DNA of 64,000 bases from Chloroflexota bacterium (GCA_016215025.1 JACRMI010000182.1:2864-66863), one strand, 5' to 3'. Counted from the stretch's first letter, positions 1-64,000 are shown. Numbers and translations are program-made. Notes: a model not told the origin generated them from the letters alone.

Positions 1-820
1 AGAAGTCGTGCGAGATGTTTTGCAGCACCGCGTCATCGGCACAACGATTGACGCGGTTCAATTGTTGCCGCCCGGTGCTCCAATCGTCGTCCGCGATTTG
101 ACCAACCTTGGTTTGAGCGATGCCTTGACGGGTGTGACCATCGCTAACGTCGTACGGCGTGGCAAGTTCTTGATCTTTACGCTGAACCCATCGAGCGGCG
201 ACAGTTTCTACCTCGTCATCAATCCCAAGCTTTCGGGACGACTTCAACTCGCGCAAGTTGGCGAGAAACGCATGGCGAAAACGCACATCGTTTTTTCGCT
301 CGCGAACGGCAGCGAACTGCGCTATATCGATCAAAAAGTGATGGGGCAAGTGTACCTCGAGCGCGATCCAGCCGAGATACTCGATGTGAAGCAGATGGGA
401 CCCGAGCCGTTCGATATTTCGCTCGCCGATTTTCGCGCGCGGCTGCAAAAATTTCGCGGTGAGATCAAGGGCATCCTCACGCGCGGCGATTTCGTCGCCG
501 GTATCGGCAATGCCTATGCTGACGAAATTCTCTGGGCAGCAAAGATTCATCCGTATCGCAAAAAGACTCAACTCACGCCGGAAGAAATCGAACGACTGTA
601 CCGCGCGATGCAATCGACGCTGCGCCAAGCTATCGATCACATTCAAGCGCAAATCGGCGAATCGATCCATTTGGAACAGCGCGATTTTATGGCAGTCCAC
701 ATGAAAACGGGCGAGCCATGTCCGCGCTGCGGCACACCCATTTCGCTCGTCGGCGCAAATCAGCGCATCACCAATTTCTGTCGCACCTGCCAACCGGGTG
801 GGCTTATCAAGGGCATGTAA
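1..820 (+). CDS. mutM: Fpg/Nei-family DNA glycosylase/AP lyase, 5'-truncated by window edge
   Basis: RRGKFL motif, H2TH motif AGIGNAYADEIL and C-terminal zinc finger CPRC...FCRTCQ. The frame is open to the window start (EVVRDVL), so the MPELPE N-terminus lies upstream. Confidence 0.9.
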   Translation, partial: EVVRDVLQHRVIGTTIDAVQLLPPGAPIVVRDLTNLGLSDALTGVTIANVVRRGKFLIFTLNPSSGDSFYLVINPKLSGRLQLAQVGEKRMAKTHIVFSLANGSELRYIDQKVMGQVYLERDPAEILDVKQMGPEPFDISLADFRARLQKFRGEIKGILTRGDFVAGIGNAYADEILWAAKIHPYRKKTQLTPEEIERLYRAMQSTLRQAIDHIQAQIGESIHLEQRDFMAVHMKTGEPCPRCGTPISLVGANQRITNFCRTCQPGGLIKGM

Positions 821-827
821 GGTGGAC

Positions 828-897
828 TGTCATGCTGAGCGGAGCGAAGCATCTCACATATCGGAAAATAAGACTCTTCGCTCCGCTCAGAGTGACA
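828..897. repeat. REP-like palindrome, TGTCA...TGACA family (copy 1)
   Basis: tgtcatgctgagcggagcgaagcatct / agactcttcgctccgctcagagtgaca inverted arms; related copies at 16918, 26500 and 56129. Confidence 0.85.
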
Positions 898-943
898 ATC
901 TTAAGCGATTCGCGAATTAATAAATTGGCTAGGGAGTGTTCCT

Positions 944-2092
944 ATGAAACGTCAACTTTTCAACGAAGAACACGAGATGTTTCGCCGCACGTTTCGCCAT
1001 TTTGTCGAAACCGAAATCGTGCCGCACAATGAACAATGGGAAAAAGACGGAATCGTTTCGCGCGAAATGTGGAAGCACGCTGGCGAAAATGGTTTTCTCG
1101 GAATGACGGCGCCAGAAAAGTATGGTGGCGCGGGCATCGATGATTTTGCCTACAGCGTCATCATGATCGAAGAAATCATTCGCGCGAATGCGACGAGTGC
1201 CGGGTTAGGAATCAGTTTACACAACGACATCGTCCTCCCTTACTTTTTGCACTATGCCAATGACGAACAAAAAGAACGCTGGCTGCCCAAGCTCTGTTCG
1301 GGCGAATCGATTCTGGCGATTGCGATGACTGAGCCAAACACTGGTAGCGATTTGGCATCCGTACGCACCACCGCGATTCGACACGGCGACTATTACGTAT
1401 TGAACGGCGCAAAGACGTTCATCACCAACGGCATTCTCGGCGACATTGTAATCGTCGTAGCGAAAACGGATCCAGCGCACGGACGCCAAGGCATCAGTCT
1501 GTTAGTTGTCGAGCGTGAAATGGCTGGCTTTACGCGTGGTCGTCACCTCGACAAAATTGGATTGAAGGCACAAGACACGGCAGAATTATTCTTTGAGGAT
1601 GTGCACGTACCGGTCAAAAATCTTTTGGGCGAAGAGGGACAGGGATTCAGATATTTGATGAGCCAATTGCCGAAGGAACGATTGAGTATCGCCGTGATGG
1701 CGGTCGCGTCATGCGAAACTGCACTCGACTTGACCGTTCAATATTGCAAAGATCGCACAGCGTTCGGTCAGCCCATCGGCACGTTTCAAAATTCGCGCTT
1801 TAAGCTCGCGGAGATGGCAACCGAAGTTGAAATCGCGCGCGTGTTTGTCGATCGCTGCATTCAGGAATTGAACGTGGGGCAACTCACCGTCGAAACGGCG
1901 GCGATGTCGAAATGGTGGACGACCGATTTGCAAGGCAAGGTAACCGACCAATGCTTGCAATTGCACGGCGGGTACGGTTACATGTCGGAATATCCAATCG
2001 CGCGACTATATCTCGACGCGCGCGCGCAACGCATTTATGCGGGAACGAACGAAATTATGAAGGAGATCATCGGTAGATCGATGGGTTTTTGA
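944..2092 (+). CDS. Acyl-CoA dehydrogenase (long-chain type)
   Basis: Motifs AIAMTEPNTGSDL, LNGAKTFITNG, QLHGGYGYMSEYPIAR, IYAGTNEIMKEII; RBS gggag. Confidence 0.95.
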   Translation: MKRQLFNEEHEMFRRTFRHFVETEIVPHNEQWEKDGIVSREMWKHAGENGFLGMTAPEKYGGAGIDDFAYSVIMIEEIIRANATSAGLGISLHNDIVLPYFLHYANDEQKERWLPKLCSGESILAIAMTEPNTGSDLASVRTTAIRHGDYYVLNGAKTFITNGILGDIVIVVAKTDPAHGRQGISLLVVEREMAGFTRGRHLDKIGLKAQDTAELFFEDVHVPVKNLLGEEGQGFRYLMSQLPKERLSIAVMAVASCETALDLTVQYCKDRTAFGQPIGTFQNSRFKLAEMATEVEIARVFVDRCIQELNVGQLTVETAAMSKWWTTDLQGKVTDQCLQLHGGYGYMSEYPIARLYLDARAQRIYAGTNEIMKEIIGRSMGF

Positions 2093-2093
2093 G

Positions 2094-2807
2094 ATGCGAC
2101 AAACTTTACTAATTGGGATTTTTTGTTTACTCACTTTGGGAGGATGTGCTTCACCTACTGCAACACCAGCACCAACAGAAACGGATACACCAGAGCCAAC
2201 GGCGACTGAAACGGCAACAGCGACAGCAACTGCCACTGCAACCCGCGTGCCAACGCAAACGCCGACACTCACGCGGACGAACACACCCAGGCCAAGCGCA
2301 ACGGCAACGGTGTTACGCACGCGAACTCGAACAGCAACGCCGAAACCGACAGCAGGACCCGCTGCGACCAAAACACTCGCTCAAATATGTACCGACTTGG
2401 CGGCAATCCGCGGCGGCGGGATTTTCGTCATGTCATTGCGCGGCGAACCCCAATTAGTTTGGGACAATGAACCCCACCACTTTATCGTCGGACTGTGCAA
2501 CACGAATCGACCGCCCAGCGTCCCGCAAGGTAAGTACAAAATCGTTTTGGAATTCCCAACATCAGGCAAGGGCTTGTCGCAAAGCGTGCCAACGCAAATC
2601 GAATTGAAACCGGGCTATAACGAAGTCAGCGTTGGACCTTGGATACCTGGGTTGGAAAATCATATCGCATCATGCAACAACCGCGCCGAAGCGGAAACCC
2701 ATGTGATGTACAACGATACGCCCGAACCGTTTTATCACGCGTTGTTGTGGGTGGATGGACGCGACCACGTCATAATGCCGATCAAGTGCGGCGGCAATTT
2801 TCCATAG
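2094..2807 (+). CDS. Putative lipoprotein with Thr/Pro-rich linker and Cys-containing C-terminal domain
   Basis: Signal peptide with lipobox LGGC, a roughly 70-aa TATATP linker and 4 Cys in the globular part. Confidence 0.75.
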   Translation: MRQTLLIGIFCLLTLGGCASPTATPAPTETDTPEPTATETATATATATATRVPTQTPTLTRTNTPRPSATATVLRTRTRTATPKPTAGPAATKTLAQICTDLAAIRGGGIFVMSLRGEPQLVWDNEPHHFIVGLCNTNRPPSVPQGKYKIVLEFPTSGKGLSQSVPTQIELKPGYNEVSVGPWIPGLENHIASCNNRAEAETHVMYNDTPEPFYHALLWVDGRDHVIMPIKCGGNFP

Positions 2808-2842
2808 CGAAAGAGCGCGAAAAAAGCGCGAAGCGTTTCGCG

Positions 2843-3472
2843 TTACTCTACGTCGTCTTTGGATTCCTCGCCGGTTAATCGATCCACGAGCGTACTCCCC
2901 ACGCCTCCAAGCGCATCAGTCGGCAAGTAATGACTGGCCGATTCGTCGAACAAGACATTCGCGCTTGCGGGAAAATCTTCATCGCCCGCATAGTACATCG
3001 CGGCGACGCGCACGCGCGGCAATGCGTCGAACGCAAACGACGCATCGGCAATGTCGAGCTTGACGCCGCCGAGATTTTTCGCCGCGCGCTCGAACACGCC
3101 GATGTGGTTATCGATTGCTTTGGCCAGCCGGTCGCCGCTGTAACCTTGGTACGCCTTGTGATAAAACATCCCGCCGGGCAAATCGCGGAACGCGACCCAC
3201 TTGCCAACCAGCGGCGATCCATCGGCAGTCTGCAAATAATACAAGAACATCGCGCTGCGATTGAGACCGCAGACCTTGTTTGTTTTTTCGACGCGGACCT
3301 TTAGCTCAGGAAACGTGACCACATACATCTCGCCGTAGAACGGAATGCGAAACAAACCATTCTGAAACTCCGCACCACACTTGTCGGCAAGCACCTGCGG
3401 GTCTCTATCACGCAGCGCCGCGCGTTGCGCCGCGACTTGCGCGATCATTTTTTCACGCATTGGTGTTGTCAT
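2843..3472 (-). CDS. DUF3786-like protein
   Basis: LYYLQTADG...GKWVAFRDLPGG...GDEDFPASANVLFD...HYLPTD pattern typical of this family; RBS ggagg. Confidence 0.75.
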   Translation of the reverse strand: MTTPMREKMIAQVAAQRAALRDRDPQVLADKCGAEFQNGLFRIPFYGEMYVVTFPELKVRVEKTNKVCGLNRSAMFLYYLQTADGSPLVGKWVAFRDLPGGMFYHKAYQGYSGDRLAKAIDNHIGVFERAAKNLGGVKLDIADASFAFDALPRVRVAAMYYAGDEDFPASANVLFDESASHYLPTDALGGVGSTLVDRLTGEESKDDVE

Positions 3473-3487
3473 TTAATTCCTCCAAGA

Positions 3488-4186
3488 TTATGTGTTTAGA
3501 TGTCCAACCGGAATCAGATACAACGGCGCATGATCGGTTGGCAGCGCAAGCGTTTGCTTCACCTTGTCATCTTCAAACGCGCCGATGGGAACCGCGCCAA
3601 GTTTCAGCGCAACCGCTTGAAGCAAAATATTCTGCGCCGCGTGTCCCGCTTCCAGATGCACATAGCGTGGCGTGCGTTCTTCGCCGTACTTGATCGAGGT
3701 ACGTGCATATACACTTGCAATCGCGATAACGGCTGCCGCATTTTTCACGGCATCTTGTTGCAGCGCGACCGACCACAAGGCAGAACGCAAATCCCCCTGA
3801 GCATGCACACTCAAGCGATGACCTTGCGGCTCGTAATGATAAACATTGTCGCGTGTCACCGCGTAAAGCTCCAAGGGATATAATCCGCCGGCCGATGGCG
3901 CGGTCCGCTGTCCCACCGGACTGGTTGCGCCTTGCGCCGCCCAAAGCAATTGTCCCAATTCTTCCATCGATAACGATTTGTTCGCAAACTCGCGAACCGA
4001 ACGTCGCCGCGCGAGTGTCTCTTCGAGCGACACCGTTCCGCTGAGATGTGGCGATGGCAACGTGATCGATTGCGATTCGGTTATCATCGTCGCAATCGGC
4101 TGCACACTGGGCTGTCGCGCGCAACCCATGAGCCAGCCCATTCCAATTCCACAACTTGCTAGAAATTCGCGTCGAGAAAGATTCAT
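3488..4186 (-). CDS. SagB/ThcOx-like nitroreductase-family flavoprotein with Tat and lipoprotein signal
   Basis: RRSVREF, LGQLLWAAQG, RTAPSAGGLYPLE, LEAGHAAQN; N-terminus SRREFL...LMGC. Start moved to the ATG at 4186, after RBS taggag. Confidence 0.85.
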   Translation of the reverse strand: MNLSRREFLASCGIGMGWLMGCARQPSVQPIATMITESQSITLPSPHLSGTVSLEETLARRRSVREFANKSLSMEELGQLLWAAQGATSPVGQRTAPSAGGLYPLELYAVTRDNVYHYEPQGHRLSVHAQGDLRSALWSVALQQDAVKNAAAVIAIASVYARTSIKYGEERTPRYVHLEAGHAAQNILLQAVALKLGAVPIGAFEDDKVKQTLALPTDHAPLYLIPVGHLNT

Positions 4187-4240
4187 AGGCGGCGCTCCTA
4201 CCATGTGCCAAGTGACGTGACAAGTGTCATGTCATTTCTT

Positions 4241-4274
4241 TTATCCGCGTTCATCCGCGTCTGTCCGCGTCCAA
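4241..4274. repeat. Half copy of the tccgcgt palindromic repeat family
   Basis: tatccgcgttcatccgcgtctgtccgcgtccaa matches one arm of the element inside mvk (60653-60731). Confidence 0.75.
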
Positions 4275-4322
4275 CTAGAGTTTTCCCAGTTGGGTGTCGG
4301 ACTGATGGAGCTAAATTTTACG

Positions 4323-5318
4323 CTAAATATCCGTCCAGGCGCTGTCTTCCCAGAACGCAAACAAATCGCTGATCGATTGACACGCATAGTTCCGATAGAT
4401 CGCTTCGCCGAAAACAGACGCGACGGAGAGTATTTCCAACTTGGGATGTCGTTTTTCCGGCGGAGTATACACCGTATCGGTCGTCACGATTTGCGTGATC
4501 TGTGGAATTGTGGCTAGTTTTTCCAAGCCGTTTTTGACGAATACCCCGTGAGTGCATGCCACCCAAATATCCTCAATACCTTGATCGATCAAAATTCCAC
4601 TCAGTTCGAGCACCGAGCCGCCTGTCGAAATTTCGTCGTCGAAGATCAGCGCGCGCTTATAGCCCTTGACTTGCTGTCCAACGATACTGTCGATTTTGAC
4701 TTGTGTATCCGAGATGCGTGTTTTATTTCCTGCGGTCACGGGTACACCCAGGTCGCGCGCAAACCGCGCCGCAGAATTGGCGTGTCCCAAATCGGGCGCG
4801 ACGACAATCGTGCCGGACAAATCGCGCTCTTGAAAATAGCGTTTGAAGACCGGACGACTCGTGAGCGGATCCGTCGGCACGCTGAAAAAGCCATGCACTT
4901 GGGGCGAATGCAACACCATCGTCATCACGTGCGTCGCGCCTGAGGCTTGCAACAAATCGGCAACCAAGCGCGCGGTGATCGAAATGCGCGGCGCGTCTTT
5001 TTTGTCGGAGCGAGCGAATGAAAAATAAGGAATGATCGCGTGAATTTCCTTTGCTGCCGCGCCGCGCGCAATATCAAGCATCATTAATAATTCGACCAAG
5101 TGATCGTTCACGGGCGGCGCAAGTGATTGAACGATGTAGACGCGCCGCGAACGCACGCTCGCGCCAAGTTGAATCGACAAGCAATCGTTGCCAAAGCGTT
5201 TGATGCCGGTGGGCACTAACGGCACGTCCAGATGACCGGCAATCGCTTGCGCGAGTTGCGGATTAGAGCTTCCGCTGAAGAAACGGACTTCGTTTGGATC
5301 CATCATCTGCATAGTCAT
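4323..5318 (-). CDS. prs: Ribose-phosphate pyrophosphokinase
   Basis: FSGSSNPQLA, IPYFSFARSDKK, VVAPDLG, PRPP-binding IFDDEISTGGS, ACTHG. Confidence 0.93.
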   Translation of the reverse strand: MTMQMMDPNEVRFFSGSSNPQLAQAIAGHLDVPLVPTGIKRFGNDCLSIQLGASVRSRRVYIVQSLAPPVNDHLVELLMMLDIARGAAAKEIHAIIPYFSFARSDKKDAPRISITARLVADLLQASGATHVMTMVLHSPQVHGFFSVPTDPLTSRPVFKRYFQERDLSGTIVVAPDLGHANSAARFARDLGVPVTAGNKTRISDTQVKIDSIVGQQVKGYKRALIFDDEISTGGSVLELSGILIDQGIEDIWVACTHGVFVKNGLEKLATIPQITQIVTTDTVYTPPEKRHPKLEILSVASVFGEAIYRNYACQSISDLFAFWEDSAWTDI

Positions 5319-5341
5319 ACCTTTCCTCCTCCTCGTTATCG

Positions 5342-5408
5342 GTGAACAGTGGACAGTGAACAGTAAACAGTCGGCAGTCGGCAGTCGTAACTGCTAACAG
5401 TTTACTGA
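5342..5408. repeat. Heptamer tandem repeat (cagtgaa/cagtcgg family)
   Basis: gaacagtggacagtgaacagtaaacagtcggcagtcggcagtc; same family at 11495-11576, 35970-36080, 58985-59015 and 59222-59300. Confidence 0.7.
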
Positions 5409-6650
5409 TCACGGTTGACTGGCATTGGGTTCATTTACAAAAAGAATCAACATGGCGACGACGGCAAACACGCCGATGAGATTCGCGGCGAGCGGCGCGT
5501 GAATGCCGCCCCAGGCATACAGAATTCCGCCGAGCCAGGATGCTGGAAATGCGATCAAACCTCGAAACATATTCAAGCGGCCGAAAGCTTCGGAACGTTC
5601 TGCGGCGGAGACGGAGCGTGTTAGATAAGTATTGACGACGGGAACCCAGGTCGCCGCCGTGAGTGCGAACAACACTTGCCCAACCAGAAACCATTCAAAG
5701 CTGGTTTGCGTGAGCCAGATTGCCATCAACGGAATCCCAAGCGATTCTGAAAAAACCATGATGCCCTTCAAACCATGTCGATCGACCCAGCGACCAATCG
5801 GCATTTGCATCAGCGCCCAGGACAGCGACATCACGCTCGCCATGATGCCCAACTGCTCGACAGAAAAGTTGTACGAGTCGCGAAGCATGCCGTTGATAAG
5901 CCCCCAGCCCATCGCCCACGAAAAAGAATCGCCCGCCGTTGCGATAAAAAATCCGCGCAGACCCTTCGGCGGCAGAATCGAACGCAAGACCGCCCGCCCC
6001 AGGTCGCGCAGATTGATCGCGTCGCGTGCATCCCGCGTTTCGCGCAGGTATCGCCACGCCAAAGCGAGCGCAAGCACTTCGAGCGCGAGCAACACCGGAA
6101 AGACGCCGACAAATCCAATTTGCTGCGCGAGCCAGCCGCCCAGCGTCGGCGCGAGAATACCTGGGACGAGCGACGCGACCATCGTAAGACTGAATGCGCT
6201 GCCATGTTGTCCACGCTGCGCCGATTCCGCTGTCATCGCCGAAAGGGCAGGACGCGAGAGCGCCGATAGACCAAGCAAAACAATCGCACCCAGCAGCAAT
6301 CCCCAAATGTTCAGCGCGCCTGCAATCGCCAACAGCGCGTACGCAACGATAATGAAAAGACTCGCCGCGACAATGAACGGCTTGCGCCCGATGCGGTCGG
6401 CGAGCCAGCCGCCAAACGATTGCGCGAGCGTCGTAAAAATGCCACTCATGCCGCCGATGCTGCTCAACAATCCAATGGTCGGCATCGATGCACCCAGACT
6501 CAATGCAAACGGCTGCCAAATGACGTTGTAGATGCTGGTATGCGCGCCGCGCAAAAACGAATTCGATGCTAAAACGAAAAGGTTATTGCGACGTTGGGTT
6601 TCTGATGTTTCGAGGGATGCTTGCGTCAAGAGATTAATTTCTGTGCTCAT
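5409..6650 (-). CDS. MFS transporter
   Basis: About 12 hydrophobic segments; MFS motif A GWLADRIGRK and a second GRWVDRHG. Confidence 0.9.
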   Translation of the reverse strand: MSTEINLLTQASLETSETQRRNNLFVLASNSFLRGAHTSIYNVIWQPFALSLGASMPTIGLLSSIGGMSGIFTTLAQSFGGWLADRIGRKPFIVAASLFIIVAYALLAIAGALNIWGLLLGAIVLLGLSALSRPALSAMTAESAQRGQHGSAFSLTMVASLVPGILAPTLGGWLAQQIGFVGVFPVLLALEVLALALAWRYLRETRDARDAINLRDLGRAVLRSILPPKGLRGFFIATAGDSFSWAMGWGLINGMLRDSYNFSVEQLGIMASVMSLSWALMQMPIGRWVDRHGLKGIMVFSESLGIPLMAIWLTQTSFEWFLVGQVLFALTAATWVPVVNTYLTRSVSAAERSEAFGRLNMFRGLIAFPASWLGGILYAWGGIHAPLAANLIGVFAVVAMLILFVNEPNASQP

Positions 6651-6691
6651 GCACTCTGATTATATCCGGTCATTCGAGAATCACCAAAACA

Positions 6692-6722
6692 AAAACGGTT
6701 CATTCTTTGCGAATGAACCGTT
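6692..6722. terminator. Hairpin, probable terminator after the Fe-S gene
   Basis: aacggttcattc-tttgc-gaatgaaccgtt followed by a T-run on the minus strand. Confidence 0.6.
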
Positions 6723-6739
6723 GGAATCGAGCGGACCAA

Positions 6740-7726
6740 CTATCCAGCTAACAAACGAACGTCAAGCGGTGCCGGCTTGCTTTCATCGCGCACGAGCGCA
6801 ATCGCTTCGAATCGACATTGGCTCTCGCACACGCCACAACCCATACACTTGTCTCGATTCACTGTCGTCGTTCCCGTATCCATCGACAACGCATCGAACG
6901 GGCACGCTTCGACGCAAACGCCGCAGACTGTGCAATTCGATTCGTCAATCGCGGCGACATAGCCCGACGATGCCATCGTCTTCGCGCCGTACTTGGTCAT
7001 CGCTTCGATGCCGCCGCAGCAACACTTGCAGCAATTGCAGATCGCGAACAAGCGGTCGCCGATAACGTTCTTGAACCACGCCGAATGCAAATGCCCGCGT
7101 TCGTGTTCTGCGCGCAAAATATCGAGTGCCTCGGCTTGTGTGATACGACGCGCGCTTTGCGGATTGTGGTCGAGCAAAAAGTCGTTCGCAGAACCGCCAA
7201 TGGTCATGCAAACATCCGTCGGCTTGCAACCGTTCGGACGCGCATGACGACATGCGCATTCGTAGAGCGTGATGTTGAGCGGTGATTTCAAAACGACATC
7301 GCGCGCCATCGGATACGGAACAATTTGCTCAAGGTTGCGCGAATCGATGTCGTGGTCGAGCGTAATCATTTCGGCGGCGAGTTCGGGCGTGAGCACTTTG
7401 CCGTGATACGAATTCGCCCAATGTTCACGCGTTTTCTCATCCATGCGTGGCATGAGCCAATTAATGAGGACCGAAATGTATTGATTGGTCCAACGACCAT
7501 AGACGTACGCATGAATCGGATCGAAAATGTTGGCTTTGTGTGCCGAGCGAGTACCGGTGTGGATGCGTTTGGGAGTGTGGGGGGCACGCTTGGATTTTTT
7601 CGGTTGCGCTGCGGCAAGCGTCGATGGCAGAACGAGATGTCCGCGCTCGCCAAAAATCCAGAGCGCGAAAAGTGCGGCAAACAAAACGATGAAGACAAAT
7701 CCGATGATAGTGACAATCGTTGTCAT
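6740..7726 (-). CDS. Membrane-anchored 4Fe-4S binding protein
   Basis: N-terminal TM; CACR..C..VC and ICNCCKCCC motifs; two CxxCxxCxxxC ferredoxin motifs at the C-terminus. Confidence 0.85.
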   Translation of the reverse strand: MTTIVTIIGFVFIVLFAALFALWIFGERGHLVLPSTLAAAQPKKSKRAPHTPKRIHTGTRSAHKANIFDPIHAYVYGRWTNQYISVLINWLMPRMDEKTREHWANSYHGKVLTPELAAEMITLDHDIDSRNLEQIVPYPMARDVVLKSPLNITLYECACRHARPNGCKPTDVCMTIGGSANDFLLDHNPQSARRITQAEALDILRAEHERGHLHSAWFKNVIGDRLFAICNCCKCCCGGIEAMTKYGAKTMASSGYVAAIDESNCTVCGVCVEACPFDALSMDTGTTTVNRDKCMGCGVCESQCRFEAIALVRDESKPAPLDVRLLAG

Positions 7727-7750
7727 TGCTTCCTCCTTGAAAATAAAAGT

Positions 7751-8530
7751 CTATGCTTTGGCAACTACTACCAAATCGCCCGACTGTTCTGCGTTGAATG
7801 GCTCGCCCTGCAAGCTACCGTAGAATGAAACATCATGAAAGCCCGCGCGCTCCAACAAGTTTTCAATTTCATTTTTTTGATACGGACGCTGTTGTGTGCT
7901 TTGCACTTGAACCGACCATGCTCCCTTGTCGTCTTTGCTGAACAATGCGATGTTGAATGTGATGCGCATCGATGTTTGATCGTAATCCGCAAATCGCCAG
8001 ACGAGCGTCTCGCGATTCTGCAACATGCCCGAATTGACTGCGAACCAGCGCGGCTTGTCTTTCATTCGTTTATCGTAATTCAGGTTATGCAAAATCAGAA
8101 CGCCGCCTGAGCGTAAACAATCGCGCATGTTCGACAAACTGGCGAGCGCGTCTTCATCGCTCAACACATGCACAAACGAATTTCCGAGACACAATACTGC
8201 GTCGAATTTTTCATCAAACGTCGTGCGCAAATCTTGAAAGCGCGCGATCTTGAACGGGATGGATAGACCGACACGTCGAGCATTCGCTTCGGCGCGCGCA
8301 ATCATCGCCGCGCTAATGTCGCTGCCTGCGACGCTATAACCACGCTGTGCGAACGCAATCGCATGACCGCCCGTGCCGCACGCACAATCGAGAACAGAGC
8401 GTGCGTTGTGTTGCGCGAATATTGATCCGATGAATGGCAATTCAACGGCGAGCCGACTCTGCCAAGCGGTCATCACATCGAAAAATTCAGCCAAGCGGTC
8501 GTAGAATTCAGTTTCGGTAAGCATATTCAT
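7751..8530 (-). CDS. Class I SAM-dependent methyltransferase (glycine/sarcosine N-methyltransferase-like)
   Basis: VLDCACGTG motif I and FDAVLCLGNSFVH. Confidence 0.85.
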   Translation of the reverse strand: MNMLTETEFYDRLAEFFDVMTAWQSRLAVELPFIGSIFAQHNARSVLDCACGTGGHAIAFAQRGYSVAGSDISAAMIARAEANARRVGLSIPFKIARFQDLRTTFDEKFDAVLCLGNSFVHVLSDEDALASLSNMRDCLRSGGVLILHNLNYDKRMKDKPRWFAVNSGMLQNRETLVWRFADYDQTSMRITFNIALFSKDDKGAWSVQVQSTQQRPYQKNEIENLLERAGFHDVSFYGSLQGEPFNAEQSGDLVVVAKA

Positions 8531-8534
8531 CCTG

Positions 8535-8607
8535 TGTCATTGCGAGCAGCGATGCACAAACGCATTTTCAATAACGGTACTCGTACGAATCGCTTCTCGC
8601 AATGACA
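8535..8607. repeat. REP-like palindrome, TGTCATTGCGAG subfamily
   Basis: tgtcattgcgag ... ctcgcaatgaca terminal inverted repeat; a relative starts at 14574. Confidence 0.75.
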
Positions 8608-8611
8608 AATG

Positions 8612-10228
8612 CTATTTCCTAAATGCCATCGTCAGATCGACGTGGTCTTGGTAGATGCGCAACTCTTGATCGATGCGCGTCTTGTCCCAATCATAATGCT
8701 CGCTCAGCATCCTGGCTACTTGCGGCGCGGCAGCGAGACCATTGTCGCGCGATTCGGTTAGCAGATGCAAACGGCGTTCGAGCACGTCGGTCACCGTCAT
8801 CGCCATTTCGTTTTCAATCGCATACAAGACTTCTGCCCAAATGTACGGCAAGTCGTCGGCGATGCGTTGCGCAAGATTGGAATCGCTTTGCGCCAGCTTC
8901 TCCACTTGACTGTACTGCGCGCCGTGAAACTGTCGTAAATGATCGACAACATCTTGCGGCAAATTATCCGAAACCATTTCGCCATCACCTTCGATGATCG
9001 GTGTCTTCGCCGTCATGCACGGATTCTTTGCGACGATGTCGAATCGCTCGCGCAACTGTTTTGCAACCACATTGACCAGTTGCTCTGCCATCGCGCGATA
9101 CGTCGTCAGCTTGCCACCCGCAATCGAAACGAGACCCGAAGGCGTTGTCCAAATCTCGTGCTCGCGCGATGTTTTGCTTGTGTTCTTGCCCGTTTGACAT
9201 ATGAGCGGGCGCAGTCCCGCGTACGTGCTGAGCACATCCGCGTGGGTAATGGGCGTGGTCGGAAACGCGTGATTCGCAACGGCGATAATGTAATCAACAT
9301 CGGCTTGGTTGGCGAAAACGTGATCGTAATCGTCTTCGTAATCCGTGTCGGTGGTGCCGATGATTTGAAACTTGCCCCACGGAATCGAAAACAGCAATCG
9401 ACCATCGGTAATATTCGGAAACGCGACCGCGCTCGCCGCACCGATTTTTTCGCGTGGGACGAGAATGTGCGCGCCTTTGGTCGGACGCATTCGCTTTAGG
9501 GATTTCGGATCGTCCAACTGCGTGAGCGTATCCGTCCACACGCCTGTCGCATTCACAACCACGCGCGCGCGAATTTCGATTTGATCGCCGAGCAGCGTAT
9601 CGTGCGCGTTCACCCCAACAACCCAACTCTTGTCCTTGATGAGCGAATCGACTTGCACGTAATTTGCAATCGCTGCGCCATACCTTTGCGCCGAGCGAAT
9701 CGTTTCGAGCGTCAAGCGTGCATCATCGACTTGACCGTCATAATAATGCGCCGCGCCGTTGATGTTGCGCACATCGAATCCACGCGCGAGTCGCGTGACC
9801 GCGTCGTTCGACATCCAAGTATGGTTACGATAGTTGCGAAAGAGCGCGAGCGCATCGTAGAGCCACAAGCCACTGTTAATCATCCAACCTGGGAAACGCG
9901 CGTCGCGATAAACGGGGAAAATAAATGGTAGAGGTCTCGCAAGATTCGGAATAGTATTCCAGAGGACACGACGTTCACGGCTAGCTTCGAATACCAGACC
10001 AAACTCGAACATTTCGAGGTAGCGCACACCGCCGTGCACAAGCCTAGACGATTTCGACGATGTGCCGCTCGCAAAGTCGCCCTTGTCGATGAGTGCCATT
10101 TTGAATCCGCGCATCGCCGCATCGCGCGCAATGCCTGCGCCCGTAATACCGCCACCAACCACGAGAATGTCGAATTGCTGTTGATGCAGATTCGACTGAC
10201 GGGCGTGCGCGGAAAAACCTGTTGCCAT
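8612..10228 (-). CDS. glpD: FAD-dependent glycerol-3-phosphate dehydrogenase/oxidase (GlpD type)
   Basis: VGGGITGAG, GTSSKSSRLVHGGVRYL, GTTD, YAGLRPL, GGKLTTYR. Start at ATG 10228 overlaps the glpC stop. Confidence 0.9.
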   Translation of the reverse strand: MATGFSAHARQSNLHQQQFDILVVGGGITGAGIARDAAMRGFKMALIDKGDFASGTSSKSSRLVHGGVRYLEMFEFGLVFEASRERRVLWNTIPNLARPLPFIFPVYRDARFPGWMINSGLWLYDALALFRNYRNHTWMSNDAVTRLARGFDVRNINGAAHYYDGQVDDARLTLETIRSAQRYGAAIANYVQVDSLIKDKSWVVGVNAHDTLLGDQIEIRARVVVNATGVWTDTLTQLDDPKSLKRMRPTKGAHILVPREKIGAASAVAFPNITDGRLLFSIPWGKFQIIGTTDTDYEDDYDHVFANQADVDYIIAVANHAFPTTPITHADVLSTYAGLRPLICQTGKNTSKTSREHEIWTTPSGLVSIAGGKLTTYRAMAEQLVNVVAKQLRERFDIVAKNPCMTAKTPIIEGDGEMVSDNLPQDVVDHLRQFHGAQYSQVEKLAQSDSNLAQRIADDLPYIWAEVLYAIENEMAMTVTDVLERRLHLLTESRDNGLAAAPQVARMLSEHYDWDKTRIDQELRIYQDHVDLTMAFRK

Positions 10229-11484
10229 TAAATCAACTTTCGATTGTCCAGATCGTACAGACCATAAGCCGCCGCGAGAATTTCGACGGGCGCGCGTCCG
10301 AGTTTTTTCGTACCGTGTTGCAACTGCCAGCGACAAATCTCGGAATCGGAGACAACGTGATGCGCCTCGTCGCCTTGCGCGCGCACAAAACGAAATGCTT
10401 CTTCGCCGACCTTCATCGCAATCTCGTATTTCTCAGCCTTGTAACCGTACGTGCCTGCCAACCCGCAACAACGCGCATTGCCTTCGCGCACGTCTAACCC
10501 AGGAATCAATGTCATCAAATCGAGCGACGGTCTACCCATACGATGCGCGCGCGCCTGGCAAGAAACATGATACGGTAAAACCATTTTCAATTCGTGAAAA
10601 TTCGTGTCCAGCTCTCCTCGCTCGCGCAAGTCGCGCAGCCATTCCGAAAAATCCCACAGCGCGTTTTTGAGTCGATGCGTTTGATCGTTTTCAATATCGA
10701 GCATCTCGGACGCTTCTTCACGCAGGACCATCGTGCAACTCACACTCGTGCCGACGATGGGATAACCTTTGTCGGCGTACGGCAGCAGCTTGGCGATGTT
10801 GCTGCGGAACAATTTTTCGGCGGCGGGAAATTCGCCGTTGTTGAGCATCGGCAAGCCGCAACAATTTTGCGGCGGTACGATCACTTCGTAACCTAGATGT
10901 TCCAACACAATGACGGCTGCTTTGCCAACTTGCGGCTCGTAGTAGTTGGTCGAACACCCGTGAAAGTACACCACCTTTTTATCCGATTTCAAACGCGGCG
11001 TGCGACGAAACCAGGAATCGAACGTGCCCTCGATGCTCCAATGCGGAATGGGACCATGACGCGCCACGCCCATGATTTTTTCCGCCATGTAACGACTGAA
11101 CGGATTGTGAAATCCCAGATTCGCCAATTGCGGCGCAAAGCTGCCAAGCTTGCCCAAGATTTCATTGCGACCGAAGAACCAATTACGCAACGGAATGCCG
11201 CGCTCGGCGACAATTTGGGCTTTGGCGCGCGCGTTGATTTCGGCAATCTTGACGCCGCTGGGGCACACTTCGTTGCATACGCGGCACGCCGAGCAATAAT
11301 CGACGGAAATATCCGGCGACTTGAGCTGTCCCGATTCACGAAAACGTTGCGCTTGCGGTCCTGCGTATTTAGGTCCAGGAAATTTTTCTGTTACTGCCGC
11401 AACTGGGCAATAAGTGGTACAAACATTACATTTGATACATTCGTCGAGCGTCATCCCGACAGATTGCCATGATGCTGTATGCAT
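10228..11484 (-). CDS. glpC: Anaerobic G3P dehydrogenase subunit C
   Basis: CIKCNVCTTYCP...FPGPK, second 4Fe-4S motif, two CCG domains; follows glpB. Confidence 0.93.
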   Translation of the reverse strand: MHTASWQSVGMTLDECIKCNVCTTYCPVAAVTEKFPGPKYAGPQAQRFRESGQLKSPDISVDYCSACRVCNEVCPSGVKIAEINARAKAQIVAERGIPLRNWFFGRNEILGKLGSFAPQLANLGFHNPFSRYMAEKIMGVARHGPIPHWSIEGTFDSWFRRTPRLKSDKKVVYFHGCSTNYYEPQVGKAAVIVLEHLGYEVIVPPQNCCGLPMLNNGEFPAAEKLFRSNIAKLLPYADKGYPIVGTSVSCTMVLREEASEMLDIENDQTHRLKNALWDFSEWLRDLRERGELDTNFHELKMVLPYHVSCQARAHRMGRPSLDLMTLIPGLDVREGNARCCGLAGTYGYKAEKYEIAMKVGEEAFRFVRAQGDEAHHVVSDSEICRWQLQHGTKKLGRAPVEILAAAYGLYDLDNRKLI

Positions 11485-11562
11485 TAACTCTCCGAGTATT
11501 CAGTATCCAGTGTTCAGTATACGGTAACGTCTGAATACTGATTACTGTTTACTGTCCACTGT

Positions 11563-12825
11563 TTACTGTTCACTGATACTCTGCGCTGCTGCGAATCCGG
11601 TCGCGATCGCAATTCCTTCCATGCTTCGTTCCAGAATTGGATCAGCGTACGCGAGAACGTTTCCCGCCGCGTAAACATTCGAGTAGACCGTCGCGCAGTT
11701 TGGATCGATGGGTTGGAACGCGTGATTGACCGACACGCCTGCGCGAAAAATCGGATGCCCGGCGGGATCGAAAAAGCGCGCGCGGAACCATTCACCCCGA
11801 TTGGCGGGAGCGACAAGCGGCAAATTGAAAATCGTCTCCCACGTTTTGCCGGTATGATCGGTGTCGATGCCAGCGCCGAGAATACCACCGGTCGCCAGCA
11901 AAAAGTTATCGGCGCGATGCTTGAGCGGGCGACTCGCCGCATCGCTTTCGATCCACACGACGCGATCACCTTCCGCGTGGAAACCGATGACGTCCATATT
12001 CAAATCGACGCGCACTTGTAGTTTCCGCAGGCACACACGCAACGCATTGGTCAAGCGAACACCTGGGACACTTGGCGGCAGAGTCGGAATTTCGAAAATC
12101 TCTGCGCCGGTTTGCGATTCAAGATCATTCAATACCGCCGCATGTGCATCCATTCCCAAAATTGCCGGCAAACCAATGCGCTCGCCCGGTCGCACGATCT
12201 TTTTCAATTCGGCAGCCAGTTTCGCTCGACATTTTTCGTCGTCCAGCACAGCAGCAAGCTGCGCCGTGTTTAGATCATGACGCGGCGTAATCAGTTCGAG
12301 CGACAAAAATTCGGCGCGTGTGGTATGACCTTGCTTGTGCAAGTTCTCCGCAATCAACTTGGGATAGAAATCGCGCAGACCCGAAAAACCCACAATCAAC
12401 ATCGGCTCCGTACGACGCAAATCGCCCGCGAGTTGCGCTTGCGGCGCGAGAAAGGTCGGACGCGCTGCGCCAATCGGCGACGGCAGCCAAAGATTATCGC
12501 CGGCATTCGCCGCGCCGACGTACGGCAATCCAATTTCGCGCGAGAGTTCGATAAATCGATTCAATGCATTCGCGATATTTGCTTCACCCAAAATTGCGTA
12601 CGGATGCTGCGACTGGGTGCGCGTCAACTCTCGCAATATTTCGAGTGGACGATGGACCGCGATTGTGTCATTCGGATAATAACCCAGCACGTCGATACTA
12701 CCGGCGTGCCAATGCGTCGCACCTAAACCCTTCGCAACTATTTTGACTTGCTTGCCTGCTTTCGCCGTCGCATAGCCCGCAATCAAACCGGAGAGACCAG
12801 CGCCGATAACGATGAGATCAGTCAC
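11563..12825 (-). CDS. glpB: Anaerobic G3P dehydrogenase subunit B
   Basis: IGAGLSG, GSIDVLG, LPAILG, EIPTLPPSVPGVRL, LATGG. Confidence 0.92.
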   Translation of the reverse strand: MTDLIVIGAGLSGLIAGYATAKAGKQVKIVAKGLGATHWHAGSIDVLGYYPNDTIAVHRPLEILRELTRTQSQHPYAILGEANIANALNRFIELSREIGLPYVGAANAGDNLWLPSPIGAARPTFLAPQAQLAGDLRRTEPMLIVGFSGLRDFYPKLIAENLHKQGHTTRAEFLSLELITPRHDLNTAQLAAVLDDEKCRAKLAAELKKIVRPGERIGLPAILGMDAHAAVLNDLESQTGAEIFEIPTLPPSVPGVRLTNALRVCLRKLQVRVDLNMDVIGFHAEGDRVVWIESDAASRPLKHRADNFLLATGGILGAGIDTDHTGKTWETIFNLPLVAPANRGEWFRARFFDPAGHPIFRAGVSVNHAFQPIDPNCATVYSNVYAAGNVLAYADPILERSMEGIAIATGFAAAQSISEQ

Positions 12826-14557
12826 CCTGTGCCTCTCGATCCGCCGTCGCTTGAATGCCAGGGCGCTCGTAAAATTCCGTCATCGCACTCTTTGCCTCTG
12901 CATCGGGCAAATGATCGGCGTTCATCAAACCGAGATAAATAAACTCGTCGAGGCGTTCCTGTTTGAGCTGGCGTCCCCACAAAATCGGCAAGAGACCTTT
13001 CCAGCGTTCCTGCACGAAATCGCGTAACAACAAATTAGGATTAGCAAATTGCGACTGCCGACCGCCGACGGCTGACCGCATGTTCTCTGTCGGCGATTGC
13101 AAATTTGCAACGTTCCACTCGGACTGTTCAGCGCTGACTGGCGACGGTTGACTGGCGACGGTCGACTCGTGCAAAATTCCCGCCGCCCGATAGGTACAAA
13201 ATCCGCCCTGGCACGGTCCCATGCCCAAGCGCACATCGCGCCGCAAATCGTCGAGTGTAAAAGTCGGATTATTGTGCGCCGCATTTTCTAACATCGCGCG
13301 CGTCACCAACTCGCATTCGCAAACGAGTTCGCTCTGCAAATGACTCTCTTCCACTTCGTGCAAGCGATGACCAAGCCAATAGTGACCATGTTCGACACCG
13401 GGCACCGGAGTGGTTGCGGTGACGCACGGCTTGTTCGTTCCAAGGTATTCGCACGCCTTGTCCATCGCCACCTGCGCCATCAAGCGAAACGTCGTCCACT
13501 TGCCGCCGATGATCGTGAGAATACCCGACACATTATCGCGCGTCTTGTGATCGAGCAACGTCAAATCGCGCGTCGCATCCCGACTCGCACCCTCGTAGTG
13601 TTCCTGATAAAGCGGTCGCACGCCCGCCCATGCGCGTACAAACCGCGATCGACTCAGATTTGGGATAAGCTTATCGCCTTCGCGCAAAAGCAAATCGATT
13701 TCCCAGGGTTCGATGGTTAAATGTTCCGGGTCTGCCACGCGCTCATCCGTCGTACCGATCACACTGACCGTATGAATCGGCACAATAATGTCACCATCGT
13801 TGGGCATCTTGCAACGGTTGAGCACCGTGTTGATGATGCGATGATTCACTGCGAGCATCGTGCCTTTGCCCGGAATCACATCGACGCGCAAGCCCGCAGT
13901 GTGCGCGACCACGCCTGCCCATGCGCCCGCCGCATTGATCGTCATCCGCGCGCGAATTTCTACATCCTCGTTGTGCATTACATCGCGCACGCGCGCGCCG
14001 ACGATGCGGCGATCTGCTTCGTTACCTTCGCTGATTAACGCGACAACCTCATGATAGTTCAGAATATTCGCGCCTGCTTGTCTCGCCGCTTGCGCCGTCG
14101 AGTGCGTCGCTTGAAAACTATCCGCCGCGCCATCGGGCACAACAAAGACGCGGCTCGCGCGTGGATTCATTAGCGGCTCGCGCTTGAGCGCCTCGGCGAC
14201 AGAAATCTCGTCGCAGGGGATTCCGATTTTTTTGCACGCGGCTTGAAACTCGTCGGGATAGGTATTTTCGTCTTCAGGCGTCACCACAAAAAATCCGCCG
14301 GTGTCTTCGATACAGTGCGCGTGCGTCTTGCGGAGGATTCGATTTTCGGCAATGCACTCGGCAGCGCTGTGTGGGTCCTTGACCACGTAACGTCCGCCGC
14401 TGTGCAACAATCCGTGATAACGACCGGTAGTGCCGTGCGTCAAATCGCGTTTCTCGACGAGTACGACTCGGAAACCGCGCGTCGCTGCATCCCAGGCAAT
14501 GCCTGTGCCCGTCGCACCACCACCAATCACTAGTATATCTGTTTCGATATGTTTCAT
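12818..14557 (-). CDS. glpA: Anaerobic G3P dehydrogenase subunit A (carries a repeat-like insertion)
   Basis: GGGATG, GTTGRYHGLLHSGGRY, BFD-like CECE...GMGPCQGGFC, ERWKG. Confidence 0.93.
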   Translation of the reverse strand: MKHIETDILVIGGGATGTGIAWDAATRGFRVVLVEKRDLTHGTTGRYHGLLHSGGRYVVKDPHSAAECIAENRILRKTHAHCIEDTGGFFVVTPEDENTYPDEFQAACKKIGIPCDEISVAEALKREPLMNPRASRVFVVPDGAADSFQATHSTAQAARQAGANILNYHEVVALISEGNEADRRIVGARVRDVMHNEDVEIRARMTINAAGAWAGVVAHTAGLRVDVIPGKGTMLAVNHRIINTVLNRCKMPNDGDIIVPIHTVSVIGTTDERVADPEHLTIEPWEIDLLLREGDKLIPNLSRSRFVRAWAGVRPLYQEHYEGASRDATRDLTLLDHKTRDNVSGILTIIGGKWTTFRLMAQVAMDKACEYLGTNKPCVTATTPVPGVEHGHYWLGHRLHEVEESHLQSELVCECELVTRAMLENAAHNNPTFTLDDLRRDVRLGMGPCQGGFCTYRAAGILHESTVASQPSPVSAEQSEWNVANLQSPTENMRSAVGGRQSQFANPNLLLRDFVQERWKGLLPILWGRQLKQERLDEFIYLGLMNADHLPDAEAKSAMTEFYERPGIQATADREAQGD

Positions 14558-14573
14558 AGTTTTTCAATGAGAC

Positions 14574-14695
14574 TGTCATTGCGAGGAGCGATTCAAAAAG
14601 TGTCGCTCGTAAAAACGTATCGGAGCGACGAAGCCATCTCAACCCACGACCGAGATTGCTTGCTTCGGCTTCGCTCAGCACCGGCACGCGACTCG
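14574..14695. repeat. Degenerate/composite REP-like palindrome (TGTCATTGCGAG subfamily)
   Basis: tgtcattgcgaggagcg...gcgacgaagccatctc...gagattgcttgcttcggcttcgctcag. Confidence 0.6.
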
Positions 14696-14750
14696 TTTGA
14701 CTGCACGCCGTTCCTCTATCGTACTGCGTGCCTCTTCGCAATTACATGCA

Positions 14751-16451
14751 CTAGGGAATATTCCAAAACCTTTCCTGATATTCCATCGCCAAACCAACCA
14801 TCGAGTGCTCCGCTTCGAGCCACTTGCCCGGGTTCATGACATTTTTCGGATCGAGCGCGCTCTTCAATGCCTTGAGCGCGTCCATGCCGACCTTGCCATT
14901 CTCGCGCTGCATCCACGCCGCATGTTCATAACCGACGCCGTGATGATGCGACAGCGTGCCGCCATTCGTCATGATGCAATCGGTTGCCGCGCGCTTGATG
15001 GTTTCCCACTGCTCGATTTCTTTTTTCTGCGCCATGCGTGCCAAGAACGTGACGTACAAACTTGCGCCGTCGCGATAGCAATGCGATACATGCGTCATCA
15101 CCAACGATTTCGATTCAGTCGACGCGGTTGCATCGGCAATCGCTTGCAAAAACGCCTTGTGTAACCGATCCAAATTATCCCAGGTTGTCGCGGTTTCCAA
15201 TGTGTCCGTCAACACACCTCGATCCAATAACACTTCGCGCAAGTACGGTGTCTCGTAACGATCACGCATCCAGCTTTGCGCGATGCCTTCGCCAATGCTG
15301 AATGCGCTCTGCGACTTGCAAACCGCTTGCGCCGCCGACATTATTCTGGACGCAGAGTCGCCTTCGACGCCAAGAATCAATAGTGCGCCATTCTCGAACG
15401 AATATCCCATTGAATTCAAGAATTGCAAGCCAATGCGCTCGGTGAACGCTTTCCAACCTTGCGACTCTTCACGCATTGCAAAAAAACTTTTCGTTTCGGC
15501 TTCATCCGACAAGCGCACGGTCGTCGGTACGATGTCGCTTTGCACCATCGCGCGAATCGCCGCAACGCCATCGGCGAAACTCTTGAACAACAGCGCTTGA
15601 TATTTTTTCGTCTTGGGTAACGCGCGCACGCGCATCGTCGCTTGCGTAATCACGCCGAGTGTGCCTTCGCTGCCGACGATCATTTGCAAAATCGATGAGC
15701 CAGCGGCGGTTGCTGGAACGTTTTTCGTTTCGATCACACCGTGTGGCGTGACGACGCGCACGCTCTGCGTCATCGCTTCGATTTTGCCGTACCCCGTCGA
15801 CGTTAGCCCTGCCCCGCGCGTCGCAATCCATCCACCCAACGTCGAAAACTCGAACGATTGCGGCAAGTGTCCCAGTGTCAAACCGCGCGCATTCAACTCA
15901 CGTTCGAGGTCGGGACCCAGGATGCCTGCTTCGATTGTCGCCGTCTGCGAAATTTCATCAACGGAGACAACGCGATTGAGGCGCGCCAAGTCGAGCGAAA
16001 TGGTCAGGCGTTCATCGCGCGGCTCAACGCCCCCAACCACACTCGATCCGCCGCCGAAGGGAATGAGCGTAACATCATTCTGCGCGCAAAATGAAATGAT
16101 CTGCGCGACCTCTACTTCGTTCGACGGAAACACAACCGCATCAGGTGGATTAGGAATATCGCCGCGACGCAAGCGAATCAAATCGCGGTACGATTTGCCG
16201 TACGCGTGCATGACGCGCGTCATCGCATCAATCTTGACGGCGCTTGGCGCGGTCAGGTTTCGCAGCGCGCGAAGTTGTTCATCGCTCAAACGCGGCGCAC
16301 GCAATCGAATCGAATTGAAATCGCACGGCAGGAACGACTCATCGCCGGATAAGTCAAGCGCGGCGCGCAGAAAATCCCATGCACCAGGTCGATGTTCGAG
16401 CGAAAAAGTTTTGGCGGCGTTGCCCCAGCCATACCAACGGAGTTCAGACAT
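14751..16451 (-). CDS. agpS: FAD-linked oxidoreductase, alkyl-dihydroxyacetonephosphate synthase-like
   Basis: RWYGWG start, GKSYRDL, PFGGGSSVVGG, GHLPQSFEFSTLGGWIATRG, HVSHCY..GASLY, SHHHGVG, LDP..MNPGK. Confidence 0.8.
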   Translation of the reverse strand: MSELRWYGWGNAAKTFSLEHRPGAWDFLRAALDLSGDESFLPCDFNSIRLRAPRLSDEQLRALRNLTAPSAVKIDAMTRVMHAYGKSYRDLIRLRRGDIPNPPDAVVFPSNEVEVAQIISFCAQNDVTLIPFGGGSSVVGGVEPRDERLTISLDLARLNRVVSVDEISQTATIEAGILGPDLERELNARGLTLGHLPQSFEFSTLGGWIATRGAGLTSTGYGKIEAMTQSVRVVTPHGVIETKNVPATAAGSSILQMIVGSEGTLGVITQATMRVRALPKTKKYQALLFKSFADGVAAIRAMVQSDIVPTTVRLSDEAETKSFFAMREESQGWKAFTERIGLQFLNSMGYSFENGALLILGVEGDSASRIMSAAQAVCKSQSAFSIGEGIAQSWMRDRYETPYLREVLLDRGVLTDTLETATTWDNLDRLHKAFLQAIADATASTESKSLVMTHVSHCYRDGASLYVTFLARMAQKKEIEQWETIKRAATDCIMTNGGTLSHHHGVGYEHAAWMQRENGKVGMDALKALKSALDPKNVMNPGKWLEAEHSMVGLAMEYQERFWNIP

Positions 16452-16876
16452 TAGGATTGCGACTCCAGCGTGCGAATCAGATAATTTAGTAAATCGGTCT
16501 CTGTGACGATTCCTACCAAATGTTCTTCGTCCAATACCGGCAGTCCGCCAATCTTGCGGTCGAGCATTAGCCTAGCAGCTTCGGCGATGGACGTACGCGG
16601 TGAAATAGTAATAGGATTGGGTGTCATGCACGCGCGCACTGGAATATGATCGAGCATGAAATCATCGTACCAGCGTTCGCGCATGACGTACGGCGAATTG
16701 GTCGCGCGGCGCAAATCGCGGTCGCTGACAATGCCGACCAACGCGCCGCTGTCCACCACCGGCAGTCGGCGGCAACTGCGTTCGCGCATGCGGTCGAGCG
16801 CGACACGAATGGAATCGTTCGACGAGACGGTCGCTGGATTGCGTGACATCACTTGTTCGACGGTGGGTATGGACAT
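16451..16876 (-). CDS. CBS-pair protein (AcuB-like)
   Basis: Two CBS repeats (LPVVD..LVGIVSDRD; LPVLD..LVGIVTETD). Start at ATG 16876 after ggagg; the upstream part of the ORF track is REP sequence. Confidence 0.88.
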   Translation of the reverse strand: MSIPTVEQVMSRNPATVSSNDSIRVALDRMRERSCRRLPVVDSGALVGIVSDRDLRRATNSPYVMRERWYDDFMLDHIPVRACMTPNPITISPRTSIAEAARLMLDRKIGGLPVLDEEHLVGIVTETDLLNYLIRTLESQS

Positions 16877-16917
16877 GGTACCTCCGATGTTGCAGACTCT
16901 ACGGGTTTCTAACAAAA

Positions 16918-16982
16918 TGTCATGCTGAGCGGAGCGTCTCTCTATGCAGAGAATGAGACCCTTCGCTTCGCTCAGAGTGACA
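16918..16982. repeat. REP-like palindrome, TGTCA...TGACA family (copy 2)
   Basis: tgtcatgctgagcggagcg...cttcgcttcgctcagagtgaca. Confidence 0.85.
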
Positions 16983-17023
16983 CTATAACGCATTTTGTTA
17001 GGCGTTCTTTGGGTCTGGGTTGA

Positions 17024-18481
17024 TTATTTCTTGTATGGCTCGGCATGAATCATCACGCGCCCAAGCTGCGGAAATTCGCGACGCAAACGATTTTCCATTT
17101 CTTCGGCAATGCTATGCACTTGGGCGATTGACAATTGAGCATCGATCACTAGATGAAACGCGAGATAGACGCTCCCATTCAATCGTTGGACATCGATGTC
17201 CTGAATAGCGCGCGTGTGCGAAATTTCGGAACGGATGACGTTGATTCGTTCAGCAAATTTTGCTTTTTCACTGGACGACAATTCCGCCCCTGCCACCAAC
17301 TCTTCCGCGACCGGCTCGATATGCACGTTAATATCGGCGACGCGCGTGAGTTCTTTAGCCTGATCGTCATTTTTGGGTGGACGCGCCTTGAATTCAGCGC
17401 GCAATCGATTTTCCAAATCGGTCGCCATCGCGTGCGCGTCTTCAAATGACACCGCGGGCGGGACTTCAAGATCGAGATCGATCCAGACGCCGCGCTTGGT
17501 CAAGTGCGTCGTGATGTTGTGGACATCAAAGTGACCGCGCTCGGCGACGGCTTGAATGCGTTCCAAAACCCCTTCGTCTTCGGCAACAGGCACCGGCGTA
17601 ATCACAATGTCGGCAGCGGGGGCGATAGATCGAACCGCATCTTGAACTTGATTGGTTACCGCATGGCTTTCTTCAAATGAAAGATGACGGGGAACCGCAA
17701 TGCGCAAATCGACAAAAATTTGATTGCCCGATCCGCGCACCCGCGCGCGCAACACACCGCGCACATGCTCGACTTGTTGAACGGCCGAAGCGATTTGCTC
17801 CGCCATTCCTTCCGGCGCGCGATCAAGCAATGCATCGATGGTCCGCCGGCCCAAGCGATAACTGACAAAGGTCACGATCAGCGCAACCAAGAATGCCGCC
17901 ACGGCATCCGCACGCACGAGAATCGATTTCTGGCCAATCGCGTCGCCGATCCATACCAACGCCAAGCCCACGATGACGACGGAGGATGACCACACATCGG
18001 TGCTGAAATGCAACGCGTCGGCTTCGAGCGCCTGGCTGTTGTACTTTTTCGCGGCGCGCGCCAACACGCGCGAGCGCGACACATCGACGATGATCGAGAT
18101 GCCCATCGTGACGAACGCCCAGATGCTGGGATCGACTTCGACCGTTTCAAAGAAGAGACGATTGATCGCTTCGTAAATGATCCAACCGCACGTAATCAAC
18201 AGCAACGCGGTTTCTGCCAACGCGCTAAGATTTTCGACTTTGCCGTGACCATAAAGATGCGTTTCGTCGGCAGGCCGATCGCTCACACGCACCGCAAAGA
18301 AGGTGATGAGCGCCGCGACCAAGTCCAGCGCCGAATGCGCCGCTTCGGCGAGAATACCCAGGCTCCCGGTCATGATCCCGACGACGAGTTTCATCGACGT
18401 GAGAAAGATTGCCGCAATCACTGATGTCACAGCAGCATTCCCTTTTTCTCTTACTTGCTGCTCCATTCCAACGTCAGACAT
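17024..18481 (-). CDS. Cation diffusion facilitator with three tandem C-terminal dimerisation domains
   Basis: AEAAHSALD, HLYGHGKVE, EADALHFSTD; three repeats of the (S)FEEAH...H.EP pattern. Confidence 0.88.
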   Translation of the reverse strand: MSDVGMEQQVREKGNAAVTSVIAAIFLTSMKLVVGIMTGSLGILAEAAHSALDLVAALITFFAVRVSDRPADETHLYGHGKVENLSALAETALLLITCGWIIYEAINRLFFETVEVDPSIWAFVTMGISIIVDVSRSRVLARAAKKYNSQALEADALHFSTDVWSSSVVIVGLALVWIGDAIGQKSILVRADAVAAFLVALIVTFVSYRLGRRTIDALLDRAPEGMAEQIASAVQQVEHVRGVLRARVRGSGNQIFVDLRIAVPRHLSFEESHAVTNQVQDAVRSIAPAADIVITPVPVAEDEGVLERIQAVAERGHFDVHNITTHLTKRGVWIDLDLEVPPAVSFEDAHAMATDLENRLRAEFKARPPKNDDQAKELTRVADINVHIEPVAEELVAGAELSSSEKAKFAERINVIRSEISHTRAIQDIDVQRLNGSVYLAFHLVIDAQLSIAQVHSIAEEMENRLRREFPQLGRVMIHAEPYKK

Positions 18482-18606
18482 TATTTCCTCAGAATCAAAA
18501 ATAGGCACTCGGCCGGCGACACGTTCATCCGCCAACGCGAGTACCTGGCAGATCGCACCAACTATATCACGGTCAAGCGACAAGTCAAGTGTCCATGTTT
18601 CAATAA

Positions 18607-18726
18607 TGTCATTTCGACGAGCGGTTGCGCCATCTTTGATGGCGATGCGAGGAGAAATCTCATTTCCCCAGTTAGAGATTTCTCGCAGAGTTTACACTGA
18701 GCGAAGCGAACGTGCTCGAAATGACA
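18607..18726. repeat. REP-like palindrome, TGTCATTTCGA subfamily
   Basis: tgtcatttcgacgagcgg...gaggagaaatctc...gagatttctcg...ctcgaaatgaca; close relative at 55336-55415. Overlaps the 3' end of the patatin gene. Confidence 0.85.
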
Positions 18727-19597
18727 TTGCGGTTTTTCGCCAGGCGCGTTGTCCGCGCCTCCAAAGTGATGGCGCAATAATTTTTTCGATTTGAGGCATG
18801 GCATCACGCGCCGCTTGAGCGCCCGCATCGAGACACACATCGACCAAATCGAAATCCATCAAGCCGACATTTTGAACATTCGGACAAACGATCAAATCAG
18901 GCGGCGACTGTTTCATCTTTTGTGCACGCAACTGCCGCGTCATGATCCCAATCGCACGCGCCGCCACCCGCGAGATTTTTAACTGATCGACCGTGAGGAT
19001 CAACTGAAAAAACCAGGCGTCGCGCCGCGAATACAAATTGCCCGCCGTAAACAAAGGTTCTTCTGCGCCCAAGTCAATTGCGATCACGACATCCGCGCCG
19101 CGTTGGCGCGCCACATCGAATGGGACGGGGTTGAGTGTGCCGCCATCGATAAACAAATGCTCGCCGATTTTCACCGGCGCAAAGATTCCTGGGAATGCTG
19201 CGCTCGCACACACGGCATCTGACACGCAACCCGAATCGAATACCATTTCGGTTTGCGCTTCCATATCGACGGCGACAGCGGCGAACGAACCCGGCAATTC
19301 TTCAATGCGCTTGCCCGTGCCAATGGCAGAATCGATAATGCGTCGAAAGCCATCCGTCGAAAACATGCCCATGCCGGTGCGATCGCGCGCCATCCAATCC
19401 TGCAAACGCAGCCCGCGCACAACCGCTTCAATGTCGTCGAGCGATTTGCCCGCCGCGTACATTGAGCCGATCAACGCGCCCGCGCTCGTGCCGACGATCA
19501 AATCAATCGGCACCTGCGCGGATTCAAGCACGCGCAACGCGCCAATGTGTGCAATACCGCGTGCGCCACCACCGCCTAGAGCCAAGCCGATTTTCAT
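18692..19597 (-). CDS. Patatin-like phospholipase
   Basis: GLALGGGGARG, nucleophile motif GTSAG and DGG motif. Start at ATG 19597. Confidence 0.92.
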   Translation of the reverse strand: MKIGLALGGGGARGIAHIGALRVLESAQVPIDLIVGTSAGALIGSMYAAGKSLDDIEAVVRGLRLQDWMARDRTGMGMFSTDGFRRIIDSAIGTGKRIEELPGSFAAVAVDMEAQTEMVFDSGCVSDAVCASAAFPGIFAPVKIGEHLFIDGGTLNPVPFDVARQRGADVVIAIDLGAEEPLFTAGNLYSRRDAWFFQLILTVDQLKISRVAARAIGIMTRQLRAQKMKQSPPDLIVCPNVQNVGLMDFDLVDVCLDAGAQAARDAMPQIEKIIAPSLWRRGQRAWRKTAMSFRARSLRSV

Positions 19598-19612
19598 CGC
19601 GCTCCCCGAGCG

Positions 19613-19660
19613 TAAATTTCTAATTTGCCGCGTAAGGAGCAAATTGGAAATTTGCTCTAC
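19613..19660. repeat. GTAG-type REP doublet (caaatttccaatttgc family)
   Basis: aaatttctaatttgc...gcaaattggaaatttgctctac; also at 26377-26400 and 46620-46665. Confidence 0.7.
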
Positions 19661-19665
19661 AACAA

Positions 19666-19711
19666 CAAAAAACACCTTTCGCTGCTAGCCGACCTGGCAG
19701 CGAAAGGCGTT
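19666..19711 (-). terminator. Rho-independent terminator after the YwiC-like gene
   Basis: cctttcgctgc...gcagcgaaagg stem followed by a T-run on the minus strand. Confidence 0.65.
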
Positions 19712-19753
19712 CCTCACCTTTGAATTTTATTGTACTGCGTTCAGAGTGAAACG

Positions 19754-20575
19754 TCAAACTTTATAGTACGCCACCAACACAACCAGGGCGAACACAATCG
19801 TAAACACCATTTCGATGATTCCCAGCTTGGGGATGTTCAAGCGCATCGGGCGGGCGATGACGCCACTCATCACTTTGCAAAACGGCAACGCAAAGGCGAT
19901 CAGAATAAGCGCGGGCAACCAGCCCTGCAAAATCAAAATCCCAACGATGGCAATCACCATCGCGTGATAAGCAATCGTCATGCGCCCAGCCCACAAGCGC
20001 GATTTTAAATCGGCTGATGGCGCAACCGCTTTCGGTTGTTCGCGAATCTTGAATTTGACGTAGGACACTGTGCCGCCGAAATAAAGCAGATTGAGCGCAT
20101 AGAGTTGCAATGCCGTCACATCAAGCAAGCCGTTGCCGACGAGGTAGGCTCCGGGCGCGCCGAGCGCCAGCCCCGCGATGCCGATCCATTCGCCCAGCGT
20201 CGTCATCTCTTCGCGGCGCGATGCCATCCATAGATAAATTCCAAGCAACAGCATTCCTAACGCGCCAAGCGGAATCAACAACCAAAGTTGTGTCACGGCT
20301 AAAAGCGCAATGCTGCTCACGAGCGTAATCGCTCCGCAGATAGCACTCCAGCGCAAGGCATCTGCGCGCGCTTGCGGTGACCGACTTTTGATGGCAAGCA
20401 TGAGCGGATAACGTAACAGAAAAAATCCCGCGGCGACCAACGCAAAGAGCAAGACACCCGCGCTCAATTTTTCAGCCACGCCAATACCGATCAACAGCGG
20501 CGCGGCAAACATCGCCCATGCGCCATGCTCGTGCGGCAGCACCAGACGAAATGCATTCGACGAACGCTTAGCCAA
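19754..20575 (-). CDS. YwiC-like membrane protein
   Basis: LPHEHGAWAM motif, YVKFKIRE and C-terminal LGIIE; multi-pass TM. TTG start after ggaggt. Confidence 0.8.
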   Translation of the reverse strand: MAKRSSNAFRLVLPHEHGAWAMFAAPLLIGIGVAEKLSAGVLLFALVAAGFFLLRYPLMLAIKSRSPQARADALRWSAICGAITLVSSIALLAVTQLWLLIPLGALGMLLLGIYLWMASRREEMTTLGEWIGIAGLALGAPGAYLVGNGLLDVTALQLYALNLLYFGGTVSYVKFKIREQPKAVAPSADLKSRLWAGRMTIAYHAMVIAIVGILILQGWLPALILIAFALPFCKVMSGVIARPMRLNIPKLGIIEMVFTIVFALVVLVAYYKV

Positions 20576-20871
20576 CTCGACCTCCCTGATGGATCGCCAA
20601 CTAATCTCCGCCAATCATCGCGAATAAGAATTGATTAGCGGCGATTCGCAGGTAAAACCCTTTTTGTGCAAATCCGTCACAGACTATACGCCATTTGCAA
20701 AGATGACGCAATGACCAAAGTCACAAAGAATCCCTGAAAACAGACCGACGACAACTAACCGCTGACCACTGATCCCACGCTTCGCTCACGCGCAGCGTGA
20801 CAATTGCGGTCGGCGGTTTGCCGTCGTCGCTATCACCAATCTTCGATTATTCGCGCACACAAATCGATCTA

Positions 20872-21378
20872 TTAAATGAAAATGACCTGCGCGCCGTCGG
20901 TCATGTCCATGAAATCACCTGCCGTCACAATGTCTTGCACGCAGGGCAGAAAATCCTCTTTTTTCAATCCGAACATATCGACCGACATTTTGCACGCGTA
21001 CATCTTCGCGCCGCCATCCGAGAGCATTTCCAGATATTCGCGCACGGTTGGCACGCCGAGCTTTTTCATCTTGCTCTTCATCAACGTGCTGGCGAACCAG
21101 GTCATGCCGGGAATCCAGCCCATCCATTGCGGAATGCCGATATAGCCAGGGACGCCCATCATATTCATCTTCATGCTCGTGTTTGCAATTGGAGGAATTT
21201 CCAAATTGTCGACGCGCGCTTTGTTGATCATGTCCATGCCCCAGAACGTGAAAAAGATCGTCACATCGATGCCGTTGCCAAGCGCCGCCCAACCCATTAC
21301 GAGGGCGGGATACGTCATGTCGAGATTGCCTTTCGAACAAATAAATGCGACCTTGCGCGTTCCATTCCCATTTTCCAT
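20872..21378 (-). CDS. DsrE/DsrF/DrsH-like (DsrE2-type) sulfur transferase
   Basis: SKGNLD..YP, IFFTFWG, YACKMSVDMF. Confidence 0.88.
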   Translation of the reverse strand: MENGNGTRKVAFICSKGNLDMTYPALVMGWAALGNGIDVTIFFTFWGMDMINKARVDNLEIPPIANTSMKMNMMGVPGYIGIPQWMGWIPGMTWFASTLMKSKMKKLGVPTVREYLEMLSDGGAKMYACKMSVDMFGLKKEDFLPCVQDIVTAGDFMDMTDGAQVIFI

Positions 21379-21465
21379 TTTGATTTCTCCTTTGAAAGTT
21401 TCACGAAAGGACACAAAATGCGCGAAAAGAGAATTTTTCTTCTTTGTGCCTTCGTGGTTAGAAAT

Positions 21466-21783
21466 TTACACACAACCTTCAGGTTTACCGAGACCAGAAA
21501 TCCTAGCGACTTTTTTCGCTGGTCCTTTCGGGAACAAGGTAAACAATTCTTTCGTCGATGCGCCGGTGCCGGTGGTGATCTGACGCAGCGTTGGCGCTTT
21601 GCCGCCATTTGCACCCTGCTGGCGACAAAATTCGATGATCTTCCAATGCGCGGGCGTCAAATCAGGGATGCCTTCTTGCAATGCGATCTCACAGGCGATG
21701 TCTTTCGTCCATTCATTAGGATTGGTCATAAATCCTTCATCGTTCACTTGCACGGTTTTGCCCGCAATTACTTTGGTACCCAT
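21466..21783 (-). CDS. tusE: TusE/DsrC-family sulfur relay protein (single C-terminal Cys)
   Basis: DEGFM...W, LT..HW.II, LFPKGP and C-terminal GLGKPEGCV. Confidence 0.85.
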   Translation of the reverse strand: MGTKVIAGKTVQVNDEGFMTNPNEWTKDIACEIALQEGIPDLTPAHWKIIEFCRQQGANGGKAPTLRQITTGTGASTKELFTLFPKGPAKKVARISGLGKPEGCV

Positions 21784-21813
21784 TTGAATCCTCCTAGGAT
21801 TTATTTCATTGCG

Positions 21814-22509
21814 CTAATTCTGCGCAGATTTTCCATTACCTTCGGCTTGCGCGCCGACCACGCTCAACACGCGCATCGTCAATGCTAGTCCACGTCGCAC
21901 CGCCGGGTCGCGCATTTGATTCAGCAGCGCCCAGATCGATGTATCGACCGGCTTTTCGACTTCGCGCGAGGCGACCATGAGCGTGTTGTTGACGAACGTC
22001 ATGATTTCGGGCTGCGTCATATTCTTGACGACGTTCAAAATCAACACGACATTCTCACCTAGCTTTTTCACATCCTCTTCGCTAAACGATGTGACGATGT
22101 TATCGGCGATTTGCATTCCGCCTCGCGCAAATGCGAAATAGCCCTTGCGTTCTGCCTCCTGCAACAAATCAACCGATTTGCTGAACGCCGAATCGGTGAT
22201 CGGTCCGACCGTTTGCAGCAAATCCATCGCCGATTCAAGCTGATCCAACATCGCGTCAAAATTGCGACCGTTCCGAAGCAGTCGCTTGAACAAACGAAGT
22301 AAATCATGGAGATCGACGTATTCTTGAATTTCTTCCAACTGCTCCGTCGTCAAGCGAAACGCATCGTTGGCGATGGGCATCAGGTCGCGCATCAACTCGG
22401 CGCGATCCTGGCGCGCGCGTTCGGCGGCTTGCGCTTGATCGGCAAGATACTGCACCTGCTTGGTCAAGCCATCGATTTTCTGATTCAACTCTGCAACTGA
22501 TTGATCCAT
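21814..22509 (-). CDS. DUF1641-like coiled-coil protein
   Basis: C-terminal SIWALLNQMRDPAVRRGL motif; adjacent to the SQR gene. Confidence 0.75.
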   Translation of the reverse strand: MDQSVAELNQKIDGLTKQVQYLADQAQAAERARQDRAELMRDLMPIANDAFRLTTEQLEEIQEYVDLHDLLRLFKRLLRNGRNFDAMLDQLESAMDLLQTVGPITDSAFSKSVDLLQEAERKGYFAFARGGMQIADNIVTSFSEEDVKKLGENVVLILNVVKNMTQPEIMTFVNNTLMVASREVEKPVDTSIWALLNQMRDPAVRRGLALTMRVLSVVGAQAEGNGKSAQN

Positions 22510-22518
22510 AAGTTGCCT

Positions 22519-23754
22519 CTAATTCTTCCACTTGCCTGCCATGCTCATCTTGGCGGGCAGCGGCAGTTCTTGTCCTTTGAGCAAGAGATTCCAATACATC
22601 CAGCGGAACATCACCTTGCCCCAGTGGTTCGCCTCCGATTCTTGCAAGAGCGAGAACGGCCCAACCCCGGGCAGTGGATACATGCCAGGCAGCGGCTCAG
22701 TGTCGTAATTGAAATCGATCAACAATCCCTTGCCGAATCCAGATTCGATAAAGCAATTGGCGTGTCCATCGAACAGAGGCAACAGTTCCTGACCTTCGGC
22801 GTAGCGCACGAAATTCTCGCCGAACGTATCGACGGCAAAGTGCGCCACGGAACCCGCTTTCGACGCCGGCACATTCGATGCATCGCCAAGCGCGAACACG
22901 TTGGGATATTTCGTCGAAAGGAACGTGTGCTTGTCGACCGGCACGTAATTCAAATCGTCGCCCATGCCCGATTTCGCGATGACATCGCTGCCCATGTTGA
23001 GCGGGATACTCACCAACAAATCATATTCGATCTCTTGTTCATCGTACGAAACGATTTTCTTGGCGTCGGGATCGACATGCTCGATCATAAACTCCGGCAT
23101 GATCTTGACACCTTTTTGTTCCAAAATGTCGCCTAGATGTTTCGACGCGATAGGTTTGGTGAATGCGCCGGGTAATGGCGTGGTGTAAATCAATTCGACT
23201 TTGTTGCGGATGCCTTGCTCGTGGAAGAACCAATCTGCCAGCATGATAAATTCGAGCGGCGCAACCGGGCACTTGATCGGATTTTCGACGATGTTGAGCA
23301 CCAAGCGGCCGCCTTGCCACGTGCGAAGATGCTTCGCCAGCGCACATGCGCCTTCGATGGTATAGAAATCGAAAATCGTTTTGTGCCATTCGTGTTCGTG
23401 CAAGCCCGTCGTTTGCTCCGGTCGCGTCGAGGTACCGGTCGCGATGACCAAGAAATCGTAATTAAGATACCGACCATCTTTGATCAGCTTTACGCGATTG
23501 TGTTCCGGTTCGATGATCTCAATCGGCGACATGATGAATTCGACGCCGCTGGGGATAAAGTCGCGCTTGGGTTTGACTACATCGTTCTTGCTGTACATTC
23601 CAAAAGGAATAAACAAGAATCCTGGTTGATAGTAATGCGTCTCGTGCTGATCGACAATCGTGATTTGCCAATCGTCACTATCCAAGAGTCGGCGGAGTCG
23701 ATTGGCAACCATTGTTCCAGCGGTACCTGCACCTAGAATCAATAATTTTTTCAT
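22519..23754 (-). CDS. sqr: Sulfide:quinone oxidoreductase (type III-like)
   Basis: LGAGTAG, HYYQPG, KCPVAPLE, GDASNVPASKAGS, FDGHANCFIE. Confidence 0.85.
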   Translation of the reverse strand: MKKLLILGAGTAGTMVANRLRRLLDSDDWQITIVDQHETHYYQPGFLFIPFGMYSKNDVVKPKRDFIPSGVEFIMSPIEIIEPEHNRVKLIKDGRYLNYDFLVIATGTSTRPEQTTGLHEHEWHKTIFDFYTIEGACALAKHLRTWQGGRLVLNIVENPIKCPVAPLEFIMLADWFFHEQGIRNKVELIYTTPLPGAFTKPIASKHLGDILEQKGVKIMPEFMIEHVDPDAKKIVSYDEQEIEYDLLVSIPLNMGSDVIAKSGMGDDLNYVPVDKHTFLSTKYPNVFALGDASNVPASKAGSVAHFAVDTFGENFVRYAEGQELLPLFDGHANCFIESGFGKGLLIDFNYDTEPLPGMYPLPGVGPFSLLQESEANHWGKVMFRWMYWNLLLKGQELPLPAKMSMAGKWKN

Positions 23755-23883
23755 GCTTGTCTCCTTAGTTTACTGGCAAGAAATCGCCTCTTGGCGAACC
23801 CACTCGCGAGTTCGTCCAAAAGGCATTCATCACCTTCGATGTTGATTTAGAAACCAAGAGTCTCGGAGAATCCTGGTTTCTCC

Positions 23884-24216
23884 TTAACCAATCGCATCGG
23901 CGAGCGCACTTCGCTTGGAGAGATTGTCGCCCAAGACCTCACGCAGTAAATCTAATGCGCGAATGATGCGCTTGTCGCCCAGTGTGTAGATAATGTTTGC
24001 GCCCTGCCGTTCAGGGATGACCATGCCGCGATCGCGCAGAATCTTCAAGTGGCGCGAGACGGTCGGCTGCGGCATCTCTAACATTTCTGCCAGTTCCATG
24101 ACATTCTTGGAACCTTCAGAGAGAGCGTAAAGAATCGCAATGCGCTTGGGATCGGACAAGCCGCCACAGATTTCAGCATGCAGATGATTGATCTCGTTCA
24201 GTAGTTTCTTGTCCAT
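23884..24216 (-). CDS. ArsR/SmtB-family transcriptional repressor
   Basis: LSDPKRIAIL...QPTVSRHLKILR..G.V winged HTH. Confidence 0.9.
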   Translation of the reverse strand: MDKKLLNEINHLHAEICGGLSDPKRIAILYALSEGSKNVMELAEMLEMPQPTVSRHLKILRDRGMVIPERQGANIIYTLGDKRIIRALDLLREVLGDNLSKRSALADAIG

Positions 24217-24234
24217 TGCTTTCTTTCATTCATC

Positions 24235-24260
24235 AACATATTCGGAAATACGCATATGTT
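24235..24260. promoter_or_regulatory. Inverted repeat, probable ArsR-family operator
   Basis: aacatattcg-gaaata-cgcatatgtt, 19 nt upstream of the regulator start codon. Confidence 0.6.
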
Positions 24261-24344
24261 CATTTCCGTTAATCAGAATAGTTGAGATGAGTCTTTGTTC
24301 CATGTTTCACGCGGTCAAAATTGGGTACTAATTTGGACGGATGG

Positions 24345-24387
24345 AAACGAGATGCGACGCACCTTGGAGGTGCGTCGCATCTCGTTT
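24345..24387. repeat. Palindrome, atgcgacgcacc family (copy 1)
   Basis: aaacgagatgcgacgcacc-ttgga-ggtgcgtcgcatctcgttt; second copy at 48690-48720. Confidence 0.8.
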
Positions 24388-24399
24388 TCGCCAACCCCA

Positions 24400-24428
24400 T
24401 TGACGAAACGGCTCGTTTTAGATATAAA
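24400..24428 (+). promoter_or_regulatory. Sigma70-type promoter
   Basis: TTGACG-N17-TATAAA upstream of the 24466 gene. Confidence 0.55.
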
Positions 24429-24465
24429 GCAGGGGCATAACACTATATCTCTGAAGGAGAATACT

Positions 24466-24843
24466 ATGGGGATTGTACTGATGCTCCATTCGCTACTTCG
24501 TTTTGTCATACTCGTAGTAGCTATCGTTGGGCTACTCAAAGCTCTAGTTGGCTTGGCACGAGGCAGTGCGGCGGATAAATTTGACCAGATGCTGGCGGCG
24601 GCATTTGTCGGCAGCTATGATCTGCAAGCGTTGCTTGGCATGCTGGTCATTTTTCTTGGTGGCTTGACGGAGCCGATCCATCCAGTCGTCATGTTCGTCG
24701 GCATTGTGGCGGCGCACGGACTGCAAATGATGACCAAACGCGCCGAAGGTCAGCAAGCCAAAATTTACCGGCTGTTGCTTTTCATTGTGCCGCTTGCGAT
24801 CATTCTGTTTGGGCTGGCAGTCATCGGCAAGTTGCCCACTTAG
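24466..24843 (+). CDS. Small four-helix membrane protein
   Basis: RBS aaggag; HS..R, DLQ..LG and HP..M pattern; four hydrophobic helices. Confidence 0.75.
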   Translation: MGIVLMLHSLLRFVILVVAIVGLLKALVGLARGSAADKFDQMLAAAFVGSYDLQALLGMLVIFLGGLTEPIHPVVMFVGIVAAHGLQMMTKRAEGQQAKIYRLLLFIVPLAIILFGLAVIGKLPT

Positions 24844-24849
24844 AAAACG

Positions 24850-25398
24850 TCAAGCCTCAGTCTCCGCCTTTTGGGTTATTCCAGGCAGCTTTGCCTCCGA
24901 TGCATTGCTTCTCGTTCTCCCAGGTTTTGTCACAGACAGAACTAGAGCAGTGAGAGTCAGAATGATCTGCACAATGACAACGTATTGTCGCAGATAATGA
25001 TTGTCGATAAAAACAGGGTCGCTCAAAGTGGCGACCCTGTGTGTTTCCAGGAGCATCATGTTTGCCACCCTCAACTTATCGACCACCAGTATGCCAATAA
25101 ACGTTTGCGCGATAAAGACGACCCACTTGACCGCAAGCCACTTGTGCTTGACGAATCCCCATCGCGTAAAGAAACCGTAGACGAGACCTAAGCCGATGGT
25201 ACCCAAAGCTCCGATCTTGACGACATCATCGCTAATAATTCCCAAACTTTTGTACGTCAAATAGACCTGATCGAAATCTGATAAATTGAGATTCAGCGTA
25301 AGCGCGTATGAACTCAATATGCCTCCAAGAAAGAGGACGATCAGCACGATATGCAGCATCTTTAACAGCTTCAAGACATTTGAACCGAACTTGTACAT
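24850..25398 (-). CDS. DUF2269-like integral membrane protein
   Basis: LH start, T.WGF.KH.W..VKW and LSV.KP end. Confidence 0.65.
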   Translation of the reverse strand: MYKFGSNVLKLLKMLHIVLIVLFLGGILSSYALTLNLNLSDFDQVYLTYKSLGIISDDVVKIGALGTIGLGLVYGFFTRWGFVKHKWLAVKWVVFIAQTFIGILVVDKLRVANMMLLETHRVATLSDPVFIDNHYLRQYVVIVQIILTLTALVLSVTKPGRTRSNASEAKLPGITQKAETEA

Positions 25399-25424
25399 TA
25401 CATTATCCTTTTGAAAATGGGTTT

Positions 25425-25478
25425 GTAGTGCGCGATTGATCGCGCTGCGCGAAGTTGGCGCGATTCATCGCGCACTAC
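25425..25478. repeat. GTAG-type REP doublet
   Basis: gtagtgcgcgattgatcgcgc ... gcgcgattcatcgcgcactac. Confidence 0.8.
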
Positions 25479-25502
25479 GAACCATTTCACATTGTTAACG
25501 GT

Positions 25503-25922
25503 CTAACCGGAACTCGCTTGAACGATCACCATCCCCCGCATTCCAGCCATGTCGTGACCCTCGACCGTGCATTCGAACTCGTAGGTCCCTGGCTTGAGCT
25601 GGAGCGTCATGTTCGCGCTTTGTTGCGGCATAATCATGGGCGTGCGTTGATCGATGCCGTTGCCGCGAATGCGAAAATCGTGCGGAATGTGTCCTTGGTT
25701 TTTGACGACGAAGGTTATTTCGCCGGCACTTGGCTGTGCAGGCTGAAGCGTTACGTTGAATTCACTTTCGATCACATTGACAACATTGCCGCTCGCCGGT
25801 GTCTCAACCGTTTGAGGCGTGACGCGCGCGCGGCGCGGTTGTTGGTTGCTGACGCCTGCCAGCGGTCCAACAGCCAACAATGTGAACGCAATCGCGAGAA
25901 AAATATAGAGCCGTTTAGTCAT
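25503..25922 (-). CDS. Secreted cupredoxin (type-1 blue copper) protein
   Basis: Signal peptide; ligand pattern PHDF ... YEFECTVEGHDMAGM (H, C, H, M). Confidence 0.85.
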   Translation of the reverse strand: MTKRLYIFLAIAFTLLAVGPLAGVSNQQPRRARVTPQTVETPASGNVVNVIESEFNVTLQPAQPSAGEITFVVKNQGHIPHDFRIRGNGIDQRTPMIMPQQSANMTLQLKPGTYEFECTVEGHDMAGMRGMVIVQASSG

Positions 25923-25954
25923 ACGATTTATTCCTTTCGTGAAAACTGATTTGC

Positions 25955-26356
25955 TCATTGATCTTTTTTGTCCGAGGGATTTTTGGGCTTGTCGCGCGTG
26001 ATATAATGAACAGCGATCAGCGCAATCCCGATGAAGGTCGGCACAAAGCCAATCACCATCCATGGACCCAATCGAAACGGCACGTACTCCGCCGTGTTAC
26101 CCGGATTGAAGCCGAGCGGATACAATCCAATACAAAGTGCCAAGCCAATTGCAAGAATAACGATCCCCCAGCGCAACGAGCTTTTGCTCTGAGAATCGTC
26201 CCGCACTAGCCCCTTCTCAACCAGCGCGACCGTTTCGCGATAACTGAAATAGCGCATCAACGCGATAAAACCAAGGATGAGCGCAAAGAAAAGGATTGCG
26301 CCGATGCAATTGATCAGTGTGAAAAAGATCGCCGCCGGAAATACATCGGGTTGCAT
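25955..26356 (-). CDS. DUF6249-like membrane protein
   Basis: Three TM segments, RE..ALVEKG, LRWG, G.VP.FIG; RBS gaggagg. Confidence 0.65.
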   Translation of the reverse strand: MQPDVFPAAIFFTLINCIGAILFFALILGFIALMRYFSYRETVALVEKGLVRDDSQSKSSLRWGIVILAIGLALCIGLYPLGFNPGNTAEYVPFRLGPWMVIGFVPTFIGIALIAVHYITRDKPKNPSDKKDQ

Positions 26357-26459
26357 AATTTGCCTCCTCAAAAAGGGTAGGGTAAATTTCCAATTTGCCC
26401 AGCAAGAGCGACACCACAGATGTCGAAAAATCTTGCTGTACGGTTCTGCCTTCATCTAG

Positions 26460-26488
26460 TTGGACTAGCTAAATCGCAAAAAGTTTCA
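26460..26488 (-). promoter_or_regulatory. ECF-type promoter driving the DUF6249-cupredoxin genes
   Basis: Minus strand reads TGAAACTTTTT-N11-AGTCCAA. Confidence 0.7.
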
Positions 26489-26499
26489 TGCAACTTGAA

Positions 26500-26568
26500 T
26501 GTCACCCTGAGCGGTGCGAAGGGTCTCGCCTTCAGCGCGGGAGATGCTTCGCTCCGCTCAGCATGACA
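26500..26568. repeat. REP-like palindrome, TGTCA...TGACA family (copy 3)
   Basis: tgtcaccctgagcggtgcgaagggtctc...gagatgcttcgctccgctcagcatgaca. Confidence 0.85.
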
Positions 26569-26637
26569 GGTTTCTTTCCCTAAACCTGCCCGCGTGGGCA
26601 TGCGGTTCTCAGCATGACGACGGCTGAGCGGTAACCA

Positions 26638-26666
26638 TGAAACTTTTTGGCGTATTTTCGGTCAAA
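26638..26666 (+). promoter_or_regulatory. ECF-type autoregulatory promoter of the sigma factor
   Basis: TGAAACTTTTT-N11-GGTCAAA, 20 nt before the sigma start codon. Confidence 0.7.
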
Positions 26667-26686
26667 TCCGGTAGGGAGATCGAGAC

Positions 26687-27241
26687 TTGCAAGATGAACA
26701 GGAGTTGGTTCGGCGGGCGCAAGCGGGCAACACGGATGCCTTTGCCGCGCTGGTCGCCGAACACCAACGCTTTGTATACAACTTGGCACTCCGAACCGTG
26801 GGTGACGCAAACGATGCCGAAGACATCGCGCAAGAGGCATTTGTGCGAGCGTGGCGCGCGCTCGGCAATTTTCGGAGACAAGCGGAATTCAGGACTTGGC
26901 CTTATCGCATCGTGATCAATTTGTGTTACACGCGCTTGCCGCGCCTGCGCCAAGAAATGAACAAATTATCCGAAGATGAAATCGCCGATGTGCCCGATGA
27001 GACCTTCCGTGACCCGCAATCAAAGCTCGAAATCAAAGAGCGCGACAAGTTTCTGCACCAACAAATCGAAACCTTGCCTGCAACCTATCGCATGTTGATC
27101 TCATTGCGGTTTCAAGAGGAATTGTCGTACGAGGAAATAAGCCAACTGCTCAACCTGCCACTCGGCACAGTCAAAACAGGAATCTTCCGGGCGCGGGCGC
27201 TATTGCGCCAAGCGTTGACTAGTTATGATAAAGATCAATGA
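26687..27241 (+). CDS. ECF RNA polymerase sigma factor (SigW/RpoE-like)
   Basis: Region 2 DAEDIAQEAF...FRTW; region 4 LSYEEIS..L..PLGTVKT.IFRAR. Confidence 0.92.
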   Translation: MQDEQELVRRAQAGNTDAFAALVAEHQRFVYNLALRTVGDANDAEDIAQEAFVRAWRALGNFRRQAEFRTWPYRIVINLCYTRLPRLRQEMNKLSEDEIADVPDETFRDPQSKLEIKERDKFLHQQIETLPATYRMLISLRFQEELSYEEISQLLNLPLGTVKTGIFRARALLRQALTSYDKDQ

Positions 27242-27250
27242 GGAGAAATT

Positions 27251-27562
27251 TTGATGGATGAGGTAAATCAAGAACGCGATTTGTTTGCGTCAGTCGATCA
27301 TGCGCTGCGTACATTCCCAATCGAATCTTCGCCGCCCACGCTCTCGAAGAATATCCTGGCGCAAATTCGCGCCAAGTCGCAACCGCGCTTTCGCCTGACA
27401 TGGTTCGATTACATCGCTAGCGCATTTGGAGCGACTGCCGCCAGCGCGATGCTGTTCTTGCTGCAATCGATCCCGTCGCAGGTCATTTTCAACGCGCAGT
27501 TAGAATCGGCTCGATTTGTCAATCAGCAGTTGCTGGATTTCGTCAACCTATTCAAGTGGTGA
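27251..27562 (+). CDS. Putative membrane anti-sigma factor
   Basis: Immediately follows the sigma gene; PP.LS..IL helix followed by one TM segment. Confidence 0.55.
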   Translation: MMDEVNQERDLFASVDHALRTFPIESSPPTLSKNILAQIRAKSQPRFRLTWFDYIASAFGATAASAMLFLLQSIPSQVIFNAQLESARFVNQQLLDFVNLFKW

Positions 27563-27595
27563 TTATGCCCGCGCTATAACAAATGATTCAAAACA

Positions 27596-27631
27596 AAAAC
27601 CAGGTTACTCTTGCTTTGAGAACCTGGTTTT
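27596..27631. terminator. Bidirectional hairpin between converging genes
   Basis: aaaaccaggtt...aacctggtttt; a related hairpin lies at 23850-23880. Confidence 0.55.
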
Positions 27632-27634
27632 GAT

Positions 27635-27766
27635 TTACGCTTCGCGGTTTTTCGCTTCGAGCAACGCCTGCTCACGTTTGATGGCTTGCATTCGTCGCCA
27701 CAGATTCGCGCTATAACCAAGGATAACCACAAAGATCAAGCCGTATGCAATCGTTACATATTCCAT
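27635..27766 (-). CDS. ccmD: Heme exporter protein CcmD (43 aa, absent from ORF track)
   Basis: Manual translation MEYVTIAYGLIFVVILGYSANLWRRMQAIKREQALLEAKNREA: Y...AY, TM, charged tail; directly after ccmC. Confidence 0.8.
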   Translation of the reverse strand: MEYVTIAYGLIFVVILGYSANLWRRMQAIKREQALLEAKNREA

Positions 27767-27770
27767 TGGC

Positions 27771-28526
27771 TCATACCGTCCCTTCGCGCAAAACGTTCAG
27801 TTGATCGCGCGCTTGCTCCAAACGCAGGCGTTGAATCAACAGATACGCAAACAACCACGTGAACGATAGCAAGCAGACCATCAACGTCTGCGTCATCCGT
27901 GGGGCGAGTCCACCATCGGAGCCGATCAGCAATTCGGGATGCATCGTGCGCCAGATTTGCACCGAGATGAAAATGATCGGCACATCGATGAATCCAACAA
28001 TCGCCAAGACGGCTGCGAAACGCGCGCGTCGCTCGCCCTCGGCATTGCTGCGCAACATCAAATAGCCGATGTAGATCATCCACAAGATCAGCGATGTGGT
28101 GAGACGCGCGTCCCAGACCCAGTAGACGCCCCATGCCTCTTTCGCCCAAATCGGTCCGGTGATGAGCACGAGCGTGATGAACACAACGCCAATCTCGGCA
28201 GCGGAAAGCGCCACCTTGTCCCAGCGTGCATCGCGTTTCCACAAGAACATCAGACTGGCGATAAAGACTACAAAGAACGCGAGGAATCCAACCCACGCAC
28301 TCGGCACATGAAAATAAAAGATGCGCTGAACATCGCCCATCGTTCTCTCAGTCGGCGCATAGTACAGCGCCATGTACAATCCGATGGCAATGTTCAATAA
28401 TGCAATGAGACCCAGCGCGCGCACGATCGGCGTTACTTTTTTGTCACTCAAAAATTGCCAATATAATCCAGCCGACTTGGTTTCGTCAGCCGCCACAGCG
28501 TTCGCAACTACACGACTCTGTGCCAT
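27771..28526 (-). CDS. ccmC: Cytochrome c biogenesis protein CcmC
   Basis: RIFYFHVP, WWD motif GPIWAKEAWGVYWVWDARLT, WRTMHP. Confidence 0.92.
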   Translation of the reverse strand: MAQSRVVANAVAADETKSAGLYWQFLSDKKVTPIVRALGLIALLNIAIGLYMALYYAPTERTMGDVQRIFYFHVPSAWVGFLAFFVVFIASLMFLWKRDARWDKVALSAAEIGVVFITLVLITGPIWAKEAWGVYWVWDARLTTSLILWMIYIGYLMLRSNAEGERRARFAAVLAIVGFIDVPIIFISVQIWRTMHPELLIGSDGGLAPRMTQTLMVCLLSFTWLFAYLLIQRLRLEQARDQLNVLREGTV

Positions 28527-28537
28527 TTCAATCTCCC

Positions 28538-29071
28538 TCAAGAGCGCGCTTCTATCGTCGCGCCACACTTACTACAGAACTTGTCACCCAATGCCGCGCG
28601 CTTGCCGCACGATGGACATCGTACGCCGCGCAACGACGTGCCACACTTGGCGCAGAACACATCGTCGGCAGTATGCGCCGTGCCGCACTTGGGACAATTC
28701 ATCGCACCGCTTGCCGAATTCCGGCGCAAGCGCGCTACTTCGCTTTCGATCAACTCATCGTTTGCCGTTGGGGTATGATCCGACTTGGACCCGCTGAACG
28801 CGTCCAGTTCCTGCAAAATCGCAACGGCTTTCATTTCGTACTTGGCGCGCAGCGAACGATAATCATGATCGGATAACTTGCCCATGGCATGATCGTTTTC
28901 CAAATCTTTGATCGCCGAATAAGTTGCATCGCGCTGTGTCACCAAATTTTCATAGACCGGATCGGACACGCCGACAAACGCCACGTCCAAATCCTCTGAG
29001 CGTCGAAAAAGCGGATAGGCGACCAACGCAATCGAGCCGACAATTACCAGGGCTATCGCAACCGTAATCAT
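28538..29071 (-). CDS. Membrane-anchored double zinc-ribbon protein (CcmI/CycH-like N-terminus)
   Basis: TM + IKDLEND..MGKLS..DY; CPKC/FCAKC and CPSC/FCSKC. Confidence 0.75.
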   Translation of the reverse strand: MITVAIALVIVGSIALVAYPLFRRSEDLDVAFVGVSDPVYENLVTQRDATYSAIKDLENDHAMGKLSDHDYRSLRAKYEMKAVAILQELDAFSGSKSDHTPTANDELIESEVARLRRNSASGAMNCPKCGTAHTADDVFCAKCGTSLRGVRCPSCGKRAALGDKFCSKCGATIEARS

Positions 29072-29085
29072 ATATGCCTCACGAA

Positions 29086-31170
29086 CTAGACGTGCGCCAG
29101 CGCTTCTTTGACCCGCGACCGTGCCAACGCCCGTGCTTCTCGTGGATCGGGCAATGCCGCGATCACGGTGCCGACCACCAAAAGCCCAAAGCCAATCCAC
29201 AACCACACGACCAGCGGATTGATGATAACTTTGATCGTCGCCGTCCCCGCTTTGGAATCAAAGCCAGCTAAGATCACGTACAAGTCTTCGAGTGCGGTCG
29301 TGCGCACATCCACCTCAGTCGTCCATTGCGATTGATCGGGGTTCGGGCTTGCGTAGTAATCCTTTTCCGGCACGAGCGTTGCAACTCGTTTGCCATTTTC
29401 CAAAACCGTCAACGGCGCAGAGTAGGCAAGATAATTTTGTTTCTCGAGCACGCGCAATTGATCGAATTGCAAAGTGTATTGTTTGATCTGAACCGTCTCG
29501 CCTGGTTTGAGATTCGCCTGCGTATCGACTTGGTAGAACGTCGATCCAGCAATGCCGACCACACCCAGAATCACGCCGACATGAACGATGTAGCCGCCGT
29601 AGCGTCGTCGATTATTGGCGACCAAGTTGATCAAGCCTGTGAAGGGATTCTCGTTATATTGGCGCATCCGCGCAAGCACGCCGCGATAATATTCCAGACC
29701 GATCGTCGCCAACACGAAGGACGCCGAACTAAACGCCGCCAGTCCGTACCATTCGCGCACGCCGATGATGAACAACACAACAAGCGCAACGATGGCTACC
29801 GCGAACGGTTGCATGAAATTGCGAACGAGATTCTCAAAAGTCGCACGTCGCCAACCGATCAGCGGACAAATGCCGATCAAGATAATCAATCCGAAAAAGA
29901 TCGGACCGTTCACTTGATTGAAGAACGGCGCGCCGACAGTCACTTTTGTGCCCGTGACCGCTTCTCGAACCATCGGGAAAATCGTGCCCCACAAGGTGGC
30001 AAATGCCGCACCGACCAGGATCAGATTATTCAGCAAGAACGACGATTCGCGCGAAAGCAGTGAATCGAGTTCGTTCTCTTCCCTCAATTGGTCCATGCGA
30101 TTGAACAGCAAATATAGGAACGAAAGCAGCGTCACCGCGAGGAACACAAGGAACCAGGGTCCCAAGCTCGAAACGCCAAACGCATGCACCGATTGGATGA
30201 TGCCGCTGCGCGTGATGAACGTCCCCAGAATCGAAAGGATGAAGGTCAGCATAACAAGCACGAGATTCCAAACCTTGAGCATCCCGCGTCGTTCTTGAAT
30301 CATCACGCTGTGCAAAAACGCAGTGCCCGTGAGCCAGGGCATGAGACTGGCATTTTCGACGGGATCCCAGCCCCAGTAACCGCCCCACCCTAATTCGGTG
30401 TACGCCCATTGCATTCCGAACAACAATCCGAGCGAGAGGAACAACCAGGAGACCAGCGTCCACCGGCGCGTCGTGCGAATCCACACATCGCTCAAGCGGC
30501 GCGTGAACAATGCCGCCATCGCAAAGGCGAATGGAATCGTAAAGCCAACGTAGCCAAGGTATTGCGTTACGGGGTGAATAAACATCCCAGGATTTTGCAG
30601 CAGTGGATTCAAGCCGTTTCCATCGACCGGCGTAAAGTCGAGCAGACGGAACGGATTGCCGACGAGCGCGTTCGTTCCTTCAGGTGTGAATGGGGTAAGA
30701 ACGAAAAAGCCCGCCTTGGTTGGATCGACGACAATCGTCATGACGGCGAGGAAGAATGTCAAGGCCGCTCCAAGACCAGAGACGACGTAGGGAATCAGTT
30801 CTTGATTCTTGTCGTGATTCTGAATCAATACGACGGCGGAGAAAACGGCAAGGAGCCATGCCCAGAACAAGAGGGAGCCTTCTTGTCCGCCCCATAACGC
30901 CGAGACGTTGTAGAGCAAAGGCTGGGCGCGATTCGTTTGGAGCGCCACGTATTCAAAGCGGAATTGGTGCGTGATGAGCGCCCATTCAAGGACGCCAACC
31001 GCTAGCGTGGTCAGTCCGGCAATAACGAAAATCGCATTGCGCGCGCTAGCGAAGAGTGCGAGATGATTGCGGCGCGCAGCCACGAACGCTGCGCCTGCCG
31101 CATATAGTGCGAGGAAAAAACTGAGAAGCAGGGACGCGTAGCCGAGATCGGCCATTGCGAAGTCTGCCAT
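29086..31170 (-). CDS. ccmF: Cytochrome c heme lyase CcmF
   Basis: WGGQEGSLL, LNPLLQ, WAYTELGWGGYWGWDPVEN, SVHAF, NPLV.WLW. Confidence 0.95.
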   Translation of the reverse strand: MADFAMADLGYASLLLSFFLALYAAGAAFVAARRNHLALFASARNAIFVIAGLTTLAVGVLEWALITHQFRFEYVALQTNRAQPLLYNVSALWGGQEGSLLFWAWLLAVFSAVVLIQNHDKNQELIPYVVSGLGAALTFFLAVMTIVVDPTKAGFFVLTPFTPEGTNALVGNPFRLLDFTPVDGNGLNPLLQNPGMFIHPVTQYLGYVGFTIPFAFAMAALFTRRLSDVWIRTTRRWTLVSWLFLSLGLLFGMQWAYTELGWGGYWGWDPVENASLMPWLTGTAFLHSVMIQERRGMLKVWNLVLVMLTFILSILGTFITRSGIIQSVHAFGVSSLGPWFLVFLAVTLLSFLYLLFNRMDQLREENELDSLLSRESSFLLNNLILVGAAFATLWGTIFPMVREAVTGTKVTVGAPFFNQVNGPIFFGLIILIGICPLIGWRRATFENLVRNFMQPFAVAIVALVVLFIIGVREWYGLAAFSSASFVLATIGLEYYRGVLARMRQYNENPFTGLINLVANNRRRYGGYIVHVGVILGVVGIAGSTFYQVDTQANLKPGETVQIKQYTLQFDQLRVLEKQNYLAYSAPLTVLENGKRVATLVPEKDYYASPNPDQSQWTTEVDVRTTALEDLYVILAGFDSKAGTATIKVIINPLVVWLWIGFGLLVVGTVIAALPDPREARALARSRVKEALAHV

Positions 31171-31227
31171 AGCTTCGTCTCCTTCATTAGCCAGTCTCTC
31201 GATAGGGATTCGATGGAGACTGTTGGC

Positions 31228-31680
31228 TTAGGGCTTGCCCGTCGGCACATCCGATTCGTACTTGGACGGACACTTGACGAGAATCGTCGAAGCGACGAAC
31301 ACGCCATCCGCTCCAAGTTTACCCTCGGCAACTACACTTTCGCCTTGTTCGAATGTATCGGGCTTGACGCCTTTGTAAACGACGGGTAGAACCAGGTTGT
31401 CGTCTTTGAGGTTGAATTTTAAAGTCAGGGTCTTGTCGTCGAACTGGATCGTGGACTTGTCGAGTGGAGCATTCACGCGAACGGGTTGATTCACGATGGC
31501 GCTGCGCTGCGCGTTTAATTCCTTGAGGGTCAGATAGTATATTGCGTTGGATTGAAACGACGAGATCGTGACGTACGCAATTGCACCCAGGATCAAAAGA
31601 CCGCCGATCAAAAACTTTAGCTTGCCGCCGGTCTTGACGGATGCAGACCGCTCCGGCGCGGGAACTGCAACTGTGCTCAT
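31228..31680 (-). CDS. ccmE: Heme chaperone CcmE, CxxxY variant
   Basis: TM, YYLT, V.Y.G.KPDTF..G..VVAEG, KCPSKY. Confidence 0.9.
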   Translation of the reverse strand: MSTVAVPAPERSASVKTGGKLKFLIGGLLILGAIAYVTISSFQSNAIYYLTLKELNAQRSAIVNQPVRVNAPLDKSTIQFDDKTLTLKFNLKDDNLVLPVVYKGVKPDTFEQGESVVAEGKLGADGVFVASTILVKCPSKYESDVPTGKP

Positions 31681-31884
31681 GAGTCGCTCCTTGATAAAAG
31701 ACTAGACAGCCCGTGTCTGTCTCTAAACTCTGTTCAGAATATCACCAACAAGTCAAAAAGTGGTCTAAGGGCAGTCAAAGGCGAGTCGTATTTGCCGTTT
31801 GAGCAAAGAAAACGAGTGGTGCTATAATCAGCGCCAATTTATGGCAACTAAAATTAGTGAACTTGATAACACAAATGCATCAAC

Positions 31885-32130
31885 ATGACCGATCCGCCAT
31901 TCGGGCACGGTATGATGCGCTCGCCAAATGGGGTGTTTGTCGTCATGGACGCAAAACTTGGCAAAGGGATTCCTCGTCTTTTCAACCCGTTGATCCGATG
32001 GATGGCTCACCAGTTTCTGTACGATATTGATCGACCCTTGACGGAAGATATCGCCCGGCGATTTCAGAATGTGCGGACAACCGAGTACGATTTTGGATAT
32101 ACTTTTGTAACCGCCGCTCGAAAGAAATAG
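31885..32130 (+). pseudogene. Possible C-terminal remnant of a class I methyltransferase
   Basis: P.G.FVVMD...G..FV..ARK resembles the last strands of a methyltransferase fold; no SAM-binding motif I upstream. Confidence 0.3.
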
Positions 32131-32240
32131 AAACGCGATTCTCAACTTTCGAATTGCAATGATGAAAAAAAACTTGAATCCCAGTCCAACTCCGCTCAAT
32201 CACCTCTCCTCGTCAGCTTTTTCGATAAAGAATCACACCT

Positions 32241-32324
32241 CTAGTGCGACCACAAAGTAATGCGGCATACTCAACCACGCATAAAAAACGCTTGACTTGC
32301 TAGGCAAGACTTTGGATGCTCTAC
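32241..32324. mobile_element. 84-bp MITE-like element, copy 1
   Basis: 74/84 identical (manual count) to 38492-38575; imperfect terminal inverted repeats. Confidence 0.6.
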
Positions 32325-32431
32325 CAAGTGCAATCAAGAAAGTTTTGTGGGTTCTTAGTTTAGTCCCTCGTGGGCGTTCAACGCGCACAAGGCGCTACAC
32401 TACAATTCATGATTTTTGTGATTGCACTTGG
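32324..32431. mobile_element. MITE-like element with 13-bp terminal inverted repeats
   Basis: ccaagtgcaatca ... tgattgcacttgg, non-coding interior. Confidence 0.5.
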
Positions 32432-32560
32432 TCTCTGTCACTATTTCCCTTGATTCCCAAACTAAGATAACTTAACCCAATTCTCATTTGCGCTTAATCC
32501 ATACCTCGGATAATCTAATCTGGTATTTCACGGTAATAATAGCTACAGCCGGGAGGAATC

Positions 32561-33964
32561 ATGAAACGAAATTGGATCATCGTCGGCGTTGTCGTGGTTG
32601 TCGTCATAGTTGCTGCCGCATTGGGGCTACGCCAAATGTCGGCGAATGCATCAGCTTCGAACGTGTCAACGCGTTCACAGACGGCTACCGTCACCCGCGG
32701 CAATCTCATCGCCACGGTTAGCGCAGCTGGCAACGTCTCTGCTCCAACCAGCACCTCGCTCGCATTCCAAACGTCGGGCAAAGTTTCCAAGGTCAACGTG
32801 CAAATCGGCGATCAAGTCAAAAAAGGGCAACTGCTCATGCAGCTTGACACAACCGATTTAGAGCTTTCGCTCAAGGGCGCGCAAATCAGTCTCAATAACG
32901 CACAAGCGAGCTTCGATTCGACCAAAGCGAATCTGCAATTCTCGCTGCGCACCGCGCAAGACAATCTCGCCAACTCGCAAGCCGCGCTCGATACCGCCAA
33001 AGCCAAAGCCGCGCAAAATCCCAATCAACTCATCGCCGCCAAAGCCTCGCTCGACAAGGCGACCATCGCGCTGCAAAAAGCACAGAGCGATTACAACGCC
33101 GTTGCATGGCGACCCGACATCGGCATGACCTCGCAAGCCCAAACCCTGCAAACCGCTACCATCGATTACAATACCGCGCTCGCCAACTATAATGTCTCGG
33201 CATCGAATATTGCGAATGACAATTCGGTCAAGCAAGCGCAATTGGCGCTCGACCGCGATCAAATCTCGCTCGAACAAGCGCAGAAAAATCTGGACACGTC
33301 GATGCGCACGGCGCAAGGTCAACTCGATTCGGCGCAAAACTCGGTCGAGATTGCCAAGCGCAATTTGGAAAAAGCCAGTATCTACGCCCCTTATGATGGA
33401 CTTGTTTCCACCGTCAACTTTAGTCCGAACGATAGCGCAGGCACCGGTGCCGCCGTCGTCATCGTCGATCCCAGCAACCTGCAAGTCAGACTAACGATAG
33501 CCGAAGTCGATGTCGCCAAGATCAAACAAGGTCAGACGGCTCAAATGACGTTGGATGCATTACCAGGTCAAACCTATACCGCCAAAGTAATATCGGTGTC
33601 GCCGGTTGGAACTGTAACGCAAGGTGTAGTCAATTATCCAGTGTATGTCGCGCTCACCAAGAATGATGGCACCGTCAAGCCCGGCATGACGGCGAACCTT
33701 GCCATCAACGTCGAAGAACGCGACAACGTGCTCTTGCTGCCTTTGCGTGCCGTTCGCACGACTGGCAATCAGAAAACTGTCACCGTTGAATACAAGGGAC
33801 AACAGATCGCCGTTCCTGTTCAGACTGGACTGACGAACGATACTAGCGTGGAAATCATGGCGGGTCTGCAAGAGGGCGATGTCGTTCAACTCACAACGAC
33901 AACGACTCGACAAACGGGCGGTGCTGGCGGATTCCCTGGTGGTCCCGTAATGATTGGGAGGTAA
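32561..33964 (+). CDS. MacA/HlyD-like efflux adaptor subunit
   Basis: N-terminal TM, SGKV..VNV..GD.VKKGQ.L, long coiled coil, APYDG, PGMTA, GL.EGD.V. Confidence 0.9.
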
Positions 33965-33965
33965 A

Positions 33966-34703
33966 ATGAGCGCAGTCATTGAGATTCGCGACGTGAAAAA
34001 AATTTATAGGATGGGCGATGTCGAAGTACCGGCTTTGGATGGCGTCTCGCTCGACATTCATCAGGGCGAGATGGTTTCCATCATTGGTCCGTCCGGCTCG
34101 GGCAAATCGACGCTGATGAACATTATCGGCTGCTTGGATACGCCGACGAGTGGGTCGTACACTCTCGACGGAGTCGACGTTTCCAAAATGTCCGACGACG
34201 AGCAAGCGATGATTCGCAACAAAAAAATCGGCTTTGTGTTTCAGCAATTTAATCTGTTACCGCGCACGCCAGCCGTCGACCAAGTGGAATTGCCGATGGT
34301 GTACGCCGGGACGCCCGATCGAAAAAAACGGGCAACTGCCGCACTGGAATCTGTCGGCTTGGGTGAACGCATCCATCATCGTCCCACCGAATTATCCGGT
34401 GGACAGCAACAACGCGTCGCGATTGCCCGCGCGCTCGTCAACGAACCAAGCATTCTGCTAGCCGATGAGCCAACGGGCAACTTGGATTCCAAAGCCGGGC
34501 GCGAGGTGATGGCGATTTTCCAGCGACTGAATCGCGAGCGTGGCATCACGATCATTCTGGTGACACATGAACCTGCGATTGCAGCACACACGGATCGCAT
34601 CATCCATATTCGTGATGGAAATATTTATGCCGATGAGCGCGTCGCCAAGCCTAAAGATGCCGCCACTGAACTTTCGGTTTATGACACGAATGGGAAAAAC
34701 TGA
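33966..34703 (+). CDS. MacB/LolD-like ABC ATP-binding protein
   Basis: [37 protein letters not shown]. Confidence 0.93.
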
Positions 34704-34733
34704 AAGCCAGCTACCCGGTACCAGGAGCCTCAA

Positions 34734-35969
34734 ATGATAATCTGGCAAAGTGTTCGCATTGCGCTGCGAGGCATCGCCGCAAATAAGCTTCGCTCTGGAC
34801 TGACCATGCTCGGCATCATCATTGGCGTCATGTCGGTTATTGCGATGTTGTCTATCGGGCGCGGGATGCAGAATACGGTGACGGCGCAGATCAGCAGTAT
34901 CGGCACGAATTTGCTTTTCATTCGACCGGGGAACACGCAACAAGGCGGTGTGCGACAGCAAGAAAGCGCTGCCACATTGACGCTTGGCGACGCCGAAGCA
35001 ATCTGGAGCGTGCCAAATGTTACCGCTGTCGCGCCTCAAGTCGATGGTTTTGGCCAAGTCGCTTATCTAGGCAACAACTCGGTCGGTCGTATCATCGGCG
35101 TGACGCCCGAATATCCGGATGCGATGAACGCCAATCTCGCCAGCGGCGATTGGGTGACAGCCGCCAACGTAACCACACGCGCGGCGGTGGTGGTGCTCGG
35201 CGCGCAAATCGCCACCGATCTGTTTGATACCTCCGACCCCGTCGGGCAAACCATTCGCATCAATGGACAAAACTTTCGCGTGATCGGCGTGATGGAAGCC
35301 AAAGGCGGCAGTGGGTTCAACAACACCGATACCCAAATCTATGTTCCGATCACAACGGCGAGCAGCCGCTTGACCGGTAACGCGCGTTTCCGTGGCGGCG
35401 ATGTCGTCTCGACGATCAATGTTCGCATCACCGACACCAATGTTCAGAATTCGGTTGTGCAAGACATTGGCGATATATTGCGTCAGCGTCACCGCATCAC
35501 GCTTCAGCAAGACGATTTCACAATTCAAAGCCAGCAGGATATTCTCAACACGTTGAACAGCATCACCGATGGTTTTACAATTTTCCTGGGTGGTCTCGCT
35601 GGTATTTCGCTCATCGTCGGCGGCATTGGCATCATGAACATTATGCTCGTGTCTGTCACCGAACGCACGCGCGAGATTGGTATTCGCAAAGCGATTGGCG
35701 CGCGCAAACGTGACATCCTGATCCAATTCTTGACCGAAGCCATGGTGCTGAGTTTGACCGGTGGCTTGATCGGTCTGCTCTTTGGCGCGATCATCGCACG
35801 AGTGATTTCCGGCATCAACCTCGGCGCGACGACATTGCAAACCGTCGTCGATCTCGATGCGGTTTTGCTAGCGATCATATTTTCGCTGGGCGTGGGATTG
35901 TTCTTTGGCATTTATCCCGCCAATCGTGCCGCCAGCTTGCACCCGATTGATGCGTTACGCTACGAATAG
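34734..35969 (+). CDS. MacB/FtsX-like ABC permease
   Basis: RSGLTMLGIIIG, GGIGIMNIMLVSVTERTREIGIRKA, PIDALRYE. Confidence 0.93.
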   Translation: MIIWQSVRIALRGIAANKLRSGLTMLGIIIGVMSVIAMLSIGRGMQNTVTAQISSIGTNLLFIRPGNTQQGGVRQQESAATLTLGDAEAIWSVPNVTAVAPQVDGFGQVAYLGNNSVGRIIGVTPEYPDAMNANLASGDWVTAANVTTRAAVVVLGAQIATDLFDTSDPVGQTIRINGQNFRVIGVMEAKGGSGFNNTDTQIYVPITTASSRLTGNARFRGGDVVSTINVRITDTNVQNSVVQDIGDILRQRHRITLQQDDFTIQSQQDILNTLNSITDGFTIFLGGLAGISLIVGGIGIMNIMLVSVTERTREIGIRKAIGARKRDILIQFLTEAMVLSLTGGLIGLLFGAIIARVISGINLGATTLQTVVDLDAVLLAIIFSLGVGLFFGIYPANRAASLHPIDALRYE

Positions 35970-36080
35970 CCAGTGAACAGTGATCAATCAACAGTCAACA
36001 GCTAACAGTATACATTAAACAGTGAAGTGACCAGCCAACAGTTTACTGTTCACTGATAACTGGTCACTGTTTACTGGTCA
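35970..36080. repeat. Inverted heptamer tandem array (cagtgaa / actgttc)
   Basis: cagtgaacagtgatcaatcaacagtcaacag ... actgttcactgataactggtcactgtttactg. Confidence 0.75.
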
Positions 36081-36096
36081 GATGAAGAGGACAAGG

Positions 36097-37563
36097 ATGA
36101 AGCACTTGCGATTTTTGGGATTGATCCTGGTTTTTGTGATTGCCGCTCTAGCTGTTCCATCGGTTTTTGCAGGCGCGCCTACCGGCGGTTCGCCGGATGA
36201 TCCGTTGATGGTCACCGGCACCTCGCAAACAATTGCGCCCAATTCTTCGCTGTGGTTTTATTTCGATTACACCCCGGACACCGGCGCGCCGACCTTTGGC
36301 GGACGCCTGGGACGTAGCTCCGGCAAACCGCTCGCCAACGTCACTGTCGATGCGAATGGCGTCGGCGGACTTGCGCTCTCCATCTACACCCCGGACCAAG
36401 CTGTGAATTGGCTGAACGATGCAGCCACAGCGCCGGTAGGACGTGGCACGCCATTCGTCGATGTCTTGTCCGATAGCGTCACGCACGATTTGTACTGGTC
36501 GGGCGGATTCAATAAACCAGGCAGGTATTTCGCAGTTGTGACCAACAACAATTCCACGCCAGTCTCATTCGTTTTGACTGTCGCCGGCGAGACCGTGCAA
36601 ACGATACCGCCGCCAACTCCGACCCCTTCGCCTACTCTCTTTGTTCCGATCACCGTCACGCCGGTTCCAACGGGAACCGTGCAAGGCAAATTCGTTTTTC
36701 AAGATGCGATTGGCGGCACGATTTACACGGCGAGCGATAATGGTTCCAAACCGGTCGCCGTCTCGCATGGGATCGATCCATCCTGGTCGCCGAACGGCAA
36801 ACAAATTATTTTCGCGCGTTGGGACAATACCGCCCCAGGTGTCTACATCGCCAATGCCGACGGCTCGAACGAACGAATCGTTTTCACTTCACCGCGCGCG
36901 CGTTCGCCGCGGATGAGTCCGGATGGAACACAAATCGTTTTCACGCAACAAAAGAAGGATTGGCCCGACGCGGTTTGGAAACTGGGTGTCGTCGACATCG
37001 ACACCGGCGTACTGACCGAGCCGCAATGCTCGCGACTTTGTTTTTCGCCAAGCTGGGCTCCGGATGGAAAAACAATCTATTACGACGATCCAACCTACGG
37101 CATCATGGCAACCGACAAAACCAGCGGCGCACCCTGGGCGGTTATGGGTCCGCATGGAATGTATTGGGACACTGCCAAAAATGCCGCGATGCCGATTGAG
37201 CATTTGCCGCCAACCTCATCGGCGATGATTAGCCCAGATGGAAATCGCGTGGCGTTCATGATGACGGCGCAAGACCATTGGGACATTAACTATGTCGCCG
37301 CAACCGGCGGAAGCGAAATTGGCGTAACCAAGCAAGACGTCATGTTGTACGTTTTCTACAATGTGCGAATCAGCAGTGGGGCGCCGGTATGGTCGCCCGA
37401 CGGAAAACAAATCTTGTTCTTGTCCGATCGAAATGGCAAATGGGAATTTTACACCATCAGTCCCAATGGCAGCGATCTAAAACAGGTGCTCAAAAACGTG
37501 ACCGACACCATCAATATCAAATACGATTTTCAGCACGAGCGCGTGATCGATTGGAGCAAGTAA
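36097..37563 (+). CDS. Secreted TolB-like PD40 beta-propeller protein
   Basis: Signal peptide, Pro/Thr linker, repeated P.WSPDG..I.F motifs. Confidence 0.82.
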   Translation: MKHLRFLGLILVFVIAALAVPSVFAGAPTGGSPDDPLMVTGTSQTIAPNSSLWFYFDYTPDTGAPTFGGRLGRSSGKPLANVTVDANGVGGLALSIYTPDQAVNWLNDAATAPVGRGTPFVDVLSDSVTHDLYWSGGFNKPGRYFAVVTNNNSTPVSFVLTVAGETVQTIPPPTPTPSPTLFVPITVTPVPTGTVQGKFVFQDAIGGTIYTASDNGSKPVAVSHGIDPSWSPNGKQIIFARWDNTAPGVYIANADGSNERIVFTSPRARSPRMSPDGTQIVFTQQKKDWPDAVWKLGVVDIDTGVLTEPQCSRLCFSPSWAPDGKTIYYDDPTYGIMATDKTSGAPWAVMGPHGMYWDTAKNAAMPIEHLPPTSSAMISPDGNRVAFMMTAQDHWDINYVAATGGSEIGVTKQDVMLYVFYNVRISSGAPVWSPDGKQILFLSDRNGKWEFYTISPNGSDLKQVLKNVTDTINIKYDFQHERVIDWSK

Positions 37564-37615
37564 ATTCTCGCCAATCTTCAGTAAATCGGTCACGACGCGT
37601 CGCCGACGCAGCGGA

Positions 37616-37825
37616 GTGCTAGTGGCGCATCGCTTGAGGTCTTTGATCGTCCGCAGCGCAATCGCTGCCTTGATCGCCTGGATTCTGATTAGTCTACCCA
37701 TCCCGCAAATTCCAGCGCGGACCTGGTTCGCATTTGTCCAAGTGCCTGTCGTCATTTTTGTGCTTATCTGTTACATTGGCAAATTGCTCATCGACACATT
37801 CTTTTACGATCGCTATAAACCCTAA
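37616..37825 (+). CDS. Small two-TM membrane protein
   Basis: Two hydrophobic helices ending GKLLIDTFFYDRYKP; fills the gap before the next RBS. Start uncertain. Confidence 0.5.
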   Translation: MLVAHRLRSLIVRSAIAALIAWILISLPIPQIPARTWFAFVQVPVVIFVLICYIGKLLIDTFFYDRYKP

Positions 37826-37836
37826 GGAGGAGAAAT

Positions 37837-38289
37837 ATGAAAACGATTTTAATTGGAGTTGTCTTCGTCATTTTGATGGCCGCTTCAGGCGGCGTCGGCT
37901 ATTATTTTGGCAACGATAACGGACTCAAAACTGCCACCACCATTCGCACCGAATTCTTTGCCAATCGCGCCGGAAGCACCGGGGCTGATCCAAACGCGCA
38001 AGGCGCAACCCGTGGCAATAATCAAGCCGGCGGACAAAACTTTCCCGGTGCGGGACAAGTCGTCGGAATGGGTGGGCGTCCCACTGCTGCCGGCACCGTC
38101 AAAGGCATTCAAGGCAACACGATTACGGTCACTCAGCAAGACGGCAGCACTACAACCGTTACTGTCGATGACAAGACGGAATACACCAAACTTGGTACGG
38201 CAACTTTGGCAGATGTTACTCCCGGTTTGCGAATTGTCGTCACCGATCAAAATGGAATCAAGCGCATTCAACTCACGCCTGGACAATAA
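37837..38289 (+). CDS. DUF5666-like protein
   Basis: RBS aaggaggag; TM, Gly-rich linker, GTVK.I.G.TITV...T.Y.K...L.D...G..IVV. Confidence 0.7.
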   Translation: MKTILIGVVFVILMAASGGVGYYFGNDNGLKTATTIRTEFFANRAGSTGADPNAQGATRGNNQAGGQNFPGAGQVVGMGGRPTAAGTVKGIQGNTITVTQQDGSTTTVTVDDKTEYTKLGTATLADVTPGLRIVVTDQNGIKRIQLTPGQ

Positions 38290-38312
38290 TTGAATTTAAT
38301 AATCGTAAAACA

Positions 38313-38343
38313 AAAAAGCCGTCTCAACCAGAGACGGCTTTTC
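38313..38343 (+). terminator. Rho-independent terminator
   Basis: aagccgtctc-aacca-gagacggctt followed by T residues. Confidence 0.75.
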
Positions 38344-38439
38344 AATTTCAAAGATTGAAACGCCATTGTCGTATCGCATTGCACTTTGCAAAAATATTTT
38401 CACGTTTGGCGCTTGGAACATCAATCTGAACAAATGAAA

Positions 38440-38468
38440 TTGACACCCCGGCTTATCTCTAGTATAAT
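38440..38468 (+). promoter_or_regulatory. Consensus sigma70 promoter of the amino-acid ABC operon
   Basis: Perfect TTGACA-N17-TATAAT. Confidence 0.8.
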
Positions 38469-38491
38469 CCCGCCAATTCAGCAAGTGCGCA

Positions 38492-38575
38492 CTAGTGCAG
38501 CCACAAAGTAATGCTGTATACTCAACCACGCATGAAATACGCTTGGCTTGCTATGCAAGACCTTGGATGCACTAC
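38492..38575. mobile_element. 84-bp MITE-like element, copy 2 (in a 5' leader)
   Basis: tagtgcagcca ... tggatgcacta termini (10/11 inverted match); direct-repeat partner at 32241. Confidence 0.6.
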
Positions 38576-38661
38576 TAAACAGCGATCGCCGAGTTCGGTC
38601 TTTTTTTCTTTTGATCCCTTGCGTTATCCCCATATTTCAATTTCCTAAAGGAGGAAGAAGA

Positions 38662-39591
38662 ATGAAACGCATTGGTTTACTGTTATTGCTTGCACTGATG
38701 GTTGTACTCGTTGTTGCGTGTGCCAGTCCGACGCCAACTGCCGCACCGACAGCCGCACCCAAAGCAAGCAGTGCATCCTCAAGCGCCGCCCCATCGTCTA
38801 GCGCGGCACCTTCGTCGAGCGCCGCTCCATCATCCAGCGCCGCTACTCTACCCGACCTGAAAGGTCGCGCCCTCAAAGTAGGCAGCGACACTACCTACCC
38901 CCCGTTCGAGTCCATCAATGACAAGAAAGAAATCGTCGGATTCGACGTCGATCTCGTCACCGAAATCTGCAAAAAGATCAACTGCAAACCTACCTTCATT
39001 ACGGCCGATTTCGATGGCTTGATGATCGCCGTCAACAACAAGACCTATGATTTCTCGATCTCGGGGTGGACCATTACCGAAGAACGTGGCAAGACGGTCG
39101 ATTTCGGTTTGCCGTACATGCAAAACACCCAAGTCTTGCTCGTCCGCAACGACGAAACTCGCATCAAGGGTCCTGAAGATTTGAAGAACCCCGCGTACAT
39201 CGTCGCCGTCCAACTCGGCACGACTAACTCGATCACCGCCAAGAAATTGGTTGCCGATGCAAACAAGCAAGTCAAAGAATTTCAAGATTTCCCCGCCGCG
39301 GTTCAAGCCTTGATCAACAAGCAAGCGGATGCCGTCGATATTGATACCTTCGCTGCGTCTGACCTTCTCGAGCAGAACAAAGGCAAAGTCAAGACCGCCG
39401 GTGCTCCGTTCGGCGATGAGTTCTTGGGCATGGTCTTCCGCAAAGGCGACACGGAACTCAAGAACGCCTTCGACGCCGGTCTCAAAGCCGTCTACGCCGA
39501 TGGCACCTGGAGCAAACTGTGCAATCTGTGGTGGAAGGACATCAATCCCAAACCGGAGTGCACGGGCAAAGGTCTCCCCTACGCCAAATAA
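38662..39591 (+). CDS. Polar amino-acid ABC transporter substrate-binding lipoprotein
   Basis: Lipobox VVAC, (SSSAAP)n linker, YPPFE, GFDVDL, AVQLGTT; RBS aaggagg. Confidence 0.92.
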   Translation: MKRIGLLLLLALMVVLVVACASPTPTAAPTAAPKASSASSSAAPSSSAAPSSSAAPSSSAATLPDLKGRALKVGSDTTYPPFESINDKKEIVGFDVDLVTEICKKINCKPTFITADFDGLMIAVNNKTYDFSISGWTITEERGKTVDFGLPYMQNTQVLLVRNDETRIKGPEDLKNPAYIVAVQLGTTNSITAKKLVADANKQVKEFQDFPAAVQALINKQADAVDIDTFAASDLLEQNKGKVKTAGAPFGDEFLGMVFRKGDTELKNAFDAGLKAVYADGTWSKLCNLWWKDINPKPECTGKGLPYAK

Positions 39592-39678
39592 GTTCTAACA
39601 CATTATCTCGCAGGTCGCTGGGCGATGACGCTTCAGCGACCTGTTATATCCGAGAAAAACTCGAACCAAGAGAGTTCC

Positions 39679-40491
39679 ATGTCAGAGCCTGATCCTGCAT
39701 CTAAACCATCAACGCCCGCCACCGGTCGCGCGGTTCCAATCGATCTCGGAAACGTACCCTGGTGGATCTTCATTCTCGTTGCGATGCTGTTAGTGGCTGC
39801 GCTGGTTATTTTTACCAGTGCCGATTATACATCGATCATTACGCTTCTGAGCAGCGGTCTTTATCTCACGCTCTATGTTACGTTTGTCGCCTATTTCTTT
39901 GCGTTGATCTTTGGACTCATCGCGGGTCTCATGCGTGTCTCGCGTAATCCCATTCTCTACACCATCGGTACGCTGTACGTCGAAATCATTCGTGGCATTC
40001 CACTCCTCGTCCAAATCCTGTATTTTTTCTACGTCATCGCACCAGCGCTTGCCGATCGTGTCCCAGAACCATTCGACCAAATTTTTCGTAGTGAAGTTAA
40101 CGAAGGCATCATCGCACTCGCGATTGGCTACGGCGCGTATCTTGCCGAGGTGTATCGCGCTGGCATCGAAGCCATTCCGCGCGGACAAATGGAAGCAGCG
40201 CGTTCGCTGGGCATGAACTATGTTCAAGCCATGCGCTATGTCATTTTGCCGCAAGCGTTGCGCATCATCCTGCCACCACTCGGCAATGACTTTGTCTCGA
40301 TGCTAAAAGATTCGGCGTTGACTTCGGCGCTCAGTGTCAAGGAACTGACGCTCTGGACGCGCCAACGCAGCGCCAATACCTTTCGACCGCTGGAACATTG
40401 GACGATTGCTGCCCTGCTCTATCTGGTGATGACCATGGGCTTGTCGATTCTCGTCCGTTATCTTGAACGCAAATTTACGATTCCAAAATGA
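39679..40491 (+). CDS. Polar amino-acid ABC permease
   Basis: YVEIIRGIPLLVQ, EAA loop GQMEAARSLG, LKDSAL. Confidence 0.93.
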   Translation: MSEPDPASKPSTPATGRAVPIDLGNVPWWIFILVAMLLVAALVIFTSADYTSIITLLSSGLYLTLYVTFVAYFFALIFGLIAGLMRVSRNPILYTIGTLYVEIIRGIPLLVQILYFFYVIAPALADRVPEPFDQIFRSEVNEGIIALAIGYGAYLAEVYRAGIEAIPRGQMEAARSLGMNYVQAMRYVILPQALRIILPPLGNDFVSMLKDSALTSALSVKELTLWTRQRSANTFRPLEHWTIAALLYLVMTMGLSILVRYLERKFTIPK

Positions 40492-40535
40492 TCTTGTCAT
40501 TCTGAGCGAAACGAAGAATGACGGCAAGCAATACA

Positions 40536-41279
40536 ATGAGCCAAGCTAAACCGATTATTCAAATCGAGCAAGTCTCCAAGTGCTTTGGCAAAGTGCAAGC
40601 ACTCAACAACGTGAGTACCTCCGTGCGCCACGGCGAAGTCCTCGTTTTGATCGGACCGAGCGGTTCGGGCAAATCGACGCTGCTGCGGTGCATCAACGGC
40701 TTGGAGCGCCCCGACTCCGGCCAAGTCATCGTCGATGGAATTCCAGTCGATCACGCCTCCAATCACATCAACGCCGTTCGCGCCGAAGTGGGAATGGTTT
40801 TTCAACAATTCAATCTTTTCCCGCACCTCACCGTTTTGCAGAACCTAACGCTGGCACAGCAAGTCATCCGCAAACGCAACGGCGAGGAAAGCAAAAAAAT
40901 CGCGCGCGGTCTGTTGATGAAAGTGGGCATACCTGAAAAAGCGGATGCGTATCCGGCGCACTTGTCCGGTGGGCAGCAACAACGCGTTGCCATTGCGCGC
41001 GCGCTAGCGATGAACCCCAAGATCATGCTCTTTGATGAACCGACGAGCGCACTCGATCCGGAAATGATTCAAGAAGTTTTAGAGACGATGATGCTGCTCG
41101 CCAAAGAAGGCATGACGATGGTGGTCGTCTCGCACGAGATGGGCTTTGCCAAAGCCGCTGCGAACCGCATCGTGTTCATGTCGGAAGGTACGATTGTTGA
41201 AGATACCACACCCGACCGGCTCTACAACGATCCGCACGAAGAACGCACCAAGCAATTCTTGAGTAAGATTTTGCATTAG
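40536..41279 (+). CDS. Polar amino-acid ABC ATPase (GlnQ-like)
   Basis: [33 protein letters not shown]. Confidence 0.93.
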
Positions 41280-41368
41280 AAATTGGAGCTTGGCTGTTGG
41301 ATAGTAATGTCACGCGAATGCACTCTAACTTCTAACATCTAACATCCAATCTCCAACCCGGAGGAAGC

Positions 41369-42148
41369 ATGGCATTATTGAACGCCTCTCAAGTCACCAA
41401 ACGCTTTGGCGGTTTGACTGCCGTCGACAAGGTCGATTTTGTCATCGAGCCAGGCATGATCGCCAGCTTGATCGGTCCGAACGGCGCAGGCAAGACGACT
41501 TTTTTCAATTGCATCACGGGATTTTATCGACCGGAAGAAGGCGAGATTCTGTTCGATGGTCACAATCTTGTCGGCTTGCGGCCCGACTTGATTACGCGTC
41601 GCGGCATCGCGCGCACATTCCAAAATATTCGCCTCTTTCAAAACATGACGGCGATTGAAAACGTCATGGTCGGCGAACACCCGCGCATGAAAGCCGGTTT
41701 GTTTGGCGCGATCTTTCGCGACCCTGGCACGATGGCGGAAGAACGGCGCGTCGTCAAGCGCGCGCAAGAGCTTTTGGAATTTGTTGGTCTACGCGGCCGT
41801 GAAGATGAAATGGCAAAAAACCTGGCATATGGCGATCAACGTCGTCTCGAAATTGCGCGCGGGCTGGCGACCGATCCCAAATTGCTCTTGCTCGACGAGC
41901 CGACGGCGGGCATGAATCCGCAAGAGACGACCAAGATGGTTGGCTTTATTCGCCGCTTGCGCGACGAACTCAAGCTCACCATTTTGCTCATCGAACATCA
42001 AATGAAAGTTGTGATGACGATCTCGGATCACGTCAGCGTGCTCGATTTTGGCGTCAAGATTTGTCAAGGCACTCCCGCCGAAGTTCAAAAGAATCCGCGC
42101 GTGCGCGAAGCGTACCTTGGCAAAGAATATACCCACATCGGCGCGTAG
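41369..42148 (+). CDS. livG: Branched-chain amino-acid ABC ATPase
   Basis: FGGLTAVD, GPNGAGKTT, RTFQNIRLF, LAYGDQRRLE, V.EAYLG. Confidence 0.9.
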   Translation: MALLNASQVTKRFGGLTAVDKVDFVIEPGMIASLIGPNGAGKTTFFNCITGFYRPEEGEILFDGHNLVGLRPDLITRRGIARTFQNIRLFQNMTAIENVMVGEHPRMKAGLFGAIFRDPGTMAEERRVVKRAQELLEFVGLRGREDEMAKNLAYGDQRRLEIARGLATDPKLLLLDEPTAGMNPQETTKMVGFIRRLRDELKLTILLIEHQMKVVMTISDHVSVLDFGVKICQGTPAEVQKNPRVREAYLGKEYTHIGA

Positions 42149-42163
42149 GCGAGGTGATGAAAC

Positions 42164-42877
42164 ATGGCAATGCTTGAAGTTAATGACATTCATAGTTATT
42201 ATGGCAATATTCATGCGCTCAAAGGCATCAGTCTCACCGTCGATAAGGGCGAGATTGTGACGCTGATCGGCGCGAACGGCGCGGGCAAGACCACCACGCT
42301 CAAAACGATTTCTGGTGCGATGCACCCACGTCAAGGCACAATCACCCTTGAGGGCGAATCGATTGAAACGCTCCCACCGCACGTTGTGGTGACTCGCGGT
42401 GTGGTGCAATCGCCCGAAGGTCGAAAAATTTTTGGCGCGCTAAGCGTTTACGAAAATTTGGAGATGGGTGCATACACGCGACGCGACACGGCGGCGATTA
42501 AACAAGACCTGGATTTCGTATATACTTTATTCCCTCGCCTCAAAGAACGCGCCAACCAATTGGGCGGAACACTGTCGGGTGGTGAACAACAAATGCTGGC
42601 AATGGCCCGCGCGATGATGTGCCATCCGCGCATTCTCATGCTCGACGAACCGTCGATGGGCTTGGCGCCTGTTTTGGTCGAAGCGATTTTCGAAACGATC
42701 GTCAAGCTCAATCAAGAAGGCACGACGATTCTCTTGATCGAACAGAACGCCGCCAAAGCGCTCCAAGTCGCGCATCGCGGTTACGTTATCGAAACGGGGC
42801 AGATCGTTTTGCATGACAAGGCAAGTGTCTTGCGCCAAAGTGAGCAAGTGCGCAAGGCGTACCTGGGCGAAGACTAA
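42164..42877 (+). CDS. livF: Branched-chain amino-acid ABC ATPase
   Basis: GANGAGKTT, PEGR.IF, LSGGEQQMLA, DEPSMGLAP, EQN. Confidence 0.92.
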   Translation: MAMLEVNDIHSYYGNIHALKGISLTVDKGEIVTLIGANGAGKTTTLKTISGAMHPRQGTITLEGESIETLPPHVVVTRGVVQSPEGRKIFGALSVYENLEMGAYTRRDTAAIKQDLDFVYTLFPRLKERANQLGGTLSGGEQQMLAMARAMMCHPRILMLDEPSMGLAPVLVEAIFETIVKLNQEGTTILLIEQNAAKALQVAHRGYVIETGQIVLHDKASVLRQSEQVRKAYLGED

Positions 42878-42899
42878 CTGAAAGGAAAGTGATAACGCT

Positions 42900-43961
42900 A
42901 TGCCACGCCTATTCAAAGAAAGCATAACCCCCACCGACATTATCATGTTTATCATTGGAGGTCTAATCCTCCTCGTCGTGATTTTCGGTTCGATCGCCAC
43001 GCTCGCCGCCGGCAAGTATACGACGCGCCAATGGTTCGATTTGATCATTTTTGGCGTTGCGCTGGGCGGTATTTATGCGCTTATCGCTTTGGGCTATACG
43101 CTCGTTTATGGTATTTTGCGCATGATTAACTTTGCGCACAGTGAAGTATTCATGGCAGGTCCATTCACCGCGTATTTCCTCGCCGATGCCTGGGGCAGGT
43201 CCGGTTTCCTCGACGAAAATCCCGTTCTCGGATTATTGCTTATCTTTCTGCTGTCGATGGTGATTTCCGTCGCCGTCGCCATTCTTCTTGAGCGCGTCGC
43301 GTATCGACCCTTGCGATTTGCGCCGCGCCTCGTCCCCTTGATTACGGCCATCGGCGCATCGTTCTTTTTGCAGTATTTCTTTCGCGGTCTCTACGGACCG
43401 AACATCAAAGTGTATCCCGACATTCCCGCACTGACAGGGGACATTACCGTCGGCGATCTCAAAGTCACCTATCTGCAACTGCTCGTTATCGTGGCGGCTG
43501 CGGCAATGATGATCGGGCTGCAAATTTTTATCCAACGCTCGCGAACAGGTAAAGCGATGCGGGCGGTTGCCGAAGACAAGCAGACTGCCGCGCTCATGGG
43601 CATCAATGTCGATAACATTATCGTCATTACGTTCCTTCTCGGCGGTGCATTGGCGGGCGCGGCCGGAGTTCTCTACGCGCTGATGTTCAAGCAAGTCGCC
43701 TTCAACATGGGATTTATCCCCGGCATCAAAGCGTTTACGGCGGCCGTGCTGGGCGGTATCGGCAATGTACCGGGCGCAATGGTGGGTGGCTTGTTCCTTG
43801 GCGTAATTGAATCGGTGGGACCCAGTCTCTTCTTGGATGGCTTGGGAATTCCCGCGCCCTATCAACTCAAGGACGCGATCGCGTTTACGTTACTCGTGCT
43901 GGTCTTGATCTTCCGACCCACCGGTATTCTTGGCGAAAAACTTGCCGAGAAGAAAGCGTAG
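42900..43961 (+). CDS. livH: Branched-chain amino-acid ABC permease
   Basis: YALIALGYTLVYG..INFAH, GKAMRAVAED, KAFTAAVLGGIG. Confidence 0.92.
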   Translation: MPRLFKESITPTDIIMFIIGGLILLVVIFGSIATLAAGKYTTRQWFDLIIFGVALGGIYALIALGYTLVYGILRMINFAHSEVFMAGPFTAYFLADAWGRSGFLDENPVLGLLLIFLLSMVISVAVAILLERVAYRPLRFAPRLVPLITAIGASFFLQYFFRGLYGPNIKVYPDIPALTGDITVGDLKVTYLQLLVIVAAAAMMIGLQIFIQRSRTGKAMRAVAEDKQTAALMGINVDNIIVITFLLGGALAGAAGVLYALMFKQVAFNMGFIPGIKAFTAAVLGGIGNVPGAMVGGLFLGVIESVGPSLFLDGLGIPAPYQLKDAIAFTLLVLVLIFRPTGILGEKLAEKKA

Positions 43962-43967
43962 TGTGAT

Positions 43968-45743
43968 ATGACCCCTAACAAATCACAAACCAATCTAATA
44001 GTAAATGCGCTATCGAGCGGAGCCAAACTCGGCGCGATTGGCGGTTTGGTCGCGATTTCGATTGCGCTCCAAGGAATGATGCAAGCGTTCAGCGCGCGTG
44101 ACATCATCCACGGCGTCGTTACGATGAGCCAATCGCTGCTCATCATGACTTTTTTCTTCACCGCGTACTTTGCGGGATCGCGCCATCGGGAAAAGGGACC
44201 CATTTCTGTGTTGATGGCAAGCACTCTTGCTGGAGGAATCTCGAGCGCGTTTCTCGATCTGCTGGTTTGGGTGGGTAGCATTCTGCCGCTGGGCGAAGTA
44301 TTTATCGCCGCAACCAAGCAGATGTACGATTTGCTTTTGTTCAAAATGGATGCCGTGAGTGGCGGAATTTTCTTGATCGTATTGGGAGCGGTCTGCGGCT
44401 TCGTTGCCGGGTTGCTGGTCCTCTTGCCGATCAAAGCGCGCAATGCTATCCTCGGCGGTTTGGTCGCGGTCTTTGGCTTCGGTCTGCTCGAAGATTTGGT
44501 CAAGACGACGCTATCGGACTGGCCCGCGCTCAGACCCATCACCGATTTTCTCTACGTGAGCAATGGACTTACGAACATAGGTGCGATAGCGCTCTTTGTT
44601 TTGTTCGCAGTTGCGATCTTTTCTCGGTCGATGTGGGAAAAACAACTTCAGGCGCGTTACGCCGCTCTGCCCTCTCCCACGCGAACAGGTGCGCGCTGGA
44701 GCGGCATTGTCCTTGGATCAGTTCTCTTATTGCTCGCTCCAATTTTCCTCGGGCTATACATCAGCGATGTGCTCGATTCGGTCGGCTTGTATTTGTTGAT
44801 GGGCTTGGGGCTTAACATCGTCGTCGGTTTCGCCGGTCTGCTCGACCTGGGCTATGTGGCGTTTTATGCGATTGGCGCATACACGGTGGGCATCCTCACG
44901 TCGCCCGAACATGCGACGGGCGTCATTCACAATTGGTGGCTGGCGTTTCCATTTGGAGTTCTCGCCGCCGTCGTCGCCGGAGTTTTGCTTGGCATTCCGG
45001 TTCTCCGAATGCGCGGCGACTATCTTGCCATCGTCACGCTCGGCTTTGGCGAAATTGTTCGCTTGCTGGCCTTGTCTGACTTTTTGAAACCCTGGGAAGG
45101 CGGCGCACAGGGCATTCAAGGCATTCCAACGCCAGACATTGGACCGATCCGATTTGTCCAACAACAAATCAATTTGCCTTTGCTGGGTCAGATCCAATTC
45201 ACGCCATCTCAAATGTTCTACTATCTGTTTCTAGCCGGTTGTCTGTTGGCTATCTTCATCTCCAGCCGCGTAAAAGTCTCGCGGTTGGGGCGCGCGTGGA
45301 TGGCAATGCGCGAAGATGAAGACGTAGCGCAAGCCATGGGCATTGATCTCGTCGCGACAAAACTCATGGCATTTGGAATGGGTGCAGCATTCGGCGGACT
45401 GGCCGGAACGATTTTCGCGAGCAAGCTGCAATCGGTCTATCCGACGAGTTTCAGCTTCCTGGTTTCGATCTACGTGTTGGCGCTCATCATCATCGGCGGC
45501 ATGGGCAACATTCCCGGCGTCATCTTCGGCGCGCTGATGATCTATGGTTTGCCAGAACTCTTGCGCGAAGTCGGCGATTATCGCTATCTCTTCTTCGGCA
45601 TCGGTCTCGTCATCATGATGCTCGTTCGTCCTGAAGGCATTTTGCCCGAAGCTAGGCGCAGGATGGAGTTGGAGGAATTTCGCGAGGAACAAGTCCCTCT
45701 TGAAAAAGACACTGTGGTAATGAAAACGATGGGACAACCATAA
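43968..45743 (+). CDS. livM: Branched-chain amino-acid ABC permease with N-terminal membrane extension
   Basis: GLNIVVGFAGLLDLGY, RGDYLAIVTLGFGE, GRAW.A.REDE; about 240 extra N-terminal residues. Confidence 0.9.
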   Translation: MTPNKSQTNLIVNALSSGAKLGAIGGLVAISIALQGMMQAFSARDIIHGVVTMSQSLLIMTFFFTAYFAGSRHREKGPISVLMASTLAGGISSAFLDLLVWVGSILPLGEVFIAATKQMYDLLLFKMDAVSGGIFLIVLGAVCGFVAGLLVLLPIKARNAILGGLVAVFGFGLLEDLVKTTLSDWPALRPITDFLYVSNGLTNIGAIALFVLFAVAIFSRSMWEKQLQARYAALPSPTRTGARWSGIVLGSVLLLLAPIFLGLYISDVLDSVGLYLLMGLGLNIVVGFAGLLDLGYVAFYAIGAYTVGILTSPEHATGVIHNWWLAFPFGVLAAVVAGVLLGIPVLRMRGDYLAIVTLGFGEIVRLLALSDFLKPWEGGAQGIQGIPTPDIGPIRFVQQQINLPLLGQIQFTPSQMFYYLFLAGCLLAIFISSRVKVSRLGRAWMAMREDEDVAQAMGIDLVATKLMAFGMGAAFGGLAGTIFASKLQSVYPTSFSFLVSIYVLALIIIGGMGNIPGVIFGALMIYGLPELLREVGDYRYLFFGIGLVIMMLVRPEGILPEARRRMELEEFREEQVPLEKDTVVMKTMGQP

Positions 45744-45756
45744 ACTGAAAGAACAG

Positions 45757-45792
45757 GACCTCCGCTGCTTGAGACAGCGGAGGTCTCTTTTT
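45757..45792 (+). terminator. Rho-independent terminator after livM
   Basis: gacctccgctg-cttgaga-cagcggaggtc followed by tcttttt. Confidence 0.75.
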
Positions 45793-45833
45793 GACAAGGT
45801 CTCACTAACCTGATAAAATACATATGGTGGTTA
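45791..45833 (+). promoter_or_regulatory. Sigma70 promoter overlapped by a TAACC-N18-GGTTA palindrome
   Basis: TTGACA-N17-TAAAAT (45791-45819); TAACC at 45806-45810 and GGTTA at 45829-45833. Confidence 0.65.
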
Positions 45834-45846
45834 TCCAAGTTTTCCT

Positions 45847-46497
45847 ATGACACGCGTAGCCAAATCACACACAGCCCAAACCCACTCGGATGCCGAGATT
45901 CATCACCTGATCGCTGGTGAGTTGTGCTTGGATTTTGCCAACACGTTATACGGTCATGACAAAACACCCATCCATGAATACTTGAACAGCTATCGGGACC
46001 TCGTGCTTTGGAGTCAGCACGCGGGCAGGTTCGACCAGCGTACGGCTGATGTGCTGCTCCGCAAAGCCGAGCGTTTTCCCAACGAAGCACTCGTCGTATT
46101 CCATCGCGCCATTGCCCTGCGCGAAACCCTCTTCCGATTATTTGATGCCGTCGCCAATCATAAATCTCCTTCAAATACGGATCTCGCCGCGCTAGATGCA
46201 GCGCGAATAGAGGCAATTTCACACTCGCATCTTGTTCGCACTGCGAAAAGTTTTACGCTCGACTGGAACGACCAGACCGCGCTCGATCAAATGCTGTGGG
46301 AGATTGCGGTTTCGGCGGCAGACCTTATGACGTCGGACAGACTAGCTCTGGTTCGCGAGTGTAGCGGCGATTTGTGCGATTGGCTCTTTGTGGATACGAG
46401 TCGGAATCACATGCGCCGCTGGTGTTCAATGAGCATGTGTGGCAATCGCGCTAAGGTTCGGCGCTTTGCTCACCGGAAACTAAAGCGAACCGCCTGA
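45847..46497 (+). CDS. ABATE-domain / CGNR zinc-finger protein
   Basis: LDFANT; C...C.WLF.D.SRN..RRWCSM..CGNRAK. Confidence 0.92.
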   Translation: MTRVAKSHTAQTHSDAEIHHLIAGELCLDFANTLYGHDKTPIHEYLNSYRDLVLWSQHAGRFDQRTADVLLRKAERFPNEALVVFHRAIALRETLFRLFDAVANHKSPSNTDLAALDAARIEAISHSHLVRTAKSFTLDWNDQTALDQMLWEIAVSAADLMTSDRLALVRECSGDLCDWLFVDTSRNHMRRWCSMSMCGNRAKVRRFAHRKLKRTA

Positions 46498-46553
46498 CAA
46501 TATGAATAGCTTGCAGCCGACCAAGCCCATGCGGCTTGGTTTTGGTTTACCCG

Positions 46554-46612
46554 TTGACAGCCGATTTTCGCTCTGTTATAATCCTAACCAGTATAGAGCA
46601 TTAAACAGGTTT
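46554..46612 (+). promoter_or_regulatory. Consensus sigma70 promoter followed by a TAACC-N18-GGTTT box
   Basis: TTGACA-N17-TATAAT with TGn extension (46554-46582); TAACC at 46585-46589 and GGTTT at 46608-46612. Confidence 0.7.
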
Positions 46613-46685
46613 GTGATGAGTGGGGCAAATTTCCAATTTGCCAGGTAAGTTGGTTACTTGCTCTACGCTTCAAGGGAGGAATACT

Positions 46686-48005
46686 ATGAAGAGCCGACAA
46701 GTGCCAATTATTGCAAGCTTGGTGATGCTTGCACTGTTAATGATCCTTGGATTTGCTGGCAGTGAAATTCAATTAGCTGCTCCAGATCACATTTGTCCAA
46801 CTAATCCGCCATCCAACGTCGAGTGCAATGTCATTCAAGGCGTAAGCAGCAATCACACCCTGCCAAACGTGGTCGGCGCGACGATCAGCGGCGGCGGTCA
46901 ATTCGATATGGCGAACAGTGTAACCGCAAATTTCGGAACGGTCGGCGGCGGAATCGATAACCTCGCGGGCAATCTCGCCGTCGTCGGCGGGGGTTCATAC
47001 AATCGCGCAAACGGTTTTCGGGCGACGATCAGCGGCGGTTCAAGCAACTCATCACGTGGCGCATACTCAAATATAAACGGTGGCGAAAACAACAGCGCCA
47101 GTTCGTACTATACCGTGATCGGTGGCGGCAGCAGCAATAACGCAAGTGATCGTTACGCAACCATCGGAGGTGGTTCGGGCAACACGGCGAGCTTTACACT
47201 CGCGACCGTCGGCGGCGGTGGATACAACTCGGCGACCAGCTTGGACGCAACGGTCGCCGGTGGCTCGCGCAATACAGCCAGTGGCGCTTTCAGTTTTGTC
47301 GGCGGCGGCGCAGATAACATCGCCAGCGCCCTCGATGCGACCATCAGCGGTGGCGCAGGCAACAACGCCAGCGGCGAACACTCGACTATAAGCGGCGGAC
47401 TGGCGAATCACGCAACGGGCAAGTACAGCGTGGTCGGCGGCGGATTCGAAAATCGAGCGGGCAGCAAAAACGCCGATCAAGTTCAGTATGCAACCATTGG
47501 CGGCGGGTCGCACAATACGGCAAGCGGATTCTTCTCGACAGTACCTGGTGGCTCGGCTAATGAAGCCGCCGCCGCGTACAGTTTTGCGGCAGGACACCAA
47601 GCCAAAGTTGATCCTTCACATGACGGCGCATTTCTCCTCGCCGATTCAACTGCATCGGATTTCAACTCAACCACATCGAACGAATTTGCCGTGCGCGCGA
47701 CTGGTGGCATCCGCTTCGTTACCGCTGTGGACGCATCAGGCAGACCACTTGCAGGACTAAAGCTGGCTCCTGGCTCCAACAAATGGGAATCAATAGGCAA
47801 CAATCCAACCAGCCTGTCGTTCGATCAATCGCAACCAATCGCCTCGCTCGAAAATGAAAATACGGCGCTACGCTCGCAAATCGCAAAACTGGACGAACGC
47901 ATCGCCGCGTTGGAGCAACAATCGAACGCCAACAATTTGTTGCCGAGTGGAACACTATTCGCTGGAATTGTTTTGGTGAGTTTCATTTTTTCGCGCAGGA
48001 CATGA
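46686..48005 (+). CDS. Secreted Gly-rich 15-aa repeat (beta-helix/adhesin-like) protein with coiled coil and C-terminal anchor
   Basis: Signal peptide; about 14 repeats of (A/S)T(V/I)(G/S)GGxxNxA; coiled coil; TM with basic tail; RBS gggagga. Confidence 0.75.
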   Translation: MKSRQVPIIASLVMLALLMILGFAGSEIQLAAPDHICPTNPPSNVECNVIQGVSSNHTLPNVVGATISGGGQFDMANSVTANFGTVGGGIDNLAGNLAVVGGGSYNRANGFRATISGGSSNSSRGAYSNINGGENNSASSYYTVIGGGSSNNASDRYATIGGGSGNTASFTLATVGGGGYNSATSLDATVAGGSRNTASGAFSFVGGGADNIASALDATISGGAGNNASGEHSTISGGLANHATGKYSVVGGGFENRAGSKNADQVQYATIGGGSHNTASGFFSTVPGGSANEAAAAYSFAAGHQAKVDPSHDGAFLLADSTASDFNSTTSNEFAVRATGGIRFVTAVDASGRPLAGLKLAPGSNKWESIGNNPTSLSFDQSQPIASLENENTALRSQIAKLDERIAALEQQSNANNLLPSGTLFAGIVLVSFIFSRRT

Positions 48006-48006
48006 T

Positions 48007-48681
48007 ATGAAAACAATCTGGACCTGTCTCGTTCTGTCCCTCATTTTTGTCGTTGGCTGCACAGCGCCTGCAATTCCTCAACCAACAACTCCACCTGCCA
48101 CACCTGCGCCAACTCATCGCCCGATTACATACGCTGAGATTACACCTGGTCCACACAAATCGGTTGGCGATCTTTCAACCGTGATCGATGTGCCGCCCTT
48201 TCCGTACGCACAACCACTTCCACCTCCGGTTCCATCGATCATCGACGGACTCTACACGCGCACGATTCCATTCGACGGCACGCCGGTACCATGCAGGCGC
48301 TGCGCCGGTTATCGATTGGAAGGCGGCACGTGGTCGCTGTATTTGAATAACGGCGTTTTCAAAGTTTTCCAACAAGACACCAATTTTCAAGCGGTCGGTT
48401 CGTTCGCCGTTTCAAATGATCGCATTACATTTTTCAACGATCCGTACTGCGAAGAAGACCTCACGATGGTGGGAACATATAGCTGGCAAAAAAATGGCGA
48501 CACGTTGACTATGCAAACGATTGGCGATTCGTGCTCCATCGGTTTACGCGCCAAGAATTTGACGGCGACAAGCTGGGTCAAAAAAATCGATCCCTGTCAG
48601 CCGCCGAACAAGGAGTCCGCGATAACCGATCACTGGAAAAAACCGCCAGAGTGTGATCGGGTTTTGACGCGGACGCCATGA
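48007..48681 (+). CDS. Cys-rich lipoprotein of unknown function
   Basis: Lipobox VVGC, Pro-rich linker, six further Cys including CRRC; starts 1 nt after the upstream stop. Confidence 0.7.
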   Translation: MKTIWTCLVLSLIFVVGCTAPAIPQPTTPPATPAPTHRPITYAEITPGPHKSVGDLSTVIDVPPFPYAQPLPPPVPSIIDGLYTRTIPFDGTPVPCRRCAGYRLEGGTWSLYLNNGVFKVFQQDTNFQAVGSFAVSNDRITFFNDPYCEEDLTMVGTYSWQKNGDTLTMQTIGDSCSIGLRAKNLTATSWVKKIDPCQPPNKESAITDHWKKPPECDRVLTRTP

Positions 48682-48689
48682 TGTCAGAA

Positions 48690-48720
48690 AATGCGACACA
48701 CCTCGGAGGTGCGTCGCATT
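48690..48720. repeat. Palindrome, atgcgacgcacc family (copy 2)
   Basis: aatgcgacacacctcggaggtgcgtcgcatt. Confidence 0.8.
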
Positions 48721-48757
48721 TATTTCTGTGGTAAAATCGCGCCCAGGAGGTTGCCGA

Positions 48758-49741
48758 ATGCGAATTCTCTCTCGCTCCGACGTTCAGAAATCCTTGTCGA
48801 TGAAAGATGCAATTGTGATCGTACGCGATGCCTTTGCGCAGCTCTCGTCGAATCAAGCGACCGTTCCCGTTCGTATTCCAATCCCGATTCAAAAGCACGA
48901 CGGCGTCACGTTGTTCATGCCCGCGCATTTGCACACCAGCGACGCGCTCGCGATCAAAATCGTTTCCGTGCATAATCAAAATCCTGCGAAGGGATTGCCG
49001 CTCATTCATGCGCTCGTCGTCGTGATCGATGCTGGCACCGGCAAGCCCCTCGCGGCGATGGAAGGCGGATACCTCACGGCATTGCGGACTGGCGCGGCCA
49101 GCGGCGCAGCCACCGATTTACTTGCGCGACGCGATGCACGCGTTGCCGCGATTTTCGGCGCGGGCGTGCAAGGGCGGACGCAACTCCTCGCGATTGCGAG
49201 CGTCCGCGACCTCGAACGTGTTTACGTTTATGATGCGGTTCCTGCCCAAGTTGAAAAATATATTGCCGATATGCGGGGACAGCCCGGCGTGCCAAGCGAT
49301 TTGCGCGCGGCATCCTCATCGACTCAAGCCATACACGAAGCGGACATTATTTGCACAGCGACTACATCGCGGCAAGCGGTATTCAATCACGCCGATTTGA
49401 AACGCGGCGTGCATATCAATGCAGTCGGCGCATACACGCCGGAGATGCAAGAGATTCCAGAGGAGACTGTGCGCGCGAGCAAACTCGTGATCGATCATCG
49501 TGCCAGTGCGCTAGCCGAAGCTGGGGATTTGATTATCGCGATGCAAAAAGGCATCATCAGCGAGTCACATATTTACGCGGAGATTGGAGAGATTGCAGCG
49601 GGGAAAAAACCGGGACGCACAAGCGACGACGAAATCACATTCTTCAAGTCCGTCGGCAACGCCGTGCAAGATGCGTCCGTCGCACGCGCGATTTACGATG
49701 CGGCGATGAAAAACAATTTAGGTAGTGAAGCAGAGTTATAA
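48758..49741 (+). CDS. Ornithine cyclodeaminase / mu-crystallin family protein
   Basis: [37 protein letters not shown]. Confidence 0.92.
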
Positions 49742-49840
49742 CTAATCGTCAAATAGTCAGGTAGTCAGTTGGTCGTATAGTCGAACAAAGATAAATGGGT
49801 TTGACCATTTGACTATCTGACGACGTGACTATTCGACTAA

Positions 49841-50998
49841 TCAGACCACATTCCCTTCTTGAATCAATCGCCCTTCGGCGAAACGCTCATAGTTCAGCAT
49901 CGAAATATCAATCGTCTTGGCTTGCCCATCGACGATGATTTCGCTCATCAATTTGCCGGTCGCCGGCGAATGCTGGAACCCATGCCCCGAAAATCCCGCC
50001 GCAATGTAGAATCCCGGCAGCGACTGCACCTGCGCAATGATTGGCTGATCGTCCGGTGTGACCTCGTACAACCCCGCCGTTTGACTCGCGACCCGCGCAT
50101 GTTCCAACAACGGCAATCGATATAATGCGCGCTCTAACATTTTCAGATGAAACTCCTCATCGATGGCATATGTGTCGCCGGGCTTTTCGTCTGCATTCGA
50201 CATGCCGACCAGCAAGCCCGCACCCTCTGGATGGAAATAGAGCGACGTTGCCATCTCGATCGTGAAAACATGATCGTGCGGAATTTGCGACAGCACATCG
50301 GTTGTAAAAAATTGACGGCGCACCGGCACGATCGGAATATCCAAGCCAGCCATCTTTCCAATCGATGCTGCCCATGGTCCCGCGCAATTCACCACCGTTC
50401 GAGTCTCTACTTCGCCTTGATTGGTAACGACCGATGAGACGCGTCCACCCTTCGTCTTGATTCCCGTCACCGTCGTCTCGGTTTCGATTTGCGCGCCGCA
50501 TTTCCGCGCACCTTTCGCAAATCCTTGCGTCACACTATTCGGATCGGCGAGTCCATCGCGTGGGCATAGTGTTCCACCAATCACACCTTCAAGATTGACG
50601 AGCGGAACAAGCGCCGCAATTTCCGACGGAGACAAATATTTGACCCACGGCACGCCCACGCGATGCTGCAATTCGACATTGGCTTGAAATGTCTTGACCT
50701 CTTCGGGCGTGGTCAACAAAAAGAGATAGCCAATCGGTCGATAGCTTGCCGATACGCCAAAGAGTTCCTCAAAGTGCGAGATCACGTTGAGCGAAAACAT
50801 CGACAAGCGAATGTTGACCTCGGTCGAGAATTGATAACGCACGCCACCCGCATTTCGACCGGTCGATCCCATGCCCAGGAATTTTTCGCGCTCAAGAAGC
50901 ACAACCGAACCCACCCCACGCTCGGCGAGATAGTACGCGGTGCTTGCACCCATGCATCCGCCGCCAATAACCACTACGTCCGCTGTCTTTGGTAACAT
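49841..50998 (-). CDS. FAD-dependent oxidoreductase (DAO / sarcosine oxidase beta-like)
   Basis: IGGGCMG, GSTGRNAGG, VNCAGPWA, GLYEVTPD, GFSGHGF. Confidence 0.9.
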   Translation of the reverse strand: MLPKTADVVVIGGGCMGASTAYYLAERGVGSVVLLEREKFLGMGSTGRNAGGVRYQFSTEVNIRLSMFSLNVISHFEELFGVSASYRPIGYLFLLTTPEEVKTFQANVELQHRVGVPWVKYLSPSEIAALVPLVNLEGVIGGTLCPRDGLADPNSVTQGFAKGARKCGAQIETETTVTGIKTKGGRVSSVVTNQGEVETRTVVNCAGPWAASIGKMAGLDIPIVPVRRQFFTTDVLSQIPHDHVFTIEMATSLYFHPEGAGLLVGMSNADEKPGDTYAIDEEFHLKMLERALYRLPLLEHARVASQTAGLYEVTPDDQPIIAQVQSLPGFYIAAGFSGHGFQHSPATGKLMSEIIVDGQAKTIDISMLNYERFAEGRLIQEGNVV

Positions 50999-51027
50999 CG
51001 ATGTAACCTCGAAAAAGATTTTATACA

Positions 51028-51090
51028 GTAGCGCGAGCGGCTTCGGCACCAAAGGTGCCGCGCTCGCCGTGAGCGAGCCGCTCGCGCTAC
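51028..51090. repeat. GTAG-type REP doublet
   Basis: gtagcgcgagcggct ... agccgctcgcgctac. Confidence 0.75.
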
Positions 51091-51160
51091 AACAATCAAA
51101 TTTATTTTATCACGGGTGGTACAATCGGGCAATTACAATGATGTACTTGCAACGCGAGAA

Positions 51161-52642
51161 TTAACGGCGCGGAGTAACCGTCGGAGTTGGGGTCGGGTCA
51201 TTCACTGTCGATGTGGTCATGGCAAATTCCCAGACCGCATGAGCCGCCGCATCCGATAGTTCATCGAGCGCCTGATCGTTGATGTTGTTAATGTCATCAC
51301 ACGGCATGTGATAACAATTGTCCAATCCTTGTCCCGCGCCAGAGAAGAGACCGCCTGCCGGAATTCCGACGTCGATGAAAGGATCATAATCGGAGCTTCC
51401 ATCCAAAGCCGTTGGCTCAGTCGCCAAACCGACCGAGTCGAAATAATCCAGAAAAATTTTTTCGACCTCGCCCGACCCTGGGGGTCCCGACGTTCGCGTG
51501 TCGGAGCCATTGCCGTCGTAGACGAAACGCTTGTAATTCGGCGACGCGATCATATCGAAATTCAAGACGACGGCGATGTTCTGGATGCCGCGCGCATCTA
51601 ACTGGTCCACATAGTATCGGGAACCCAGCAACCCTTCTTCCTCTGCACCCCAGAACGCAAACCGCATCTTATTTCTCGGATCGATTTTGAGATTAGATAT
51701 TTGCAAAGCGATCTCCAAAATCGCAGCAGAGCCACTGGCGTTGTCATTTAGGCCGGGTCCCTCGGGCACCGAGTCGAGGTGACCACCCACGATGACGACG
51801 CGATCATCGCGCCCGCCCGGAGTCTCGCCGATGATGTTTTCGGTCGTGCGAAACTCAGTCGATGTCGACGTCGTCAAGTGAAGGGTGACCGCGCCGCTCT
51901 GCATCAAGCGGTATAATTCTTCGCCGACCGCAAAACTGGCGCCGACGACCGGAATATTGATGCCTGGCTCACCGATCATTCCTCTGACCACATCGGCGCG
52001 ACCGGGCTTGCCCTCGTTGAAAATAATGACGCCAGCCGCTCCTGCATTTTGGGCATTGACGACCTTTTGCCGAAACGTGCAGGTACCGCGTTGAATCAGC
52101 GCAATGCGCCCGGCGATAAAGCCCGCAAAGTCGGACGCCTCACAGCCACTCGTCGATGTAGTGGATGCGGCACTCGACGGAATTATAATGTCGGGAGTCG
52201 TTTGCAACTGAGCAGTAACATCCCCGCTGCCCGAGTATCCCATCGCTCTCATATCCGTGCCTACGGTGAAGGATCGGGGATTGGGCGATGTGCGCTCTAG
52301 CACCGGCGGCGCTAACTCTTGAAAGTATGGAAACTGGAATGATTGGCGGGTGACAATGTATCCCGCGCTCTGCAATTTGTTCGCCACGTAATCCGCCGAG
52401 GCTTGATGACCGGGTGTGCCCGCTGCGCGATTGTTGCCGTTATTATCCGCAATCGTCTGAAACGCGACGAGGTGAGTCCGAATGTTGGCGGCAGTTATCC
52501 CCGCGCGCAATGCTGAAGAGTCTTTGGAAATTTGTACCGAGGGGAACAGGGCAGAAATGAGGAGCAGGGTAAGTAAAGCCATGACTATCAGAATGACGAA
52601 CTTGACGGTGAGATTTTTGATTTCTTCCTCCGATCTGAGCAT
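51161..52642 (-). CDS. Secreted M28 aminopeptidase with PA domain
   Basis: PA domain IALIQRGTC.F..K; Zn ligands HLDSV, GLNDNASG, AEEEGLLGS, NFDM, YH. Confidence 0.92.
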   Translation of the reverse strand: MLRSEEEIKNLTVKFVILIVMALLTLLLISALFPSVQISKDSSALRAGITAANIRTHLVAFQTIADNNGNNRAAGTPGHQASADYVANKLQSAGYIVTRQSFQFPYFQELAPPVLERTSPNPRSFTVGTDMRAMGYSGSGDVTAQLQTTPDIIIPSSAASTTSTSGCEASDFAGFIAGRIALIQRGTCTFRQKVVNAQNAGAAGVIIFNEGKPGRADVVRGMIGEPGINIPVVGASFAVGEELYRLMQSGAVTLHLTTSTSTEFRTTENIIGETPGGRDDRVVIVGGHLDSVPEGPGLNDNASGSAAILEIALQISNLKIDPRNKMRFAFWGAEEEGLLGSRYYVDQLDARGIQNIAVVLNFDMIASPNYKRFVYDGNGSDTRTSGPPGSGEVEKIFLDYFDSVGLATEPTALDGSSDYDPFIDVGIPAGGLFSGAGQGLDNCYHMPCDDINNINDQALDELSDAAAHAVWEFAMTTSTVNDPTPTPTVTPRR

Positions 52643-52813
52643 TAGACACGAGTCGCTACAAAAGGATAGTGTCGGGTGGCGTGGTCGCGAAAAATGAAAC
52701 CCGTGTCAGACAAAACCAAACAACATCAAGTATAGATAGACCGCTAATCAACGTCAAGAGGTGGTGCTCAATTAGTTTGACACACATCAATCGCAATGGT
52801 ATTCTTACGATCA

Positions 52814-53698
52814 ATGACTCACCAATCTTCAACTCGCGGCTATCTGCTCATCGTGCTTGCCGCTTGCCTTTGGGCGACCATCGGCTTGTTCACGCGCCAG
52901 CTCCATGATTTGTATGGCTTGTCCGCTTTGACCGTCGTCTTTCTCCGTGCGGGCGTCGCGTTCGTCATCGCCTTTATCGCGCTCGCAATTTTCCGACGCA
53001 AGCTACTTTATTTTTCGCCGAGTCGTTTAGGATTGCTCGTCCTCTACGGACTCGTCGGCATTTCCGTTTTCTATTTCTTGTACGCGCAAGCGATCATCAC
53101 GACGAGCGTTACCACTGCCGTCGTTTTGCTCTACACCGCGCCAGCTTTCGTCACGATCATCGCGTGGCGAACGTGGGGCGAACCGTTGACCGCGCGCAAA
53201 CTCGTCGCCGTTGGATTAGCGATTGTCGGATGCGCACTCGTCGCCAAGGCGTACGATCCCGCAGAGTGGCAACTCAACCTGGTCGGCGTTTTGATTGGCT
53301 TGGGCGCAGGTTTTACGTACGCGCTCTTTACCGTTTTCAACAAAGCGGGCGCAGAGAAATTTCCGCTCGGCACGCTCATCACGTACGAATTGTTTTTCGG
53401 CGCGCTGTTTCTTCTGCCGCTGCAATCACCCGATGCATTTGCGGTGATGATCGAACAGCCAACCGCGTGGGTATTTTTGCTCGGCTTGGTGTTGGGACCG
53501 ACGCTGGGATCGATCACGGTGTTCAACCTTGGCTTGCGCAGTTTACCCGCCAGCAACGTCAGCATCGTTGCGACGATTGAACCGGTCGTCGCAAGTGCCA
53601 TCGCATTTTTCGTTTTCAGCGAACGAATGGATGTGTTACAAATCGTTGGGGGAATAATGGTGATAGGAGGAGCGTTGTGGCTGAGTTTAGTGCAATAG
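52814..53698 (+). CDS. EamA/DMT-family transporter
   Basis: Ten TM segments, LLYTAP.F, IEPVVA. Confidence 0.88.
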   Translation: MTHQSSTRGYLLIVLAACLWATIGLFTRQLHDLYGLSALTVVFLRAGVAFVIAFIALAIFRRKLLYFSPSRLGLLVLYGLVGISVFYFLYAQAIITTSVTTAVVLLYTAPAFVTIIAWRTWGEPLTARKLVAVGLAIVGCALVAKAYDPAEWQLNLVGVLIGLGAGFTYALFTVFNKAGAEKFPLGTLITYELFFGALFLLPLQSPDAFAVMIEQPTAWVFLLGLVLGPTLGSITVFNLGLRSLPASNVSIVATIEPVVASAIAFFVFSERMDVLQIVGGIMVIGGALWLSLVQ

Positions 53699-53768
53699 TG
53701 CGATAGTGCGTAGTTAAAACCCACCTGCACAACTATCGCACTATCTTACTAACACACTATTGCACTAT
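53686..53768. repeat. Inverted tandem array (tagtgc / gcacta family)
   Basis: tagtgcaatagtgcgatagtgcgtagt ... actatcgcactat...cactattgcactat between converging genes. Confidence 0.65.
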
Positions 53769-54622
53769 TGAGGACGCAACCAAAAGAGGAGCACAATCGC
53801 GCCGAGGAAAATCATGGCGTATTCAACCAGCACAATGCGGTTGAGTCGATTCCAAAGATACTGTTGTCCCAGTCCTGCGAACGCATAAAAGAAGACAAGC
53901 AAGAATCCGCCGCCGAGAAAGCCGGAGAGATTCCAATAGTTCAGCACCCAGACGAGTTCGCCCATAATCAAGCCGATGACGACGGAATAAATCCAGGCGC
54001 GGAGAAAATCGGATTCGCTGCCGCGCAACAATTCCAATGCAAGCAAGCCAGCCACTAGGCCAATCGCCGATGCGGAATAGAGACTGCGCAATTTGAGACT
54101 GTAAATCGTCGCGAATAAAATCAACCCGATCAGGTACGTCGCCAGGTTTAGACCGAGTCGTGCCGCACTATATCGACTGTCTTGCAAATCGATGGTTACG
54201 TATTCGGCGAGGACAACGGCGATGAAAAATGCGCCCGCGACGGCAACGAGCAACAATGCGTAGACGCCGTACGCGCGCACATCGGCAAACGCTAACAGAA
54301 TCGTCGCGGTGATGGCGATGAGCGCGGGCAGAATCCACAGAATGAACACGTACCACGTTTCGACAAGATGCACGCGCGGGTGCGTACGGGCAATAGAGTT
54401 CATGCCTGCGCCGGTGAGTCCGGCAAGCAAGAGTGCAATCAACCATGTGCCGGATGTAGTAAAGCTGGCTTCCGATCCCAGAAACGAAAACTCGACGCGA
54501 TAGGTGGGTAAGTCGAGCAGAAGCGAGAGCGTGAGACCGACAAGCACCAAACTGGTGAGAAGACTCAGACGATCCAGCGGCACAAGTCGGCTGGACATTT
54601 GTGAGGACGATTCGTCTAACAT
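53765..54622 (-). CDS. Multi-pass membrane protein (DUF5656-like)
   Basis: R.HP, WILP, E..W.LNYW, FY...G..QQ, EY pattern. Start uncertain (54622 or 54598). Confidence 0.6.
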   Translation of the reverse strand: MLDESSSQMSSRLVPLDRLSLLTSLVLVGLTLSLLLDLPTYRVEFSFLGSEASFTTSGTWLIALLLAGLTGAGMNSIARTHPRVHLVETWYVFILWILPALIAITATILLAFADVRAYGVYALLLVAVAGAFFIAVVLAEYVTIDLQDSRYSAARLGLNLATYLIGLILFATIYSLKLRSLYSASAIGLVAGLLALELLRGSESDFLRAWIYSVVIGLIMGELVWVLNYWNLSGFLGGGFLLVFFYAFAGLGQQYLWNRLNRIVLVEYAMIFLGAIVLLFWLRPQ

Positions 54623-54656
54623 GGACGCATCATAATCATCGAGGGAGTTTTTGTCA

Positions 54657-55319
54657 ATGTTTACGATTATCAGCGCAATCATCGGTGCAGTGGTTGGCGT
54701 GGGAATCAATTGGCTGGCGGATTGTTTCACAGCGCGGTATTCGCTCCAACACAAATTCTATTCACGCTGGCGTGCGCCCATCGTCGTGATCGTCGCGGCG
54801 CTCGCGTTTGCATTCTTGTCGGTGCGATTCGGAACAAGCACAACGTTCTTCCTCACCGCGATTTACACTGCGATCTTCCTCCTCGTGTTTGTTACCGACA
54901 TCGAGCATCGCTTGATTTTCAACATCGTGATGCTCCCTTCAATTCTTTTCGCCGCCATTGCGAGTGTGCTTTTGCTTCCGCGCTGGCAACTCTATCTCTT
55001 GGGCGGCGTTATCGCGTTCATCATCGTCTTCGGCATCTACATCTTTGCCCAACTTTTTGCGCGCTTGCGCCACTTGAACGTTGCAGGCGGCGTCTTTGGT
55101 CAGGGCGATGTCAAGCTCGCGACGTTCATGGGCATCGTCGTTGGTTTTCCTGCGGTGGTGGCTGCGATTCTGTACACGATTGTGCTGGGCGGCATCGGCG
55201 CGATTCTGTTTCTCGGCTATCAACTCGTCGTTCATCGCCGCCTCGCGCTCAGTGCAGCGATTCCCTACGGACCATTTTTTTGCATCGCAGGCTGGGCGAT
55301 CATGGCATTTCAATCCTAA
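54657..55319 (+). CDS. A24-family prepilin peptidase (no Cys-rich N-domain)
   Basis: Catalytic motifs DIEHRLI and FGQGDVKL; IPYGPF. Confidence 0.88.
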   Translation: MFTIISAIIGAVVGVGINWLADCFTARYSLQHKFYSRWRAPIVVIVAALAFAFLSVRFGTSTTFFLTAIYTAIFLLVFVTDIEHRLIFNIVMLPSILFAAIASVLLLPRWQLYLLGGVIAFIIVFGIYIFAQLFARLRHLNVAGGVFGQGDVKLATFMGIVVGFPAVVAAILYTIVLGGIGAILFLGYQLVVHRRLALSAAIPYGPFFCIAGWAIMAFQS

Positions 55320-55335
55320 AAGTTACTACTCAGGC

Positions 55336-55415
55336 TGTCATTTCGACGAGCGGTTTTTGCGAGGAGAAATCTCGCTTTGCATGGACAGAGATTTCTCGCT
55401 TCGCTCGAAATGACA
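55336..55415. repeat. REP-like palindrome, TGTCATTTCGA subfamily
   Basis: tgtcatttcgacgagcgg..gaggagaaatctc..gagatttctcgcttcgctcgaaatgaca, nested within an outer actactcag/ctgagtagt inverted pair. Confidence 0.85.
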
Positions 55416-55580
55416 AAAGGTCTGAGTAGTTACTCCTAAAATTGCCAAACCAGCCAAATGAGCCAAAGTTTGGTTTGGCACATTTGGTATTTTGGCACGT
55501 TTGGCAAATTTGATTTTGTTGCTTTACGTTTTTTGAAATCATGGTAGAATAACGCCAATTAAATTTTGTTGAGGATTTAA

Positions 55581-56126
55581 ATGTCTGCTACCCCCGTTTA
55601 CTGTACCAACCATCCAAAAACTGAAACACTGTTGCGTTGTAACAAATGCGGCAGACCTTTTTGTGTAAAATGCCTTCAGCGCACGCCGGTTGGATATCGT
55701 TGCAAAGAATGTTTGAACGTTCAGCAAGCCGGTTATTACACTGCAACGCCAGTCGATTACGTGATCGTCGCCATTGTCGGGACAATTGCGTCGTTGATAG
55801 GTGGCGGCATTGCGTTAGTGCTTGGCGGCTTTTGGTTCATCTCGATTTTTTACGGGCCTGCGGCGGGCGGCATAATCGCCGAAATAATCCGCTTTGCGAT
55901 TCAACGTCGCCGTGCGAAATATACCTGGCTCGTCGCTTGCGCTACCGTCGTCATCGGTGCGTTTCTTGTCGCCGGCGCATTACCGTTGCTCTTTTTGTTG
56001 CTGTCCTTCGGCTCGCCAAGCTTTGGCCGGCTAGGCGCAGGATTATTCAGCGGATTTTTCAACATCGGTTTGTGGATTTATTTGGTGTTAGCAGTAAGCA
56101 CTGTTTACGCGCGATTGAGAGTCTAG
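55581..56126 (+). CDS. B-box-like zinc-finger membrane protein
   Basis: C.NHP..ET.LRC..C....C..C....PVG.RC..C followed by four TM segments. Confidence 0.8.
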   Translation: MSATPVYCTNHPKTETLLRCNKCGRPFCVKCLQRTPVGYRCKECLNVQQAGYYTATPVDYVIVAIVGTIASLIGGGIALVLGGFWFISIFYGPAAGGIIAEIIRFAIQRRRAKYTWLVACATVVIGAFLVAGALPLLFLLLSFGSPSFGRLGAGLFSGFFNIGLWIYLVLAVSTVYARLRV

Positions 56127-56128
56127 TG

Positions 56129-56197
56129 TGTCACTCTGAGCGAAGCGAAGAGTATCGCAGTGCCACGTTGCGATGCTTCGCTCCGCTCAGCATGACA
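56129..56197. repeat. REP-like palindrome, TGTCA...TGACA family (copy 4)
   Basis: tgtcactctgagcgaagcgaagagt...gatgcttcgctccgctcagcatgaca. Confidence 0.85.
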
Positions 56198-56215
56198 GTG
56201 CGGAGCACATACGCC

Positions 56216-58048
56216 ATGCTGGCTGAAATCGATATTACCAACTTTGCGATCATCGATCACCTGCATCTGCAATTTCATCCTGGGTTCAACGTGATGACGG
56301 GCGAAACGGGCGCGGGCAAATCGATCATTATCGATGCGGTTGGCTCGCTGCTGGGCGGACGCGCGCAAAGCGAATTCGTTCGCGCCAATACCGAAAAGGC
56401 ACGCATCGAAGGAACATTTACGCTGAATCCTTTCGCGCGCGGCGCAATTTATCCCATCCTCGACGAAATTGGCGTCGAGCATGAGGACGAAAATCTCATC
56501 GTCACGCGTGAGATCAATCGCGAGGGTCGCAGCACGTGTCGCGTGAACGGTCGCACGGTGACGCTCCAGGTCTTGCAACGCATCGGCGAATACCTCATCG
56601 ACATTCATGGGCAGAGCGAACACTTGTCGCTCTTGCGCGTGCGCGAGCATATCGATTTTTTGGACCGCTTTGGAAATTTGTGGGAACAGCGCGCGCGCGT
56701 TGCCGAGCAAGTGAAAATCTTGCGCGGCGCGCGCAACGAAATCAAAAAGCTGATGGTCGATGAGCGCGAAAAAGCGCGCCGCGTGGACCGCTTGACGTAC
56801 GTCGTCGAAGAAATCACCGACGCGAATTTGAAACTCGGCGAAGAAGAGGCGCTCAAGCAAGAACGCGAATTGTTGGGAAACGCTGAGCTGCGTGCGAGTC
56901 TCGCCGATCATGCGTATCGAGCGCTATACGGCGAGGGTGAAGAAGAAAAAGGCGCAATCGATTTATTGAACGAGGCAATGCAATCGGTCACTGCTTTGGA
57001 AAAATACGATGCGTCAGTCAAGGCATTGTTTGAAGAAGCCGAAAGTGCGCTCGCGCAAGCCGACGACTTGGCGCGTTCGCTGCGCGCGTACCGCGACAGC
57101 GTCGATCATGATCCCAAGCGGTTGCAGCAAGTCGATGAACGGCTGGATTTGATCTTTCAATTAAAGCGCAAGTACGGCGACACCGTCGAAGAAATTATCA
57201 AATACGGCGAGAACGCCGCCGCCGAACTCGCGACCATCTCGCGCAGCGAAGAACGCATCGAAGAGTTGCGCAAGCAGGAAAGACAATTGCTCAAGGAAAT
57301 CGGCTCGCTCGTGGGCGCACTGTCCGACGCGCGTCGTGAGGCGGGTGAACGCATCGCGCGCGAAATCGAAATGCAATTGCAAGACCTGGGAATGCAGAAA
57401 GCGAAATTCGGCGTATCGATTGAGCGGTGGGACGATTCCGACGGTGTACCCATCGACGGTCGCCATGTTGCAGTCGATACGACCGGTATCGACAAAGTTG
57501 AATTCATGGTATCGCCGAATCCGGGCGAGCCGTTAAAGCCGCTAGCGAAAATTGCATCGGGCGGCGAAACCTCACGCTTGATGCTCGCGATGAAGTCCGT
57601 ACTCGCCGTGGCGGACAACACGCCCACGCTCATCTTCGACGAAATCGATCAAGGCATTGGCGGGCGCACGGGCGGCATTGTTGGGAACAAGTTGTGGGCG
57701 CTCACGCCAACCGCGCAACATCGCGACGGGTATGCCGCATCATCACGAAACACAGACGGAACGAATTCTAGCGGATCTCCCCTTCGTGCTACTGCGTCAC
57801 CACAGCACCAAGTTATTTGCATTACGCACTTGCCGCAGATCGCAGCGTTCGGCGATATGCATTTCAAGATTCACAAGGAAATCATCGACGAGCGCACGCT
57901 CACGAAAATCGAAGAGCTGAACAGCGAGCAACGTATCGACGAAATCGCGAACATGCTAGGAACCGGAACGGCGACGACGCGGCAGAACGCAGAGGAATTG
58001 CTGACGGAAGTAAAAAGTCAAAAGGAGAAAGTAAAAAGTATTGCGTGA
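56216..58048 (+). CDS. recN: DNA repair protein RecN (with about 30-aa insertion)
   Basis: NFAII, TGETGAGKS, IHGQ, ASGGE.SR, FDEID, ITHLPQ. True start is ATG 56216. Confidence 0.95.
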   Translation: MLAEIDITNFAIIDHLHLQFHPGFNVMTGETGAGKSIIIDAVGSLLGGRAQSEFVRANTEKARIEGTFTLNPFARGAIYPILDEIGVEHEDENLIVTREINREGRSTCRVNGRTVTLQVLQRIGEYLIDIHGQSEHLSLLRVREHIDFLDRFGNLWEQRARVAEQVKILRGARNEIKKLMVDEREKARRVDRLTYVVEEITDANLKLGEEEALKQERELLGNAELRASLADHAYRALYGEGEEEKGAIDLLNEAMQSVTALEKYDASVKALFEEAESALAQADDLARSLRAYRDSVDHDPKRLQQVDERLDLIFQLKRKYGDTVEEIIKYGENAAAELATISRSEERIEELRKQERQLLKEIGSLVGALSDARREAGERIAREIEMQLQDLGMQKAKFGVSIERWDDSDGVPIDGRHVAVDTTGIDKVEFMVSPNPGEPLKPLAKIASGGETSRLMLAMKSVLAVADNTPTLIFDEIDQGIGGRTGGIVGNKLWALTPTAQHRDGYAASSRNTDGTNSSGSPLRATASPQHQVICITHLPQIAAFGDMHFKIHKEIIDERTLTKIEELNSEQRIDEIANMLGTGTATTRQNAEELLTEVKSQKEKVKSIA

Positions 58049-58109
58049 TGCGTATTGCGTTGGTTCGCAAATCCCAAATCCTAAATCTGAAATCTGAAAT
58101 GGGGGCAAC

Positions 58110-59012
58110 ATGGACGGCTTGGTTCAATGGGGACTCGAGATCGTTCGGTGGATTCAAACTTTTCGTAATCCTGTTTTCGATCAGTTTTTCCTCAGCATCA
58201 ATTTTCTCGGCGACGAAGAATTTTACCTGCTCTTCTTCCCAATCGTTTTTTGGTGCTTTTCCAAAATGCTAGGCAAACGCTTTGGCGTTTTGTTTTTGCT
58301 CTCGCTGTACGTCAATCAATTCCTCAAAGATTTGTTCGCTGCTCCACGCCCGTATCAAGTAGACAGCAAACTTTATGCGCCAGCCAAGTATACAGGGTAT
58401 GGCATTCCGAGCAGTCACGCTCAAGGCACATTGACCGTCTGGGGCTATCTCGCCACGCAAATTAAATCGCCGGTGTGGTGGATTATCGCCGTCACCATTC
58501 CGCTCTGCGTCGGCATTGGTCGCATGTACTTGGGCGATCATTTCCCGCAAGACGTTCTGCTCGGCTGGGCGCTCGGCATCGTATTTGTTGCGGTGTACGT
58601 CGTGCTCCAAACACGCGTCGGCGATTGGCTAGGGCAGCAATCGATGCAGATGAAGCTCGTAATCGCCGTTATCGTTCCGATCATTCTCGCGTTTCTCCAC
58701 TTTACCCTGGATACCGCAACGCTCCTCGGTACGATGCTAGGTTTCTACGTCGGCTTGATTCTCGAAGAAAGATGGATTGGCTTTGACACGAAAACGGTGT
58801 GGTGGAAACAAGTGATCAAACTGGTGATTGGGCTTGCCGTCACACTGGGTTTGCGATTTAGCTTGAAAGCGATTTTGCCACCGATTGAAATATCCAATTT
58901 CGTGCGCTATGGCGTTATCGGCTTGTGGATCAGTCTTGGTGCGCCCTGGGTCTTTGTGAAAGGAAAGTTGGCAGAGAGTGTTCGCAGTAAACAGTCAACA
59001 GTCAACAGTTAA
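58110..59012 (+). CDS. PAP2-family membrane phosphatase
   Basis: K......RP, PSSH and R.YLG.H..D motifs. Confidence 0.9.
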   Translation: MDGLVQWGLEIVRWIQTFRNPVFDQFFLSINFLGDEEFYLLFFPIVFWCFSKMLGKRFGVLFLLSLYVNQFLKDLFAAPRPYQVDSKLYAPAKYTGYGIPSSHAQGTLTVWGYLATQIKSPVWWIIAVTIPLCVGIGRMYLGDHFPQDVLLGWALGIVFVAVYVVLQTRVGDWLGQQSMQMKLVIAVIVPIILAFLHFTLDTATLLGTMLGFYVGLILEERWIGFDTKTVWWKQVIKLVIGLAVTLGLRFSLKAILPPIEISNFVRYGVIGLWISLGAPWVFVKGKLAESVRSKQSTVNS

Positions 59013-59026
59013 CAGGTGGCGGTGAA

Positions 59027-59300
59027 TGCGTCCGAATTTTATTCGGACGCTCACAAGGTAAAAACTCGATCAGTCGAGTTGAGAATCACAATCGGTTTCT
59101 AACCGTCCTTCGACTTCGCTCAGGATTGATAATTTCCACCTGACTGAGCCGCCGATTTCGAATCGGCGGCATACAACCAAAGGCAGAGTCCCTCTCGGAA
59201 CTCTGCCTTTTGCATTCTGAATACTGTCTTCTGAAAACTGAACACTGTCCTAATGTCTTGCTGTTCACTGTCCACTGTTCACTGGTCTCTGCCCACTGCT
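59027..59300. repeat. Mosaic of palindromic repeats
   Basis: Two twin-hairpin units (gcgtccgaat/attcggacgc + aactcga/tcgagtt; gccgccgatt/aatcggcggc + ggcagagt/actctgcc), a cttcgacttcgctcagga half-REP and an actgttc heptamer array. Confidence 0.7.
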
Positions 59301-59375
59301 CGTCACACTCCGTCCGTGCATCACGTTATAATTTATATGGAGGGGTAATGAATTCTGCCCCTCAAGTGAGGTTGT

Positions 59376-59573
59376 ATGGATAGAAAATTACTTGGCGAAT
59401 ATCTGCTCGACGAACGGTCAATCACACAGCAACAATTGGAGCGGGCGCTTCAAACACAGGCAATGCAAAACCCCGCCGCTAATCCACCCCTCATTGGAAC
59501 CATCCTCGTCGAAATGGGTGCGCTCAACCATGACGAACTCAAGCGCGTACTCGATAGACAACAACAGGATTGA
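59376..59573 (+). CDS. Stand-alone MshEN-like protein (65 aa)
   Basis: Two 24-aa motifs, LLGEYLLDERSITQQQLERALQTQ and LIGTILVEMGALNHDELKRVLDRQ; RBS gaggt; TATAAT upstream. Confidence 0.72.
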   Translation: MDRKLLGEYLLDERSITQQQLERALQTQAMQNPAANPPLIGTILVEMGALNHDELKRVLDRQQQD

Positions 59574-59846
59574 CAATCGATGGTGTAGAATTCCATCGAT
59601 CTAAACAAAGAGAATGGACGCGGTTTGACTGTGCAGGTTCTTGCACAGTCACGCGTCCATTCTTGCTTAATAGCTCAGGGGTTACCCCATTGATGCGTGG
59701 AGTTGAGTAACAAAAAATTTCAATAATTACGATTGCATTACAATAGTTACAAATCACCAAGTACTTTAATACCATATCGCTTGACGCATTTTTTTGTTAC
59801 AAAGAAATCAAAGAGATTTGTTGATCCAAAGAGGGATGATTCAAAA

Positions 59847-59951
59847 ATGAAGTTCACTCCATCGCACTCTCTCAGCCTAGTTGAGTACGTCCCGTTCGTC
59901 GTCGTCATTGTGGTAGTCGTCATTGCTATTCTTTGGTGGTTCCATCCCTAA
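59847..59951 (+). CDS. 34-aa Flp-pilin-like membrane peptide
   Basis: MKFTPSHSLSLVEYVPFVVVIVVVVIAILWWFHP: SLVEY followed by a hydrophobic helix. Confidence 0.4.
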   Translation: MKFTPSHSLSLVEYVPFVVVIVVVVIAILWWFHP

Positions 59952-60040
59952 GTTGGGATTGCATTCTTCTCTAATTCCTGGATCACAATAGGTGGGACTG
60001 TTCAAAGGAACTCGCACGCTGGCAATAACTTGCAATGCAA

Positions 60041-60077
60041 TCGCCCGACCAATTGCAATTGGTCGGGCGATCTTTTT
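60041..60077. terminator. Hairpin terminator between converging units
   Basis: tcgcccgaccaattgcaattggtcgggcga followed by tcttttt. Confidence 0.65.
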
Positions 60078-60093
60078 CTACCTTTCGCTTACG

Positions 60094-61095
60094 CTACGAA
60101 ATCGTCGTAACTATCACGCGTTTTGCGCCAGCTTTCAGCAACGCACGCTGAACCCTATCTTGGGTAACCCCATCTACCAACGCAATCACGTTGCCACCGC
60201 GTCCCCCACCCGAAAGTTTTGCGCCGCGTGCGCCCGCCGTCGTCGCTGCCAGCACCAGCCGTTCAATATCCGACGACGAGACGCCAATCTGCCTCAGCAA
60301 AATCTGATTGTTGCGCATGAGCGCACCTAAACGATTCACCTCGCCGTTTTCAATTGCCTTTCGTGCCTTTCGCGTTATTTCGGCTATTTCGTCAAACAGC
60401 GATTCATACGTGGCACGGTTCGCTTCCCACGCCCGCCGAACATCGCCCACCGCGATTTTGGTCGGCGCGGCGATGCCGGTATCGGCAATCGCAATCGTGA
60501 AGGGCTGCGCCACGCGAAACGATTCGATCGGATTTCCTTTTGTGAAATAGACCGGTTGCTCGAACGCAATCACCGTGTTGTCGATTCCGCTTGGCGTGCC
60601 ATGATGCAGTTTCTCAACTTCGTATGCCAAATCTGAAATGTCCTGCGATGATAATTGGACGCGGAGTACCGCGGATGAACGCGGATTAAAATCATTTTTC
60701 CGTGTTTGTCCGCGTTTGTCTGCGTCCAATTCACTCAAAAATTTGCCTAGCGCACGCGCGATGGCCACCGAGACCGCTGCGCCGCTCCCTAACCCACCAC
60801 CAATCGGCAAGGTTGAATGGATACGCACAGAGAAATTTTCCGGCTCGACGCTGAGACGCGCGCACGTTAGCCGAATGATCGTCGCAATGGGATCGCCTTC
60901 GCGCGCTTCGCTCAAAGCGTACGTGCGCTTTAGATCGATGGCATCGATGACCACTTTGCCATCGTCGCGCGCTTGTACCGTCGCTTCGGCATGAACTTGG
61001 AATACTGGGACGGCAATCGCAGGACGATCATACACGACGGCATGTTCGCCAAAGAGAATTATTTTGCCTGGTGCGGTTGCATTGGTCAAGCGCAA
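60094..61095 (-). CDS. mvk: Mevalonate kinase (with in-frame palindromic insertion)
   Basis: APGKIILFGEHAVVY, P.GGGLGSGAA, HGTPSGID, GAKLSGGGRGG. Confidence 0.93.
   Translation of the reverse strand: MRLTNATAPGKIILFGEHAVVYDRPAIAVPVFQVHAEATVQARDDGKVVIDAIDLKRTYALSEAREGDPIATIIRLTCARLSVEPENFSVRIHSTLPIGGGLGSGAAVSVAIARALGKFLSELDADKRGQTRKNDFNPRSSAVLRVQLSSQDISDLAYEVEKLHHGTPSGIDNTVIAFEQPVYFTKGNPIESFRVAQPFTIAIADTGIAAPTKIAVGDVRRAWEANRATYESLFDEIAEITRKARKAIENGEVNRLGALMRNNQILLRQIGVSSSDIERLVLAATTAGARGAKLSGGGRGGNVIALVDGVTQDRVQRALLKAGAKRVIVTTIS
60653..60731. repeat. 79-bp palindromic element inserted in frame in mvk
   Basis: Perfect 10-bp terminal inverted repeat aattggacgc/gcgtccaatt enclosing three cgcgga-like and three tccgcg-like units. 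Confidence 0.85.
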
Positions 61096-61181
61096 TTCCT
61101 TATGGTAGAATAGGGGCCAGTCAAACCGGTGGCAAGTGTAGCATAATTCATCGGGATTGCCAATCGGTGACGGAGGAGAGG

Positions 61182-62525
61182 ATGGAATCGATGCTTTTCA
61201 CGATCCTAAATTTGGTGGTCGCGGCATTTTTGATTTTCGCAAATGCCTTTTTCGTCGCCGCCGAATTTTCGCTGGTCAGCGTTCGCCGGACCCGCATCGA
61301 GGAATTGGTTGCAGAGGGGAGCAGCTCAGCGCAAACCGTCAAGCAAGCTATCCGTGACCCAGATCGTTTTATTGCGGCAACGCAATTGGGAATCACCATG
61401 GCAAGTTTGGGGCTTGGCTGGATCGGCGAGCCAGCGATTGCCCACCTGATTGAACCGCTCTTTGGATTTCTATCCGCCGAATGGGCTGCACCCGCCACTC
61501 ACGCCTTTGCCGCCGGGGCCATTGCTTTTACCCTAATTACATTTCTGCACGTCGTGATCGGCGAGCTTGCTCCCAAATCCATCGCGCTCGGTTACCCTGA
61601 GCAAACGGCACTTAGAATCGCCAAGCCAACTCTCCTGTTTGAGACTATTTTTCGTCCTGCTATTTGGATCCTGAACGGCACGGGTAATTGGCTCGTTGGC
61701 CTGGTCGGTCTGCGCCGTCCTAGTGGTCATCAATTCGTTCACTCGGTCGAAGAATTGAAAATGCTCGTGAGTGCGAGTACTGAATCGGGCGAGCTGGAAC
61801 CGCACGAAAAGGAAATGCTCCACAACGTATTCGAGTTCGACGACAAGCTTGTACGCGAAGTGATGATTCCACGCACTGAAATGGTCGCCATTGAGGAAAA
61901 CACAACCGCTGCCGATCTTTTGCAGACCTTTAGCGAACATCCGCACACACGCTTTCCCATTTACACTGAAAGTGTTGACCGCATCACCGGCTTTCTGGCG
62001 ATCAAAGATGTGCTGCGCGCGATTTCGGAACACGGCGCGAAGGCGCTCGACGAATACGTCAAGACGCTCGCACGTCCCATCCTCTTCGTACCCGAATCGA
62101 AACACATTGGCGCGCTCTTCGCCGAAATGAAAGCGCAAAAGACCACGGTCGCCATCGTCATCGACGAATTTGGCGGCACGGCAGGAATGGTTACCGACGA
62201 TCAATTGATCGAAGAAATCGTCGGACGCGTGGCGGACGGCTTGAGCGGCGAAGAAAAAGCTATCGAGACGATTGACGAAAACACCGCGCAGATCGATGCC
62301 CACTTGCGCATCGACGAAGCGAATGAGCAATTGAAAATTGATTTGCCGAAAGATGATAATTACGAAACGGTCGCGGGCTTGATTCTGTTCACCCTCCGCC
62401 GAATCCCTAAAGAGGGCGACGCACTCAAAATCGACAATGTGAAACTAACCGTTATGGAAATGTCAGGACCGAAAATCGACAAGGTGATGGTCAAGCGCGT
62501 GAATGGAGAGCCTCATGCCGCCTGA
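61182..62525 (+). CDS. Hemolysin-family HlyC/CorC (CNNM) protein
   Basis: NAFFVAAEF, QLGIT, GELAPK, CBS pair, DEFGGTAG and C-terminal CorC domain; RBS ggagg. Confidence 0.92.
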   Translation: MESMLFTILNLVVAAFLIFANAFFVAAEFSLVSVRRTRIEELVAEGSSSAQTVKQAIRDPDRFIAATQLGITMASLGLGWIGEPAIAHLIEPLFGFLSAEWAAPATHAFAAGAIAFTLITFLHVVIGELAPKSIALGYPEQTALRIAKPTLLFETIFRPAIWILNGTGNWLVGLVGLRRPSGHQFVHSVEELKMLVSASTESGELEPHEKEMLHNVFEFDDKLVREVMIPRTEMVAIEENTTAADLLQTFSEHPHTRFPIYTESVDRITGFLAIKDVLRAISEHGAKALDEYVKTLARPILFVPESKHIGALFAEMKAQKTTVAIVIDEFGGTAGMVTDDQLIEEIVGRVADGLSGEEKAIETIDENTAQIDAHLRIDEANEQLKIDLPKDDNYETVAGLILFTLRRIPKEGDALKIDNVKLTVMEMSGPKIDKVMVKRVNGEPHAA

Positions 62526-64000
62526 ACCGCAAAAGACACCCAAAGTTCTAGCGCTCTATCTAGAGCTTTCGCAATATCCGATTCTTGCGCCGACGATTCG
62601 CGCGCGCATGAGACAAGAACTGTTCACGCGCGGCGTCATCACGCGCGAAGCGTTTGAAGCCGAAGTGCAGACCAAAGCACGTCATTCGCAGCAACTCGAA
62701 GGGCTGATCGATCCCATCGCGCAAGAACCACCCGATGTGTGGGATCGCCGTCAGCAGCAAACACGCGACAACCTCACCGATTTTTATTTTGCGTACAACT
62801 TGCCGCACGACTTGTTCAAAGACATTGTGCAAGCGACCATCGCCCAGCGCAATCCAAATCAAAAAGTGATTCTGACATTCAATCCCGAACTTGCGCCTAT
62901 CGATATGGTCTTGCAGCGCGGCGAAGAATTTGAAGCGCTGCCACCCGCCGAGCGCGCGCAAGTGAAACATCACCTTCAAGAAATCATTGTCGTCTTGCTC
63001 AAGACCGTCGTCAGCGATCAACTTTCCTTTATTCGCGTCGCGAAAGAATGGTTTACGGTTCCCGACATTCGCGAGATTCGCAAGCATCGCATCGGCGATG
63101 GCAAGATCGGCGGCAAAGCGGCGGGCATGTTGCTCGCGTGGAAGATTTTACAACATCAGGCAGCTGAGGATGGTTGGAACCTCACCGACTATGTAACATT
63201 GCCTGAATCGTACTATATCGGCGCGAACATTCTGTACGAATTCAATTTGCAGAATGGTTTGTTTTTCTCGGTCGATCAAAAATACAAACCGCGCGAAGAA
63301 ATCGAAGATGATTACCCTGGCATCGTCAAAGCGTATCTCAATGCGCGTTTCCCCCTGGATGCTAACGAGCGACTACGAGAGTTGCTCGAAAAGATGGGCC
63401 GCACGCCGCTCATCGTTCGCTCGTCGAGTTTGCTCGAAGATAATTTCGGAACATCGTTCGCGGGCAAGTATGAAAGTTTCTTTTTGCCGAACCAAGGCAC
63501 CGTTCACGAAAATCTCGACGAACTCATCGCTGCGGTCAAACGCATCTACGCCAGCGTGCTCAGTCCCGATCCGCTCGTTTATCGCCGCCGCATGGGTCTG
63601 CTCGATTATGACGAACGCATGGCAATTTTGATCCAGCCCGTCCAAGGTGATCGACATGGACGCTACATTTATCCGACGCTCGCAGGTGTTGGTTACAGCC
63701 GCAATCCGTTTCGCTGGAATCCGCAGATTCGGCGCGAGGATGGTTTCCTCCGACTCGTGTGGGGACTCGGCACGCGCGCGGTGGATCGCGTCGATAATGA
63801 TTTTCCGCGCATGGTCGCGCTCAGTCATCCGAACTTGCGTCCCGACTCGGGCGCAAGCGAAGTGCGACGTCATTCTCAGCACTATGTCGATTTGATCGAT
63901 TTGGAGACGAATGAATTCACTACGCGCCGAGTTTCCGAAACCATCTCACCCGATGACGCTGCATTGCCTTACCTCGCGTCAGAAGATCACGGCGATTACA
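62515..64000 (+). CDS. PEP/pyruvate-binding domain protein (PEP synthase/PPDK-like), 3'-truncated, absent from ORF track
   Basis: Manual translation from ATG 62515: MPPEPQKTPKVLALYLELSQYP...GKIGGKAAGMLLA...PLIVRSSSLLEDNFGTSFAGKYES...RLVWGLGTRAV, running off the window end. Confidence 0.85.
   Translation, partial: MPPEPQKTPKVLALYLELSQYPILAPTIRARMRQELFTRGVITREAFEAEVQTKARHSQQLEGLIDPIAQEPPDVWDRRQQQTRDNLTDFYFAYNLPHDLFKDIVQATIAQRNPNQKVILTFNPELAPIDMVLQRGEEFEALPPAERAQVKHHLQEIIVVLLKTVVSDQLSFIRVAKEWFTVPDIREIRKHRIGDGKIGGKAAGMLLAWKILQHQAAEDGWNLTDYVTLPESYYIGANILYEFNLQNGLFFSVDQKYKPREEIEDDYPGIVKAYLNARFPLDANERLRELLEKMGRTPLIVRSSSLLEDNFGTSFAGKYESFFLPNQGTVHENLDELIAAVKRIYASVLSPDPLVYRRRMGLLDYDERMAILIQPVQGDRHGRYIYPTLAGVGYSRNPFRWNPQIRREDGFLRLVWGLGTRAVDRVDNDFPRMVALSHPNLRPDSGASEVRRHSQHYVDLIDLETNEFTTRRVSETISPDDAALPYLASEDHGDY

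Follow-up and report, generated by a model that had tools for sequence, protein, structure and literature searches.

A dispersed hairpin repeat lying in frame in the mevalonate kinase gene of an Anaerolineae genome, and GxxExxY genes between arms of the same kind

Palindromic repeats that colonise proteins in frame are known above all from Rickettsia, and have been discussed as an oddity of the reduced genomes of intracellular bacteria. A review that cites Ogata et al. 2000 and 2002 on these Rickettsia palindromic elements (RPEs) puts them at about 150 bp and in obligate intracellular Alphaproteobacteria, and its passages on in-frame MITE fusions name Rickettsia, enterobacteria, Coxiella and Anabaena, with Chloroflexi unmentioned there (PMC10969869). 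REPs are described as repeats of 20–40 bp with GTAG or CGTC heads (PMC3733652). The intervening sequence of the Coxiella 23S rRNA has a 28-bp terminal stem, tandem GACAGAT heptamers and an S23p ORF in its loop, and is excised by RNase III; that such intervening sequences are mobile is an old proposal, according to the same account (PMC4990558).

Here we describe a hairpin of 79 nt within the gene for mevalonate kinase (mvk) of an Anaerolineae bacterium. Our overall reading, to which we give a probability of roughly 0.85, is that it is a non-autonomous, gene-less copy of a hairpin repeat dispersed in this Anaerolineae genome, and that it was inserted in frame. A full-text search of the literature outside subscription journals found no description of such repeats in Anaerolineae and no link of PDDEXK_3/GxxExxY to flanking hairpin arms.

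The hairpin element and its host gene

The window, by which we mean the whole stretch of 64,000 nt that was analysed (G+C 52.8%), corresponds to contig C134:2864-66863 of an Anaerolineae metagenome-assembled genome of 7.74 Mb in 194 contigs, 96% complete and with 7.7% contamination. The preliminary description of this DNA had claimed a 79-bp element with a perfect 10-bp terminal inverted repeat inside mvk, placed between the GLGSGAA helix and the HGTPSG motif and leaving the frame unbroken, as well as an intergenic arm of the same family at 4241-4274, and all of this was borne out. The element opens with AATTGGACGC (60653-60662) and closes with GCGTCCAATT (60722-60731), the perfect 10-nt terminal inverted repeat, and the inverted repeat as a whole reaches arms of 33 nt that are 79% complementary and lie 13 nt apart. 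When folded as RNA, positions 60653-60731 gave -37.8 kcal/mol (z = -6.2), a value that none of 200 dinucleotide shuffles equalled. A search of Rfam with the element returned only a plant microRNA hairpin model below its threshold (23 bits, against a gathering score of 95). The 333-codon ORF stays open across the element, where the mvk frame encodes LDADKRGQTRKNDFNPRSSAVLRVQL and meets no stop, between the GLGSGAA and HHGTPSG motifs, in the codons of a loop that comes after the helix following the phosphate-binding GLGSGAA and before the helix toward HGTPSG. The profile match to the solo arm is intergenic, flanked by ORFs at 3488..4204 (-) and 4323..5318 (-). Coordinates are collected in Table 1, together with the genes that carry in-frame copies elsewhere in the genome.

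Table 1. Features of the window and genes with in-frame copies of the repeat
Feature	Position	Strand	Description
mvk, 333 aa	60094..61095	(-)	ORF; TTG start as listed, true start within a few codons of it
Gene-less hairpin repeat	60653..60731		Core subrepeat ACGCGGA, termini TTGGAC/GTCCAA; in frame, about residues 122-147 of Mvk
Left arm	60653..60685		Terminal 10-mer followed by about three subrepeats of 10-11 nt in tandem; from inverted repeat, direct repeat with 20-nt spacing and family alignment
Hairpin loop, 13 nt	60686..60698		A+T-rich; position occupied by the GxxExxY gene in gene-bearing relatives of the element
Right arm	60699..60731		Inverted copy of the left arm
Solo arm of the mvk element's family	4238..4274		Intergenic; profile match C134:7101-7137, nhmmer E 2.3e-5
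In-frame copy			mvk
In-frame copy			6-phosphogluconolactonase (Pgl); element within the Glucosamine_iso match
In-frame copy			SAM methyltransferase; element within Methyltransf_11
In-frame copies			Two PMT_2 glycosyltransferases; Pfam match breaks at the element
In-frame copy			Wzy_C membrane protein
In-frame copy			Membrane protein of 532 residues

The host ORF matches the Pfam families GHMP_kinases_N (PF00288) and GHMP_kinases_C (PF08544), and scores 246.6 bits against the NCBIfam mevalonate kinase equivalog TIGR00549 (cut-off 163.05), residues 8-306 covering profile positions 1-276; it is the single mvk match in the assembly. Every residue that is invariant across the alignment of 28 Mvk orthologues, among them G103, S104, A106, A107 and H165-G170, is retained despite the insert. 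An AlphaFold model built from the 28-sequence alignment has a mean pLDDT of 93.2, and its best Foldseek match is the mevalonate kinase of M. mazei (6mde_A; E 1.2e-25, TM 0.81 on the query and 0.89 on the target). By blocks of ten residues the pLDDT is 83 (121-130), 64 (131-140) and 75 (141-150), and lies between 88 and 99 elsewhere; a helix runs over residues 104-131, followed by coil at 132-149 and the next helix from 150. Thus the mevalonate kinase fold is kept in the model, with a loss of confidence limited to the insert, an outcome in favour of the surface loop that modelling had been proposed to look for. Known structures differ at this point. The S. aureus enzyme (2x7i) pairs its chain residues 120 and 122 with query residues 121 and 147, so that a one-residue link stands in place of the insert, which agrees with the earlier statement that bacterial Mvk has only a short loop here. 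The eukaryote-type kinase 1kvk aligns over residues 127-356 to query residues 86-318 in a single stretch, with equal length over the insert site. From the low pLDDT, the predicted secondary structure and the gap in solved structures, the insert would form an exposed surface loop, and the open frame, the full set of kinase motifs and the predicted fold suggest that the enzyme is intact.

Whether the gene is needed was approached through the isoprenoid pathways. DXR and IspH, markers of the alternative pathway, were not found in this assembly, and neither was HMG-CoA reductase, which is present in 17 of 20 relatives. Because the reductase was not found, the argument that this is the sole pathway, and hence functional, is incomplete, and in an assembly that is itself incomplete it is suggestive only.

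The insert could in principle have come from a faulty join, an objection that the preliminary description had itself raised. Per-run Logan contigs from X2 (3406 nt), X3 (926 nt) and X4 (424 nt) span the whole element within mvk with no differences, these three runs belonging to one study (X4 not flagged as a possible source); a contig from X5, a run of another study, is about 95% identical (9 differences in 168 nt) and ends 14 nt into the element at the same junction. With three runs bridging both junctions without a difference, the insert cannot be put down to faulty assembly. The 10- to 50-fold increase in word depth across the element comes from the many contigs that share the repeat. None of the contigs of X2-X5 skips the element, but contigs drop rare variants, so that a rare empty allele could be missed.

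The repeat family and recurrent inserts in protein loops

A BLAST search of the genome with the 79-mer gave 62 matches (both strands counted), the other full-length copies being 77-86% identical to it with E-values down to 1.5e-17. When 25 copies are aligned, the ends TTGGAC and GTCCAA prove to be conserved, each arm contains three ACGCGGA-type units and the A+T loop varies; the profile built from these copies finds 99 places in the assembly, 59 of them at least 60 nt long and 54 between 65 and 105 nt. Such E-values and so many places put the element far beyond chance. Among the 46 copies of 65-85 nt, identity to the nearest neighbour is 0.83 in the median and 0.92 at most, the best for the mvk copy being 0.83; with no two copies more than 92% alike and no empty-site allele among the contigs of the four runs, nothing points directly to recent movement. 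Next to 45 copies the sequence is (A/T)AT(T) ahead of GGAC and (A/T)ATT following GTCC, and since AATT is self-complementary, a duplication of the target site is indistinguishable here from an extension of the inverted repeat.

Most copies are intergenic. When gene context was assigned from ORFs and Pfam for the 54 of the 99 places that measure 65-105 nt, seven of the 54 lie in frame within genes with Pfam or ORF support (Table 1), so that the genome-wide count suggested for the 79-mer does reveal a dispersed, mostly intergenic family with some copies in frame. Long ORFs over the copies on C8, C46 and C93 were rejected as shadow frames, these copies being intergenic, and copies near C75, C50, C137, C63 and C108 were not counted, as they lie upstream of the Pfam-matched part of the protein. 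We also considered that the family might be unusually translatable, and rejected the idea: copies have on average 2.4 of six frames open, fewer than random windows of this genome (3.1) and more than shuffles (1.7). The family thus has no special coding capacity, and the fact that all surviving genic copies are in frame is what selection would leave.

Mvk matches are present in 39 of the 41 genomes searched (our own included), and 27 relatives have a full-length protein; this count excludes L038, whose contig holds no more than the C-terminal half, and L045, which is truncated at the N-terminus. With 284 residues aligned to 308 query positions, L045 appears to be without the insert. In 21 of the 27 relatives the orthologue has a gap of exactly 24 residues at the element, which is what the alignment called for by the preliminary description was meant to look for; the remaining six carry other inserts in the same loop. 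Genera g9 (three genomes) and g6 (two genomes) have a loop hairpin of a different family with the core CACAGAG, and g8 (one genome) has a short hairpin of nine residues. Both hairpin families are multi-copy in these genomes: our element as a query gave 12, 5, 3, 14 and 3 matches in G017, G020, G008, G005 and G007, and a CACAGAG query 13, 26, 9, 1 and 9 in G017, G020, G008, G005 and the genome studied here.

The same picture emerges from public sequences. In the best 120 Mvk homologues, taken as representatives of clusters at 90% identity, the stretch between GSGAAVSVA and HHGTPSG measures 28 residues in 78 and 35-77 residues in 42, our own protein among the latter. Sorted by crude motif patterns, with three composite rows counted twice, the 42 long loops comprise 27 of the CACAGAG type, five of our type, five of a third type and eight others. 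Some of these inserts are nested composites (e.g. P0034 and P0066). The Mvk loop is thus a hot spot for inserts, most of them repeat-like peptides, of at least three types and usually of families other than ours. Closest among the public homologues is P0002 (334 aa, 78% identity), which carries an insert of our type in the same place, with 18 of 26 residues identical inside the insert versus 240 of 305 outside it. An insert shared with a protein that is only 78% identical must be old and has long been carried in frame. The earlier claim that an RPE-like process is adding about 25 residues therefore stands for the residues, of which there are 24 extra, and falls for the timing, in view of P0002 and of copies that are at most 92% alike. 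Loops of similar length in orthologues, unrelated to the repeat, had been named as evidence against an insertion; loops of that length do exist, in six of the 27 relatives and in 42 of the 120 homologues, and they oppose it in form only, because they are themselves repeat-derived.

The junctions differ by genus, the insert starting directly after Lys-Phe-Phe in g9 and g6, two codons later in our genome and three codons later in g8. On a tree of Mvk with the insert columns removed, the presence of an insert needs three changes, and the topology test does not reject uniting the seven rows with an insert in one clade (p-AU 0.118); the insert-bearing relatives all fall within one family-level clade of 17 rows.

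Gaps in relatives were examined for three of the other genes with in-frame copies. The loop of the lactonase has inserts in at least six of 25 relatives, of our family in G005, G015, G014 and G022 (G015 and G022 with internal stops) and of other families in G009 and G001, and the corresponding loops of the methyltransferase and of a membrane protein hold varied repeat-like peptides. Small hairpins are nested in some of the lactonase inserts, namely those of G014 and of our own Pgl. The insertion in mvk thus belongs to a pattern of loop colonisation that extends across the phylum.

Gene-bearing versions with GxxExxY genes

Pairs of solo arms lying 450-560 nt apart bracket small ORFs that match PF13366 (PDDEXK_3) and TIGR04256 (“GxxExxY protein”), a family whose function is entered as “Unknown” in PMC3424549. 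These gene-bearing hairpins, in which a GxxExxY gene sits between the same arms, are new here. There are ten GxxExxY matches in our genome, of which those at C109:17419, C44:16286 and C169:87681 lie between arms of the mvk element's family and the one at C1:4408 between CACAGAG arms, while the gene on C42 has a third type and a tandem pair on C178 a fourth.

To measure this more generally we scored, for each gene, the best ungapped inverted repeat between its 220-nt flanks. Arms scoring at least 13 surround 25 of the 29 best-per-genome GxxExxY genes of relatives (24 of the 29 score above all 30 shuffles), 16 of 20 further genes from G012, G009 and G019, five of the ten in our own genome and 20 of 29 from other families or classes of the phylum. 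In total 66 of 88 GxxExxY genes have such arms and 22 do not, compared to one in 150 random ORFs of similar size even at a score of at least 12. In every case the arms are made of about three units in tandem; their core varies by gene, with at least six arm motifs in G012. On a tree of 38 GxxExxY proteins the arm core needs 17 changes, against a mean of 27.2 for shuffled labels and with none of 200 shuffles as low, and the six genes with CGCGGA arms, from five genomes and two families, form one side of a branch within a clade of 99% support. Since relatedness alone can cluster labels, the tree shows that gene and arms travel as a unit rather than that they co-evolve. The GxxExxY motif, an Asp and a Glu-x-Lys (ExK) motif are conserved in 34 proteins, in agreement with a putative PD-(D/E)XK nuclease.

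All three states, with a cassette, with a shorter hairpin and with almost nothing, occur at one site, the spacer between a conserved rpiB-like gene and the next gene (rpiB-deoC). It holds a full GxxExxY cassette in our genome (588 nt) and in G001 (784 nt), and in relatives measures 7-24 nt in four, 53-151 nt in 15 and more, with other content, in two. Ten of the 15 spacers of 53-151 nt fold at z <= -3.2 with at most one of 100 shuffles as low, and three are not significant. The hairpins consist of tandem units from the stop codon on, with a different core in nearly every genus.

GxxExxY is not the only gene found in this setting. PF05635 (“23S rRNA intervening sequence protein”) has eleven matches at ten loci in our genome, and seven of the ten loci have flanking arms of the same build (score at least 15), yet with other cores. 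Cassettes of this four-helix-bundle protein have no nuclease, and GxxExxY may therefore be cargo rather than engine. On the arrangement of arms and genes, the short copies are probably either derivatives of cassettes built as arm, GxxExxY/PDDEXK_3 nuclease gene, arm, or elements that have the same ends as these. We put forward more tentatively that the GxxExxY nuclease might move gene-less copies in trans, by analogy with what is thought of RAYT transposases and REPINs. Joined together, and with the same reserve, these points could make GxxExxY proteins the partner genes of a hairpin superfamily built like 23S rRNA intervening sequences, which would recognise clade-specific 10-nt subrepeats, mobilise the repeats in trans and seed intergenic sites and permissive protein loops across Chloroflexota.

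Explanations and comparison with known systems

According to the reading we favour, a gene-less hairpin copy would have inserted into loop codons of mvk, adding 24 residues relative to most orthologues, and very probably persists as a tolerated selfish passenger that owes its retention solely to a net length divisible by three, an open frame and a permissive loop. The recurrence of inserts across genera is then rather more likely than otherwise to reflect independent insertions beside the A/T run AAATTTTT (the Lys-Phe-Phe codons), with selection for permissive loops. A single ancient insertion in an ancestor of the family, with its sequence afterwards replaced at the same site by gene conversion from an active hairpin family or by nested insertion and decay, would sit well with the confinement of the insert-bearing relatives to one family-level clade of 17 rows and with the p-AU of 0.118 for one clade, with the own-type insert common to P0002, with the elements nested inside hairpins (G014 and our own Pgl, and P0034 and P0066 in Mvk), and with the rpiB-deoC spacer, where many types of hairpin motif occupy one position directly after the stop codon in two genome families. 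We nevertheless consider it unlikely: boundaries differ by two to three codons among genera, the best tree needs three changes of insert presence, there is no known mechanism for a concerted switch of all six subrepeats, and the flanks have no shared homology to guide conversion. The differing junctions and the three changes on the tree thus favour repeated insertion over one old site, though a single clade is not rejected.

Less probable again is a benefit to the host, whether from the hairpin, for instance as an RNase III or stability site tuning the mvk mRNA, or from the peptide as a loop regulating the enzyme. Its retention in frame over 22% protein divergence and the stable stem could be taken this way, as could the equal length of 1kvk-type kinases across the site, which suggests that a long loop is compatible with function; yet identity is lower inside the insert than outside it (18/26 and 240/305), 13 of the 17 rows of the family-level clade are without our insert type, the same repeat family occurs in unrelated genes and mostly between genes, and copies have fewer open frames than random windows (2.4 and 3.1 of six). 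That the insertion inactivated mvk and left a young pseudogene is very improbable. The HMG-CoA reductase that was not found in the assembly would fit it, but the frame of 333 codons is open with every residue invariant in 28 orthologues kept, the diverged homologue P0002 has the same insert in an open frame, markers of an alternative isoprenoid pathway were not found, and inserts at this loop occur in 42 of the best 120 homologues. A repeat wrongly joined into mvk by assembly or binning, conceivable in a metagenome-assembled genome with 7.7% contamination and a word depth 10- to 50-fold higher over the element, has almost nothing left to recommend it once the contigs of X2, X3 and X4 cross both junctions with no differences and that of X5 meets the element at the same junction, given also the intact reading frame and an independent public protein, P0002, with the same insert.

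What we describe, then, is a Rickettsia-like outcome in a new phylum with a new candidate partner gene; the mode of movement we infer. A large Chloroflexota genome from the environment here shows the same outcome in no fewer than seven genes, with the same loops recurring across genera, which makes it a general route for proteins to gain loop segments and a natural map of the sites in enzymes that tolerate insertion. Repeat-derived peptides of this kind would also inflate the number of “novel” segments in proteins predicted from metagenomes. Through the link to GxxExxY, a widespread family without an assigned function gains what may be its first testable role, and the link could tie these repeats to the long-unexplained 23S rRNA intervening sequences. 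If GxxExxY does mobilise the repeats in trans, housekeeping enzymes such as mevalonate kinase and 6-phosphogluconolactonase would receive a steady supply of loop segments of 20-30 residues.

Among described systems the RPEs come first to mind, and the preliminary description had spoken of an RPE-like process. The likeness in outcome holds: as far as RPEs are described in PMC10969869, both are dispersed palindromic repeats found in frame in several unrelated genes (here 99 places, and seven of 54 copies) and read as an extra peptide at positions compatible with the fold. By description the element itself is set apart from the Rickettsia families, and it probably belongs with a hairpin class in which the gene-bearing members hold GxxExxY genes. 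It is 79 bp long compared to about 150 bp, its host is a 7.7-Mb Chloroflexota genome from environmental metagenome runs rather than an obligate intracellular alphaproteobacterium, its arms are tandem subrepeats of 10-11 nt, and gene-bearing GxxExxY versions exist. We therefore say that the mvk element works like RPEs, as compared by description and in a host from the Chloroflexota, and claim no membership.

With MITEs, as PMC10969869 presents the intragenic ERIC, QMITE1 of Coxiella and those of Anabaena PCC 7120, it has in common small size (79 nt), terminal inverted repeats (33-nt arms), the absence of a transposase or any coding capacity of its own, a mostly intergenic distribution and occasional in-frame fusions. 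A target-site duplication, a further trait of MITEs, would be indistinguishable at the AATT ends from the inverted repeat itself. The search for a parent insertion sequence with these ends and a recognised transposase found none; the ends bracket GxxExxY genes, so that the candidate partner is of the PD-(D/E)XK type, and PDDEXK_3 is not known to have transposase activity. The REPIN-RAYT system is similar in having many gene-less hairpin repeats, a few gene copies flanked by the same repeats, and long persistence in a lineage. It differs in the repeat, which here has a unit of 79 nt, ends in TTGGAC/GTCCAA and carries no GTAG or CGTC head, thus falling outside REPs as outlined in PMC3733652; in the flanked gene, a PDDEXK_3 protein (TIGR04256/PF13366) rather than a tyrosine (HUH) transposase; and in the several cassette families per genome found here (at least six arm motifs in G012).

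The build is closest to that of 23S rRNA intervening sequences. As these are portrayed in PMC4990558, both have terminal inverted repeats that form a stem, short repeats in tandem there and, in full-size members, a small ORF in the loop, and both are inserted in an essential gene that stays functional, as predicted here for mvk. The mvk copy lies in a protein-coding gene and not in a 23S rRNA helix, so that the hairpin cannot be excised from the RNA and would be translated instead, and the loop gene of its family is GxxExxY rather than S23p, the mvk copy having no loop gene at all. By this analogy the mvk insert looks like a gene-less member of the intervening-sequence type of class that landed in a protein gene.

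Small genes bracketed by inverted arrays

At five loci of the assembly outside the window, a GxxExxY gene (PF13366/TIGR04256) occupies the loop position of a hairpin element. The arrays bracketing the gene are inverted relative to each other, and each holds about three subrepeats of 10 nt. Three of these five loci also use the arm family of the mevalonate kinase (Mvk) insert. Inverted arrays of tandem units likewise flank genes of the four-helix-bundle family PF05635 ("23S rRNA intervening sequence protein"), with core motifs other than those at the GxxExxY loci. There are 11 PF05635 matches at 10 loci, and the flanking arms score at least 15 at 7 of the 10.

The spacer between an rpiB-like gene and the next gene (L187-L216) was compared in the same genome (G000) and 22 relatives as one orthologous intergenic site, which lies directly 3′ of a stop codon. 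It is almost empty in four genomes (7-24 nt), carries a full GxxExxY cassette in two, and is 53-151 nt long in 15, with a significant gene-less hairpin fold in 10 of these 15. The repeat core of the hairpins is genus-specific.

Coordinates and handles of the loci and repeat-bearing sequences
Feature	Handle	Coordinates	Scope
GxxExxY locus	L148	C42:10664-11008	G000, outside window
GxxExxY locus	L149	C169:87528-88220	G000, outside window
GxxExxY locus	L150	C109:17333-17902	G000, outside window
GxxExxY locus	L151	C44:16193-16731	G000, outside window
GxxExxY locus	L152	C1:4326-4802	G000, outside window
PF05635 gene		C138:36367	G000, outside window
PF05635 gene		C186:111105	G000, outside window
PF05635 gene		C128:12481	G000, outside window
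PF05635 gene		C194:3549	G000, outside window
PF05635 gene		C158:3503	G000, outside window
PF05635 gene		C123:23660	G000, outside window
PF05635 gene		C176:6198	G000, outside window
PF05635 gene		C88:3542	G000, outside window
Lactonase insert	L106	C176:103505-103602	G000
Palindrome and T run		60040-60080	window
Third family, Mvk homologues	P0003, P0023, P0034, P0066, P0113
Third family, methyltransferase	L239, L252
Third family, membrane protein	L259, L267

Isoprenoid genes and the mvk 3′ end

HMG-CoA reductase (PF00368), present in 17 of 20 relatives, has no match in the whole G000 assembly, and neither DXR nor IspH was found there. Just past the 3′ end of mvk lies a perfect G+C-rich palindrome followed by a T run, which looks like an intrinsic terminator when read on the + strand.

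Inserts in permissive protein loops

In the 6-phosphogluconolactonase (Pgl) inserts of G000 (L106) and of relative G014 (Pgl gene L128), smaller palindromes are nested within the hairpin. The G014 Pgl loop also houses another long palindromic element that is unrelated to the first, and the in-frame insert there amounts to 60 residues. Some colonised lactonase copies may be decaying, since the insert-bearing genes L119 (G015) and L133 (G022) contain internal stops (one TAG and two TGA). A third repeat family recurs in frame in several genomes at the same permissive loops of several proteins (Mvk homologues, a methyltransferase and a membrane protein), and its peptides end in LLAMT or contain AKQSP or LRFARND.
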